Assembly (NCBI GenBank): GCA_965372145.1
Contig: CBDVBE010000002.1
Coordinates: forward strand, 1 to 52,440
Origin: an uncultured bacterium
GTDB lineage: Bacteria; Fibrobacterota; Chitinivibrionia; Chitinivibrionales; JANQEN01
Direction: 5' to 3'
Length of the DNA: 52,440 nucleotides
Under the pieces are notes generated by a model, which worked only from the letters and a program-made list of their open reading frames with translations, did no database searches and was not told where the DNA came from. Each line of letters starts with the position of its first letter. The stretch's first letter is position 1. Below, in pieces: positions 1 to 52,440 of the stretch. The position numbers were made by a program, and so were the translations under genes.

Positions 1-5
1 AGATA

Positions 6-37
6 ACCCGCTGGTATGACATCAGCGGGTTTTTTTA
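6..37 (+). terminator. Rho-independent terminator of a gene ending upstream of the window
   Basis: Stem ACCCGCTG (6-13) / CAGCGGGT (23-30) with a 9-nt loop, followed by a T7 run (31-37). Confidence 0.6.
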
Positions 38-52
38 ATTCTATTTTACCGT

Positions 53-817
53 ATGTTTTACTGGGAATCATTCAAGTTTTTTAATGAAAATAACGATACT
101 AATAATATGAGGCGGAAATATCACTATTTCTGGTTATATCTTATTGGCGTTGCATTTTTTTGTTTCAGTGCACAATCTCCCGTGGGTTTTCAGAACGCCC
201 TGTGGGGGATGTCACCCGAAGAGGTGCGTAAAGCCGCTGAAATAGGCAACTGGCAGAGTACTACAGCTGATCCTGCATTCCCTCAGGATCTTGGTGTTAC
301 GATCTATACGACCTCTACAACCATCGCCGGCTATCCGGCACAGGTGAAATACTACTTCTTCGAGCAGAAATTTTTTCAGGCTACCATAACCTTTAATTTT
401 GATAATTTAAAAACGTTTGATTTTAATTATAATGTTTTTATCAGCGTCGATCGTTACTACCGGGCAATACACGATCAGACATTAACCTTTGTTGCTGATA
501 TCTACGATTTGCTACATAAAAAATACGGTAAGAAACAGCCGGTTTTCAAAGGCCTCGATCCCCGTTACATTTTTAAAAAGACGGATGCCTATATCAAACA
601 GGAGTTGTGGAATCTCCGGTATCATCCGTCTGAATATTATAAAAGGATTGTGACTGCTGCCTATGCACGATGGGACTTTCCTAAAACCAGAATTATTTTT
701 TCCATAAACATTTCAGCGGTTGATAAGCGGTTTGATTATCAACTCTCACTTACCTCTCTTGATTTTGAAAAAGCTATAAATAAGAAAAAAGATGGCCTTC
801 GCATGAAAGGGCTGTAG
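53..817 (+). CDS. Hypothetical secreted or membrane-anchored protein
   Basis: 254-aa ORF. The internal Met at nt 107 is followed by MRRKYHYFWLYLIGVAFFCFSAQS (basic then hydrophobic), a probable signal peptide, so 107 is the likelier start. No family recognised. Confidence 0.5.
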   Translation: MFYWESFKFFNENNDTNNMRRKYHYFWLYLIGVAFFCFSAQSPVGFQNALWGMSPEEVRKAAEIGNWQSTTADPAFPQDLGVTIYTTSTTIAGYPAQVKYYFFEQKFFQATITFNFDNLKTFDFNYNVFISVDRYYRAIHDQTLTFVADIYDLLHKKYGKKQPVFKGLDPRYIFKKTDAYIKQELWNLRYHPSEYYKRIVTAAYARWDFPKTRIIFSINISAVDKRFDYQLSLTSLDFEKAINKKKDGLRMKGL

Positions 818-993
818 GTAACCTCTTTTCCTCACTGATTGTATTCACCACTACAAAAAGAACTTCTAAAATTAAGCAACAGCCTGCAGTTAAAGAGTTA
901 GTAATAATGTGATATGTTAAAAAGGCCTTATTGATGACAATTATCCTGTTTCAATAAAAAAAATATAAAAATACCTATCTTTTTTCTTCTTTC

Positions 994-1398
994 TTGACTG
1001 TTATGGATAATCAGGATATGATTATATATGCATATCCATACCTAACACTTTTACTATGGAGAGAGACTATGCTGATAGAAACATATGAACAGGGCAAGTT
1101 TCAGATATTGCGGGTCAATGAGCAGAAAAATGCCATTAAGAATTTAGAAGAGTTGAAGGATTTAATAATCGGCTATCTGGATCGGGGAAAGTATTATATT
1201 GCAATCAGTTTTTCTGATGCGACGTATATATATAGTGGTGCAATAAAAGTTCTTATTACCTGTCATAAGATGATCAGTGAAAGGGGAGGGGAGTTGTGTA
1301 TTATTGAGCCGGACCCTTCACTTTTCGATATACTGGAGAATCTGAATATTGATCGGGTGATAAACATTTATGTTTCTGAAGAGTATTTACCCGAATAA
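994..1398 (+). CDS. STAS-domain protein (anti-sigma-factor antagonist-like)
   Basis: The ~110-aa core (FQILRVNE...LKDLIIGYLDRGKYYIAISFSDATYIYSGAIKVLITCHKMISERGGELCIIEPDP..FDILENLNIDRVINIY) has the SpoIIAA/STAS layout. The likely true start is ATG 1069, which has an upstream GGAGAGAG. Confidence 0.6.
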   Translation: MTVMDNQDMIIYAYPYLTLLLWRETMLIETYEQGKFQILRVNEQKNAIKNLEELKDLIIGYLDRGKYYIAISFSDATYIYSGAIKVLITCHKMISERGGELCIIEPDPSLFDILENLNIDRVINIYVSEEYLPE

Positions 1399-1400
1399 CT

Positions 1401-1676
1401 ATGGCGCGGATAGGTAAAAACCAGTTAATTAAATTACAGAAAAAGTATAAAACGGATGAAGCTATTGCTGGATTGTATGGTATTACTCGTCAGGCAGTTC
1501 ACCGGATAAGAAATAAACATGGCATTTCACCGGTGCATGATAAATATAGAGAGAGGAACGAACAGATCATTGCACTGCATAAAAGCGGCATGTCTGTAAT
1601 CAAGCTTGCGAAAAAATATAAACTATCAGCAATGCAAACCTACCGGATTGTTAAAAGCGTAATCCCGAATAAATAA
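1401..1676 (+). CDS. Small DNA-binding protein with two helix-turn-helix-like segments
   Basis: 91 aa. GITRQAVHRIRNKHGI and MSVIKLAKKYKLSAMQTYRIVK both resemble sigma-70 region 4 / resolvase-type HTHs. It starts 3 nt after the STAS gene stop. Confidence 0.5.
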   Translation: MARIGKNQLIKLQKKYKTDEAIAGLYGITRQAVHRIRNKHGISPVHDKYRERNEQIIALHKSGMSVIKLAKKYKLSAMQTYRIVKSVIPNK

Positions 1677-1768
1677 TTAGTACCTTACAAGGTGCCCAAT
1701 ATGGATTAGGATATATTTTTAGAAATACAGCACTGAAACATATTCACTTTTCTCTTCCATTCAAATAT

Positions 1769-2584
1769 ATGGAAATAACACCTGCCAGACAATGGGCCCT
1801 TAATCAGATTTTGTATGAAGATGTGCTGCGTGAAATAGAGGAACATTTTCAGCACCTGCAGGTACCCTATATGCCAATTAAAGGAGCTCACCTTATCTGT
1901 ACCGGACTGGCTGAAAAAATGAAAGAGAGATTTATCAGTGATATTGATATTCTGGTCAAGGAAAAAGACATTCAGAAAGTTTCCGACTATTTTGCAGCCT
2001 TAAACAATTGTAATTTAAAGACATATTTTACGGAGAACTACAGACCGACTGAATCAGTGTTTTTTTATACTATTAATAACGTTCAAGTCTGTCTTGAGAT
2101 CCAATGTCAGTTGAATGTCCCGGAACGTTTCCTGCTGCCGGGATCTGAGCTTTTTGCCCGTTCAACAAACGTTGATAAGGTAAAGCGTTTACCATCAGCA
2201 GAGGATGCACTTCTCATTTTTCTTTGCCATCTGCAGACTCATATCCCCTTTGAATTTCGCGATACCACCTGGGAAGAGATTAACCTGCTGGCTTCACAGG
2301 AAGGTTTTGACTGGGACGTGTTCTGGCAGCGCTGTCCTTCTACCGGTATAGAAGCCTTTATCTATTTTATTCTCAAGGTGTGCCGTAAAATGTTTCCTGT
2401 ACCGCTGAAACCATCCCGGCATTATTGGTTTGCTGCGCGTATGGCGGATATATTTTCCGAATCGCAGTACCAACGGATGTCCCCAGGATTGCGAAGGCTT
2501 TTTCTGGATATACCGTTTGTGAGGAAGCCGTTAGGGCTGTTATTTTATAAGGTGTTTCATACGAAAAAAGAAAAAACATTATGA
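1769..2584 (+). CDS. Nucleotidyltransferase family protein (PF14907 / NTP_transf_5-like)
   Basis: PIKGAHL...RFISDIDILV (G-x ... DxD) followed by an alpha-helical C-terminal half, as is typical of the uncharacterised nucleotidyltransferases found in lasso/RiPP tailoring clusters. Its stop overlaps the next start (ATGA at 2581). Confidence 0.7.
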   Translation: MEITPARQWALNQILYEDVLREIEEHFQHLQVPYMPIKGAHLICTGLAEKMKERFISDIDILVKEKDIQKVSDYFAALNNCNLKTYFTENYRPTESVFFYTINNVQVCLEIQCQLNVPERFLLPGSELFARSTNVDKVKRLPSAEDALLIFLCHLQTHIPFEFRDTTWEEINLLASQEGFDWDVFWQRCPSTGIEAFIYFILKVCRKMFPVPLKPSRHYWFAARMADIFSESQYQRMSPGLRRLFLDIPFVRKPLGLLFYKVFHTKKEKTL

Positions 2585-3441
2585 CCACTTCGTTGCATAG
2601 GACTATAATCAGGCCGAATCAGCGGTTTGAGACGGGTTATATATCAACCTTTTTACATGCCATTAACAATCTGATTTGTTTCAGAGAATTAGTATATCAA
2701 CTTTTTAAAAGGGATTTTTTTGCAGTATACAAGAAATCTTTAGTTGGATCTGCATGGATAATACTTACGCCTGTTGCAGGAATAATATCCTGGATTTTCC
2801 TTCACAGGACAAATATAATCAGACCGGGTGATGTGGGTGTTCCTTATCCGGCATATGTATTAGTAGGGACGATGATGTGGGGATTGTTTATGGGAGTGTT
2901 CAGCGCTGTTATGAATGTTATGTCTTTATACAGATTTATGCTTATGAAGGCACATTTCCCGCATGAAATTATAATTGGAGTACAACTTTTAATAAAGCTT
3001 TCACATTTCTTTATATCATTTGTAATAACCATTCTTTTATTGATAGTATTTGGAATAATCCCATCCTATGGGATTATTCTATTTCCGTTAATTATTCTAC
3101 CGCTTTTATTTTTTTCGGTCTCTTTAGGACTTTTTGTTTCTATTATGTCTATTGTTTCCTATGATTTTAAAAGAATTGTTACCGGTATTTTTGGATTGGT
3201 TATGTTTATTACACCGGTTATTTATTCTGCCGATGCAATAAAAAACGAATGGCTTCAAACAATTATGCATCTGAATCCTTTAACCTATCTTGTCTGTTCT
3301 GCCCGGGACATAATTCTTTACGGGAGAGTATATTCCTTAAATGGATTTATAATCAGCTCTGTGGTGTCGATTTTTCTTCTCATTGTTTCATGGAGAATCT
3401 TTTATGTGTCAGAGGATAAAATTATCGAGAGGATAATCTGA
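2581..3441 (+). CDS. ABC-2 type exporter permease (Wzm/TagG-like)
   Basis: 286 aa with about six hydrophobic helices. The N-terminal cytoplasmic motif LVYQLFKRDFFAVYKKSLVGSAWIILTP is typical of polysaccharide/teichoic-acid ABC-2 permeases. It is translationally coupled on both sides. Confidence 0.75.
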   Translation: MTTSLHRTIIRPNQRFETGYISTFLHAINNLICFRELVYQLFKRDFFAVYKKSLVGSAWIILTPVAGIISWIFLHRTNIIRPGDVGVPYPAYVLVGTMMWGLFMGVFSAVMNVMSLYRFMLMKAHFPHEIIIGVQLLIKLSHFFISFVITILLLIVFGIIPSYGIILFPLIILPLLFFSVSLGLFVSIMSIVSYDFKRIVTGIFGLVMFITPVIYSADAIKNEWLQTIMHLNPLTYLVCSARDIILYGRVYSLNGFIISSVVSIFLLIVSWRIFYVSEDKIIERII

Positions 3442-4217
3442 TGACTCAAAGTCAGCAGCTGATTGACTGTAATTTGTCAGTTAATAATTTTTCAAAAAAG
3501 TTCTGTAAAAATTTACGGAGAAGCATGCTTTACGGTATTACTGATATAGTGAAAAGTTCATTTGACATCAGACCTGATACCACCAGGATACGAAAGGATG
3601 AATTCTGGGCGGTGGACAATATTGTTTTTAAGTGCAGGAAGGGGGACATCCTTGGAATCATTGGGGCCAATGGGTCAGGGAAAACAACACTGTTAAGAAT
3701 GCTGGCAGGAATATTCCCGCCTGATAAGGGAAATGCTGAGCTGACGGGACGTGTGTCTGCGATTCTTTCTCCAGGTGCAGGATTCCATCCGCATATGACG
3801 GTTCGAGAAAATATATATGTCAATGGAACAATACTTGGTATGACACGATTGGAAATTGACGAAAAATTTGATTTCATTATCGCTTTTTCCGGTATTAAAG
3901 ATTTTATCAATGCGCCGGTAGCAGCTCTTTCTACCGGAATGCATGTCAGGCTTGGTTTCTCTATAGCTTTAGCGGTCAAATCGGATATCTTTTTAATCGA
4001 TGAGATACTTTCAATTGGAGATAGTAGATTTCGGGAGAAGAGCATTGCAGAACTAAAGAAAATTTCTCAGGAGTCAACAATTCTTTTCGTTTCCCACAAT
4101 ATGGAGATGATACGAAGTATCTGTAACAGAATTATTGTATTGCACAAAGGCCGGATGGTTCACGAGGGCAGTGATGTTGCCGGTGGGATCGAGTATTACT
4201 ATTCAATTGCACGTTAA
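3441..4217 (+). CDS. ABC transporter ATP-binding protein (Wzt/TagH/KpsT-like)
   Basis: Walker A GANGSGKTT, an LSTGM signature (the Wzt/TagH variant of LSGGQ) and Walker B IFLIDE. The start overlaps the permease stop (TGATG). Confidence 0.8.
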   Translation: MTQSQQLIDCNLSVNNFSKKFCKNLRRSMLYGITDIVKSSFDIRPDTTRIRKDEFWAVDNIVFKCRKGDILGIIGANGSGKTTLLRMLAGIFPPDKGNAELTGRVSAILSPGAGFHPHMTVRENIYVNGTILGMTRLEIDEKFDFIIAFSGIKDFINAPVAALSTGMHVRLGFSIALAVKSDIFLIDEILSIGDSRFREKSIAELKKISQESTILFVSHNMEMIRSICNRIIVLHKGRMVHEGSDVAGGIEYYYSIAR

Positions 4218-4254
4218 AAATCGTACATTATTCACATTACCCTAGAAGCAAAAA

Positions 4255-6036
4255 ATGCCGATACCTCCAGGGAAAAAAAATCAAATAAAACTCGATTTCT
4301 ATAAGGAAGCGGTTGTTAAACTGGAAAGATGTTTTAATGACCTGACAGTATCCTTTATGCCTGTTAATGGCACAGGGCTCTATTATATGGATAGGGCCGA
4401 ATTGGTTGGGACATCCAAACTGTTTGAAAATGTCGAGATTGTTGTTGAAAAGAAGAACTATACCAGAGTAATTGATTATCTGGACAATATTAATACGATA
4501 GTAAAAATTGCCTCCATTGAGAACAAATCAGTTTACAGTTTCAGCTTTGAAGGTTTTGATGCTGTGCGGGTAGATGTATACCATGCAATTCGCTTACCTG
4601 ATGGAATCACTATTCCTGCAGAAGACCTTTTTAACCGTGCGGAAAAGAAAGAACATTCTCTTATAGTTTTACCTTCTTATGAAGACATGCTTCTATTACT
4701 ATTCTGTAAATCATTCCATTTCAGCGACCGGTTTCTGGATATTACTCTTGTTAACGCTGTTCGGTTTATAACCGCGTCATCTGCATTCTCTTGGGAAAAA
4801 TTCTGGGAATATTCCCGTAAAAACAATATGGTTAGATGCATTTCGTTTTATTTGACCTGGTATCAAAGAAGGTTAAAGGAACCGGTTCCTTTGCTAAAAG
4901 TTTCTTTGTATGGCTGGCTGCTCACAACGGGAATATCATGGTGCTGTTATAAAGTTTATCCAAGGATTATAAGGAAACTGCTCTATAAAGTATTGTTATC
5001 AGATAATCCCTTGAGATATTTAGTCGAACACGCGATATTTAACATCACGAGAAATTGTACTGCCCTGGGGAATACCGTATACAATGCTGTCATAGGCAGA
5101 GTGGCTAAAAAGTATGTAATAGAAAACGAGGTTTCGGTTTTCAGAGCGTTAACTAAATCAGCAAAGAAAAGGTTTTCGGAATTACCACTGAGGTATTCTT
5201 TACAGGAGGATTTTATTATAGGCGCTTCTTCGGGGATCTGGTATCTGCGGGGAGAACGTCTTTTTCAGGTGACCTATGGGGCAAGTTACGGCATAACATA
5301 CAATGGAAGCCGGTGGTACGCAAATCAGAATATGGGGCAGTTCAGCAGGATACTATCTTTTGAGATAGATACCGAATCTGAGAGGCCAAGGATTGTTGAT
5401 CAGAGCAGTTTCGCGCTGGGATTACCGAAAAATGTCCATCAGATCGATTATTGTGACAATCGGTTCTTTGTGGTGGATACCCAGAATAATCGCATAATTA
5501 CTATTACTGATAACGGTAAGAAGGGATACTATTTTCCCAATAAACGGATCAAAGGGAAAAAACACAATAATCATTTCAATTCAGTATTTATAACTGACAA
5601 TAAGATATATGTGTGTGGCCATAATGGAACATTGAATCCAAGACAGTCATCGGAACTGTATGTTTTGGATAAAAAGAGAATGAAAAAGCAGGAGATAATA
5701 CAAACAAGCGCGTATTGTGCTCATAATGTGCTTGTAAAGGATGGGCATGTTTTCTACTGCGATTCCATGGCCGGCGCATTAATGCGTAATTCAGAGGTGG
5801 CATATAAGAATGCCGGATATTTTATGCGGGGAATCGCATTTACGGATAGGTATATGGTAATTGGCGGTTCCAAGTTCGCACGGCGTGAAGAACGCGAATC
5901 AAGCGATAGCGTTATTTACATTCTGGATAACCGATTAAAACATCTTAAAACTATCTCATTGCAAAGCATTGGTCAGGTATATGAAATACGCGGGGTGAAT
6001 AACGACTATGGTTTATCAAATAAATACCAATGGTAA
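4255..6036 (+). CDS. Fusion protein: degenerate PF14907-like N-terminal domain plus a TIGR03032/DUF4915-like C-terminal repeat domain
   Basis: The N-terminal ~230 aa parallel ORF 1769-2584 (MPVNGTGL..., SYEDMLLLLFCKSFHF). However, the DxD motif is replaced by ENVEIVV. The C-terminal ~300 aa (VHQIDYCDNRFFVVDTQNNRI..., AHNVLVKDGHVFYCDSMAG..., RGIAFTDRYMVIGGSKFARRE...VYEIRGV) resemble the TIGR03032 family as I recall it. Confidence 0.55.
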   Translation: MPIPPGKKNQIKLDFYKEAVVKLERCFNDLTVSFMPVNGTGLYYMDRAELVGTSKLFENVEIVVEKKNYTRVIDYLDNINTIVKIASIENKSVYSFSFEGFDAVRVDVYHAIRLPDGITIPAEDLFNRAEKKEHSLIVLPSYEDMLLLLFCKSFHFSDRFLDITLVNAVRFITASSAFSWEKFWEYSRKNNMVRCISFYLTWYQRRLKEPVPLLKVSLYGWLLTTGISWCCYKVYPRIIRKLLYKVLLSDNPLRYLVEHAIFNITRNCTALGNTVYNAVIGRVAKKYVIENEVSVFRALTKSAKKRFSELPLRYSLQEDFIIGASSGIWYLRGERLFQVTYGASYGITYNGSRWYANQNMGQFSRILSFEIDTESERPRIVDQSSFALGLPKNVHQIDYCDNRFFVVDTQNNRIITITDNGKKGYYFPNKRIKGKKHNNHFNSVFITDNKIYVCGHNGTLNPRQSSELYVLDKKRMKKQEIIQTSAYCAHNVLVKDGHVFYCDSMAGALMRNSEVAYKNAGYFMRGIAFTDRYMVIGGSKFARREERESSDSVIYILDNRLKHLKTISLQSIGQVYEIRGVNNDYGLSNKYQW

Positions 6037-6914
6037 TAAGGGCTGTGGCTAATATGGGAAAAAGGACGATAGTACTACTCAGCGCTCCCCGTTGCGGTTC
6101 AACCGCAATCTTTAAAGTGTTTCAAAAGCATCCTGATGCTTATGCACTCTTTGAGCCTAATTTCTGGAATTTCGCAGCCAAGGCAATAGGGGGCGATTCA
6201 TCTGATTTTGAAATAAAATGCAATAAAAAATATCCATTTATAGAACTGCCGCCTGCCATTACAGAAGAGGTCGTTTTTAATACGTGGAATCGTGTTCTCG
6301 AGAAGTGCGGACCGGTCGTTTTTGATAAATCACCGTTATATCTCGGAGATAGAAAAGCCCTTACTCTCATTAAAAAGTACCGGGAATTGGGAAACGATTT
6401 CAGGATGTTTGCTTTAATACGGGACCCCCGAGACACAATCGTCAGCCAGCATGAGTTGTGGCGCTCGGTATTTAAAAAAATGACTATTGACAGAAGAGAG
6501 GCCCGGTGGCTGAACCGGTATCAGCACCTGGAGGAAATACAGGAAGAATTCGGCTATATTCCAGTCTTCAGATATGAAGATGTGTCGCAGGCACCGCGGT
6601 GTTATATCCCGATGATCTTACAGTATTGCGGACTGCAAAATATCCCGCAGGTCTATGATCATATCAGGCCTACCAGTATTGGCCGGCATACAAAATCGAT
6701 TAATCTGGAAGTAAGGCGCTGGAAAATGAGTTTTTCTTTGAAAAAATTTCTGGTAAAATATGGTTATAAGTATAAAAAAGAGAGTTTGATTTCCCGATTG
6801 TTCGGTTTTATTGGGATGTTACCGGGAAATATCTATAGAGGACTGTGGAGTACACTCAGGAAGCGAAAACGTCTGAAACAACGAAAACTGCTGCAAAAAT
6901 TCCAGAAAAAGTAA
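6030..6914 (+). CDS. Sulfotransferase family protein
   Basis: PAPS-binding 5'-PSB-like loop LLSAPRCGST and a 3'-PB-like motif IRDPRDTIVS. Basic C-terminal tail. The start overlaps the upstream stop (ATGGTAA). Confidence 0.7.
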   Translation: MVIRAVANMGKRTIVLLSAPRCGSTAIFKVFQKHPDAYALFEPNFWNFAAKAIGGDSSDFEIKCNKKYPFIELPPAITEEVVFNTWNRVLEKCGPVVFDKSPLYLGDRKALTLIKKYRELGNDFRMFALIRDPRDTIVSQHELWRSVFKKMTIDRREARWLNRYQHLEEIQEEFGYIPVFRYEDVSQAPRCYIPMILQYCGLQNIPQVYDHIRPTSIGRHTKSINLEVRRWKMSFSLKKFLVKYGYKYKKESLISRLFGFIGMLPGNIYRGLWSTLRKRKRLKQRKLLQKFQKK

Positions 6915-6965
6915 AATAAAGATCTGATTTTCAACAAATGAGATTTTTATTAATAGTAATGTTGT

Positions 6966-7133
6966 CTAAGACGAGTTGTAGTTTGTTGTTGTACAGGCAC
7001 AGTTGTAACCCGAAAATGATACATACGAAGTTAAATATTGCGTGTCATCCGGCCCGACAGTACAGGGAGCCTGCATCATTTCAACAGTAAAATTTTCAGT
7101 CTCGATCACTGGTTTTTCATACTTTTCTTTCAT
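6966..7133 (-). CDS. Candidate RiPP precursor peptide (55 aa, absent from the ORF track)
   Basis: My hand translation gives MKEKYEKPVIETENFTVEMMQAPCTVGPDDTQYLTSYVSFSGYNCACTTTNYNSS. A GGAG lies ~10 nt upstream (ACTGGAGAAAAAAGTGTATG). The start overlaps the last 17 nt of the peptidase gene. It is the last gene of the rSAM operon. Confidence 0.45.
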   Translation of the reverse strand: MKEKYEKPVIETENFTVEMMQAPCTVGPDDTQYLTSYVSFSGYNCACTTTNYNSS

Positions 7134-7563
7134 ACACTTTTTTCTCCAGTCTTGTGATCACCGCAAAGATTTTATTACGAATGCGTATTTCAGCTATTAT
7201 CCTCGAAAATATAATAAAAAATATCTGATTTAACAAATTGAGAATAAAAACGGTCATTTTACTCTGGTAACGTTCCAATTCACCAATAACAGCCTCTGAT
7301 GAGACTTTTTCAGATCGTTCCGCATTGTCCCCTATAAAAAATGCCTGTCCATTTTTTACTTTTAACAGGCGGTGTACACATAATGCATTCTTATAAATAA
7401 ACAGGTAGCATTTTCCATTTTTCAAAGGCCCTTTAATTAAACGGACATTAACCTTTTGCCCCTGTGAAAGCAGCGGCCACATGGAGTTACTGGCAACAGG
7501 CATGGAGACTGTTGGGCCGTTGGCAAAAAGTAACGATTTTATAGCTGAATAATGCGTAGTCAT
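7117..7563 (-). CDS. S26-family signal-peptidase-like protease (SipW/ER type, Ser-His) with a C-terminal membrane anchor
   Basis: Catalytic-Ser box SNSMWPLL. CVHRLLKV occupies the position of the SipW/Sec11-type His box, and GDN follows. The C-terminal hydrophobic segment is MTVFILNLLNQIFFIIFSRII. Confidence 0.6.
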   Translation of the reverse strand: MTTHYSAIKSLLFANGPTVSMPVASNSMWPLLSQGQKVNVRLIKGPLKNGKCYLFIYKNALCVHRLLKVKNGQAFFIGDNAERSEKVSSEAVIGELERYQSKMTVFILNLLNQIFFIIFSRIIAEIRIRNKIFAVITRLEKKVYERKV

Positions 7564-7575
7564 ATCTTAATTATA

Positions 7576-8652
7576 TCAAATTCCGTGATAATTCTCAACC
7601 GCTTTGGCATAATTGCACAGTTGGGGTGCGGTCCGGTCCAGCCTGCCGGTTTCGGTATGGATAAGCCCCAGGCAGATATTGCATGACCGGCTATATCTGC
7701 AGGTATTGCAGGGCTGAATATCTGATCTGCGTAAGCCTTTAATTTTATGTAAGATATCAGACCTGTTCACCAGCTCATACAGTGAACCGGTATTAAAAAT
7801 ATTACCGATTATTACATTGCGAAAGGAACAGCAGGGGAGCAGGTTGCCCTGTGAATCAATGCAGATATTTTTCTGGAGGCCGCTGCAGGGGAGCGACTGT
7901 TCTAACGGAGCAAGGCCCTCTTCCCGCTCTGAGAATCTGTTTTTTTCACATTCAATAAATTTTTCAGGGGCATTCTCAAGAAGTGTATTATAGAAGTCAT
8001 AAGTTGTACAGTGTTTGTGATCAGCAGAATGGCAATTATTGTAAATCGCATTTTTTTTCTGTAATTTTGTTATACTGGTACGGATATCATATCCAAGATC
8101 ATTGAAAAAGGCATGGGTCTCTTTGAACTCTGAAACATTACATTCTAGAAGACTGAGGGCAAAGTGAATATGTATTCCTCCTTTTTTTAATTTCTCAGCT
8201 GTTTTCAGAATTCTGGCATATCCGCCGGTGACGCCGGTATAAGTATCATGAAGAGAGGGGTGGTGGGAGAAAATAGAAAACTGTATGTCCGAGATATAGG
8301 GTGAATGGCCCAGTATAAAAGCAATATGCTCATCGGTGACCAGGGTGCCATTTGTCAATATACTCATACGCCAGAAATCTTTTGTGACCGTGTACTCGAT
8401 AATGTCGAGGATATCTCTGCGTAAAAAGGGTTCCCCGCCGGTGAGTGTCAGGCAAAGTATACCGGCATCAGCCAGTTTATCCAGCATGGTATAGATTTTT
8501 TCAGTCGGTAAATCTTTGGCATCCTGTTCCACGACATAACAGTAATCGCAGTGCGCATTACACCTGCTGGTCACTTCTATCGAGGCCTCGGAATAATAAT
8601 TCTTCATGCCCAGCTCAAGCAGTTTCTTACTGATTTTATTATCTTGTATCAT
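7576..8652 (-). CDS. Radical SAM / SPASM-domain peptide maturase
   Basis: CNAHCDYCY (CxxxCxxC) near the N-terminus. The C-terminal SPASM-like motifs are CSGLQKNICIDSQGNLLPC and CNTCRYSRSCNIC. Confidence 0.85.
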   Translation of the reverse strand: MIQDNKISKKLLELGMKNYYSEASIEVTSRCNAHCDYCYVVEQDAKDLPTEKIYTMLDKLADAGILCLTLTGGEPFLRRDILDIIEYTVTKDFWRMSILTNGTLVTDEHIAFILGHSPYISDIQFSIFSHHPSLHDTYTGVTGGYARILKTAEKLKKGGIHIHFALSLLECNVSEFKETHAFFNDLGYDIRTSITKLQKKNAIYNNCHSADHKHCTTYDFYNTLLENAPEKFIECEKNRFSEREEGLAPLEQSLPCSGLQKNICIDSQGNLLPCCSFRNVIIGNIFNTGSLYELVNRSDILHKIKGLRRSDIQPCNTCRYSRSCNICLGLIHTETGRLDRTAPQLCNYAKAVENYHGI

Positions 8653-8947
8653 TTGTGGAATGATTATCCGCAGTTATAAGTTTTTTGTCAAGTAATTCAC
8701 TTATATATTCCTCTAAATCATTTTCAGCTGAATTTCTGTCTACCTCGAAACGTTCTATTATCCGGTCGGTAATCCCTTTTTTACTACACCCTTCATGTAT
8801 GCTTTCCCAAATGCACGTTCCGACTTTATTCAATGTATGAATTTTTGAGAGTTTCCTGTCAAAAATAAATAGTTCATCCCCGATTTTGCGTGTTGAAACA
8901 GTGTCACTTACAGTAAACATATACTTACTTCCTGTAAAGTTGTTCAA
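8639..8947 (-). CDS. PqqD-family peptide chaperone (RRE domain)
   Basis: ~90-aa protein. DELFIFDRKLSKIHTLNKVGTCIWESI...ITDRIIERFEVDRNSAENDLEEYISELLDKKLI is the canonical PqqD pattern. The likelier start is ATG 8920, just after the kinase stop. Confidence 0.8.
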   Translation of the reverse strand: MNNFTGSKYMFTVSDTVSTRKIGDELFIFDRKLSKIHTLNKVGTCIWESIHEGCSKKGITDRIIERFEVDRNSAENDLEEYISELLDKKLITADNHSTNDTR

Positions 8948-9791
8948 AATCCTCTGCGATAGTGCTTATATGATTAAAATATAACAAATCTATGGGGATA
9001 CTTTGATAAATATTTTCAGTGTTTGTCATAATATAGTTACTGAATTCCTCAGATGTGGGAAAGGCGTACACACACTGTAACAAAGAGAGATACTGCTGCT
9101 TAAGGCTCATTTCCCGGATTTTATTTTCCCTGCTTTTTTCCAGGAAAAAGATTTTTTTCAACGGTGCATACCCCGTGGTACAGAACTTGAGTTTGTCCGG
9201 TGTCGTAAAGGGGGTGGAAAAAACATAGTAGCTGTTCTTGCAAGGCAGGATAATGTTGAATTCATCATTATAAATACGCCACTCTTTGCTTAATAAATGT
9301 GCAATTGTGGTTTTCCCGGTGTTTGACCGGCCCGGAAAAATAATACTGAAACTATTATCCTTTGTTATTGCTGAACAGTGGCAGGGGAGCCCGCCTTTTT
9401 TCAGGGACAATAATGATAGCAGCAGCTTCAAACTTCTTATTAATAATCGGTCATGCGGCTCTGTCAAATTCTCATTGAAAAAAGTGGTTGTCATCAGTTT
9501 TTTGTGCCAGTCTATGGTCGCGGCCCATGATTCAGTTTCAAACACAAAAAGATCCGCATTCTCGAAGTAGAGGGCATTTAAGCGGCGTTCCATGGAGTAG
9601 ATACTTGACGGCCGGGATGTGTCCGGAATCGTTTGTATCTCAAAGTCACAGGAATCCTGCGTGCCCGCCTGATACATTTTTTTGATCGAGTCCAGATATG
9701 GTGTGTTCAGGGTATAGGTGGTATCTATGGTTATTTTTATCCGGAAAGTGGCAATTTCGAGTATCATTGGTGAGTAAACATGCTGGTACAA
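8925..9791 (-). CDS. HPr kinase/phosphorylase C-terminal-domain-like kinase (HprK-related)
   Basis: GGLPCHCSAITKDNSFSIIFPGRSNTGKTTIAHLL matches the HprK catalytic core (the H-x-S region followed by a P-loop). First gene of the minus-strand operon. Confidence 0.7.
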   Translation of the reverse strand: MYQHVYSPMILEIATFRIKITIDTTYTLNTPYLDSIKKMYQAGTQDSCDFEIQTIPDTSRPSSIYSMERRLNALYFENADLFVFETESWAATIDWHKKLMTTTFFNENLTEPHDRLLIRSLKLLLSLLSLKKGGLPCHCSAITKDNSFSIIFPGRSNTGKTTIAHLLSKEWRIYNDEFNIILPCKNSYYVFSTPFTTPDKLKFCTTGYAPLKKIFFLEKSRENKIREMSLKQQYLSLLQCVYAFPTSEEFSNYIMTNTENIYQSIPIDLLYFNHISTIAEDFEQLYRK

Positions 9792-9841
9792 TATTTCTGT
9801 TTTGAGATAAAATTAACTCATTCTATTAAAATAGCCAAATT

Positions 9842-9873
9842 AAAAAAAAGCATCAACCTTTTCAGATTGATGC
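9842..9873 (-). terminator. Rho-independent terminator of the flagellin gene
   Basis: Minus strand: GCATCAA-N10-TTGATGC followed by T8 (plus-strand A-run 9842-9849). It lies 29 nt after the flagellin stop. Confidence 0.7.
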
Positions 9874-9901
9874 CCTCTATTTTAATTAATGCTATCTGAT
9901 T

Positions 9902-11035
9902 CTATCCGAGTAACCTCAGAATCGATGTCGGCTGGACATTTGCCTGTGCAAGCATACTGGTCGCGGTCTGTGTGAGTATCTGGTTTCTTGTGAAGTTGGC
10001 GGTTTCGTGAGCAAAATCAACGTCACGAATAAGGCTTTCTGCGGCCTGCTGGTTGGTTTGCCCTTCAATCAGATTGTTCATATTGTGTTCAAGACGGTTA
10101 ATCATGGCACCGATATAGGAACGCATTCTGTTGACCCGCTCAATGCCTGTATGATTTGTGCCATTACCGATATTTGTACCACCACCCTCATCAGGAGCTG
10201 TGCCGTCGATTAATTGAAGAAGTGTATTAAGCTTTGACCCTACGGTATTACCCCATCGAGCAGTCATAAAAGGTATCCCTGTATTCTCAAAAGCATTTAC
10301 TGATCCGTTAGGTGCAACTAGGGCACTACGGGCGTATGGTGCCACTGTATCTGCATTTGTTAGAAAAAGCCCGTTAGTGTCCATTTGACCCAACTGTATA
10401 GTAATAAAATTTGCTGCGTCTGGATCAAAGCTGTTTAACTGTGCGCCGCCGTTAAATGCATTGGCATCTGTGGTGGAATAGTTTGCACCGATCATCATGT
10501 TGAAATGGGTGGCACCGCCATTATCATTCGCACCGAAGACCGCGTCTGCGCCGCTGTCCCAGATCGTTGTGGCATCAGCCGCAGTTTTAGGATCTGTATT
10601 GGCACTGTTTACTGTCTGGCGGTTTGCAAATAGGCGCATACCGTTATAATTGGTTGTCCGGTCAATTCGATCCAGTTCATCGAACAGAGCAAGGAATTCG
10701 TCCCCCATGTAATTACGCTCGGTCTGGGTATACGTATCATTCTTTGCCTGAATAACCAGTTCCCGCATCCTCTGGAGAATTGCCGACTGTTCGTTAAGAG
10801 AACCTTCTGCTATATTGAGCAATGCAATAAAGTCCTGGGTATTTTTCATTGCCTGCCCGATACCCCGTACCTGGGTTCGCAGGTTTTCAGAAACACCGAG
10901 GCCGGCAGCATCGTCCGATGCCCGGTTAATTCGCAGTCCGGTGGAAAGTTTTTCGAGGGATCTGGATGTCTCGCGGTTCACTCGAAAGATCGAGCTCTGC
11001 GCGTTCATTGCTGAGATATTGTGATTTACTCTCAT
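9902..11035 (-). CDS. Flagellin (FlaB/FliC family)
   Basis: N-terminal MRVNHNISAMNAQ...LSTGLRINRASDDAAGLGVSENLRTQVRGIGQAMKNTQD and C-terminal ...FTRNQILTQTATSMLAQANVQPTSILRLLG are the conserved D0/D1 segments. Confidence 0.95.
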   Translation of the reverse strand: MRVNHNISAMNAQSSIFRVNRETSRSLEKLSTGLRINRASDDAAGLGVSENLRTQVRGIGQAMKNTQDFIALLNIAEGSLNEQSAILQRMRELVIQAKNDTYTQTERNYMGDEFLALFDELDRIDRTTNYNGMRLFANRQTVNSANTDPKTAADATTIWDSGADAVFGANDNGGATHFNMMIGANYSTTDANAFNGGAQLNSFDPDAANFITIQLGQMDTNGLFLTNADTVAPYARSALVAPNGSVNAFENTGIPFMTARWGNTVGSKLNTLLQLIDGTAPDEGGGTNIGNGTNHTGIERVNRMRSYIGAMINRLEHNMNNLIEGQTNQQAAESLIRDVDFAHETANFTRNQILTQTATSMLAQANVQPTSILRLLG

Positions 11036-11230
11036 ACCAACATCCTTGTTGATAGTGGAGAATGATTAGTTTCAATCATCCGTGATTTAAGGCGTATTTA
11101 AAAGTTTTCCCAATACACCCTATTACTTTCATCGGTAATATCACAATGCACTTGATTTTTTTCCCTCGCTATTGTGATAGTACCGTTTTTTCAAAGATTG
11201 TGAAGTGTGTCCACTCCACCCTATTCTGAT

Positions 11231-11257
11231 ATATCGGAGGAAGATTAAAAAACTTTA
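11231..11257 (-). promoter_or_regulatory. Sigma-28 (FliA/SigD)-type promoter upstream of flagellin
   Basis: The minus strand reads TAAA-gttttttaatcttcc-TCCGATAT, against the consensus TAAA-N15-GCCGATAT. It sits ~195 nt upstream of the start codon. A weaker second match (TCAA-N16-CCGATGAA) is at ~11128-11155. Confidence 0.6.
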
Positions 11258-11516
11258 GTATTTTTTTCATCTTTTTTTCTATACAATTCCAGCCACCCTC
11301 TCATAGTTGGGAAAAGAATAATTATATCCTCTTATTGTATATAATGAATTAACATTTTATAATATTGCATTAGGCATATATAGGACTTCATTTTATTTTA
11401 TTAATTAAATCAGTTACTTTTTATTATCCATTCGCCCACTGGCAGTTGTGAGGAGGGCATTTTACCCGGCTAGAAATTTCGTTTTGGAATGAATGGTGGA
11501 TTGACAGGAGATATCA

Positions 11517-12008
11517 ATGAGCCAATATGTACATGATGCTGTTTTCAAGGATGCCCGGTCTGTCGTTGAATTTATTACCCCATTGAGAGCGCAGGGTAAA
11601 ACTGTTGTAACCACTAACGGCTGTTTTGATATACTCCATGCCGGCCATATACAATACCTTGCCGATGCTGCCGCGCTTGGTGATATTCTTGCAGTTGGAG
11701 TAAACAGCGATGAGGTCGTTATAAAATTAAAGGGGAGCAGCAGACCGGTTCAGAATGAAAATGATCGGGTTTCTCTGATAGCTGCTCTTAAAATGGTCGA
11801 TTGCGCCTTTATTTTTCCGGAAAATGATCCCAGAACTTTTTTAGAGGTGATTAAACCGGATATTCATGTAAAAGGCGGTGATTATACGGAGGATATTATT
11901 GAAAAACCGGTGGTAGAGGCCTACGGTGGGAAAATTCAAATAGTTCCTTTTAAAGAAAGTTGTTCAACAAGTATCATTATAGATAAAATTATTTCTGGAG
12001 TATTGTAA
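11517..12008 (+). CDS. D-glycero-beta-D-manno-heptose 1-phosphate adenylyltransferase-like cytidylyltransferase (RfaE domain II / HldC)
   Basis: TNGCFDILHAGHIQYL (HxGH nucleotidyltransferase motif), ~160 aa, with an overall RfaE-II pattern. Confidence 0.75.
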   Translation: MSQYVHDAVFKDARSVVEFITPLRAQGKTVVTTNGCFDILHAGHIQYLADAAALGDILAVGVNSDEVVIKLKGSSRPVQNENDRVSLIAALKMVDCAFIFPENDPRTFLEVIKPDIHVKGGDYTEDIIEKPVVEAYGGKIQIVPFKESCSTSIIIDKIISGVL

Positions 12009-12043
12009 ATAAAAGAGATATCGGTTCTATAGATAAATCTTAA

Positions 12044-12111
12044 TCATAATCTTAATCCTAATTCGTACTCCAAATTTTTTATTTCGATTAAGATTAGGAT
12101 TACGATTATGA
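12044..12111. repeat. Imperfect inverted repeat / long hairpin built from AATC/TTAAT-rich units
   Basis: TCATAATCTTAATCCTAAT (12044-12062) pairs with ATTAGGATTACGATTATGA (12093-12111) with one mismatch in 19. It lies 36 nt after the hldC-like stop and may act as a terminator. Confidence 0.5.
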
Positions 12112-12144
12112 CATTATTCGATTAATTTTAATACGGAACAGGAG

Positions 12145-12290
12145 CTATTTAGTGCCTGTCCGAAAACTATGCAAAACTGTCATTTCGACTGAAAGGAGAA
12201 ATCTTTCTTTTCTAAGAATCGATACCTTACAGATTTCTCCCTTTGGTCGAAATGGCAAAACAGGTACTTTCTGAACAAGCACTATTCATA
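12145..12290. mobile_element. MITE-like palindromic element (copy 1)
   Basis: The terminus CTATTTAGTGCCTGTCCGAAAAC (12145-12167) has an imperfect inverse at 12267-12284. Nested arms at 12174-12203 and 12231-12263 (GTCATTTCGACTGAAAGGAGAAATCT / AGATTTCTCCCTTTGGTCGAAATGGC). The terminus is 22/23 identical to 32785-32807. Confidence 0.6.
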
Positions 12291-12395
12291 ATCAGTTGCT
12301 CCCGGGTGGTAAGTATTATAGAATTATAATGAATCTATAATATTTTTATCCACCAATGTAAATACGAATTTAGACAGACGACACGGAGGAAATGA

Positions 12396-15300
12396 ATGCC
12401 AACACCAACAGACATGTCTGTGGGGAGATTAGAAGACAAACTGAAAATCAAACCGAATTCCCTTGTTTTTTCCCGCCTTGCAGATTCCTATCGTAAAAGT
12501 GGTGATGTTCAGCAGGCAATTTCTATATCTGTTCACGGCCTTGAATCACACCCGGACTATGTTACCGGGCGTATTATATTAGGCAGGTGCTATCTGGAGC
12601 AGGAGAACTTTAATGATGCTATCAAGGAATTTACAAAAATCTGTCAGTTAGACAGGCATAACCAGATTGCCATTAAAATGCTTGCAGACATCTTTTCAAA
12701 GCAGGGAATGGAAGAGAAAGCAGGGAACTTATATAATCTTCTTTTTAAAATGGATCCGGAGAATCCTTCGCTTGAACATCTGATAACGGTGTTTAAAGGA
12801 AGCAATAAATCCAACCTGTACGAGATCCTGGGTATTGACGAAGGCGTCGTGGAGATTACACCCGCTGCGGAGGCAGAAAAACAGGCATCGGAAGAGGTGT
12901 ATGATGAATCTGAAACTCCGGAGGCTCTGGAAGAGGTTGGTGTCGCTGATGAAGGTGATATTGGACTTCCACAGGGCGATGAGGTGGTGGCTCAGATTGA
13001 TGAAGTGATACCCGGAGCATCAGAAGATCAGTTTGAATCAGCGCCAGAGGCAGAGCCGGAACCGGCTGCTGAATCAGATGTTGGTGAACTGGCTGAGCCG
13101 GCGGATAAACAGTTGCCTGATGATGCCCTGGCTCTCGAGGCAACAGAACAGGTACCTTCATTGGAGGATAGTATTGCAGAGGATACAGCTATTCCTGAGA
13201 TATCGGAGCAGGTTGAACCGGAATTACCGAGTGTGGAAGTTGCCGAGGCAGCTGATCAGGTACCTTCATTGGAGGATAGTATTGCAGAGGATACGGCTAT
13301 TCCTGAGATATCGGAGCAGGTTGAACCGGAATCACCGAGTGTGGAAGTTGCCGAGGCAACTGATCAGGTACCTTCATTGGAGGATAGTATTGCAGAAGAT
13401 GTAGCTATTCCTGAAGTGACAGACCAGGTTGAATCAGCAGCAGCATCTCCTGAGGCGGCCGAACAGGTCCCGACACTGGAAGAGAGTATTGCGGATGATA
13501 TAGCAGTTTCAGAGGTGTCGGATCAGGTTGAATTGGAGAGCGAGCCTGCAGAGGACGAGGTTGTTGAACCGGAAATGGAATCTGCACTGGAAAGTGCAAC
13601 AGAGGCGCCATTAACAAAAGAGCCTTCGCTGGATGATATTCTGACACCGGACTCCAGTGAAACGGAAAGTGAACCTGCAGTTGAAGAGTTGCAGGTTCAA
13701 CCGGAAGCTACTCCTACTGAAGATCTTGGTGATGTAACTGAGATGGAGGCAGTCTCTGAAGATGCGCCAAAAGAGGCTGCGGTGGTTGACAAGCAGGAAG
13801 ATGGCGTCGAGGCTGAAGTCATAGCGGAAATGGAGGAGAGTGCTCCTGATGTGGTGGATCAATTGCCGGAGGCTATTGACAAGGGAGTCCCTGATGCGGA
13901 TGATATCAGTGTGCGAATGGATGCAATGTTTGGGGATGAGGAAGAAGGCGAACCTGAATCGGTATCAGCGGTAGAAGAACTGTCATCTGAAACTGGAAGG
14001 GAGGCACTAACGACTACTGATGAAATTTCGCGGATAACTGAAATATTTGAGGAGGGTGATGAAAGTGAAACCGGTGAAATGACTTCCAGAATGGAGGACA
14101 TGTTTGGAGATGCTGAAGAGCTCGTGCCACCAACTGCTGTTGAAACCAGAGCCCCTGAACCTGTGGAGGAACTCCTGCCGCCGGGTGAAATGGTTACTGC
14201 ACCGACCGAGATACTTGATAAGAAAGGGCTTGATGAGCTGCGTAAAAGAGTGACTGAAACGCCCGCAGAAGAATTGGTTGAAGAAGAGATATCTGTCCCC
14301 GGAGAGGACTTGACAATTACCGGGGAGGAGCACACTCAAATAGTAGAAATGGCAGAAATAGAGCGGGAGATGGCGGCAATGCCGACTGAAATTATTGATC
14401 CGATGGCACCAAAGGAGGAGGTGCTTGCGGAAACACAGGACCTGAGTGATATCTCCCCTGCCGCTGTCCATGAGCCAACAGAGGAATTGATGCCTGCTGA
14501 TTTCACTCCGGAGGAAGAGGCTCCGGAAAATATCGTAACTGATGCAACCGCAGTGTATGATAGGAAAAAGATCAAAGAGATGGCTGCTTCTGAATCTGAG
14601 GAGCTATCTGAAACGGTTGAGATACAGATGTCAGCTTCTGAACCTGAAGAGCTCATTGAGACAGTTGATATACCGATGACCGAGATACCGACACCCCAGA
14701 CCTCGCTGTCCGGTGAAGAGGTTATTTCCCGCCTTGATGAGATGTTTCCCACAGAGGGTGAACCTGAACCTGTGCATGCAATCGGCGCTGAAACAAGAGA
14801 TATCAGTATTGATCTCCCGACTGAAGAAGAGATAGATACTTTAGGGGTGGAAGGTGTCAGCGGAACAGTTGAAATTATGCCCCAAACTGCGGAGCCTGTA
14901 GATACGACCGGGATTGTACCGGATACAACACAGGCTGAAACCGCATCATATGATCGTGAACGTATTGATGAAGTGCTCACCTCTCCTGAAACCGATGTGT
15001 ATATGCATGATTCGGAGGAGAGTTGGGAACGGCAGCAGACAGAATCATTTGAAATGGATAATGTTGAAACCACAGGGCCGCTTTCCGGTGAAGAGGTCGC
15101 ATCCCGTATTGATGAGATGTTTTCCGGTGAAGATGAGTCAATAGCCACAATACCCGATGAAGATATCGATGAACATGAACAGGTCGGTGAATTTTATACA
15201 GAATCAGGTGACACAGCTTCGATAGATGAAGAGGTTTCTCCTTTGGATCAGGAGGCGGTTGAAACCGGTGAGGATATGACGACCCCGGAGCTTACACTTG

Positions 15301-16679
15301 ATGGCGATCTGAGTGATCCGGATGAAGAACCTGCCCTTGATGAAGCACCGGAAGTATCATTACTGGAAGAGGGCGGAGAGCCTGAAAAGTTGTATCCTGA
15401 TTCTGACAGTACGGTCTCTCTGGAAGAAGCGGCGGTCATTGGATTGGAAGAAGAGGAGACTATTGAACCGGAAGAATCATTACCGTCCAATGTGTCACTT
15501 GAAGATGCAATGAGTATGGAAGCGGAAACAGGTATTGACACATTAGCATCACTGCCGGAAGAAGAGACTATAGAAAGTGAACCGGTTGGTGAGTTCTACA
15601 CCGAATCAGGTGACTCAGCTTCTTTGGAAGGTTCTGAAGCAGTGTTAGACAGCGAAATAGAGACGCCGGTTAGTGATAGTGTGGTACAGGAGAGCTTTGC
15701 TGATGACGAATTGACGGTTATAGAGGAAAAAATTTCCGGTGATGAGATGGAATTGGAATCAATTCCGGATGAAGATGTTGATGAGGATGAACAGACAAGT
15801 GAGTTTTATACTGAGTCCGGTGATGCTGCGCCATTTGAGGATACTGAAATTGAACTCGAAAAGGAGCCTCCGGACCGTTTAGAGGAAACAGCCACATATA
15901 ATCTGCCGTCCGATGAAGAAATGACAATTATTGAGGAGGAAATAACCGAAGGGGAAGAGTCGCTAACTGCAATTCCTGATGAAGATACAGATGAAAGTGA
16001 ACCTGTCAGTGAATTTTATACAGAATCAGGGGCAACGGCCGAAACAGATGAAACGGTGGAAGATCGGGAAGGATTGCCGGACCTTGAAACAGTAATTGAA
16101 GAGGAATTCACCGAAGAGGCGGTGCTGGACAGTGTTGATGAAGAAGACTTTTATACCATATCCGGTGATGACACCCCCATACCATTGACAGGTGAAACTA
16201 GTATTACCTCAATTGAAAAAGAAAAGCCCGAGGAAGTTGTATTGTCCGGAGAAGAGGCTTCTTTTGAAAAAATTCAGTCTCCTGATGCGGGGAGATTAAG
16301 AAGGGAAGTTCTGGAACAGAGGGGAAAAATTGCTGAAAAGGCGGATGCAATACCGGACCATGTATTAACACCAACCCTTGCAGATATCTATTTTCAGCAG
16401 GATCAGCCATATCTTGCTGTCCAGATATATAAGCGTCTGCTTGAGCGAGATCCTGATAATGACCGGATCGAACGAAGAATTGCAGAAATTGAGCAGGTGA
16501 TGAAAGAGCGTGAATCGCAGGTAGAACGGCCGGATTCTACGAAGAAAACTACGAGGAAGAAACCGGGACGCAAGAAAAAAACATCGCGAAAGAAAAGCAA
16601 AGATGATTCCCGTCCATTAAAAGGGGTGCGTATTAAAAGGAAAGTTAAAATACGCATTAAAAAGAAGAAGAGTGACTGA
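12396..16679 (+). CDS. Giant hyper-acidic repeat protein with N- and C-terminal TPR modules and a poly-basic tail
   Basis: 1427 aa. The N-terminal ~130 aa and the C-terminal LADIYFQQDQPYLAVQIYKRLLERDPDN are TPR-like. The middle is very rich in Glu/Asp with several repeat families. The tail is KKTTRKKPGRKKKTSRKKSK...KIRIKKKKSD. Confidence 0.8.
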   Translation: MPTPTDMSVGRLEDKLKIKPNSLVFSRLADSYRKSGDVQQAISISVHGLESHPDYVTGRIILGRCYLEQENFNDAIKEFTKICQLDRHNQIAIKMLADIFSKQGMEEKAGNLYNLLFKMDPENPSLEHLITVFKGSNKSNLYEILGIDEGVVEITPAAEAEKQASEEVYDESETPEALEEVGVADEGDIGLPQGDEVVAQIDEVIPGASEDQFESAPEAEPEPAAESDVGELAEPADKQLPDDALALEATEQVPSLEDSIAEDTAIPEISEQVEPELPSVEVAEAADQVPSLEDSIAEDTAIPEISEQVEPESPSVEVAEATDQVPSLEDSIAEDVAIPEVTDQVESAAASPEAAEQVPTLEESIADDIAVSEVSDQVELESEPAEDEVVEPEMESALESATEAPLTKEPSLDDILTPDSSETESEPAVEELQVQPEATPTEDLGDVTEMEAVSEDAPKEAAVVDKQEDGVEAEVIAEMEESAPDVVDQLPEAIDKGVPDADDISVRMDAMFGDEEEGEPESVSAVEELSSETGREALTTTDEISRITEIFEEGDESETGEMTSRMEDMFGDAEELVPPTAVETRAPEPVEELLPPGEMVTAPTEILDKKGLDELRKRVTETPAEELVEEEISVPGEDLTITGEEHTQIVEMAEIEREMAAMPTEIIDPMAPKEEVLAETQDLSDISPAAVHEPTEELMPADFTPEEEAPENIVTDATAVYDRKKIKEMAASESEELSETVEIQMSASEPEELIETVDIPMTEIPTPQTSLSGEEVISRLDEMFPTEGEPEPVHAIGAETRDISIDLPTEEEIDTLGVEGVSGTVEIMPQTAEPVDTTGIVPDTTQAETASYDRERIDEVLTSPETDVYMHDSEESWERQQTESFEMDNVETTGPLSGEEVASRIDEMFSGEDESIATIPDEDIDEHEQVGEFYTESGDTASIDEEVSPLDQEAVETGEDMTTPELTLDGDLSDPDEEPALDEAPEVSLLEEGGEPEKLYPDSDSTVSLEEAAVIGLEEEETIEPEESLPSNVSLEDAMSMEAETGIDTLASLPEEETIESEPVGEFYTESGDSASLEGSEAVLDSEIETPVSDSVVQESFADDELTVIEEKISGDEMELESIPDEDVDEDEQTSEFYTESGDAAPFEDTEIELEKEPPDRLEETATYNLPSDEEMTIIEEEITEGEESLTAIPDEDTDESEPVSEFYTESGATAETDETVEDREGLPDLETVIEEEFTEEAVLDSVDEEDFYTISGDDTPIPLTGETSITSIEKEKPEEVVLSGEEASFEKIQSPDAGRLRREVLEQRGKIAEKADAIPDHVLTPTLADIYFQQDQPYLAVQIYKRLLERDPDNDRIERRIAEIEQVMKERESQVERPDSTKKTTRKKPGRKKKTSRKKSKDDSRPLKGVRIKRKVKIRIKKKKSD
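13149..13472 (+). repeat. Three tandem 108-bp (36-aa) in-frame repeats inside the acidic protein gene
   Basis: Units start at 13149, 13257 and 13365 (QVPSLEDSIAEDTAIPEISEQVEPELPSVEVAEAAD). Units 1 and 2 differ at 3 of 108 nt. Unit 3 diverges in its second half, and a degenerate fourth unit follows to ~13560. Confidence 0.9.
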
Positions 16680-16804
16680 TAACAGATAATTATATCTAAC
16701 GCGGGATAAACACGCAAGTAAGTTCCTTATCAGATTCCTTTCTAAAAAACAAGAAAGCAATCTGTAAGGTACTAATGTAAATAATTTTTTCCTGAGTATA
16801 TCAC

Positions 16805-17878
16805 GTGCCTGAAGTAAGGATAAAAGAAATAAAGAGATACTTAAGAGAACATCATCTGTCCCACATACTCATTTCGGATGCAACTCTGGCTCAGTATATC
16901 AGCGGTTTTGAATCCTCAAATGTTTTTCTGCTTATCTCGGCCCGTAAGAATATTTTATTTACCGATTTCCGTTATCAGAGTGTGGCAGTGCAATTCTGCC
17001 GGAAGAATCCATTGTGGCATTTTGTTGAGATTAAAAAAAGAGGTTACGTTTTCCTCAAGCCATATCTGAAACAGCGGAGTCGTGTTGGTATACAGTCGGA
17101 TTTGATAACCCTTGATGCCTTTGATCAGATAAAGAAACAGCTAAAGGGGATACGATTAATCAAATTGCATGATACACTATCCTTTGTGCCTGCGGTTAAA
17201 TTAAGCCATGAAAGAAAGGCTATGCAGAAAGCCGCAGCAATAGCTGACCGGGCATATACGAAACTTCTTTCGGAGATTAAGATAGGAATGTCGGAAAAGG
17301 AGGTTGCAAAACGTTTGGAGGAGTTATGCCGTGTGTATGGCTCCGAGCAGCCGTCATTTGATACCATTGTACTTTTCGGGGCACGTTCTGCCTTACCGCA
17401 CGGTAAACCTTCAAACCGGCGGTTGAAGTCCGGTGAATGGCTCCTTTTTGATTTTGGCTGTACCATCCAGGGTTATTTCTCCGATATGACAAGAACCGTG
17501 GTGATGGAAAAAGCGAATAAGAAACAAAAATATATTTACGATATCGTTGCTACCGCACAGGAACGGGCAAAAAGAGCTATTCGTCCCGGAGTGGAAGCAT
17601 GCTTTGTTGACAGTAAAGCCCGTTCGGTTATTGAGGAAGCCGGGTACGGAGAATCATTCGGTCATCCGACCGGGCATGGTCTCGGATTGATTATTCATGA
17701 AAAACCAAGTATAAATAAAAATATCAAAACCGTGTTATCTGAAAATATGGTGTTTACCATAGAACCGGGTATCTACATCAACGGCTTCGGAGGGGTTCGC
17801 ATCGAGGATATGATGGTTGTAACTGAAACAGGTGCCCGTTCACTGACAAAATCACCACGTGAACTATTGGAAATTTAA
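16805..17878 (+). CDS. M24-family Xaa-Pro aminopeptidase/dipeptidase
   Basis: HPTGHGLGLIIHE, FTIEPGIY and VRIEDMMVVT metal-ligand motifs, with a creatinase-like N-terminal domain. GTG start. Confidence 0.85.
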   Translation: MPEVRIKEIKRYLREHHLSHILISDATLAQYISGFESSNVFLLISARKNILFTDFRYQSVAVQFCRKNPLWHFVEIKKRGYVFLKPYLKQRSRVGIQSDLITLDAFDQIKKQLKGIRLIKLHDTLSFVPAVKLSHERKAMQKAAAIADRAYTKLLSEIKIGMSEKEVAKRLEELCRVYGSEQPSFDTIVLFGARSALPHGKPSNRRLKSGEWLLFDFGCTIQGYFSDMTRTVVMEKANKKQKYIYDIVATAQERAKRAIRPGVEACFVDSKARSVIEEAGYGESFGHPTGHGLGLIIHEKPSINKNIKTVLSENMVFTIEPGIYINGFGGVRIEDMMVVTETGARSLTKSPRELLEI

Positions 17879-17964
17879 TACTACTCCGGCGTCTGATTTT
17901 ATTATACAATATTAGTATTAGAGAAAAGAACAGCAAGTAATGAATGTTATAAAAAGGATGTGCA

Positions 17965-19077
17965 ATGGATATCCATTCGTTACTTAAGGCGATGGTCGAT
18001 CAGAATGCATCCGATCTTCATCTGCGCGTAGGATGTACACCCATATTTCGTGTTAATGGGTTACTCTACCGTGCGCAGACAGATACCATTACCTTTGATA
18101 TAATGGACCAGTTCGTATCCGGACTTTTAACCGATCGGCAACGGGAGCAGTTCAATCAGGAGGATGAACTTGATGTCGGCGTTGGCGTGAAAGGTGTCGG
18201 GCGATTCAGGGTAAATGTTTTTAGTCAACGCGGTACCGTGGCGCTTGCAATTCGCTCAATAAAAACTGAGATACCTACATTCACCAGTTTAAACCTCCCG
18301 GAAGTGATTCTTGATATTGCCACAAAAAACCGGGGCCTGATTCTCCTTACAGGAACTACCGGAAGCGGTAAATCCACTCTTCTTGCGTCAATGATTGATC
18401 ATATTAATGAAAACAAAGCTGTTAATATTGTTACTATTGAGGACCCCATTGAGTTTTTACATAAGAACAAGAAAAGTGCGATTGCGCAACGTGAGATTGG
18501 ATCGGATACACAGTCCTTTGCAAGAGCATTACGGGGATGTTTCCGTCAGGATCCGGATGTTATTCTGATCGGGGAGATCAGGGATTCCAACACCATGGAA
18601 ACCGCTTTGAGCGCGGCTGATACCGGGCATCTGGTAATGAGTACGCTGCATACGATGAATGCAGTTGAGACAATAACGAGGATTGTATCATTTTTTCCGC
18701 CACATCAGCATGATCAGATACGACTTATTCTATCAAATGTACTCGTTGCGGTTATATCGCTGCGATTAATCCCTCGAAAAGACGGCCAGGGGCGAGTCCC
18801 GGCTGCTGAAGTGCTTATTAATAATGCCGCAATCGCTGAATATATTCTCGATCCGGAGAAAATGAATCTGATTCCTGAGGCTGTCGCTGACGGTTATACT
18901 CAGTACGGCTCCCAGACATTTGACCAGTCGTTACAGCAACTCTATAAAGATGAATTAATTACCTTTCAACAGGCACTCCAGTATGCGAGTAATCCCGATG
19001 ATTTCCAGTTGAAGGTCGCAGGAGGTGTCTCCGGAACCTCTGACAGATCGTGGCTTGATGATGGTACCAGTTTGTAA
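17965..19077 (+). CDS. pilT: Type IV pilus twitching-motility ATPase PilT
   Basis: ASDLHL...PIFRVNG N-terminus, Walker A GTTGSGKST, Asp/His boxes, ~370 aa. Confidence 0.85.
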   Translation: MDIHSLLKAMVDQNASDLHLRVGCTPIFRVNGLLYRAQTDTITFDIMDQFVSGLLTDRQREQFNQEDELDVGVGVKGVGRFRVNVFSQRGTVALAIRSIKTEIPTFTSLNLPEVILDIATKNRGLILLTGTTGSGKSTLLASMIDHINENKAVNIVTIEDPIEFLHKNKKSAIAQREIGSDTQSFARALRGCFRQDPDVILIGEIRDSNTMETALSAADTGHLVMSTLHTMNAVETITRIVSFFPPHQHDQIRLILSNVLVAVISLRLIPRKDGQGRVPAAEVLINNAAIAEYILDPEKMNLIPEAVADGYTQYGSQTFDQSLQQLYKDELITFQQALQYASNPDDFQLKVAGGVSGTSDRSWLDDGTSL

Positions 19078-19080
19078 TAA

Positions 19081-19944
19081 TTGTTGAAATGGAAATGCTC
19101 GTTACTTTTCCATTTACAAAAATGGAAAGTTATGTTAAAGTATAAAAATCAGTTTACCGTATTCGGAGGAGCTATGATGGAGAAGAGAAAATATCGTTTG
19201 TTTGGGGTTTTAATCCTGGTCGCACTGTGTATTACCCAGAGTTATGGCGGCAGTGTCGCAAAGATTAAGCGTATTGAAGGCAAAGTAAGTGTCCTGAAAA
19301 AAGGCGCTGTTAAATGGCGTGATGCACGAGTTAATATGCCGATAAATGTCGGAGATGAAATCTATTCACGTGAGGAGAGTTTTGCTGAATTGGTTTATTC
19401 TACCGGTGCAATAATCCGTTTGGACGAGAAAACAAAAGTCACTATTGATGAAGTAACCGCAAGGGGTACCAAGTCAAGCACACCAATTGGAAATATCTGG
19501 GCGAATATGCGTAAACTGACCATGTCAAAAAAGGAATTTGAGCTCTCTTCCCCCACCGCGACAGCCGCTATCCGCGGCACGGTTTTTCATATGAATACAA
19601 AGAAGGATTCATCCACTGATGTGAGTGTCTACAAAGGGAAGGTGTCAGTTGGTCCCAATAAAGAAAAACAGAAAAAGAAGCCGGCACAGCCAACGGGAAG
19701 GCATGAGATACAGGGGCCAACGGAGATTCCCGGGCCCTATGAAGTTACCCTTGATCAATGGCGGATGATTGTTGCCGGTCAGATGATTTCTGTGAATAAA
19801 GAGGGTAAATACAGTGAAAAGAAATTTGATGCCGATAAAGCGGCACAGGATGATTTTGTAAAGAAGAATCTTGAAATGGATAGAAGTTTTGAGAAGGATC
19901 TGGAAGAGAGATTGAAGAATATTAAAAAGGATGATAAAGAGTAA
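19081..19944 (+). CDS. FecR-domain secreted protein
   Basis: KRIEGKVSVLKKGAVKWRDARVNMPINVGDEIYS...SSPTATAAIRGTVFHM is the FecR fold pattern. The likely start is ATG 19174 (a GGAGGA lies 4 nt upstream), followed by a signal peptide. Confidence 0.65.
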   Translation: MLKWKCSLLFHLQKWKVMLKYKNQFTVFGGAMMEKRKYRLFGVLILVALCITQSYGGSVAKIKRIEGKVSVLKKGAVKWRDARVNMPINVGDEIYSREESFAELVYSTGAIIRLDEKTKVTIDEVTARGTKSSTPIGNIWANMRKLTMSKKEFELSSPTATAAIRGTVFHMNTKKDSSTDVSVYKGKVSVGPNKEKQKKKPAQPTGRHEIQGPTEIPGPYEVTLDQWRMIVAGQMISVNKEGKYSEKKFDADKAAQDDFVKKNLEMDRSFEKDLEERLKNIKKDDKE

Positions 19945-19973
19945 GTTGTTAATGTTGAAAAATAATTGTTGAT

Positions 19974-20006
19974 AGAGGTACAGCTTTTTTGTACCTCTTT
20001 TTTTTA
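19974..20006 (+). terminator. Rho-independent terminator
   Basis: AGAGGTACA (19974-19982) / TGTACCTCT (19990-19998) followed by a T-run. Confidence 0.7.
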
Positions 20007-20013
20007 TTATTTT

Positions 20014-20901
20014 TTACCTGTTCAAACAAACAAGCTGCTTAAATTCATCCTCAATAGTCAGCGGTGTAAATCCCCTTGAAAAAGCTAATGAACTGTCAAG
20101 CGAGACATCAATCGGGCGGGGAACCGGCAGGGTAGTTTTTTTCTGCAAAGTGGCTGTAAGTGGCGATGGGTCCAGCCCACAATAGTTTGCCACCTTTATA
20201 CCAAAATCATATCGTGAAACGATATCTTTTCCTCCAAGGTGAATAATGCCATGAAAATTGTTTATAGCATGTAATAATCCTTTGGTTGCACTGTTCGTGC
20301 ACAAAGGGGTTCGGATTTGATCGGTAAATAAATTAATCGAACCCTTTTCTTTTAATGCAGTAAAGATTGGCAGCAATGAACCTTTAGAGGCAGGGGACGG
20401 ATCGCCGTACATCAGGGGCATCCTGCAGATAGCGGCGAGGGGATAGATACTGCGTATGCGTTCTTCCGCTTTCGCTTTCTGCTCACCGTAACGCATAAGG
20501 GGTGATAGCGGATCGTGTTCGGCATAGGGTGGATGCTCACCGTCAAATACCAAATCGGTTGAGGTAAACACAAAAGGTACGGCTGCTTCAGCGCACAACT
20601 CAGCCAGGTGTACCGCTGCATCGATATTTATTCGATCCGTTTCCGCGGGATTCCGCTCACAGGTATCAGGTTGTGCTTCCGCCGCGGTATGCATTACCGC
20701 ATCCGGTTTGATCTCGCTGAAGAGTCGTTTACAGCCAGGGAGGCTGGTAAGGTCTGCGGAAACCGTTGTACAGTCCGGTATCTCAATAGGATGAGAAAAA
20801 ACCGTTCCATAGACCTGCCACTTTTTTTTAGCATAGGCGCACAGGTTCCATCCTAAAAATCCTGAAGCTCCGGTTATAAGCAGTTTTTTCATTATAAGCA
20901 A
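20014..20901 (-). CDS. NAD(P)-dependent sugar-nucleotide reductase/epimerase (RmlD-like SDR)
   Basis: N-terminal LLITGASGFLGWNL Rossmann motif, ~290 aa, RmlD-substrate-binding-like layout. Probable start at MKKLL (20892). Confidence 0.65.
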   Translation of the reverse strand: MLIMKKLLITGASGFLGWNLCAYAKKKWQVYGTVFSHPIEIPDCTTVSADLTSLPGCKRLFSEIKPDAVMHTAAEAQPDTCERNPAETDRINIDAAVHLAELCAEAAVPFVFTSTDLVFDGEHPPYAEHDPLSPLMRYGEQKAKAEERIRSIYPLAAICRMPLMYGDPSPASKGSLLPIFTALKEKGSINLFTDQIRTPLCTNSATKGLLHAINNFHGIIHLGGKDIVSRYDFGIKVANYCGLDPSPLTATLQKKTTLPVPRPIDVSLDSSLAFSRGFTPLTIEDEFKQLVCLNR

Positions 20902-20917
20902 ATTCCTCCGGTTAACC

Positions 20918-22261
20918 CTACAGGACCAGATAATAAAACCCGCTCAATATGATACCAAAAATAAATACGATAAGAGAAGGCCCTATAAGATACGGGTATA
21001 CTTTAAACAGACTTGTTTTAAAATATTCCGATGTTATAACCAGGCAGATATGCACCGGCGAGAATATCATCCCGATATACCCGGAAACATACGCAAGGAC
21101 TGTTGTCGCGGCAATAACATTAAAACCGGCGTCAGTGCCGATAAGTGCAAATACAAGTGGGAAACTGGCTCCTACAAATGCAAACGCAACGCCGGTAACA
21201 ATACCGGAAATAAATGGTATGAGAATAATAACCGGTATCAAGGGTATCCCCAGGGTAATAAACTCATCACGCATTTGCGATACCAGTGTTATACCAAGGT
21301 TGTTGATCGGCATAACAATTGTTGAAGAAAAACTCTGCACACCAATAATAACGAGAATGAGAAAAAAGGTTTGTTTCTTTCTAAATATTTTTACTGATGT
21401 TTTTATGGCCTCGGGATTTTTACTGAGAATAAGAACAAGGGAAATTACCAGCCCTGTAAGCATGGCAGCCAGGTTGGCGTAGATACTTTTCAGATGGAAG
21501 TGCTGGAGTAATGCAGAGCCTCCCACAGCCAGGAGTATCAGCAGCAGTATCGGTAAAAAAGTGGCACTGACAGCCTTGAGATCAAGCGGTAAGGTATCAG
21601 TATTGCTTGTCTGTTTCTGCGTATTACGAAGTAAAAACAGATAGCCGCTCCCAATGGCAATTGGAGTGATAAAAATCATCAGTCCGGAAAAATTCGCTGC
21701 ACTCAGGCCCGAATAATGAATGGCAAAAATGACCCCGGGGTAGAGCGGCCACCAACACTCCCAGATATGGCGGAACCAGTAATTGATTGCTGTTTTCTTT
21801 GCCGGATTTATTTCCTGCTTATCGTCGATAGAATGAATAAATGGCGCAGAGAATATTGCACCTCCGGGCATTGGTAATAAGCCTACCAGAGCCGGTAATC
21901 CGGCAAGGAGCATGGTATGATTACGCAGCCATTGCTTTAAGGAGGTAATCGTTCGCTGCATCCTGCCCGTATTATTCAGGGACTCGGTGAAAAATAATAT
22001 GAGGAGGATAACAAGTATGAGGAGCCAGTATTCCGGTTTAGCGAGACTCCGCACCTGATAAAGCAATCCGTCCGATAAACCTGCGCCGCTTATAAAGGTT
22101 AAAAGCAAGGAATGGATAATAATCGAAACACCCAGAGGAATACCCAGTCTATAGACTATAAGGATTCCCAGAAAGACGAAACCAATTTTTACTACTGCCG
22201 GAAAATGTATGATAGAGTCAATCATGAACTTTGTATAATCGCTATCGTAATTAAAACCCAA
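20918..22261 (-). CDS. Polytopic membrane protein (DUF401-like putative transporter)
   Basis: 447 aa, at least 10 hydrophobic helices, no soluble domains. The family assignment is from memory only. Confidence 0.45.
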   Translation of the reverse strand: MGFNYDSDYTKFMIDSIIHFPAVVKIGFVFLGILIVYRLGIPLGVSIIIHSLLLTFISGAGLSDGLLYQVRSLAKPEYWLLILVILLILFFTESLNNTGRMQRTITSLKQWLRNHTMLLAGLPALVGLLPMPGGAIFSAPFIHSIDDKQEINPAKKTAINYWFRHIWECWWPLYPGVIFAIHYSGLSAANFSGLMIFITPIAIGSGYLFLLRNTQKQTSNTDTLPLDLKAVSATFLPILLLILLAVGGSALLQHFHLKSIYANLAAMLTGLVISLVLILSKNPEAIKTSVKIFRKKQTFFLILVIIGVQSFSSTIVMPINNLGITLVSQMRDEFITLGIPLIPVIILIPFISGIVTGVAFAFVGASFPLVFALIGTDAGFNVIAATTVLAYVSGYIGMIFSPVHICLVITSEYFKTSLFKVYPYLIGPSLIVFIFGIILSGFYYLVL

Positions 22262-22382
22262 TAGTTAAATAACTTCATACTCTTAATCGAAAGAAGATAA
22301 CGTGACTGCCTCGTTGTCGAATATTTGCGAATCCATTCTTTCAAGGAGTTTACAAAGTTTTTTTCCTGAAAATACACGAAGT

Positions 22383-22616
22383 TTACCCAACGGCTGCCTC
22401 CAAACGAGTTATAAACACTTCATCGTGCAGCCTTTCTCGAACCTCTGTTTTAGATGCAGTTTCAAAAAAAAGTTCTATTGCTTCAATTAGATTTTTTCGC
22501 GCTTCTTCAATCGTATCTCCCTGACTTGCAGTATCGAGTTCAGGACACAAGGAAACATATCCGTCTCCTTCATGCTCAATTATGGCTGTAACGTTCTGTT
22601 TAATGCTCATTTTCAC
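22383..22616 (-). CDS. HicB-like antitoxin-fold protein (orphan)
   Basis: TAIIEHEGDGYVSLCPELDTASQGDTIEEARKNLIEAIELFFE is the UPF0150/HicB N-terminal fold. No adjacent toxin ORF. Confidence 0.6.
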   Translation of the reverse strand: MKMSIKQNVTAIIEHEGDGYVSLCPELDTASQGDTIEEARKNLIEAIELFFETASKTEVRERLHDEVFITRLEAAVG

Positions 22617-22691
22617 CCCTTTTTGTAGTCGAATTTTTGATTCAAGGAAGGTAGGAAGAGTTAAAACTCCCCTTAAATAGAGAATATTTAA

Positions 22692-23105
22692 TCAAGCAAA
22701 AGTAATTTTTAACTCTTTGCCTAAAGTATCACTAATACGTTCAAGTGTCTTGATTGTTGGATTACACTTTCTCGGATTCTCAAGTTTTTGGTAGGCCTGA
22801 TAGGAGATACCTAATTTTCTTGCTATATCAACTTGTGATTTACCATGTCTTAATTTTCTCAAGAGAAAAGCAATTTCAATATGAGGATATACTTTTATTG
22901 GATAATAGGTTTTGCCTCGATATTCTTTTGAGGATGGAAGTGAAAAACCACGTTCAAAGTCTGATTCAAGGCAAGCATTAAGGGCCTCATTAGCGCTATT
23001 TTTAGCTTCTTTTAAAGTGTCTCCATAGGTATTAATGTTTTCAAAATCAGGAAAGGAGACAAGGTAAAATCCGTCTTCCTTAATTATTCGAGCATAAAAA
23101 TGCAT
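22692..23105 (-). CDS. hicB: HicB-family antitoxin with a C-terminal XRE-type HTH
   Basis: N-terminal FYLVSFPDFENINTYGDTLKEAKNSANEAL, C-terminal HTH SQVDIARKLGISYQAYQKLE. It starts 3 nt after the hicA stop. Confidence 0.75.
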   Translation of the reverse strand: MHFYARIIKEDGFYLVSFPDFENINTYGDTLKEAKNSANEALNACLESDFERGFSLPSSKEYRGKTYYPIKVYPHIEIAFLLRKLRHGKSQVDIARKLGISYQAYQKLENPRKCNPTIKTLERISDTLGKELKITFA

Positions 23106-23108
23106 AAT

Positions 23109-23306
23109 TTATTTCTCCTTAATCCCAGTCTGCTTTAGTATGGCATTTAATAAACCCTTTGGCAAATCCTTATTCCCAAGAACAGGAACGGCTCTTTTCC
23201 CTTCTTTAATCATAATATGATGACTGCCGGCAATACGATCTAGAACCCACTTTTTCTTTTTAAGAAGCTTTACCCGTCCCTTGCCTGTCATAATATAAGT
23301 ATACAA
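23109..23306 (-). CDS. hicA: HicA-family mRNA-interferase toxin
   Basis: KKKKWVLDRIAGSHHIM...KDLPKGLLNAILKQTGI is the YcfA/HicA pattern. Probable start at 23291. Confidence 0.75.
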   Translation of the reverse strand: MYTYIMTGKGRVKLLKKKKWVLDRIAGSHHIMIKEGKRAVPVLGNKDLPKGLLNAILKQTGIKEK

Positions 23307-23436
23307 CTTTTAGGTTGCATTGTCAACAGTTTTATAGAATGAATTGAAAAATCAAACACTGTAATTGAGCTAATACCAGTTAATTTTAATATTTTCTCCA
23401 TACTGGGTTCAGTTCCAATTGTTTTGGTTGTGAATT

Positions 23437-24075
23437 TTAAAAAATGTCAATTTTTAATTCAAGCTGAATTGAAAGAATTCTATATATGTCAGTGTACTCT
23501 AATTGACCATCATATATTAATGCCCCGGAATCCCAAACATAATGCGGAATAGATTTGTCTTTACTTGCTAATGCCATGTATGCATTCAATCCGACACCAA
23601 TAATTTTAGTAAAATGTATACCAATACCTCCATTGACACCTATTCCGTGAGCTGAAAAATAATCATTTGCATCTTGATTAAAGAGATAGTACCATGGATT
23701 ATACCCTAATCCTATTTCAAAAAATAGGGAAGGATATACTTCCTTCTTATAAATATTAACTCCCAACCCGATATTACTACTAACAAAATTATTTGTAAAC
23801 GGCTTTATAAGAACATTATTGTACTGCAAAAAGAGTACAATTTTTTCATTAAGTCCATATCCCATTTTGTAATTAAGTAAAAAAGGTACATTAGCCTTAA
23901 CATCACGGTCATTTGTGTTTTCAATTTTTCTATAACTATTTTTTCTTAACGAAATACCAGTGCCTGTTCCAAGCCCAACATACAGACCCTTGCGATTTCC
24001 ATCAAAGGCAGATAATTCCGGAATAGTAAGTAAAATAACGAGCGAAAAAATATTTATTAAAAAATGTTTAGCCAT
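23437..24075 (-). CDS. Outer-membrane beta-barrel protein (small porin/OmpW-like)
   Basis: Signal peptide, alternating hydrophobic beta-strand pattern rich in Gly/Tyr/Asn, C-terminal ...LKIDIF with a terminal Phe. Very AT-rich gene. Confidence 0.55.
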   Translation of the reverse strand: MAKHFLINIFSLVILLTIPELSAFDGNRKGLYVGLGTGTGISLRKNSYRKIENTNDRDVKANVPFLLNYKMGYGLNEKIVLFLQYNNVLIKPFTNNFVSSNIGLGVNIYKKEVYPSLFFEIGLGYNPWYYLFNQDANDYFSAHGIGVNGGIGIHFTKIIGVGLNAYMALASKDKSIPHYVWDSGALIYDGQLEYTDIYRILSIQLELKIDIF

Positions 24076-24098
24076 AAAATTCCTAATGATGCTATTTA

Positions 24099-24527
24099 CT
24101 AGCTAGTTGAACATTTTATTGTTCTTTCATTTAAATCATATAAAATTATTACTTTACTACAATTTTTGTTTATGTAGAACTCCTCACATTGGCTAAAATG
24201 CTCATCTATGGTTCGAATAGAAACTTTAACCACATAAGTACCACTCTCAACAGTGTCACCTTTAAAATCTCTTCTATCCCAATCTATGAGAACAATGTCA
24301 TTATTCACACCAGCGATAATTAAGTTATAAATATAAACAGATTCATTATAATGATTATAAACCTCGAAAATCGCATCCACTACGCTAGAATTTAATATAT
24401 AAGTAGACCTAGTTATCGTTGGTTCATCACAATTTAATGAGCTTTTTTCTGATAATTCATTAACACTATTCTGACAGGACATAAGAATAACTGAAAAAAT
24501 CAATATAATTAGATTTTTATAACTCAT
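24099..24527 (-). CDS. Lipoprotein of unknown function
   Basis: Lipobox VILMSC at residues 13-18. Small beta-rich body. AT-rich. Confidence 0.5.
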   Translation of the reverse strand: MSYKNLIILIFSVILMSCQNSVNELSEKSSLNCDEPTITRSTYILNSSVVDAIFEVYNHYNESVYIYNLIIAGVNNDIVLIDWDRRDFKGDTVESGTYVVKVSIRTIDEHFSQCEEFYINKNCSKVIILYDLNERTIKCSTS

Positions 24528-24650
24528 TTTATTTTACTCCTTAAGGTAGGCAACTACTATATCTGCTGATTTTTTTTGCTATCCCCTCGTAAGAATTTGC
24601 CGGAAATATTAAAGTAATTAATTCTTATATAATATATTCCTCGCCCTATG

Positions 24651-24723
24651 TAAATGGAGGATATAAACGGACAATAGGAAGTTTAAATGAGCAATAGGAT
24701 GTTTTACATCCATTTCGAATTAT
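24651..24723 (-). repeat. Recombination-site-like repeat, copy A (palindromic core plus ~20-nt iterons)
   Basis: The minus strand reads ATAATTCGAAATGGATGTAAAACATCCTATTGCTCATTTAAACTTCCTATTGTCCGTTTATATCCTCCATTTA. Its first ~40 nt match 50642-50680 with 3 differences, and the homology continues for ~20 nt more. Confidence 0.7.
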
Positions 24724-24766
24724 CCTTTAGTTACTTCCATATTTCAGTAATAGGGATAATGTACTA

Positions 24767-25192
24767 TCAATCGCGCATACTGACCGGTTTACCGAGGATT
24801 TCCGACCAGATAACAGCTTTTCTCAGGCGCGCTGTTGTATCAGTGATTTGTGCCGATAGACTATGGGTATATGGATTGTAGGGGTCTTTTTCTTTTTCTA
24901 CGGGTTTGGAGGGCTCTATTTTGATTTCAGGAATTGTTGCTTCAGGATCAATTTCATCTAGTACATTGTCAAAAGTACCGGCCTGTTCCAATACCTCATT
25001 CTGCGGTTGCATTTCGGAAAAAAAAGTGCCAAGAGTGCTCTGGAGGTTTCCAAGAAACGGGTTCCGCGGTTTAGGTTTTTTTGAAGTATCCGACGGTGTT
25101 TGCTGCTGTTTCTTCTTTTTCTTTGCCGCCATAGCAATAATTGTCCAGATAACCAGAAATATAATAGGTATTAATTTTTCAAAGGATTCCAT
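24767..25192 (-). CDS. Membrane-anchored hypothetical protein (last gene of the NfeD/FloA operon)
   Basis: An N-terminal TM helix is followed by a Lys run (AAKKKKKQQQ), a low-complexity linker and a conserved-looking C-terminus, LRKAVIWSEILGKPVSMRD. Confidence 0.5.
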   Translation of the reverse strand: MESFEKLIPIIFLVIWTIIAMAAKKKKKQQQTPSDTSKKPKPRNPFLGNLQSTLGTFFSEMQPQNEVLEQAGTFDNVLDEIDPEATIPEIKIEPSKPVEKEKDPYNPYTHSLSAQITDTTARLRKAVIWSEILGKPVSMRD

Positions 25193-25271
25193 ATTAAATC
25201 CGATCGGGAAAGATTGTATTACCGTGAAGATTTCTCAGTATACAAATACGGTAATACAATCTATTAAAAAA

Positions 25272-26261
25272 TTATTTCTTCTTTTCTGCATCATCAGGTT
25301 TGCCGCCAATTGCATTACGCATTTGGGTATCAGCAGCGATGTTTTTCATTTTATAATAATCCATAATACCAAGGTTACCCTGCCTGAAAGCTTCAGCCAT
25401 CGCAAGCGGTACCTGGGCTTCAGCTTCAACTACCTTAGCACGCATTTCCTGTACCCTGGCTATCATTTCCTGCTCGGCAGCAATAGCCATTGCCCGTCGT
25501 TCTTCCGCTTTTGCCTGGGCAATCTTTTTATCAGCTTCAGCACGGTCAGTTTCAAGCTCTGCACCGATATTTTTACCCACATCAACATCCGCGATATCAA
25601 TCGAAAGAATTTCAAAAGCGGTCCCGGAGTCCAGCCCTTTTTCGAGTACGCGTTTAGAAATAGTATCAGGATTTTCAAGTACGGACTTATGTGATGCTGC
25701 TGAACCGATTGTTGTCACAATTCCCTCACCAACACGGGCCAGAATGGTCTCTTCACCGGCGCCACCGACTAACCTGTCAATATTTGCCCGTACGGTGACG
25801 CGAGAAATCGCTTTTAGCTGAATGCCATCTTTAGCGACTGCTGCAACCAGCGGTGTCTCAATGACTTTTGGATTAACGCTCATCTGTACTGCTTCCAATA
25901 CATGACGACCTGCAAGGTCTATCGCAGCCGCGCGTTTGAAATCCAGCGGGATATTTGCCTTGTCTGCAGCTATAAGTGCCTGAACAACGCGCATGACATT
26001 ACCACCGGCAAGGAAGTGTGATTCCAGGTCGTCAGGGCTTATTTCGATCCCGGCTTTTACCGCCATTATTTTTGATTCTACAATAAGTTTCGGCGGTACT
26101 TTCCGAAACCGCATGAAGACAATGTTAAGCAGACCGACTTTGGCGCCGGAAACCAGAGACTGAAACCAGAGTGAAATAGAACCGAGCGCAAAAAAGACAA
26201 ACAAAAGGAGAACAAACCCGAGAATGCCAATAAAAATGGTACTGATATTCATACGTCCCAC
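25272..26261 (-). CDS. floA: Flotillin-like protein FloA (SPFH family, UPF0365)
   Basis: An N-terminal TM helix, then [45 protein letters not shown]...[14 protein letters not shown], matching YqfA/FloA. Confidence 0.85.
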
Positions 26262-26279
26262 CTTTCCTTAAATTAAATT

Positions 26280-26765
26280 TTATGTATCCGTTTCCAGTTT
26301 GTTAACAACAATTCGATTGCCATTTACCGATGCAACGATAATGGCTGTATTTTTCTCAAAATAGTCGCCCTCGGAGACTACATCAAAACGTTTATTTCCT
26401 ATGATAGCTCTACCTGCCGGACGAAGGTCATGTATCACGGTACCGGTTTTTCCGATAAGGCTTTGCAGGTCATTGTCCTGCGAAGTAACCCCTTCCTGCC
26501 TGGAAAGCGTTTTTTTCAGAGTAAGCGGTGAATTAGCAAGAATCTTAATGCCGATCAGAACAAGAATCGGAAATATAATAACATCTGCACTGACAAAAAT
26601 AAATCCGACGCCTGTTGAAATGCAAAACGCTAAATACAGTGAATATCCACAAACTGCGCATGCGGCAACCGTAAGAATGCCACCCGAAGGAAGGACAAAT
26701 TCTGCGAGTATAATAATCACCCCTAAAAGTTGAAGACCGATCGGCAGCAGAAGTTTACTCAACAT
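26280..26765 (-). CDS. NfeD-like membrane protein (OB-fold C-terminus)
   Basis: Three TM helices plus GKTGTVIHDLRPAGRAIIGNKRFDVVSEGDYFEKNTAIIVASVNGNRIVV. Confidence 0.75.
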   Translation of the reverse strand: MLSKLLLPIGLQLLGVIIILAEFVLPSGGILTVAACAVCGYSLYLAFCISTGVGFIFVSADVIIFPILVLIGIKILANSPLTLKKTLSRQEGVTSQDNDLQSLIGKTGTVIHDLRPAGRAIIGNKRFDVVSEGDYFEKNTAIIVASVNGNRIVVNKLETDT

Positions 26766-28251
26766 TTTCAGTTCCTTTTATAACGACAATACGATTACCA
26801 ATGATTTCGGTGACGGTCACGGATTCGCCCTTGACAACAAACTCTCCGTCAGTAACAACATCATAGACCATATCACCGAATCGTACACTGCCTGACGGAC
26901 GCAGTGTTTTTGTAACAACACCCCTGTCGCCCGCAGAAATGTCGAGGGATGATGCTGAAGTGACATGTGATTCGGCAAGAGTCGCTGAGAGGTAAGGGCC
27001 GGGGATCAGTTTTGACATTCTTGGAAACAGGTAACGAAAAAAGAGAACAATGAGTATTACCGAGCCGAACATGCTGATAAGGATGGTTGAAATATTTTTT
27101 TGAAGCAGTTCCTTTTGCCAGGGGAGTTCCGGCTTTGGGATAACAAAGTCCTGCAGGGAAAGGATCATTCCGACGGCCATGAATGCCATACCTGCAATAC
27201 CGATGACGCCAAAACCCGGAATAACAAAAAGCTCAACACCGAGTAATAAAATACCGATGACTATAAACAGCATTTCAGTGTAATCGGCCAGCCCAACCAT
27301 ATACTGACTGCCAAAAACAAGTGCAAGGCATATAATGCCGATAATACCAGGCAACCCGAAGCCCGGGGCCTTTAACTCCGTATAGAGAGCGGCAAACCCG
27401 ATCATCATCAGTATTGGTGCGATCGTACCGATAAAACTGACAAATCTTTCCGACCAGTTTGTTTCTATTCGTGTCAACGTATAGTCTTCAATATGTAAGG
27501 CGGTAAGGAGTTCTTCGATATTGTCCACACTGCCAAAAGAGAATCCAAGATCAGCCGCTTCCTGATCATCCATAGTTAAGAGCTCACCACGTTTAACTAT
27601 GGTCTTTTTTGATACGATACGTCTCTTCTCGGCTGGAGTCAGGTCTGCAAATCCTGTAGAATCAACATAGATGACCGTATCAGGCAGGGTAACTTTCATT
27701 ACAATCATTTGTGCCGTGACCATCGCTTCCGCTAGTAGTGCCGGATAGTTATTTCGCTTTGCCAGTGCGCGGAATCTGGCACGTAAAGGAGACTGGAATT
27801 TCTCACCGAGCATTTGCGGGCCCTCTTTGGAATAGGTGATAGGGGCACAATCGCCAATGGTGGTATTATGCTTCATTGCGAGTTTACTGCAGGCAAGTGC
27901 AATGAGGGATCCGGCAGAGATGGCCCTGTTTTTTACGTAGGCAATCGTTCTGCCGACAGGAAGCGATGAAAGAGTATCCACGATTTGCAGTGCAGCATCA
28001 ACCCGTCCGCCGAATGTATCCATTTCAAGGATAAAGAGCGTGTTAGCGTCTGATTGATGATCCCGTAATGCCCTGCCGATATATGCTGCTAATGCCGGAT
28101 CTACATTACCGGAAACCGGAATGATAATAACGTTCCTTTTTACTTCATTAACACTGTCAACCTGTGCTGACAGGGAGGTACCAAATGCGAAAATGAATAG
28201 AAAAAGTACGGGATACACTAAGGATTTAATACTATAATATAGAGATTGCAT
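26755..28251 (-). CDS. NfeD-family membrane-bound ClpP-class serine protease
   Basis: Signal peptide, a ClpP-like domain (MDTFGGRVDAAL..., AISAGSLIALAC), a TM bundle and a C-terminal NfeD OB-fold (LRPSGSVRFGDMVYDVVTDGEFV). Confidence 0.8.
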   Translation of the reverse strand: MQSLYYSIKSLVYPVLFLFIFAFGTSLSAQVDSVNEVKRNVIIIPVSGNVDPALAAYIGRALRDHQSDANTLFILEMDTFGGRVDAALQIVDTLSSLPVGRTIAYVKNRAISAGSLIALACSKLAMKHNTTIGDCAPITYSKEGPQMLGEKFQSPLRARFRALAKRNNYPALLAEAMVTAQMIVMKVTLPDTVIYVDSTGFADLTPAEKRRIVSKKTIVKRGELLTMDDQEAADLGFSFGSVDNIEELLTALHIEDYTLTRIETNWSERFVSFIGTIAPILMMIGFAALYTELKAPGFGLPGIIGIICLALVFGSQYMVGLADYTEMLFIVIGILLLGVELFVIPGFGVIGIAGMAFMAVGMILSLQDFVIPKPELPWQKELLQKNISTILISMFGSVILIVLFFRYLFPRMSKLIPGPYLSATLAESHVTSASSLDISAGDRGVVTKTLRPSGSVRFGDMVYDVVTDGEFVVKGESVTVTEIIGNRIVVIKGTENVE

Positions 28252-28331
28252 AAGTACAAAATATCGTTTGTGTTGTAGGGTGAGTCAATAAAATTTGTAT
28301 ACAATATAGTATTTAATACCAGTGGAGAGAT

Positions 28332-28601
28332 ATGGATACATTCCGTTCGACGATGTGTTACCCGAATGTGCAGGAAATGATATTAGCCGGTGGCGAGGAT
28401 TCGCGTCCTCATCCCTTTAACAAGGAGCGGGTAAAACCGGCAGTGCCCTCAGGGTGAAAATACCGGATTATCGATAGAAAAGTACGGGTCATGCCGGGTG
28501 ACGGAATCGGTTATAATCTTGAGGAAGACAGGAAACGCTTTTTTGTTAGTGATTCGGGAATCGTTGTCCTTTGTCAGCCATCACGTTCCTACCTCCAATA
28601 A
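28332..28601 (+). pseudogene. glgC: Relic of glucose-1-phosphate adenylyltransferase (glgC) with an in-frame stop and a large internal deletion
   Basis: In-frame reading gives [82 protein letters not shown]. The GlgC N-terminal signature (ILAGG..RL.PLT..RAKPAVPFGGKYRIID) is joined directly to a GlgC C-terminal-like tail. Confidence 0.65.
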
Positions 28602-28855
28602 ATAAAACCTGCTGGTAACAGATATGCACAAATTGTGCAAAGGATTTTATTGCAATTTTTACTGGATTTAATGATGCCCATTAGTATTTTTTTAAAACAA
28701 GTGGTTGTTTCTCGATGTGGCGTTAAAATCCTATCCGTACCTTGATAATATCAAGGGTTGAATATACTTTAATTGTATGCTGAATAAGAAACGGTTAAAT
28801 TAGATATAGCGCCCCATTGTTTGCATAGTACAACCTTTCACAAATAAATATTATT

Positions 28856-29695
28856 ATGCAGTCAAAATCAGAAGCCCTCTATTTCAGGGATATAAACCGC
28901 TACAAAGTCCTCACCGATGAAGAGGAACTTGTACTGGTAAAGGCAATTCAGGACGGGAAACCCGGCGCTACGAATAAACTGGTTGTCTGTAACCTGCGCT
29001 TTGTGGTTAGTGTAGCGCGTCGTTATCGCGGGCGCGGTTTGAGTTACCTGGAACTTATTAACGAGGGGAATATCGGCCTTCTGAAGGCTGCAAAACGCTT
29101 TGATATTAAGAAACAGGTAAAATTCATTTCCTATGCGGTGTGGTGGATACGTCAGTCTATCCAGAAAGCTATTTTTGAGCAGGCAGGTACTGTTCGAATA
29201 CCTTTGAATAAGATTGCCCTGGTGAACCGATTTAAGAAAGCGCTGGATGCCAATAAAGGAAATTATAATAAGACAATGATGTTGGATGAGTTCAGGAAAT
29301 ATGAACAGGAAATCGTTGATGTTATGGATAAAACACGGGGGATCTCTCTTGATTCTCCGATTGCAAAAGAGAATAACTCGGAAGATAATATAAAAACACT
29401 GCAGGATGTGCTGGGAGAAAAACCGAATCAGGATGAAGAGAGTGAGCGCAGGGAACTCTCCACTATTCTTGAGAATGTAATGCAGAATATTACCAGCCGT
29501 GAGGAAAGAATTTTACGGATGTACTATGGGCTCAATTTTTCCCGCCAGTTTACCCTTGAAGAAATAGGCAATGAACTCAGCTTGACCCGGGAACGAGTGC
29601 GCCTTATCAGAGATAGGTCCCTCAGAAAACTTTACAAAAACCAGACTTCACGGGAAAAGCTATTTCCCTTTATGAACCAAAATATAGATGAATAA
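28856..29695 (+). CDS. Sigma-70 family RNA polymerase sigma factor (short RpoD-like, no region 1.1)
   Basis: Regions 1.2-2.4 (LVVCNLRFVVSVARRYRGRGLSYLELINEGNIGLLKAAKRFD...FISYAVWWIRQSI), region 3, and region 4 (TLEEIGNELSLTRERVRLIRDRSLRKL). Confidence 0.85.
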   Translation: MQSKSEALYFRDINRYKVLTDEEELVLVKAIQDGKPGATNKLVVCNLRFVVSVARRYRGRGLSYLELINEGNIGLLKAAKRFDIKKQVKFISYAVWWIRQSIQKAIFEQAGTVRIPLNKIALVNRFKKALDANKGNYNKTMMLDEFRKYEQEIVDVMDKTRGISLDSPIAKENNSEDNIKTLQDVLGEKPNQDEESERRELSTILENVMQNITSREERILRMYYGLNFSRQFTLEEIGNELSLTRERVRLIRDRSLRKLYKNQTSREKLFPFMNQNIDE

Positions 29696-29700
29696 CGGTA

Positions 29701-31704
29701 TTAAAGATTAATGGTATAATCACGTAACATTTTCAGGAATGCAGCTTCATCGATAATATCAATTCCCAGTTGTTGTGCCTTATTAAATTTTGATCCGGGT
29801 TCTTTTCCTGCAATTACTGCTGCAGTTTTTTTACTTACCGATGAAGAAACCTTTCCTCCCAGTTTTTCTATATACTCTTGTGCCTGGTCACGAGTGAATT
29901 CCTCAAGACTGCCGGTTAGGACATACGTTTTTCCGGTCAACGGCCGTGGTGCTTCTGATTCCTGATCTTTATCACCGCTACAATTGACTCCAGCTGCTCG
30001 CAAACGGTTAACAAGTTCTCTGTTTTTCTCCTGTTGAAAATATAATGTAACACTTGCAGCCATGTTTGGCCCGATGGTATCTAATGCAGTAAGCTGTTCG
30101 ACAGTCATTGCCGCCAAATCCTTAATATCATCAACTGCTGCTGCGAGAATTTTTGCTGATTGAGCACCTATCATACGGATGCCAAGGCCGTGGATCAGGC
30201 GGTGGAGGGGATTCTTTTTTGCATTGTTGATTGCGGTTACTGCATTCTCCGCTGATTTTGTACCCATACGTTCCAATTCTTTGAGCGCATCAGTTGAAAG
30301 GGTAAAAAGGTCTGCAGGAGTTGAAACTAAATTCGTGGTAATAAGTTGTTCAATAATAGCGGGTCCGAGTCCTTCAATATTCATTGCTTCGCGGGAGACA
30401 AAATGGTTCAGCGACGCAAATATCTGTGCCGGGCATGAAGTATTTATACAACGAAGAGCAACTTCACCCTCAATTCGAATAAGGGAAGACCGGCATGAAG
30501 GACAGGTGTCTGGTGGTGTAAAAGAGGTATCTGTCGTTCGTTTATCGCGTGAAACTACCCGTATTACTTTAGGGATGATCTCACCGCTCTTTTCTATTTC
30601 AACAATGTCTCCAACCTGAATGTCGAGGCGGGCAATTTCATCATAATTATGCAGGGTGGCATTTCGAATCGTTGAACCTGATAACAGAACCGGTTGTAAC
30701 CGGGCAACCGGTGTTATCACACCGGTCCTGCCTACCTGGGCATCTATTGAGAACACTTCCGTTTCCGCTGTTTCCGGCTGATATTTATAGGCAATAATCC
30801 AGCGTGGACTCTTTGCAGTGGCGCCAAGATCGCTTTGCTGCTCCAGGTTGTTCACTTTAATGACAACCCCATCGACAGGATAGGACAGGTCGTTTCTTTT
30901 CTCGTTCCACTCATTACAAAAATGAATCACTTTTTCTGCTGAAGTTAGAGGCTCAGAGTGGATTACCGTTGGGAAACCCTGTTGCGCGAGAAACGTGAGG
31001 TTGTCGCTATGGCTTTGGATATGAGATTCAGAGAGCAGGAAGTGTGTTGCAAAACTGAGACGCCGTTTGGCAACTTCTCTGGGATCAAGAGATTTTACCG
31101 TTCCGGCTGTGGTGTTGCGAGGGTTCTGCATTGGCTGCTGGCCGTTTTCGGTAAGTGATTCATTAAGCCGCTGAAAGTTTTCAAATGTCATATAAATCTC
31201 ACCGCGCACTTCAAATGAACCCGGGAAGTCGACTACGAGAGGTAAGGAACGAATCGTACGAACATTGTTGGTAATATCATCGCCGATGGTACCGTTACCC
31301 CGGGTTACAGCCTGTACGAGTTTCCCGTTCACATATCGTATTGCGCAGGCAATGCCGTCAATCTTCAATTCTCCTATGAAAGTGATATCATCGGTGCCGA
31401 TATTTTTTCCGGTACGTTTAATCCACTCAAGAAGTTCCTCTTCCGAATAGGTGTTATCGATACTCATCATGGGAGTGCTGTGTTCGACTTTGGTAAACTC
31501 TCTCGTAAGGTCATCACCGATACGCCGGGTGGGGGAGTCAGGTTCTACAAGGTTAGAGAGATTTGTTTCAAGCTCTACTAACTCATGATATAATTCATCG
31601 TATTCTTTATCGGGGATGAGTGATTCGCCACGGCCATAGTAGGCTGTATCGTATTTCCTGATGAGAGAATAAAGTTCCGTGATGCGATCTTGAGGAGATT
31701 TCAT
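29701..31704 (-). CDS. ligA: NAD-dependent DNA ligase
   Basis: Adenylation motif ELKIDG, Zn-finger CPSC...C..C, HhH repeats and a C-terminal BRCT. 667 aa. Confidence 0.95.
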   Translation of the reverse strand: MKSPQDRITELYSLIRKYDTAYYGRGESLIPDKEYDELYHELVELETNLSNLVEPDSPTRRIGDDLTREFTKVEHSTPMMSIDNTYSEEELLEWIKRTGKNIGTDDITFIGELKIDGIACAIRYVNGKLVQAVTRGNGTIGDDITNNVRTIRSLPLVVDFPGSFEVRGEIYMTFENFQRLNESLTENGQQPMQNPRNTTAGTVKSLDPREVAKRRLSFATHFLLSESHIQSHSDNLTFLAQQGFPTVIHSEPLTSAEKVIHFCNEWNEKRNDLSYPVDGVVIKVNNLEQQSDLGATAKSPRWIIAYKYQPETAETEVFSIDAQVGRTGVITPVARLQPVLLSGSTIRNATLHNYDEIARLDIQVGDIVEIEKSGEIIPKVIRVVSRDKRTTDTSFTPPDTCPSCRSSLIRIEGEVALRCINTSCPAQIFASLNHFVSREAMNIEGLGPAIIEQLITTNLVSTPADLFTLSTDALKELERMGTKSAENAVTAINNAKKNPLHRLIHGLGIRMIGAQSAKILAAAVDDIKDLAAMTVEQLTALDTIGPNMAASVTLYFQQEKNRELVNRLRAAGVNCSGDKDQESEAPRPLTGKTYVLTGSLEEFTRDQAQEYIEKLGGKVSSSVSKKTAAVIAGKEPGSKFNKAQQLGIDIIDEAAFLKMLRDYTINL

Positions 31705-31706
31705 AA

Positions 31707-32666
31707 TTAGCTGAGTTTGTTAACTGCGATTGATGCAGAGCCGATAATTCCGGCATCATTTTTTAATTTTGCCTGTACTACTTTCACAGCCCGCGCGGGG
31801 ACCGTATAGGCACGTTTCATCATTTCATTTCTTGCCGGTTCGAGAAGAAGATCACCGGCATTTGCAATACCGCCGCCAATGACGATAATTTCAGGATTAA
31901 GAATATTGATATATGACGCAAGTGCTATGCCAAGATAGGTGCCGACTTCAGATAAAACAAGTTTAGAGAGGTTATCTCCGGCCTGTGCTGCCATGGCAAT
32001 AGCTTTAGGGGTAATTTCACCATCATCAAGAAATTGGTTGATAGTACTTTCCATTTCCTTATGGAAGTGATATGCTTTAAAACGGTCTATGATCCCGTCT
32101 TTATTGGCATATCGTTCAATACAGCCATAGCTGCCGCAGTTACAGAGTAATCCGTTGCTGTCAATTGTCATATGGCCCAGTTCGCCTGCGGTGAATGATG
32201 TTCCCTGATATAACCTGCCGTTCAGTATAAGTCCACCACCTATACCGGTACCCAGGGTAAGTGCGATAATATTGGTATACCCTTTTGCAGCGCCGTAAAA
32301 AAATTCACCCAGCGCCATGGCATTGACATCATTATCAAGAAAAGTCGGCAGCTTAATAATTTTCTCTATTGCCGGAGTAAGGTAGTAACCGTTCAGCATC
32401 TTAAGGTTTGTTACAAATATAAGTTGCCCTGTTTCGGGATTAAGGAGACCGGGTGCACCAATACCCGCACCAATAATCTCTTTAATTGGGATGCTGCTTT
32501 CAGAGATGGTCTGTAATACGCATTTGCCGAAATGAGCAACCAGAGCGTCTGCATCAGAACTGATATTTGATTCATATGAACGCTTGATTTGAATATTGCC
32601 CCTATCATCTGTAATACCAACTTTAATAGCAGTGCCACCCAGATCAATGCCAAGATAGTAACTCAT
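31707..32666 (-). CDS. ROK-family glucokinase
   Basis: GIDLGGTAIKVG ATP-binding N-terminus, ROK Zn motif GHMTID..GLLCNCGSYGCIE. 319 aa. Confidence 0.85.
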   Translation of the reverse strand: MSYYLGIDLGGTAIKVGITDDRGNIQIKRSYESNISSDADALVAHFGKCVLQTISESSIPIKEIIGAGIGAPGLLNPETGQLIFVTNLKMLNGYYLTPAIEKIIKLPTFLDNDVNAMALGEFFYGAAKGYTNIIALTLGTGIGGGLILNGRLYQGTSFTAGELGHMTIDSNGLLCNCGSYGCIERYANKDGIIDRFKAYHFHKEMESTINQFLDDGEITPKAIAMAAQAGDNLSKLVLSEVGTYLGIALASYINILNPEIIVIGGGIANAGDLLLEPARNEMMKRAYTVPARAVKVVQAKLKNDAGIIGSASIAVNKLS

Positions 32667-32784
32667 TATTTATCTCCTGCTTATACTGTAATCAAAACTA
32701 AATTATCAAAATCAAAAATAATTCATTGTGGTGAAAGTATATATGAATATAAGGAAGAATTATACCTGGAATAATCAGGATAAA

Positions 32785-32995
32785 CTATTTAGTGTCTGTC
32801 CGAAAACGTCATTCCCGCACGTTTCTGGCGGGAAACTACAAAAACTATAATAGAAACAACCTGAAAGGTTGAACCTCTCTAATGTTCAGAATGAAATGAC
32901 AATCCAGTGTTTTTTGACAAATAGAAGCATGGATTCCCGACACAAACATTCGGGAATGACCTTAAAAAGGTGGTGTTTGGCGAGAAACTATTTAG
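32785..32995. mobile_element. MITE-like palindromic element (copy 2), abutting or overlapping the nagB stop codon
   Basis: Left terminus CTATTTAGTGTCTGTCCGAAAAC (32785-32807) with an imperfect inverse at 32973-32995. Subterminal hairpins TTCCCGC-N9-GCGGGAA and ATTCCCGA-N9-TCGGGAAT. AAACTATTTAGT occurs at both ends. Confidence 0.6.
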
Positions 32996-33785
32996 TCGAT
33001 TCCCGGTACTGCGCCCATTCAGGCTCATTCTCAAAGATCCACCGGTAGTGTTTTTTCCCATCCAGCAATTCTGCAGCTTCCTCATCACAGATGACTGTAC
33101 AGTGGGGATGCAATTGCAGTGCTGATGCGGTAACCATGGAGGTGATCGGTCCTTCAACCGCTTTTTTAAGGATTTCTGCTTTTTTGAATCCGGTTACCAG
33201 CATAAGACAGCGCTTGCTCTCGAGTATGGTACCGACTCCCATGGTTATAGCCCTGCGCGGCATTTCATCCGGATTGTCAAAGAGCGGCCTGTTTTGTTCC
33301 ATTGTCTCTGGGGTAAGTGCTTTTACCCGTGTCCGTGATTTTAATGCGGAAAGGGGCTCATTAAATCCGATATGTCCTGCGCGGCCTATACCAAGCAGTT
33401 GTAAATCGATACCGCCACACTGTTGGGTAAGTTTATCATACCTGTCGCACTCCTCTTCAATATCTTCCGCCATGCCATGCGGGACATGGGTATTGCGAAT
33501 GTCAATATTCACTTTGTTAAAAAGGTTTTTATTCATATAGGATCGATAGGAGTTTTTACCATCACTGGGGATGCCGACATATTCATCCAGGTTGAAAGTA
33601 CGGCAGAGAGAAAAATCGAGGTCGTGGTTCTCATGAAGGTCCACGAGAACCGGATAGACCAATTCCATGGTCCTGCCCGTTGCAAGGCCGAGGACAAGGT
33701 GCGGCATTTTCCTCAATGCCGAAGCAATAACCTGTGCAGTAAGGTACGCTGCTGCGTGTTCGTCTTTCCGGATGATAACTTCCAT
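32988..33785 (-). CDS. nagB: Glucosamine-6-phosphate deaminase
   Basis: LGLATGRTM, FNLDEYVGI and a 265-aa NagB-wide pattern. Confidence 0.9.
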   Translation of the reverse strand: MEVIIRKDEHAAAYLTAQVIASALRKMPHLVLGLATGRTMELVYPVLVDLHENHDLDFSLCRTFNLDEYVGIPSDGKNSYRSYMNKNLFNKVNIDIRNTHVPHGMAEDIEEECDRYDKLTQQCGGIDLQLLGIGRAGHIGFNEPLSALKSRTRVKALTPETMEQNRPLFDNPDEMPRRAITMGVGTILESKRCLMLVTGFKKAEILKKAVEGPITSMVTASALQLHPHCTVICDEEAAELLDGKKHYRWIFENEPEWAQYRESTK

Positions 33786-33954
33786 ATCATGTATACCCTT
33801 TTGTTGGGAATAACGAGGTTACAAATTTAAAAAGGAGTTATATGTACTTAATTATATAATCCAGTGGTTTGGTGTTCCCAGTGCTTTTTAAAAAAGTTTG
33901 ATAATAAAAATATAGTTCTCCAGTACAATATACTACAGAGATTATTTTTTAATA

Positions 33955-34767
33955 ATGGAAACTAAATTACGTATCATTAACGATACCTCCCGTTCAGCAG
34001 CATTCAATATGGCTGCCGATCTTCACCTTCTCTCTCTTTGTATAAAAGTCCCACTTGTTTTTATTCGATTTTATTCATGGGCTGTACCAACAATTACCCT
34101 GGGGTATACTCAGAATCCGGAGGAAAGTCTTCATAAAGATGCTTTGGATAAAGAAGGTGTTTCCTGGATCCGGCGTCCAACAGGCGGCAGAGCAGTGCTT
34201 CACTGCCAGGATATCACCTATTCATGTGTCTTCTCAAAAAGCATTGCAGAGATGGGTGATGGAATTTCTGAAACCTATCACCTCATATCGGAATGCCTGA
34301 TATATGGATTAAAACAGTCCGGTATACATTGCAGTCCCCATAGTTTTTTTGTCAATGCACATGCAGTAAAACGCGAGATTAAGCTGCCCTGTTTTCTTGC
34401 GCCCAACAGAAGTGAAATCATGTATCATGGGAAAAAACTAATCGGTTCGGCGCAGAAACGTACTGCTGACGCTGTCCTGCAGCATGGATCCATACCATTG
34501 AACGGGAAATTCCGGGACGTGCCATTGTATCAGAATATCAGTGAAGAACAGCTGAAGGTATTTACAAAACTGCTGCATCAGAAGTGTACCTGTATTGAAG
34601 AGTGTGTGCCTGATTATAATAAGAGCTTGTTACTTGAAAATTTACAAGAAGGATTTGGCAGCATTTTGCCCTTTCCGGTAGAAATAAAAAGATGGACTGA
34701 GGATGAGGTGAAAGAAATCGGGAATATTGCCGGGAGTGAAGCGTTTAAAAAATTATGGATGGAATGA
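33955..34767 (+). CDS. Biotin/lipoate A/B protein ligase family protein (lipoate-protein ligase or octanoyltransferase-like)
   Basis: RRPTGGRAVLH and GKKLIGSAQKR (conserved catalytic Lys context). 270 aa. Confidence 0.7.
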   Translation: METKLRIINDTSRSAAFNMAADLHLLSLCIKVPLVFIRFYSWAVPTITLGYTQNPEESLHKDALDKEGVSWIRRPTGGRAVLHCQDITYSCVFSKSIAEMGDGISETYHLISECLIYGLKQSGIHCSPHSFFVNAHAVKREIKLPCFLAPNRSEIMYHGKKLIGSAQKRTADAVLQHGSIPLNGKFRDVPLYQNISEEQLKVFTKLLHQKCTCIEECVPDYNKSLLLENLQEGFGSILPFPVEIKRWTEDEVKEIGNIAGSEAFKKLWME

Positions 34768-34794
34768 TAGCTAGTTATAATTTAATTTAAGTAG

Positions 34795-34812
34795 GGGGAG
34801 GTTTCCCCCTCG
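34795..34812 (+). terminator. Possible terminator hairpin (no clean U-tract)
   Basis: AGGGGGA (34795-34801) / TCCCCCT (34806-34812) with a GGTT loop, 28 nt after the upstream stop. Confidence 0.35.
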
Positions 34813-35002
34813 GTTGGCTTATGGCCTCTACTTCATTAGTGATGTATGCAGTTGTAGTCGTGGTCAAACAATTACCTCCCTTAGCAAACTTGCTGTAAGT
34901 CAAAAATTGTATTCTTAACGGTCATCCGACTTTTAACTAACAGCAAGTAAGCTCACTGCGGTAATTGTTTTACGCTACCCCCTATAATAACAGGGAATAT
35001 TC

Positions 35003-36793
35003 ATGAGAAAGCAAAACATAATAGATTATTCAATACTTATTATAATTGTTATAAATGTTGTGATAATTAATTGTGGTAAATGGAAAGAGCATGAGTTGCC
35101 GAAGGATGAAGGTGTTTCTTTAGCTTTTAATTACGATTCGCTGGTGAATTGTGCCAGGGGTTTTACTCCTGCACTCGGAAAACAGGGCGGGACTCTTACC
35201 CTGCCGTTGTATGCCGAACCTGCTACTTTTAATCCCATACTCGCACCGGGCGCTGTACCTCATATGTATGAAGGGTTGGTCCGTATTGACGGCGCCACCG
35301 GAGAACCACAACCCTGTCTGGCAGAAGACTGGGTAGTCTCCGAAGATAATTGTGAGTGGAAATTTTTTATCCGGAGAAATGTCTTATGGTCGGATAGTAT
35401 ACCATTTTCGGCTTACGATGTTGCGTTTACTTTTAATAAGCTTATTTATAACGAAAATATATATCCAAATATTTCCCGGGATATGTTTACCATTAAGGGA
35501 GGCAGGATACGGGTAACTGTACTCGATAGTTTTACGGTCCTTTTCATCCTGCCGAAGGTTTTCGCGCCATTTCCCGGTTACATGACTCAGGAGATTCTTC
35601 CGAAGCATGCCTACGAAAAATGGCTGAAAAATCGTGCGTTTTCAGATTCTCTTTCCATTAAAACTTCCCCACAGATCATGGTCGGGACAGGTCCCTTTCT
35701 CCTTGCCTCATATACTCCCTACAGCAATCTTACTTGTGTAAGGAATCCTCTGTATTGGCGGCTGGATAGTGTAGGAAACAGTCTGCCCTATCTCGATTCG
35801 ATTATATATATCATAGAGTCTGACCTGGATGAGGCGCAGGAGAGTTTTAAAAATGGTGAAATCGATTATCTCGCAGCAGACGGTAATGATTATGCAGAAC
35901 TTGACGAAAAGGATTCTGCGTATTCACTGTTTCATTTAGGTCCCGCACTGGGTAGTAACTGCATTCTTTTTAATGTAAACAGCAGAGTGGACAGCAGTTC
36001 GGGAAAACTCTATGTTGATGCAAAGAAATTGGCCTGGTTCTGGAATAAGAACTTCAGGAAAGCTGTTGCCCATGCAATCAACAGGCAAAGAATTATTGAT
36101 GTGTATATGAAAGGAAGAGGCTATCCGCAATGGTCTCCCCTCAGCCCTGCGGTCGGCCATTTTTATAATTCTGCCGTTGTAACGTACCCCTATAATTTGC
36201 AAAAAGCAGACACGCTTTTACGGGAAGAGGGATTTAAGGATCGTAACGGTGATGGTTTCCTGGAGGATCCTGACAGTAACACGATTGAATTCAACTTTGT
36301 TGTTAATAGGGGCAATACATTTCGTAAAAATATCGCTGAGATTATCTGTATGGATTTAGAACGGCTGGGAATTAAAGTACACTTGAACAGTATAGATGCG
36401 AAAATCATTCACAAAAATCTCTATTATCCTCCTTACGACTGGGACATGGTCATGCTCGGTTTCTCCGGTGGTTTTGAACCTCATCTGGGGCGGGACATAT
36501 GGCAATCTTCCGGAAAACATCACCTGTGGGCTCCCGGTCAAAAGAAGCCTGCTACGCAATGGGAAGCGCGGATAAATCACCTCTTTGACGCCGGCACCGC
36601 GATTCTTGACAAAGAGGGGCGTCAAGCTATCTATCATGAATGGCAGTATATTGCATCCGATGTGCTGCCAATGATTTTTACCGTCAGGAGTGAGAGAATC
36701 CTCTGTATTTCAAACAGGGTGAAAAATGTTAATCCTTCGGTGCATGGGGGATTGCTGCATACTATTGAGAAGTTGTTTGTTAACGCCGAGTGA
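35003..36793 (+). CDS. ABC transporter substrate-binding protein, family 5 (peptide/nickel type), orphan
   Basis: 596 aa with an N-terminal anchor or signal. The SBP_bac_5 pattern runs throughout. No permease or ATPase genes are nearby. Confidence 0.75.
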   Translation: MRKQNIIDYSILIIIVINVVIINCGKWKEHELPKDEGVSLAFNYDSLVNCARGFTPALGKQGGTLTLPLYAEPATFNPILAPGAVPHMYEGLVRIDGATGEPQPCLAEDWVVSEDNCEWKFFIRRNVLWSDSIPFSAYDVAFTFNKLIYNENIYPNISRDMFTIKGGRIRVTVLDSFTVLFILPKVFAPFPGYMTQEILPKHAYEKWLKNRAFSDSLSIKTSPQIMVGTGPFLLASYTPYSNLTCVRNPLYWRLDSVGNSLPYLDSIIYIIESDLDEAQESFKNGEIDYLAADGNDYAELDEKDSAYSLFHLGPALGSNCILFNVNSRVDSSSGKLYVDAKKLAWFWNKNFRKAVAHAINRQRIIDVYMKGRGYPQWSPLSPAVGHFYNSAVVTYPYNLQKADTLLREEGFKDRNGDGFLEDPDSNTIEFNFVVNRGNTFRKNIAEIICMDLERLGIKVHLNSIDAKIIHKNLYYPPYDWDMVMLGFSGGFEPHLGRDIWQSSGKHHLWAPGQKKPATQWEARINHLFDAGTAILDKEGRQAIYHEWQYIASDVLPMIFTVRSERILCISNRVKNVNPSVHGGLLHTIEKLFVNAE

Positions 36794-36885
36794 TACGCTG
36801 ATATCGAAAGTAAACTATCGTTTGAAACGTGAGTGAATTTCAGTAGTAAATCGATATTGAAATAGTAGAAGTTGATTTTTTTACT

Positions 36886-37272
36886 TTGCCATTCAGTTAT
36901 TTTAAATCTATCAATAATTTGTTGCCTGGTAAAAAAAAAGGTGAAAACATGTTACCTGAAGATGATACAATAAATAGAATAAAAGAAATTATTGTAAAAT
37001 ATTATAACCCGGATAAAGTTATTTTATTCGGTTCGTATGCTAAAGGGAATGCTGAAATAAAAAGTGATATTGATATACTCATTATTTCTGACAGGGAGAA
37101 GCATTTACCGCGATATAAAAGGGGATTGGATGTTCGTCTGAAGTTATCTGAAGTTGAAAAACCCAAGGATATACTTTTTTATACGCATGAGGATATTAAC
37201 CGCTGGAATGGTGTAAAACATAGCTTTGTCAGCGAAGTGCTCAGGGAAGGAACCGTTCTTTATGAACGATAA
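36886..37272 (+). CDS. Minimal nucleotidyltransferase (MNT) antitoxin-type protein
   Basis: LFGSYAKGNAEIKSDIDILII (GS-X10-DxD). Probable start at ATG 36949, with an upstream AAAGGTGA. Confidence 0.8.
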   Translation: MPFSYFKSINNLLPGKKKGENMLPEDDTINRIKEIIVKYYNPDKVILFGSYAKGNAEIKSDIDILIISDREKHLPRYKRGLDVRLKLSEVEKPKDILFYTHEDINRWNGVKHSFVSEVLREGTVLYER

Positions 37273-37675
37273 GATGAAAGAATATATTAAAGCATGGCTT
37301 AATAAAGCTGATTCGGATTTAAAAAACGCCGAACTGGTTCTTGGTGCAGAAGATGAAAATCTACCCTATGATACTGTATGTTTTCATTGTCAACAAGCGG
37401 TTGAAAAATATCTAAAAGCGTATTGCACCTATCATGACATTAGTTTTCCTTATACACACAATCTGGCTGATCTTGCAGCAAAATTACAGAAAAAAGATAA
37501 AAATATTGAATCTATTAGAAGAGATGTCGAGACATTGACACCCTATGCAGTTGAAATTCGATATCCTGATGACACCTATCTTCCATCAAGGGAAGATGCT
37601 CAAGATGCTTATGAAATAGCAGTACGAATTAAAAAAATAGTAACAACAAAGATTAACTTTGATTTAGCAGATTGA
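37226..37675 (+). CDS. HEPN-domain protein (partner of the MNT)
   Basis: WLNKADSDLKNAE...CFHCQQAVEKYLKAY...YAVEIRYPD is the HEPN pattern. Probable start at 37262 or 37274, overlapping or abutting the MNT stop. Confidence 0.8.
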   Translation: MSAKCSGKEPFFMNDKMKEYIKAWLNKADSDLKNAELVLGAEDENLPYDTVCFHCQQAVEKYLKAYCTYHDISFPYTHNLADLAAKLQKKDKNIESIRRDVETLTPYAVEIRYPDDTYLPSREDAQDAYEIAVRIKKIVTTKINFDLAD

Positions 37676-37736
37676 TACTCTTGAGCTTCTTAATTTAATA
37701 TAAAGGGGTGTGATATAATAATAATGGTTGTTGTTA

Positions 37737-40409
37737 TTATTCCTCCAACCCATCCTCCTCAACATCTTTCGTCAGAACCGCAAGCTTCTGTGCAGCTATT
37801 TTTCTATACACCTCTTTGGGCTCTCTCTTTTCTCCATTAACCGTTAACAGATCTTCAACGGCAATGCCGAAATGTTCCTCATTTTCTTTGAGGAAAGGAT
37901 GAATCAGTTCCCAGTCAGCATCACTCAAGTCTCTGTATACTCCTCCATTAAGTTGTTCTTCAACCAGCTTTCTGTGAGGGTCCCGTACATAAATTGCGCC
38001 GCCGGAAGCAAGGGAGAATATATTTGAGCCTGAATAGGGTGTGTCATATTCTTTAATCGCACCGGTACGTTCGTCAAAACAGATACCATTAAGGATGACA
38101 AATCCGCCGCCCTTCAGTGGATCCCCTGCCATGAACGATTCGGCCAGGTAGTCTAAAGCGGTTCCGTTAATAACCACTTTGGGCTTGCCCACGGCATTGA
38201 TAAGCGGCCGGCCTGCGGCATTACCCATGACAAAAACCGAGCCGCCCTTCGCACCGTACATGAAAGTCTGACCAACATCGCCATGTACAACCAGTTTGCC
38301 GGATTTCATGATCTGGCAAAGCTGGTCCTGTGCGTTGTCATGGACATGGATTTCCATACCGTCAATACCAGATGCAAGATAGTCACCTGAAGAGCCGTAC
38401 ACATCAATTCTGACACCTTCAGTCGCCGGTCCCAGGCCGTTACCGGCAAAACGCTGTCCCCGATACTTGAAAACGATAAATTGTTTCCAGCCAAGATCAA
38501 ACGCTTTTTTAATAAGCACCGCATCGCAGGTATCATCTTGCGGTGTGAATTTTTTCGCATTGATGATTAATGTAGTTTCATTACCTTTAGGAGTATGAAT
38601 AGCATCTCTGGATTCAAAATCGATAAGGCAATAGGTAGAGTCGGCATTATCAGTAATCATGCGTGTGTTTAAAAGAATATCGTCTATAGTTTCCCTGAAA
38701 ATCTGTAAAGCGGAACTTCTTTTAATTGTACCGGTATCATATCTCCTGTCATTAAGCAGCGTTAACGCTTCAATAGCAATTGCTTTACCGGCATCGTTTT
38801 GCAGCGCATATTTTTTCACTGCGTTAATACAGTAACGAAGTGCATTCCCGTTAAATTCTTTTATACTGTTTTTAACATAGTCAAAAATCTTCCTTGCGTT
38901 ATTTTCCTCCAGAGCACTTTCAATCCCGTTTTTCACTGCATCGTCCGGAGTCGCAATCTCAGCAGAAAGGTCACACACAACTCGGTCTTTTACGGTTTCA
39001 ATAACGGTACCGAATTTATCCGTGCAGGTAAGTTTTGATGAGCCGTTTTTGTTTTTCATGGTGAAAACAAACGCACCGCCGTCAGTATAGCTTCCGCCAC
39101 GGGCATTCCAGTATTTATCAGCGATTGGCCTGAATCGGCTGTCTTCCTGTGCCAGTGATTTCAGGGTTGCATCGATCGCCTGTTTCTCGGAGCAGATTAA
39201 TCCGATCTGAACCTCGCCTTCCTGCAGGGCAAAGACCTGGGGCCGCAGCATTGAGGTGTCGGTAATACCGATAAGCTGGAATTCCCTGTTAGCAACATCG
39301 TTGCGTGAAATAATAAAAAACCACGGACCGTCGGGTGATGAGCTTACATGGTGGGTTTGAATTGCCTTGTATATTTTCTGCTTTTCTTCAGGAAGCATGT
39401 CAAAATCCAGCTCGGAAGTCGGCGCCATTGCTTCAATGAGATACTCGAGCGGGTATTTATAGACACGTCCCCACAGGTCCAGAAGGAGAACTGCTTCCTC
39501 TGTATCGGTAAGGAAAAGCGGGTGATAGTTCTTCTGTTCCAGATACTGGCTGACTGAAAAGTAATTGGCAAAGTCTCCGTTGTGTACCAGTGCAGCATTC
39601 ATTGAGCTGAAGGGATGACAGCCGCCCGGATGCCAGACACGCCCCCGTGTGGGATAACGCTGATGTGCAATCCAGGCATGGGCTTTCAGGTCTTCCAGTT
39701 TGTAATACTCAATAACCTTTTCAGCAAAACCCACCACTTTCAGAATCATTATATTTTTCCCGCTGGAGAGAACGAACGCCTGCTTATCTCCCAGCGAAGC
39801 ATAATATTCGGTATTTATTTTATAGCAGTTTTGAGAGATGAGTTCTTCCTCCGCATCTTCTTTCGAGAGCGATTGCAGGTTATTATCTGCAACGAACTGT
39901 GCAAGAGCATCTTCTTTTACACGAATGAAGTAACGGACTACACCAGGAGGCTTAACTTCCAGACCGATGGACCGGTAATCATCGATTCTATCCAGCGTAT
40001 CGGATTTGTCCACAATAAAGTACGGGTTTATAAAGCGGTTTTCAAGATCTTCCTGAACATCATTCTCGATTAAGGCAATATGCAGCATGAAGTCTTCGTC
40101 AAGCATCTGCTGAGAAATACCGAGCTGTTCGGGAATAAATCCCATAGCTGAGATGCCGCCGCCTTTACCGTTACCGCGGTTTCTCATCTGATAGGACGGC
40201 TCAAAGATATTTTTCCCGCTTACCGGAATAGAGCAGATAAACCCGGTAACACCGCATCCTCCCTCTTCTTCAACTTTGTAGTTACCATGAAAAGGAAGGT
40301 GTTCAACAAGCTTTTTTCTCGATTGAATAATTTTTTCTGCGTTATTCATATATATCACCTGATTATTTATTATAGTCGATATGGGAGAGCAGATCCGTTC
40401 TGCCCACAA
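37737..40409 (-). CDS. Glutamate-synthase-like fusion: class-II glutamine amidotransferase domain plus a GXGXG (GltB C-terminal) domain
   Basis: GGCGVTGF nucleophile Cys context and HQRYPTRG in the N-terminal half. The C-terminal half has YGSSGDYLASGIDG, HGDVGQTFMYGAKGG and MGNAAGRPL beta-helix repeats. Probable start at ATG 40349 (an AGGTGA lies upstream). Confidence 0.75.
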   Translation of the reverse strand: MWAERICSPISTIINNQVIYMNNAEKIIQSRKKLVEHLPFHGNYKVEEEGGCGVTGFICSIPVSGKNIFEPSYQMRNRGNGKGGGISAMGFIPEQLGISQQMLDEDFMLHIALIENDVQEDLENRFINPYFIVDKSDTLDRIDDYRSIGLEVKPPGVVRYFIRVKEDALAQFVADNNLQSLSKEDAEEELISQNCYKINTEYYASLGDKQAFVLSSGKNIMILKVVGFAEKVIEYYKLEDLKAHAWIAHQRYPTRGRVWHPGGCHPFSSMNAALVHNGDFANYFSVSQYLEQKNYHPLFLTDTEEAVLLLDLWGRVYKYPLEYLIEAMAPTSELDFDMLPEEKQKIYKAIQTHHVSSSPDGPWFFIISRNDVANREFQLIGITDTSMLRPQVFALQEGEVQIGLICSEKQAIDATLKSLAQEDSRFRPIADKYWNARGGSYTDGGAFVFTMKNKNGSSKLTCTDKFGTVIETVKDRVVCDLSAEIATPDDAVKNGIESALEENNARKIFDYVKNSIKEFNGNALRYCINAVKKYALQNDAGKAIAIEALTLLNDRRYDTGTIKRSSALQIFRETIDDILLNTRMITDNADSTYCLIDFESRDAIHTPKGNETTLIINAKKFTPQDDTCDAVLIKKAFDLGWKQFIVFKYRGQRFAGNGLGPATEGVRIDVYGSSGDYLASGIDGMEIHVHDNAQDQLCQIMKSGKLVVHGDVGQTFMYGAKGGSVFVMGNAAGRPLINAVGKPKVVINGTALDYLAESFMAGDPLKGGGFVILNGICFDERTGAIKEYDTPYSGSNIFSLASGGAIYVRDPHRKLVEEQLNGGVYRDLSDADWELIHPFLKENEEHFGIAVEDLLTVNGEKREPKEVYRKIAAQKLAVLTKDVEEDGLEE

Positions 40410-41844
40410 GTTCAGTTACACTCTTCATGCCGAATTTCTGCAGTATCTTAACCAGTTCATCATGCCAGGCATTGAAAAGATTGGTCAGACGCTGCGATGC
40501 ATATTCCTCATCGTAAAGGGCCGCCAGTTCGGGATCGGTTGAGGCGATACCGCGTGCGCAGCCTCTTCCGGATTCACAGTTACCGCACCGCACACACTCA
40601 AGAGCAACCATCTCAGCCGTGGCAATAACGACACCGTCAGCACCGAGACAGATAGCCTTGGCTACGTCGTGCGCATTACGGATGCCGCCTGATGCAATAA
40701 GGGTAACCGCATCACGGGCGCCCTCTTCCTCAAGGAAGTTGTGAACCTTTGGAATGGCGTATTCTATAGGCATGGCTATATTTTTCTTTGCTATATCAGG
40801 AGCGGCACCGGTTCCGCCATACCCGCCGTCAATATGAATGATATGGGCATTCGCGTAGTACGAACCCACTGCCACCATGTCAACATCATTGGGTGTTGAT
40901 ACTTTCACGGAAACAAGTGCCGTCGGATTCATTTCCCTGATCCAGTCAACGTGTTTTTTATGGTCTTCGATAGAATAAACTGAATGGAATGGAAAGGGCG
41001 AAAAGAGTGAGGTTCCTTTCACCGCTTCACGTATTTTAGAGATAGCCTCAGTATGCTTTTCTCCAAGGAGATGTCCGCCGAGTCCCGGTTTCGCACCCTG
41101 TGCATATTTTAATTCAACTATTCGGACCCTTTTAATTGTCTCTTCACTGACGCCGAACAGGCCGGTAGCAACCTGGGTAATTACATGGTTGTCATAGGGC
41201 TTGAGTGCATCGGGATACCCGCCTTCACCGGTGCAGGTAAAGGTATTCCACGCCTGCGCATTGCGGGCACGGGATACAAGGGTCGTCAGGCTGCAGGAGC
41301 CGAAAGACATACCACCGCAGTATACCGGCAGGCCGATTTCCATATCAGCCCGTCCATCGTTGCGGCGGTTCAGTTTAATAGTTGTAGAAATCTCTTCAGG
41401 ATTAACCTCGGGAGGATTTTGTGGAAATTTAAACCGGAGTTTATCAAATCCACCCTCGGAATTACCAATGTTATAATCGAGATCAATACGTTTAGGTATT
41501 GCACCTGTTTCTGCCATGATCCATGTTGCAGTAATCATATCAGAAGTCCAGCGGTAATCACCAAGAGTCTCATACATTGGATTCCGTTTGAGTTCTAATG
41601 CGTTCTTTGGGCATTTGTTAATGCAGAAGAAATCATTCTTCTCACATTCAAACCCAATACATTTATAACTGACGGGCATTTTTATTTTATTATGTCCATC
41701 AGGACGTTCATGAACACCATACGGACAGAGACGGGCACAGGTTCCACAGTTAATACAGGCATCTGAACGGGTTACCAGGTATTTCGGGAGCAAGTGCCGA
41801 AAACGTGACGGCGCATATTTAACTGTTACAGTTTCTGGTTTCAT
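40363..41844 (-). CDS. Glutamate synthase FMN-binding domain protein with an N-terminal 2x[4Fe-4S] ferredoxin module
   Basis: CINCGTCARLCP and C..KCP clusters, then CGGMSFGS, TGEGG, KYAQGAKPGLGGHLLGEK and ASGGIRNAHDVAKAICLGADGV (GltB domain-2 signatures). Confidence 0.85.
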   Translation of the reverse strand: MKPETVTVKYAPSRFRHLLPKYLVTRSDACINCGTCARLCPYGVHERPDGHNKIKMPVSYKCIGFECEKNDFFCINKCPKNALELKRNPMYETLGDYRWTSDMITATWIMAETGAIPKRIDLDYNIGNSEGGFDKLRFKFPQNPPEVNPEEISTTIKLNRRNDGRADMEIGLPVYCGGMSFGSCSLTTLVSRARNAQAWNTFTCTGEGGYPDALKPYDNHVITQVATGLFGVSEETIKRVRIVELKYAQGAKPGLGGHLLGEKHTEAISKIREAVKGTSLFSPFPFHSVYSIEDHKKHVDWIREMNPTALVSVKVSTPNDVDMVAVGSYYANAHIIHIDGGYGGTGAAPDIAKKNIAMPIEYAIPKVHNFLEEEGARDAVTLIASGGIRNAHDVAKAICLGADGVVIATAEMVALECVRCGNCESGRGCARGIASTDPELAALYDEEYASQRLTNLFNAWHDELVKILQKFGMKSVTELVGRTDLLSHIDYNK

Positions 41845-41847
41845 TTG

Positions 41848-43230
41848 TTATTTTCCAAAAATGGTTGCAAAGGTTTCTTTTTCAAGTGTTTCGTAATAAA
41901 TAGCTCTTCCCATTTCTCCCCGAAGACGTCGAATTTCCCTGATACCCATAGCACCCATAACTTCAAGCAGTTGGGAATGCCAGGCACCGAGAAGGTTGAC
42001 AATTCTCTGGATTCCATCTGTTTGAGATACGTTATTCAAACCTGCCGGTGGGAATAAAAAGTTTTCCTTACTGTCGTGTATCTCATAACCCAGGGCAAGA
42101 AACAGCGGTATATCGAGGGCAATCACATCAGCACCGGAAATTATTGTTTTCGGTAAATGTTCTGCCATGGCTATACCACCTGACCCTATAATTGTTAATT
42201 CATCACGGAGAGTTTGTTTAATGAGTTTGGTATTAATGGATTCAAGTACTTCCTTAATAAATCGTGCCTGGCTGCCGCCTTGCTCTATGCCGTGATGATC
42301 GGTAACGACATGCACTATTTCAGCACCATTTTGAGCAAAGGCTAACACGGTATCTTCTATTGTAGAAGATGCTTCAACCCTGATTGCTACTAATGCATCG
42401 GTTACACTTTTAATTTCTTTCCTGATTGATGCAAAGTTATTGAGTAGTTCATCTGAGTATAGTATTTCAATGACTTTTACTTTTTTCAGAAGGTCAGCAT
42501 GTTTTTCAACCTCAGTGTGCGCCAGTAACGGCATCATATGCTCTACATATTTTTCAATGTCACCTTTGATTTCATCCACCGGAAGGACTACCAATGTATC
42601 TATTTCTTCAGCAGCACCCGTAATCGAGTTCTTTACAATATCTGTAACATCGTAAATAGAACCATCAAAAATTACTGGTATTTGTAAATCAATATTTTTT
42701 GGTATATCTGAGAGTAGTTCGCCATTTTCGCCAAAAGTGAGATGGTCCAGTTTCCTGCCCAGGTCAACATGGGTGCTGATATATTCACGCCCGTGAATCC
42801 CCTCTCTGGTCGGTCGAACGATCTCAGACATATCAGTCCACATGCTGTCAAACCCGGGGCCGGTGAATTTTCCCCGGTACCCGGCACCCGATACCGGTAC
42901 TTTTCCGTTTTCAGCCTGTTTCCATATGCTTAAAATCATATCAGATGTCCAGTAAGCATCACCAAGTGTCTTGAATTCAGGCATAATCGATTTGGTCATG
43001 GCACCACGGGGACACTCCTGGATACAACGGAAACAGTTTTTGCAGAGTGCACAGATCGGGTCTGCCATTTTACGGGGATCCTCTTCGCTGCGTTTATGGG
43101 CTTCGTAAATACAGACTTTTATACACTTCCCGCAGTTAATACACTGCTCCCCACGTTCCAACTTGAACTTGGCAATAAGGTCCAGTTCAAGGATTGTCGG
43201 TTTTACATGAATATGGTATTTCTTTGGCAT
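41848..43230 (-). CDS. Degenerate paralogue of the GltB FMN-domain/ferredoxin protein
   Basis: Same N-terminal Cys clusters and the shared WTSDMI motif, and a C-terminal GSGGIAMAEHLPKTIISGADVIALD. It lacks the GMSFG, GEGG and QGAKPG motifs present in its neighbour. Confidence 0.6.
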   Translation of the reverse strand: MPKKYHIHVKPTILELDLIAKFKLERGEQCINCGKCIKVCIYEAHKRSEEDPRKMADPICALCKNCFRCIQECPRGAMTKSIMPEFKTLGDAYWTSDMILSIWKQAENGKVPVSGAGYRGKFTGPGFDSMWTDMSEIVRPTREGIHGREYISTHVDLGRKLDHLTFGENGELLSDIPKNIDLQIPVIFDGSIYDVTDIVKNSITGAAEEIDTLVVLPVDEIKGDIEKYVEHMMPLLAHTEVEKHADLLKKVKVIEILYSDELLNNFASIRKEIKSVTDALVAIRVEASSTIEDTVLAFAQNGAEIVHVVTDHHGIEQGGSQARFIKEVLESINTKLIKQTLRDELTIIGSGGIAMAEHLPKTIISGADVIALDIPLFLALGYEIHDSKENFLFPPAGLNNVSQTDGIQRIVNLLGAWHSQLLEVMGAMGIREIRRLRGEMGRAIYYETLEKETFATIFGK

Positions 43231-43315
43231 ATTTTTTTATTCTTGTTTCAGGTTCGTTTACATTTATTCTTTTTCAACTTCCAACGGCAGAATTCTGACC
43301 GCTGACTACTATCTT

Positions 43316-45181
43316 TCAGCCGTTTCGCTCAACCATATCCCAGTATTCATCGCTTTCATCAACTTTCTTAAGGAAATCCTCTATTAATTCAGTCGGACGA
43401 CCATATTTCTTTTCAATTTCCGCTTCAAGGGTCTCCCACAATTCAACGAGTCCAAGATTAACCTGACAGATCTCTTCACAGGCTTTACAGTGCATACACA
43501 TGAAAATCTTTTCAGCTTCTTCTTTGGAAACCGGTTTGCCGGCCATATATTTTTTCGCGAATTCAAGTTTACCCTTCGGTGTAACACCTTCATCACCGGT
43601 AACCAGGTATGCCGGGCACACTGCAAGGCAGCTCCCGCACTTAGCACAGGCATAGGCCTTGAGTTTCTTATCAAGTGTATCGGCGCTGCCGACGTTCTTG
43701 TTTTTGCCAAGAAAAATGGTTGCCAGAGGGCCAAGGAACCATGAAAAGGCAATAAGCAGACTCATATTGAAATTCATGATTGCAGGCTGCATAAACAGTG
43801 CCGGAATATTCATGAATTTGGATTTGACCGCGAAAAATTTACCGGGGTTCATGATACCATTTGGATCGACCTGTTTTTTATATGCTTTCAGTTCAGCGAG
43901 TCTTTTACTGTCAAAGAGATAGTTGACAAAAGGCGCGAACCAGATACCGGAGCCATAGGGCCTGGCGCCGCATGATACAGCGACTTTAGTCAGGATCATC
44001 ATCATCGGCAGATTGATCAGGTATTTCAGCTTCCGTGAATCACACAGGAACTCAACGGAGACCATAGCGATTGTATCATTAATAATGTATGCATAACTGC
44101 TGATATCAATGCCGAACCTTTTGCCCATTTTCCCGGCTTTAGTGATAAATTCATTTACTCTTTTGATCGGAATAATAATTTCGCACGCAAGAATTGTCGG
44201 TCCGAGCCGCTTGGATTTCATACCGAAGAGGCGCTGGTTCCAGAGATAGCTTGCCACATGCTGCGGTGCCTCTTTGAGTTTGACATCGCTTAATGATAAA
44301 TATGACAGGAACGCGTCATCTTCCTCTTTTGTCGGCAGTATAAACAGGACACCGCTCTTATTCTCGAAGGTATCAGCATGCATCAGTATGTTCATTTCAT
44401 GAAGCGTTTCCGCGTCAACGAAACGGATGACATCAGGCTGAATCTCTTTTGTTTTGATTTTATCACTGATGATCTTATCAATAAAATTGAAAGCCGTTAA
44501 CGGGTCTTCAAAATAGACCAGTCGGGGATGGAACTCCTGCTGATACTCTTTAAGTTTAAGCGTGACTTCAGTAAGAATACCAAACTGACCTTCAGAGCTG
44601 ATAAGATTCTTGAATTCGGGGTCATCATGGGCTATCTCTTTAAGTTCACCATTGGGGAACATAACGTTAATAGAGACAACCTGTTCAGAGACATGGCCAT
44701 ATTTAAAATTATTGATACCGTATCCACCTGTCATAAGCCAACCTGCAACGGTTGAGAACTTGCTTGAAGGATAGGTCATGAGACAAAGGCCCTCTTGCTT
44801 GGCGATGATGTCAATGTCGCTCCAGCGGGCACCGGCCTGCACAGTAATGGTTTTATTGCCTTTGTTAAGTTCGATAACTTCTCTGAACATTGCCAGATCA
44901 ATTACAATACCGCCATTTGTCGGGATAACACCACCAAATCCGGAGGAGGCGGTACCGCGAGGAATGACCGGTATCTTTTTGTCATTGGCAAAAGTGAGTA
45001 CTTTCTTTATGTCTTCAACACTTTTCGGCTGAACAGCCATGTCGGGAACAATGTTAAAGAAGGTACCACTAAAGATTGGTGGAATATCACCAATATCATG
45101 ACTGTAGATCATCTTTTCATATGTATCATCAATGACCTTTGTGTCGCCGGCAACTTTTTTAAATTCTTCTGCTATTTTCAT
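43316..45181 (-). CDS. FAD-linked oxidase (GlcD-like) fused to TM segments and a C-terminal 2x[4Fe-4S] (GlcF/GlpC-like) module
   Basis: FAD_binding_4 pattern (PVIPRGTASSGFGG...TVAGWLMTGGYG), hydrophobic segments near residue 470, then CAKCGSCLAVCP and CMHCKACEEIC. Confidence 0.75.
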   Translation of the reverse strand: MKIAEEFKKVAGDTKVIDDTYEKMIYSHDIGDIPPIFSGTFFNIVPDMAVQPKSVEDIKKVLTFANDKKIPVIPRGTASSGFGGVIPTNGGIVIDLAMFREVIELNKGNKTITVQAGARWSDIDIIAKQEGLCLMTYPSSKFSTVAGWLMTGGYGINNFKYGHVSEQVVSINVMFPNGELKEIAHDDPEFKNLISSEGQFGILTEVTLKLKEYQQEFHPRLVYFEDPLTAFNFIDKIISDKIKTKEIQPDVIRFVDAETLHEMNILMHADTFENKSGVLFILPTKEEDDAFLSYLSLSDVKLKEAPQHVASYLWNQRLFGMKSKRLGPTILACEIIIPIKRVNEFITKAGKMGKRFGIDISSYAYIINDTIAMVSVEFLCDSRKLKYLINLPMMMILTKVAVSCGARPYGSGIWFAPFVNYLFDSKRLAELKAYKKQVDPNGIMNPGKFFAVKSKFMNIPALFMQPAIMNFNMSLLIAFSWFLGPLATIFLGKNKNVGSADTLDKKLKAYACAKCGSCLAVCPAYLVTGDEGVTPKGKLEFAKKYMAGKPVSKEEAEKIFMCMHCKACEEICQVNLGLVELWETLEAEIEKKYGRPTELIEDFLKKVDESDEYWDMVERNG

Positions 45182-45326
45182 AATGATCTATGATAGTGAA
45201 AAAGTCATTTTTTGGTTTCAGCGGGAAAACACCTGTAAGTTCTCCCCACTTATTATTTGCGTGATAAAGGGCAGCTTGAAAGTTGATTACGATCAAGCAA
45301 CCCATTTTATATTTGAGGTTAGAACT

Positions 45327-47177
45327 CTATTTTACTGTAACTGATTTAGCCAGATTTTTTGGTTTGTCAGGATCCAAACCATTATAATCAGAAGCAAAGT
45401 AGGCCATAATCTGTAACGGAAAGACAAAAGGTACTGCTGACATAGCAATTGAGTACTTATCGGTTTCAATAGGAACACGAAGTGTATAGTCAGAAATCTC
45501 AGTTACCTGTGTATCAGAATCTGCAACAACTGAAATTATAGTACCACCACGGCTTTTCATTTCCATGATGTTACCAATAAGTCTGTCATAGGTTTCATCC
45601 GGAGGAGCAACAAATACAACCGGGAAACCATCTTCGATGAGAGCAATTGGTCCGTGCTTTGATTCACCGGCAGAATAGGCTTCAGCATGGTTATAGGATA
45701 TTTCCTTCAGTTTAAGAGCACCTTCACTCGCAGCAGCCATTGAGAGGCCACGGGCAAGGAAGTAGAAATTTGGCTTTTTAGCCAGAATTTCCGCAACTTC
45801 TTTAATCTTATCTTCACCTTCAAGTATAGCATCACAAACTTTTGAACTATTATCAAGTGCAGCTTTATATTTTTCAATTTCTTCGGGAGCCATCTCACCT
45901 TTAAGTTCTGCAATACGAAGAGCAACAACTGAAAGAGCAGTAACCTGTGTGCAGTATGCTTTCTGGCTTGCAACAGCAACTTCAGGACCGGCAGTAGTAA
46001 TAATCGTATGATCTGAGTAGCGTGTAAGTGAAGAACCTACAACATTAACAACAGAACAAACCTTTGCTCCGTGTTTTTCACGTGCAAAACGTACAGCTTC
46101 AATAGTATCAGCTGTTTCACCGGATTGTGATACCGCAATAACACAGGAATTTTTCGGCAGGCGTGGCAGTTGGTCAGTAAATTCAGAGCAGAGAACACCC
46201 TCGATATAAGGGCCTCCGAATTTTGTTATCTGGAATTTCCCCGCAAGACAGGCGTAAAAAGCCGTACCAGCAGCCGTGATGTACACATGATCCGCATCCA
46301 TAATGGTTCTCGCAAAGGCTTCGATATCATCCTGCGGTGCATGAACCTGTTCTTTAACCTTTCTCGGTACTTCATGAAGTTCCTTGTGCATGAACCATTT
46401 GTACTCTTTGCCGTCGAGTGATTTTTGGGCAGCGTCAATTGACCACTGGACAGTAATCGGATCACGTTCACGTTTTTCACCAGTGACAACGTCAAAAATC
46501 TCGACCGAACCGGCATAGAGAACCGCAATTTCATCATCGTCAAGGATATATGCCTGACGGGTTAACGGTAAAAATGCAGGGATATCTGAGCCGCAATAGG
46601 TTGTCTCGCCAGGGGTAATACCGATGGTAAGCGGTGATTCCTTGCGGGCAACGAGCATATAATCGGGTATATCCGCGTGGCATACGACAATACCGTAAGC
46701 GCCTTTACACTCTTTAACCGTTTCCATGACCGCTTCTCTAAGGTCCATGCCTTTGTCCATATGCTCGCCGATAAGGTGAGGGAAGACTTCCGTATCAGTA
46801 TCGGATTTGAACTCATGACCGCGTTCGGACAACTCTTTGCGTAATTGCTGAAAATTCTCAAGAATGCCGTTATGAACCACTGCTATTTTCCCACTGCCAT
46901 CCAAATGGGGGTGGGAGTTTTTTGCTACAGGAGGGCCATGAGTTGCCCAACGAGTGTGGCCCACACCAAAGGAGCCTTCCATTGAATCAAACCAGCCGTC
47001 CTTATTAATATCTGCAATACGACCTTTCTCTTTTCTACATTCAATTCTGCCATTATTTACCAATGCTATACCGGCAGAATCATAACCGCGATATTCCAAT
47101 CTCTGCAAACCTTCACGGATGAGTTTTGCTACGGGAACATCCTGCTTTTTTGTGATTAGGCCAAAGATTCCACACAT
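45327..47177 (-). CDS. glmS: Glutamine--fructose-6-phosphate aminotransferase
   Basis: MCGIFG N-terminal nucleophile, two SIS domains, C-terminal ...KNLAKSVTVK. 616 aa. Confidence 0.95.
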   Translation of the reverse strand: MCGIFGLITKKQDVPVAKLIREGLQRLEYRGYDSAGIALVNNGRIECRKEKGRIADINKDGWFDSMEGSFGVGHTRWATHGPPVAKNSHPHLDGSGKIAVVHNGILENFQQLRKELSERGHEFKSDTDTEVFPHLIGEHMDKGMDLREAVMETVKECKGAYGIVVCHADIPDYMLVARKESPLTIGITPGETTYCGSDIPAFLPLTRQAYILDDDEIAVLYAGSVEIFDVVTGEKRERDPITVQWSIDAAQKSLDGKEYKWFMHKELHEVPRKVKEQVHAPQDDIEAFARTIMDADHVYITAAGTAFYACLAGKFQITKFGGPYIEGVLCSEFTDQLPRLPKNSCVIAVSQSGETADTIEAVRFAREKHGAKVCSVVNVVGSSLTRYSDHTIITTAGPEVAVASQKAYCTQVTALSVVALRIAELKGEMAPEEIEKYKAALDNSSKVCDAILEGEDKIKEVAEILAKKPNFYFLARGLSMAAASEGALKLKEISYNHAEAYSAGESKHGPIALIEDGFPVVFVAPPDETYDRLIGNIMEMKSRGGTIISVVADSDTQVTEISDYTLRVPIETDKYSIAMSAVPFVFPLQIMAYFASDYNGLDPDKPKNLAKSVTVK

Positions 47178-47199
47178 AAGTCCTATTTCCTCTCCTTGA

Positions 47200-47274
47200 G
47201 TACCTTAGAAATAATTTTTTGCCTCTTCTTACCCTGAAGGACACACGTGGCAGGAAATTATTTCGTTAAGGTAC
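47200..47274 (-). promoter_or_regulatory. Long hairpin in the glmS 5' leader, ending 5 nt before the SD
   Basis: Minus strand: GTACCTTA-AC-GAAATAATT ... AATTATTTC-TAAGGTAC (8 + 9 bp with a 2-nt bulge) enclosing ~39 nt. It is followed by TCAAGGAGAGGAAATAGGACTTATG. Confidence 0.55.
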
Positions 47275-47327
47275 TAATCCAGTTTATCTGGGTTAGGGTG
47301 TGTTATTATGATTAATTATTCGGTTTC

Positions 47328-47355
47328 GAAATTCGTAATTTGAAATTCGTAATTT
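47328..47355. repeat. Perfect tandem direct repeat, 2 x 14 nt (GAAATTCGTAATTT)
   Basis: Copies at 47328-47341 and 47342-47355, in the divergent glmS / MFS intergenic region. Confidence 0.85.
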
Positions 47356-47486
47356 GTGAGAAAGCCCATCAAAATAAGTTATGTTGAGCGAAAATTCAAA
47401 GTTTTAAATATTCCGGACGGGCCGTAAGGGAGAGTATATTTTTATTTACTACGGATGTAGTTACTACGGTATTTTCCCTATTTTCA

Positions 47487-48740
47487 GTGGTTAAAACAAT
47501 GATTTTCCGGTTTTCTCTCTATGGTTTCCTGAAAAATCAGCGCTACTTTGAGCCCTTTCTTCTGCTGGCGTTTCTCCAAAAGGGTTTATCCTTCGCCATG
47601 ATTGGCGTTCTTATCGGATTTCGTGAGATCTGTATAAATATCATGGAAATTCCTACCGGTGCAGTTGCAGATGTTGTCGGCCGCCGTAAATCCATGATCC
47701 TGTCATTTGTATCATATAGCATTTCATTTCTCATTTTTGGTGTATCCCGGACCTTGTGGATGCTGTTTGCTGCCATGTTTTTTTTCTCCGTGGGGGAGGC
47801 CTTTCGGACCGGGACCCATAAAGCCATCATTTTTGACTGGCTTGCCGGGCAGAAAAGGGAGCACGAAAAAACCAAGGTATACGGCTTTACCCGGTCATGG
47901 AGCAAGCTCGGTTCAGCATTCAGTGTGATTATAGCTGGAATACTGGTATTTGTATCCAATGATTATTCCATGATTTTTCTGTTATGTATCATTCCCTGTG
48001 TGATAAATATTATTAATTTTTTAACCTACCCGGGATATCTTGACGGCCCCCGGAACGAGAGTACCGGTATTACTTCTATAATAAAAACACTGTTCTCCTC
48101 TCTCGCAAAAAGCGTCAAATCGAGCCGGTTACGCAGGTTATTGTTTGAATCCATGGGGTATGAAGGGCTGTTTAAAACAAGCAAGGATTATCTGCAGCCC
48201 ATACTGCAATCCACTGCGCTTGCACTGCCGGTATTATTGCATTTCAGCGGGCAGCAGCGAACAGCCCTGTTGGTTGGTGCGGTCTATTTCCTGCTGCATG
48301 TTCTGAGCAGCATCGCATCACGTAATGCCGACGTGCTGGTGAAAAAAACAGGCAATGAATCAAGAGCAGCACACAGGTTATGGATTTTTGATCTGCTGGT
48401 TTTCATCATGCTTTTCGCAGGGATACTCGCCGGATATTCCTGGGTGGTTATCGGTGCGTTTATTTTGCTTGCTGTTCTGCAGAATTTCTGGAGGCCCATT
48501 CTTATCAGCCGGTTTGCCACACTTTCCGATCCCGCGCAGACTGCGACTGTCCTGAGTATAGAATCACAGTCCAAGTCACTCTTTGTCGCAGTTTTCGCCC
48601 CGCTGCTGGGATGGGCAATTGATGCAGTCACGAGGGTAAACACGGGTTGGCAGTTTCTGCCAATTGCTGTCCTGGGGATTGTGATATCGGTTATTATGCT
48701 GGTAACTGCAGGTGGTGTGAATAAAAACCATGCTGGTTAA
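47487..48740 (+). CDS. MFS-type transporter
   Basis: ~12 TM helices. The loop motif VADVVGRRKSMI after TM2 is the MFS signature. Start is GTG 47487 or ATG 47499. Confidence 0.7.
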   Translation: MVKTMIFRFSLYGFLKNQRYFEPFLLLAFLQKGLSFAMIGVLIGFREICINIMEIPTGAVADVVGRRKSMILSFVSYSISFLIFGVSRTLWMLFAAMFFFSVGEAFRTGTHKAIIFDWLAGQKREHEKTKVYGFTRSWSKLGSAFSVIIAGILVFVSNDYSMIFLLCIIPCVINIINFLTYPGYLDGPRNESTGITSIIKTLFSSLAKSVKSSRLRRLLFESMGYEGLFKTSKDYLQPILQSTALALPVLLHFSGQQRTALLVGAVYFLLHVLSSIASRNADVLVKKTGNESRAAHRLWIFDLLVFIMLFAGILAGYSWVVIGAFILLAVLQNFWRPILISRFATLSDPAQTATVLSIESQSKSLFVAVFAPLLGWAIDAVTRVNTGWQFLPIAVLGIVISVIMLVTAGGVNKNHAG

Positions 48741-48801
48741 AAAACTTTAATTTTGAAATGAGAGTTCAATTGTATAATGGCTGTTAATGGCCGCCTTCAA
48801 A

Positions 48802-49974
48802 TCACCTTGTTATTACAAGCTTTTTAGAAAAGATTCTATTCCTACCTTTTACGACCAGGAAATAGATGCCTGCCGTATTATTCTTAAAATCATAGAGGTA
48901 ACTCTTCGTGTCTCCTCTAAGCCGCACCTCTTTTATAGTCCTTCCCGTTCCGGTTACAATTGACAGTTTTGAACCAGGTGGTACATTCCCGTTCAGATAA
49001 ATCTTACACTGTGATGAGCCATTTGTTGAGGTAACAGTAAGTATATCTTTGTTTACTAGTAGATTTTTACTATCATTCTGGTCACTAATTGGAGTCGGGT
49101 GTTCTTTAAAGAGGCTGTCTTTTACTATTTCGTCACGTATTGAAAAGTCAACCCACATGATGCCGATGGGCTGATCCGGATTTGCCACACCTTCAGCAAG
49201 CGCATCACCGATTTCTTTCAACGGGTTGTCAAGCAGACTCCACCATTTTTTGTCACTCTGGTAGCCAACCTGGTACATGACAGTGCTATTTGTAAAGGTA
49301 TCAGCCCAGGTCGCCAAAGGCTCTACCAGGCTGTCAAGCACATCAACCCCCTGGCCGTCATTGACAAAGATCAGGTCACCCCGGTATGTGGGTGGCATCC
49401 ACCGCCAGTCCCAGTGTTTGACAAATAATGTATAGTCCTGATTGATTGATTTCAGATGCGCTTCCCAGGACTCAGCTTCAGCGTCAGTTGCTTTTTTACC
49501 GGTGCCGGGATTGCTTTTATATAGGTACCATTCCACGTCAACGCCGAAACCAACAACACACTTATGATGCCCATACTGCTCCATTACCAAATCCATTAAT
49601 GTATTAACATCAGCATTACCCGGTTCAACCTGCAGAAATACTTTTACGCCGATATTGTCAAAATAGCTAAGAAACTCCTCATGTCTATCGTTGCCCCAGA
49701 AATCAATATTCGGGTATTGATTGCCATCACTGGGAAACTCCAGCGAGCATTTTATTCGGGGATCATCAATGGCGCCAACTATCCACACGCCGGTCGGCAC
49801 CGAATTGTCATATTGATCACACATATTCAGAAAAATATTCCCCCATTCTTTCGGGGTCGGAAATGGTTTAACCCCATAGTGTGATGAGCGGGCTCCAGCA
49901 TATTTTACAACACCGGCTTGTACCACTGCGGCAATCAGTACCGCTGCAATAAGAATTATTTTTTTACTAATCAT
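48802..49974 (-). CDS. Secreted protein with a putative glycoside-hydrolase-like TIM-barrel and a T9SS-type C-terminal sorting domain
   Basis: Signal peptide. The C-terminal ...TAGIYFLVVKGRNRIFSKKLVITR resembles Por/T9SS CTDs. The catalytic-domain assignment is weak (GFGVDVEW, FVKHWDW). Confidence 0.45.
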   Translation of the reverse strand: MISKKIILIAAVLIAAVVQAGVVKYAGARSSHYGVKPFPTPKEWGNIFLNMCDQYDNSVPTGVWIVGAIDDPRIKCSLEFPSDGNQYPNIDFWGNDRHEEFLSYFDNIGVKVFLQVEPGNADVNTLMDLVMEQYGHHKCVVGFGVDVEWYLYKSNPGTGKKATDAEAESWEAHLKSINQDYTLFVKHWDWRWMPPTYRGDLIFVNDGQGVDVLDSLVEPLATWADTFTNSTVMYQVGYQSDKKWWSLLDNPLKEIGDALAEGVANPDQPIGIMWVDFSIRDEIVKDSLFKEHPTPISDQNDSKNLLVNKDILTVTSTNGSSQCKIYLNGNVPPGSKLSIVTGTGRTIKEVRLRGDTKSYLYDFKNNTAGIYFLVVKGRNRIFSKKLVITR

Positions 49975-50000
49975 ATTTTGAACTCACTTTATGCTTTTAC

Positions 50001-50113
50001 CCGTTCTCCTTCCTTTCGAATATGCTCAGGATAAATCCGCACGCCAAGGTTTATACGCCTTGGCGTGCGCATAAACATTGGCGGATAAACTCCATCGAAT
50101 GAAAGGAGAACGG
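50001..50113. repeat. 113-nt imperfect palindrome (bulged long hairpin)
   Basis: Outer arms CCGTTCTCCTT (50001-50011) / AAGGAGAACGG (50103-50113). Inner perfect 12-bp stem CGCACGCCAAGG (50038-50049) / CCTTGGCGTGCG (50058-50069). ATCCGC/GCGGAT lie between them. Confidence 0.7.
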
Positions 50114-50641
50114 ACATGATAATAGGAAAAATCCATGAATTTTGCAAAAGGTATCCTGAGAATACCACTGCCATGATATATCAGATCGGCCTTATACAAA
50201 ATTATCTGTATTACGGGACGTGCTCCCTCTACTACATCTCTCTCTATATAATCTATTCATAAAATATCTAAATTTGTTTAATTTATCAAATTTAGGAAAA
50301 AAAGTAGTTATAATTATAATCAGTTATATGGAGGAATTTAAGACTAGAATGATATAAAAAGCCAGGTAAAATCTTGGCCATCTGATATATTGATATTATG
50401 ACGATGTGTATTCTTTATATTCAGAAAATAAGACAATATAAAAGGCAGTTTATGAATTAACAGGATAAGTATAACAATTTACACCAATCGGTTACTATTC
50501 ACCATTTTGATTGTTGTAATATTTTGTGAAGTTTATTTTTCATGTAGTTTTACCACAAGGGTATAATTCATAATGGATGTACCCTAAAGGAGAAATGATT
50601 ACTTGCTACTTTAGTAGCTAGTAGAATTCTGCTCGAAGAGT

Positions 50642-50703
50642 ATAATTCGAAATGGATGTAAATATCCTATTTCTCATTTAAACATCCTATTATTCATTTA
50701 TCA
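50642..50703 (+). repeat. Recombination-site-like repeat, copy B (core plus iterons), 20 nt from the intI stop
   Basis: ATAATTCGAAATGGATGTAAATATCCTATTTCTCATTTAAACATCCTATTATTCATTTATCA. The units ATCCTATTTCTCATTTA (50664-50680) and ATCCTATTATTCATTTA (50684-50700) are 20 nt apart. A partial direct copy, GTATAATTCATAATGGATGTA, is at 50561-50581. Confidence 0.7.
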
Positions 50704-50722
50704 GAGAATGTGAATGATTTAA

Positions 50723-51648
50723 TCAACCATTATGTATTGACAAATCAATATCCAGTGGACTTTTCAGTTTGTTGGGTTGAATCAGATTTACAGCCTGACG
50801 ATATATCATAGTTGTTCTAACATCAGCATGCCCCAACGCTTTTTGTACAGTTGTAATATCATATCCTGCTAATAATAAATGGGTGGCAAAACTATGCCTT
50901 AGTGTATGAGATGAGGCACGCTTTGTAATACGGGCTTTTCCAATAGCCATTTTTATCTGTTTCTGGAAGTTTGTTTCATGAAGATGATAACGGCGGATCT
51001 CTTTTTTACCTGAAACAACGGTTAGATTTTTTGCTGGAAAAAACCATTGGTATGGAAATTCTTTTGCACAGTTTTTATGTTTTCGTTCAAATGATTCATC
51101 AATAAAAGTACCATCAAACCCAGTTGCGACATCTTTTTCATACAGGCTTGTCAAGCGTATTATATGGTCTTCTATTTTTGGAATTATAGATTCAGGTAAT
51201 GGTACAGATCTGAACTTACCGCCTTTGCCATAAATAGTAAGCATTTTTGTGTTCACATTAAAACAATATACCCGCAATTGAGCCGCTTCAAAAAGCCGCA
51301 AACCACATCCATACATAAGTTTCGCCATTAAATTATATGGATAGATAAGATTGTCTATGATTTTTGAGATTTCTTCCTTTGCTAACACAGTTGGAATAAA
51401 TCTGCTTTTAGGAGCCCGGATTGTATCAGACAAGTCGCCTATTTCCACATCTAACACAGTAAGCCAGAGAGCAAGGATAGGGTGGTAACATCCGTCTGGA
51501 GGAAGCTTAAGGCGAAAACACGGGCTGATGAACAAGTATGCTTTATGGGGTGATGACCATAGAGCAGGCAGATTAGGCATCGCTGTCCGGGACGAGACCG
51601 CAACTCAGGTTTAAGTCCTCTATCTGTCAAGTTATAAGGGGCAGACAT
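50723..51648 (-). pseudogene. intI: Integron-type tyrosine recombinase (IntI), apparently frameshifted near the N-terminus
   Basis: R-H-R-Y boxes (GLRLFEAAQLRV, HTLRHSFATHLL, LGHADVRTTMIY). The IntI-specific insertion is also present (FERKHKNCAKEFPYQWFFPAKNLTVVSGKKEIRRYHLHE; compare IntI1 LERKYPRAGHSWPWFWVFA...DPRSG..RRHH). The N-terminal SAM-like domain is split between the 65-aa ORF (51451-51648) and the 285-aa ORF, with a frame change near 51490-51500. Confidence 0.75.
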
Positions 51649-51665
51649 GTATATCTGACAGTTAC

Positions 51666-51920
51666 GTGTGGAAAGAAGTGTGTTTTACCCCGGGAGAGCC
51701 TGTGCGCTGTCCCTTTGTTATTAGAAAGGACTGAGTGATCCGAGAGGAGACCTGATCGCAAGCAGGCAGTCAGCAGATGGCGTAGTAGATGAATCTGGCA
51801 GTGGAATGGCAGAAAAACAGCGGAGTCTGTATATCGTAAGAGTTCCTTTCCCGATGATTTATTGAAGGCTTGAACGGTGCCTACCCGAAAGGTGTATGGT
51901 AAATGAGAATGTGTATGCCA
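51666..51920 (+). other. ORF-free, GC-normal segment; possible structured RNA or decayed group II intron fragment
   Basis: No ORF of 61 aa or more on either strand across 51649-52074. Three collinear segments resemble remembered group II intron motifs: TTTTACCCCGGGAGAGCCTG (51683-51702), GTCAGCAGATGGCGTAGTA (51769-51787) and GAAGGCTTGAACGGTGCCTACCCGAAAGGTGTATGG (51864-51899). The domain-V-like hairpin does not fold canonically. Confidence 0.25.
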
Positions 51921-52074
51921 GTATTGTACTTATGAATTTATTGCAGGAGAGTCCCTGAAATGTTTATTGATGGCTACATTATATATATCGGGATATATAC
52001 TCTCGTCTGACAATGCAAAAACAGGCAATGAAAAATCATAACTCTTTTAAATAATTTTCCAACATAACTGGAGG

Positions 52075-52302
52075 ATGGTATCTATGGCACAAGAAATGCA
52101 GGCCCCTCTCGCAGGTAAAATATTACAAGTAGCTCTCACTGCCGGTGCTAAGGTTGAAGAGGATGACGAGGCTTTCATCATTGAAGCAATGAAGATGGAA
52201 AATCCTATCTATGTTCCCTGCAATGGAACGGTTACGGAAGTTAAAGTAAAAGAGGGGGACCTCGTCGAGGAGGATGACATTCTGGCTGTTATTGAGGAGT
52301 GA
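52075..52302 (+). CDS. Stand-alone biotinyl/lipoyl carrier domain protein (75 aa)
   Basis: APLAGKIL...IIEAMKMENPIYVPCNGTVTEVKVKEGDLVEEDDILAVI has the EAMKM biotinylation motif. A GGAGGA SD lies 4-9 nt upstream. Confidence 0.8.
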   Translation: MVSMAQEMQAPLAGKILQVALTAGAKVEEDDEAFIIEAMKMENPIYVPCNGTVTEVKVKEGDLVEEDDILAVIEE

Positions 52303-52336
52303 TAAAAGGCGGGAAGACTCTGCGAAGGTAAAAAAA

Positions 52337-52365
52337 CAGCCTGCAATGGTACTATCTGCAGGCTG
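52337..52365 (+). terminator. Hairpin after the biotinyl-carrier ORF (possible terminator)
   Basis: CAGCCTGCA (52337-52345) / TGCAGGCTG (52357-52365) with an 11-nt loop. The following tract, CAATCAATTTAAAAAATTCTTT, is only weakly U-rich. Confidence 0.45.
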
Positions 52366-52440
52366 CAATCAATTTAAAAAATTCTTTCAATTATCAAATA
52401 TTATTCCAGTTCCCGCAACGCCAGACCTCTGGACATAGTG

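Follow-up and report, generated by a model that had tools for sequence, protein, structure and literature searches.

We analyzed a window of 52,440 nucleotides from an uncultured Fibrobacterota bacterium, in which a preliminary description had placed four co-directional, closely spaced genes of a split, ferredoxin-domain-bearing ("archaeal-type") glutamate synthase-like operon. Four such open reading frames, here called A to D, do lie on the minus strand, with intergenic gaps of 85 nt (A-B), 3 nt (B-C), and 13 nt (C-D). Their domains were assigned by Pfam and NCBIfam profile searches (Table 1); among the models expected for such an operon, FAD_binding_4, Fer4_8, PF01645, PF13522, and PF01493 were matched, but PF00310 was not.

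Table 1. Features of the A-B-C-D locus (window coordinates).
Feature	Position	Strand	Length	Description
Gene A	43316..45181	minus	621 aa	GlcD/LctD-like FAD domain and HdrC/GlcF-like 2x[4Fe-4S] domain
A linker, residues 456-492	43706..43816	minus		Hydrophobic; Kyte-Doolittle profile and model
A Fe-S domain, residues ~509-598	43388..43657	minus		Two CxxCxxCxxxC(P/Q) motifs, HdrC/GlcF-N-terminal type
Gene B	41848..43230	minus	460 aa	N-terminal 2x[4Fe-4S] ferredoxin domain and degenerate FMN barrel
Gene C	40363..41844	minus	493 aa	2x[4Fe-4S] ferredoxin domain and intact glutamate synthase FMN/2-oxoglutarate domain
Gene D	37737..40349	minus	870 aa (from ATG at 40349)	Ntn class II amidotransferase, ~200-residue helical middle, and GXGXG beta-helix in one polypeptide
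D candidate catalytic Cys codon	40254..40256	minus		Residue 32 of the 870-aa protein; invariant GGCGVxGF motif
D GXGXG domain	37947..38456	minus		PF01493
glmS	45327..47177	minus	616 aa	NF001484, 676 bits; context, outside the conserved module

The glmS gene does adjoin the operon, 145 nt upstream of A, but the functional link implied earlier is not supported, as this adjacency is confined to this Fibrobacterota genus. Among the loci examined, glmS stands beside A elsewhere only on a Fibrobacterota sister contig, and its family is absent from the recurrent neighbors of 80 loci.

Gene C carries the assignment to glutamate synthase. It matches Fer4 and the Glu_synthase model PF01645 (304 bits), and aligns with residues 884 to 1171 of the Azospirillum brasilense glutamate synthase (GltS) alpha subunit (E 1e-50). 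It retains the QGAKPG.GG motif, the 2-oxoglutarate-site Arg, and the three cluster Cys, which bears out the description of the operon as glutamate synthase-like. Gene B is clearly paralogous to C (hhalign probability 100%, E 2e-61, 26% identity), with no PF01645 match in the Pfam search and only ferredoxin-type and weak FMN_dh matches overall. Their alignment leaves a gap of about 45 positions in B over the QGAKPGxGG to SIEDH region. B also lacks the barrel Cys cluster, while it retains the SGGI...GAD loop and eight invariant ferredoxin Cys. B is probably a noncatalytic electron wire or scaffold.

Gene D had been started at a TTG codon (position 40409); the ATG at 40349 is the most likely start because homologues begin there. 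Over the frame 40409-37737, D matches GATase_6 (PF13522) at 28.1 bits (cutoff, 27). It also matches PF01493 at 51.9 bits, and in a search of the window's genome it is the sole match to that model (56.7 bits). The amidotransferase domain reported in D stands as a class II Ntn type, but not as a GltB type, since the PurF/GlmS-like PF13522 is matched and PF00310, the GltB-type model, has zero matches in the genome. The motifs EEEGGCGVxGF, HQRYPTxGR, and HNGDFANY are invariant in 23 D sequences. In Ntn amidotransferases the N-terminal Cys has to be free; the candidate catalytic Cys32 is internal, preceded by a leader of ~31 residues, so removal of this leader would be required. The AF2 model of D is weak (pLDDT 64, and below 50 over much of the amidotransferase domain), and its top Foldseek matches were glutamate synthase large chains (7mfm_G, 8e-5; 6s6s_A, 9e-4). 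PDB profile matches reached only E 4e-5 to 3e-3, and D is very divergent from GltB. We infer the putative amidotransferase from a barely significant Pfam match together with the conserved motifs.

Gene A matches FAD_binding_4 (PF01565) at 115 bits, FAD-oxidase_C (PF02913) at 34 bits, and Fer4_8 (PF13183) at 43 bits over residues 509 to 575. NCBIfam matches to GlcF, LdhH, and HdrC are partial, and the Pfam and NCBIfam searches found no CCG domain in A. Residues ~1 to 450 comprise a VAO/PCMH-type FAD domain with a D-lactate dehydrogenase-like cap. The closest solved structure by sequence is LctD (7qh2_C, E 1e-28), and the AF2 model (pLDDT 78) gave top Foldseek matches to D-LDH (9qit), AGPS (5ae3), mLDHD (8jdx), and LctD, with TM scores of ~0.8 on the target. 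The cluster Cys (C512, C515, C518, C522, C562, C565, C568, and C572) are invariant, distant fused relatives included. In alignments to LctD (7qh2) and D-lactate dehydrogenase (9qgz), the metal motifs HxGDGNxH and EHG of D-lactate-type enzymes become Y..I.....A and PYG in A, where the ligands are replaced at Y365...A372/L373 and P408-Y409. None of the A sequences examined keeps this His/His/Glu-His site, and these include fused relatives at 25 to 38% identity. R317, the Arg of the WxxR motif, is invariant; in D-LDH-type enzymes this residue is presumably the substrate-carboxylate ligand. Together with D381, R383, Y409, and W414, it forms an invariant set that holds down to 25% identity.

The transmembrane segments previously ascribed to A are not borne out, as the linker between the two domains has neither the length nor the apolar character of a clear membrane span. 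Its best family-averaged 19-residue Kyte-Doolittle mean is 1.67, which is moderately hydrophobic; it has conserved residues P466, P481, and G484 and, in most sequences, a Lys or Arg within it, and the model shows two helices of 12 to 13 residues each (466-478 and 480-491). Taken together, these features make a membrane span unconvincing.

We surveyed 80 loci found through D. In the high-identity group, all 48 loci with sufficient upstream DNA have the order A-B-C-D. The carriers span at least four phyla (Fibrobacterota, Chloroflexota, Thermodesulfobacteriota, and Bacillota), and the A-bearing loci form one clade on a maximum-likelihood tree of D (SH-aLRT 100, one change). Natural fusions join A to B in proteins of 1,138 to 1,309 aa, and in single chains of 2,529 to 2,883 aa the Pfam domains of A come first, followed by those of C and then D; no Pfam model represents B, whose presence in these longest fusions is read from a ferredoxin domain and the spare length that separates A from C. 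The proposal that an FAD-oxidase/Fe-S protein stands in for GltD is thus upheld by synteny across genomes, by the single D-tree clade, and by the A+B and A+B+C+D fusions, which support A as a dedicated, co-inherited partner of B, C, and D. Not every such operon includes A: in a sister clade, B-C-D is accompanied by an MvhD-like gene where A would stand, and HdrC/HdrB-like or MetV/MetF genes adjoin that operon. This exchange suggests that the electron-input module is swappable.

Of 201 genomes sampled from the phylum, 179 have PF01645, nearly always as a GltB of ~1,500 aa. In the window's genome (88% complete) and in a congener (94% complete), the split 494-aa form with A-B-C-D is the only one. 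A genome of the same family but another genus has gltB (1,509 aa) followed by a 476-aa gene. A-B-C-D appears to have displaced canonical GltB in this genus, provisionally, as the window's genome is an incomplete metagenome-assembled genome (MAG) and absences from it are provisional. When two MAG chromosomes assembled as one contig each, one from Smithellaceae and one from Syntrophus, were searched with PF01645, only the B and C genes matched significantly. The two forms can also coexist, as on a Syntrophomonadaceae chromosome that encodes both canonical GltB and A-B-C-D. The window's genome also encodes a 451-aa glutamate dehydrogenase (contig C241), so the operon is not its sole route to glutamate.

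The claim that GltD is absent holds for the operon and its flanks, and the genome search found no GltD gene partnering the operon, but GltD-like modules do occur elsewhere, fused to NuoF, on contigs C32 and C295. One fusion adjoins a formate dehydrogenase-like Mo enzyme, and the other lies in a cluster with a Fer2/Fer4 protein, a 536-aa weak PF01645 protein, and a glutamine synthetase-like gene. In the congener, the only stand-alone GltD-like gene adjoins an NfnA-like gene (an NfnAB pair). These GltD-like proteins are assigned to other systems.

Glutamate synthase is the glutamate-building enzyme of nitrogen assimilation. Recurrent neighbors at the 80 loci include glutamine synthetase I (20 loci), glutamine synthetase III (15), carA (27), carB (12), Amt (15), PII (10), NrpR (7), a GlnR-like regulator (10), and a GAF/sigma-54 activator (19). 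A predicted role for A-B-C-D in nitrogen assimilation is well supported by this context.

We consider it likely that the four proteins make up a single glutamate synthase, with A as its electron-input subunit. The enzyme would catalyze L-glutamine + 2-oxoglutarate + 2 e- -> 2 L-glutamate, and would serve to assimilate nitrogen, both in the Fibrobacterota bacterium studied here and in many bacteria that are strict anaerobes and often syntrophs. Glutamine would be hydrolyzed at the Ntn Cys of D once the leader is removed, and ammonia passed to C, with the fused GXGXG beta-helix in the same structural role as in GltB. At C, 2-iminoglutarate would form and then be reduced at the FMN, in keeping with the conserved active-site motifs. 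The FAD of A would accept two electrons from the donor and release them one by one into a chain running from the 2x[4Fe-4S] clusters of A through those of B and C to the barrel cluster of C and the FMN, the order A to B to C being taken from gene and fusion order only.

For the donor, our best guess, held tentatively, is a hydride donor, small and anionic, that a remodeled pocket of A would bind, since the metal site is lost, the WxxR Arg is kept, and A has an invariant set of its own. Ranked next, and rather unlikely, is a protein donor (Etf, ferredoxin, flavodoxin, or a hydrogenase or formate dehydrogenase module), with A lacking a small-molecule substrate and its FAD acting as a two-electron/one-electron converter or a bifurcating/confurcating center. 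This would fit the lost metal site, the complex of LctD, the best solved relative, with EtfAB (7qh2), and the sister clade, where A gives way to a pure electron-transfer adaptor and Hdr- or Met-type genes adjoin; many carriers are syntrophs, which rely on Etf and Hdr-type systems. However, etf, hydrogenase, and fdh genes are not among the recurrent neighbors of A-B-C-D at the 80 loci, and the invariance of the five cap residues goes beyond the expected needs of a mere docking surface.

That A is a working D-2-hydroxy-acid dehydrogenase (for D-lactate, glycolate, or D-2-hydroxyglutarate) driving glutamate synthesis, as first suggested, is improbable. Redox potentials would permit it, by sequence and by fold A is nearest, among solved proteins, to LctD, D-lactate dehydrogenases, and GlcD-type enzymes, and the WxxR Arg persists, but the catalytic metal ligands are replaced across the whole A family, and the recurrent neighbors at the 80 loci include no gene for a transporter or pathway of such an acid. 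We give equally little credence to a different activity, with the operon encoding a glutamine- or ammonia-dependent reductase for some other oxo-acid or imine. The divergence of D, the unexplained extra subunit B, and a partner without precedent in A would suit it; against it stand the GltS motifs and PF01645 score of C, the nitrogen-related neighbors and regulators, the replacement of canonical gltB in this genus, and the status of the operon as sole candidate in the closed Smithellaceae and Syntrophus chromosomes.

The earlier proposal of a membrane carrier as donor, with A anchoring the enzyme and drawing on the quinol pool or another such carrier, is very improbable: the hydrophobic stretch between the FAD and Fe-S domains is conserved, but scores borderline and is broken by Pro/Gly and usually Lys/Arg, B, C, and D lack membrane features, and, by our estimate, the thermodynamics of the reaction disfavor menaquinol as its donor. 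Least credible is a NuoF-GltD protein as the real reductase of B-C-D with A accessory or regulatory, for although the genome has two GltD-like modules, both are fused to NuoF in conserved clusters of their own, unlinked to A-B-C-D, and other organisms have A in one chain with B, C, and D.

A literature search for a paper on the A-B-C-D enzyme found none, and this four-gene form of glutamate synthase is uncharacterized yet widespread. C shares its active-site motifs with the A. brasilense alpha subunit, and has a fourth invariant Cys (CxxCxxCx5C). The MvhD-like adaptor of the sister clade suggests that the B-C-D core is modular as to reductant. Whereas the usual GltS has an NADPH-binding subunit, GltD, the enzyme predicted here would have a dedicated lactate dehydrogenase-like FAD/iron-sulfur protein, A, as the functional analogue of GltD and not its homologue.

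The operon comprises four minus-strand genes, A to D, whose coordinates and domain matches are collected in the table. A also has partial NCBIfam matches to GlcD, GlcF, LdhH and HdrC. Homologues of D begin at ATG 40349, within its longer open reading frame, so we take D to have 870 residues and to start 13 nt past C. Upstream of A, at a distance of 145 nt, lies glmS (676 bits), and the same glmS-A-B-C-D-SBP order is found in the nearest public relative, an uncultured Fibrobacterota metagenome-assembled genome (MAG), hereafter the sister MAG. The window's own genome is a 6.3-Mb MAG, 88% complete. Between D and the SBP_bac_5 gene, the window carries a nucleotidyltransferase-HEPN pair. The SBP gene of the sister MAG lies only 96 nt past D, which leaves no room for such a pair, and the pair looks like an insertion in the window's genome. 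Elsewhere in the window, a protein with a type A sorting domain of the T9SS is consistent with an FCB-group (Fibrobacterota) origin. Promoter and terminator counts over 37300-47500 were no different from the shuffled level. A sigma-54 promoter search (-24/-12 pattern, at most two mismatches) gave 28 matches against 22.4 expected, and neither the glmS-A spacer nor the region upstream of glmS had one. Among public runs matched to the window, no RNA run was listed; the DNA runs are metagenomes from sediment, marine and cold-seep sites, none with more than 0.41 of sampled words matched.

Coordinates and content of the operon genes, neighboring features, comparison clusters and two locus sets (G000, the window's genome; G027, its congener; G111 and G167, other genomes of the same order; L006, a region of G000 contig C32; other L numbers, loci found through D)
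Feature	Position or loci	Strand	Content
A	45181-43316	minus	621 aa; FAD_binding_4 115 bits, FAD-oxidase_C 34 bits, Fer4_8 (2x[4Fe-4S]) 43 bits
B	43230-41848	minus	460 aa; ferredoxin-type and weak FMN_dh matches only
C	41844-40363	minus	493 aa; N-terminal ferredoxin domain, Glu_synthase (PF01645) 304 bits
D	within ORF 40409-37737	minus	870 aa; GATase_6, GXGXG
Nucleotidyltransferase-HEPN pair	window 36886-37675	plus	Polbeta/NTP_transf_2 and HEPN
Protein with T9SS sorting domain	window 48802-49974	minus	390 aa; Por_Secre_tail
First NuoF-like cluster, G000 C32	L006:145-5852		four genes
Second NuoF-like cluster, G000 C32	L006:10318-17296		four genes; NuoF-like protein fused to GltD-like module, 1051 aa
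Second A-like gene, G027	C103:15230-16945		28% identity to A over residues 14-588; 2 TGA and 1 TAA internal codons
Other split arrangement, G111	C8:11448-14470		B-like, then C-like gene
Other split arrangement, G167	C168:50443-52368		B-like, then C-like gene
Sister clade lacking A, MvhD-type surroundings	L062, L063, L065-L070, L074, L078, L084-L089		
PPDK_N gene directly downstream of D	L012, L019-L022, L027, L028, L031, L032, L036, L038, L041, L042, L047, L049-L051, L054, L061, L075		

Judged by its alignments, C is the FMN subunit of a glutamate synthase in intact form. Its match to residues 884-1171, the FMN domain, of the Azospirillum brasilense GltS alpha subunit (E 1e-50) retains the QGAKPG.GG motif, the conserved Arg after it and three cluster Cys. 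These motifs are invariant in 17 homologues, and a fourth Cys, also invariant in the C family, completes a CxxCxxCx5C pattern. A barrel-end Fe-S cluster (3Fe or 4Fe) is predicted in C, all three ligand Cys of GOGAT being aligned. Aligned to C with an hhalign probability of 100% (E 2e-61, 26% identity), B is unmistakably its degenerate paralogue. It retains all eight ferredoxin Cys and the SGGI...GAD loop, but a gap of about 45 positions relative to C spans the QGAKPG motif and the barrel Cys are absent; B is therefore predicted not to be catalytic and probably serves as an Fe-S wire or scaffold. Against the canonical GltB central domain, B gave an hhalign probability of 44% (E 2e-4), and no match to the central domain (PF04898) was found in D.

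D is very highly conserved, being 58-68% identical between phyla and 86% identical to its counterpart in the sister MAG. Its EEEGGCGVxGF, HQRYPTxGR and HNGDFANY motifs are invariant and presumably correspond to the motifs Cys1, HxRxxT and HNG known from Ntn amidotransferases of the PurF/GlmS type. The candidate catalytic Cys is residue 32, so removal of a leader would be needed. The amidotransferase match of D is to PF13522, at a marginal 28.1 bits against a cut-off of 27, and the GltB-type PF00310 is not matched. Its GXGXG domain (PF01493, 51.9 bits) is the only one in the window's genome (88% complete), which has no PF00310 match. The AlphaFold2 model of D is poor (pLDDT 64), as is that of its amidotransferase domain, and the only significant Foldseek matches, both weak, are glutamate synthase large chains (7mfm_G, 8e-5; 6s6s_A, 9e-4); a D profile gave only marginal matches to PDB sequences. 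The amidotransferase and GXGXG domains are fused in all 80 loci related through D.

These loci come from a search of one genome per species with a D alignment, which found a relative in 353 genomes; 80 loci were kept and sorted by tblastn of A-D. A-B-C-D occur in the same order in 48 loci, where D identity is at least 62%. Five more lie on the same branch of the D tree as the A-bearing loci and have contigs that end upstream of B or C, and the remaining 27 (D identity 58-62%) lack A. The A-bearing phyla are Fibrobacterota, Chloroflexota (Dehalococcoidales and others), Thermodesulfobacteriota (Smithellaceae, Syntrophaceae, Syntrophorhabdaceae and Desulfomonilia) and Bacillota (Syntrophomonadaceae). 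A maximum-likelihood tree of D unites the A-bearing loci in one clade (SH-aLRT 100) with a single state change, and the window and the sister MAG stand at its base. A search for longer A relatives returned natural A+B fusions of 1138-1309 aa and long fusions of 2529 and 2864-2883 aa in which Pfam recognizes the domains of A, C and D; no Pfam model exists for B itself. Domain order in the fusions equals gene order: FAD_binding_4, Fer4_8, Fer4, Glu_synthase, GATase_6, GXGXG. The preliminary description had placed the FAD-oxidase gene in the operon, and the synteny of 48 loci, the single clade and the fusions bear this out. Conserved together with the gltB-like genes, A is a dedicated subunit and no chance neighbor, and the fusions and synteny make contact between A and B likely.

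The same description had noted no GltD partner, and this also holds. No GltD-type subunit (Fer4_20 plus Pyr_redox_2) was found in or near the operon, and the two such modules in the window's genome, on contigs C32 and C295, are both fused to NuoF in other clusters, unlinked to A-B-C-D. The C295 fusion adjoins a formate-dehydrogenase-like molybdoenzyme. On C32 there are two similar clusters 8 kb apart, each encoding four proteins: one NuoF-like (GltD-fused in the second), one of Fer2/Fer4 type, one of 536 aa that matches PF01645 only weakly and in part and has no NCBIfam match, and one resembling glutamine synthetase but below the GlnA cut-off. The C32 clusters may form another glutamate or glutamine system, linked to NADH. 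Two other genomes have similar weak-PF01645 open reading frames (555-595 aa) about 9 kb away from the operon. The sole stand-alone GltD-like gene of the congener adjoins an NfnA-like gene and is thus taken to be NfnB; it, too, is unlinked to A-B-C-D.

PF01645 is present in 179 of 201 sampled genomes of the phylum, nearly always as a canonical GltB of about 1500 aa. In the window's genome and that of its congener (94% complete), the split form with A-B-C-D is all that was found, and in a same-family genome of another genus gltB (1509 aa) precedes a 476-aa gene. This distribution fits displacement of gltBD by the four-gene operon in the window's lineage. Two MAGs assembled as one-contig chromosomes, one of Smithellaceae and one of Syntrophus, have no significant PF01645 match beyond their B and C genes; a Syntrophomonadaceae chromosome has both the canonical form and A-B-C-D. 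A glutamate dehydrogenase gene is present in the window's genome. Two other genomes of the same order, in which a search with A found no homologue, carry a different split arrangement, with a B-like paralogue (467-482 aa) followed by a C-like protein (525-536 aa).

The surroundings of the operon are those of nitrogen assimilation and support a role for it there. We clustered every open reading frame found in the 80 loci; the annotated recurrent families include glutamine synthetase type I (20 loci) and type III (15 loci), carA (27) and carB (12), an ammonium transporter (15), PII (10), and the regulators NrpR (7), GlnR-like (10) and a GAF/sigma-54 activator (19). Of the 80 loci, 23 also encode a PPDK_N (PEP/pyruvate-utilizing, ATP-binding) protein of about 862 aa, which the window lacks. 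It lies directly past D in about 20 loci, mostly of Smithellaceae and Syntrophaceae, and is often followed by a divergent GAF/sigma-54 activator.

By sequence, the solved structures nearest to A are LctD from the lactate dehydrogenase-EtfAB complex (7qh2_C, 1e-28) and D-lactate dehydrogenases. Its AlphaFold2 model (pLDDT 78) has a FAD_binding_4 domain and FAD-oxidase_C cap in a D-lactate-dehydrogenase-like fold, matching D-lactate dehydrogenase, mouse LDHD, LctD and alkyl-DHAP synthase (TM about 0.8 on the target). In pairwise alignments with 7qh2_C and 9qgz_A, the metal motifs HxGDGNxH and EHG are replaced by YAYIINDTIA and PYG. The loss extends to all 28 family members aligned, from several phyla, and to a further 14, among them fused relatives (25-38% identity). 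Invariant at that depth are W314, R317, D381, R383, P408, Y409, G412, W414 and the eight cluster Cys, so A appears to have kept a constrained pocket that includes the Arg of the conserved WxxR motif. As aligned, A cannot run the known D-2-hydroxy-acid mechanism, and oxidation of a 2-hydroxy-acid-type substrate, which the preliminary description had proposed as one option, is unsupported given the family-wide absence of the His/His/Glu-His site. The transmembrane segments of that description are likewise not borne out. Residues 456-492 are only moderately hydrophobic (best 19-residue Kyte-Doolittle mean 1.67), are broken by conserved Pro and Gly and usually a Lys or Arg, and are modeled as two helices of 12-13 residues each, with no credible membrane span. 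Pfam finds no CCG domain in A, whereas Fer4_8 is present. The congener has a second, distant A-like gene, which, given its in-frame stops, is a pseudogene or needs recoding.

A is not the only module found with this core. The 27 A-less loci usually retain B-C-D (two Desantisbacteria loci have C-D only), and 15 of them have a 134-140-aa MvhD/FlpD-like gene directly upstream of B. HdrC-like and CCG (HdrB-like) genes, or MetV/MetF (methylene-THF reductase), lie next to D in A-less loci. As separate proteins, HdrC-like and CCG partners are confined to the surroundings of some operons of the A-less sister clade, and the Fe-S domain of A shows only generic similarity to the HdrC-like protein of that clade (E 0.001). 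The sister form looks like an Hdr-type electron supply for the glutamate synthase core. With A absent and an MvhD/FlpD-like gene in its place, the core appears to be modular in its electron supply.

We propose that the FAD of A would take two electrons from a donor and pass them singly to FMN along a chain of two clusters each in A, B and C, in that order, followed by the barrel cluster. At FMN they would reduce 2-iminoglutarate, itself formed from 2-oxoglutarate and ammonia channeled from the glutaminase site of D. The leading candidate for the donor, falling a little short of an even chance, is a small anionic hydride donor bound in the remodeled pocket of A. Second, and appreciably less probable, is a protein such as ferredoxin or Etf, the latter being the partner of LctD in its complex. 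Known 2-hydroxy acids are improbable, and a quinol is slightly more so. D-2-hydroxyglutarate, which would also have supplied 2-oxoglutarate, was rejected because the metal site is missing as for lactate. The most far-reaching reading, which we hold to be unlikely, is a new glutamate synthase class whose reductant would enter through a flavoprotein with the D-lactate-dehydrogenase fold converted to metal-free chemistry on an unrecognized donor, or else to flavin-based electron confurcation across two flavins and about seven Fe-S clusters.

Glutamate synthase is an entry point of nitrogen into biomass, and the biochemically characterized enzymes are, to our knowledge, NAD(P)H- and ferredoxin-dependent forms only. 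Were the new-class reading true, nitrogen assimilation in energy-starved syntrophs and Dehalococcoidia would be tied directly to a catabolic electron carrier instead of NAD(P)H or free ferredoxin, and the sister form with MvhD would represent another, Hdr-type answer to that problem. With D relatives in 353 species-level genomes, and the operon the sole candidate in the one-contig Smithellaceae and Syntrophus MAGs, the question of its reductant marks a gap in central metabolism. Metabolic models of syntrophs in methanogenic consortia, Dehalococcoidia and the window's Fibrobacterota lineage would at present have the wrong cofactor or none. For enzymology, the system would offer a dehydrogenase fold that is strongly constrained yet lacks its catalytic metal, a dead paralogue retained for Fe-S wiring, and input modules (A, MvhD, FrhB-like or GltD) swapped on one catalytic core. 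The four genes could be coexpressed and screened against a short donor list, so the question of the reductant is directly testable.

The reaction chemistry is expected to be that of GltB/GltD (A. brasilense 1ea0, 2vdc and 6s6s; Bacillus subtilis 7mfm). Like GltB, the operon has the FMN domain, to which C aligns, and a putative Ntn amidotransferase and a GXGXG beta-helix, supplied by D; like GltD, A is a flavin and 2x[4Fe-4S] input module that would feed FMN through Fe-S clusters. Unlike in GltB, the four domains are spread over C and D in another order, the central domain is missing as such, B and C each have an N-terminal 2x[4Fe-4S] ferredoxin domain, and the barrel motif has a fourth Cys. 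A, unrelated to GltD, has an FAD domain of the VAO/PCMH fold and no Rossmann domain for binding NAD(P)H, and the dead paralogue B is an extra subunit relative to GltBD. From LctD (7qh2) and the glycolate oxidase GlcD/GlcF, A differs in its dedication to a glutamate synthase core and in lacking the metal site of LctD and GlcD; its shared features are the FAD_binding_4 and FAD-oxidase_C fold (TM about 0.8) and a C-terminal domain resembling HdrC, LdhH and the ferredoxin part of GlcF, without the CCG domains of GlcF and HdrB.

Archaeal-type split glutamate synthases, of which we take Methanocaldococcus jannaschii MJ1350/MJ1351/MJ1349 to be an example, are alike in having a separate ferredoxin-FMN protein of about 500 aa and no GltD in the operon. 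That type has three separate proteins, whereas here C is present but the amidotransferase and GXGXG domains are fused in D, an 870-aa chain with a helical insert, and A and B are two further subunits. Full-text searches found no study of an A-B-C-D enzyme, only of F420-dependent split forms. These putative enzymes of methanogens and ANME, FGltS(I) and FGltS(II), were inferred from gene context, have not yet been purified, and have as input subunit an F420-binding homologue of FrhB, FdhB or the N-terminal part of Fsr (PMC3448663, PMC3087415, PMC9012536). In FGltS, as here, a split glutamate synthase core recruits another flavin/Fe-S "electron-retrieving" subunit instead of GltD. A differs in being an FAD protein of D-lactate-dehydrogenase fold that carries an HdrC-like domain and occurs mainly in bacteria without known F420 use for such a purpose. 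The modular supply by A or MvhD thus parallels the recruitment of FrhB-type subunits in FGltS (PMC3448663, PMC3087415, PMC9012536).
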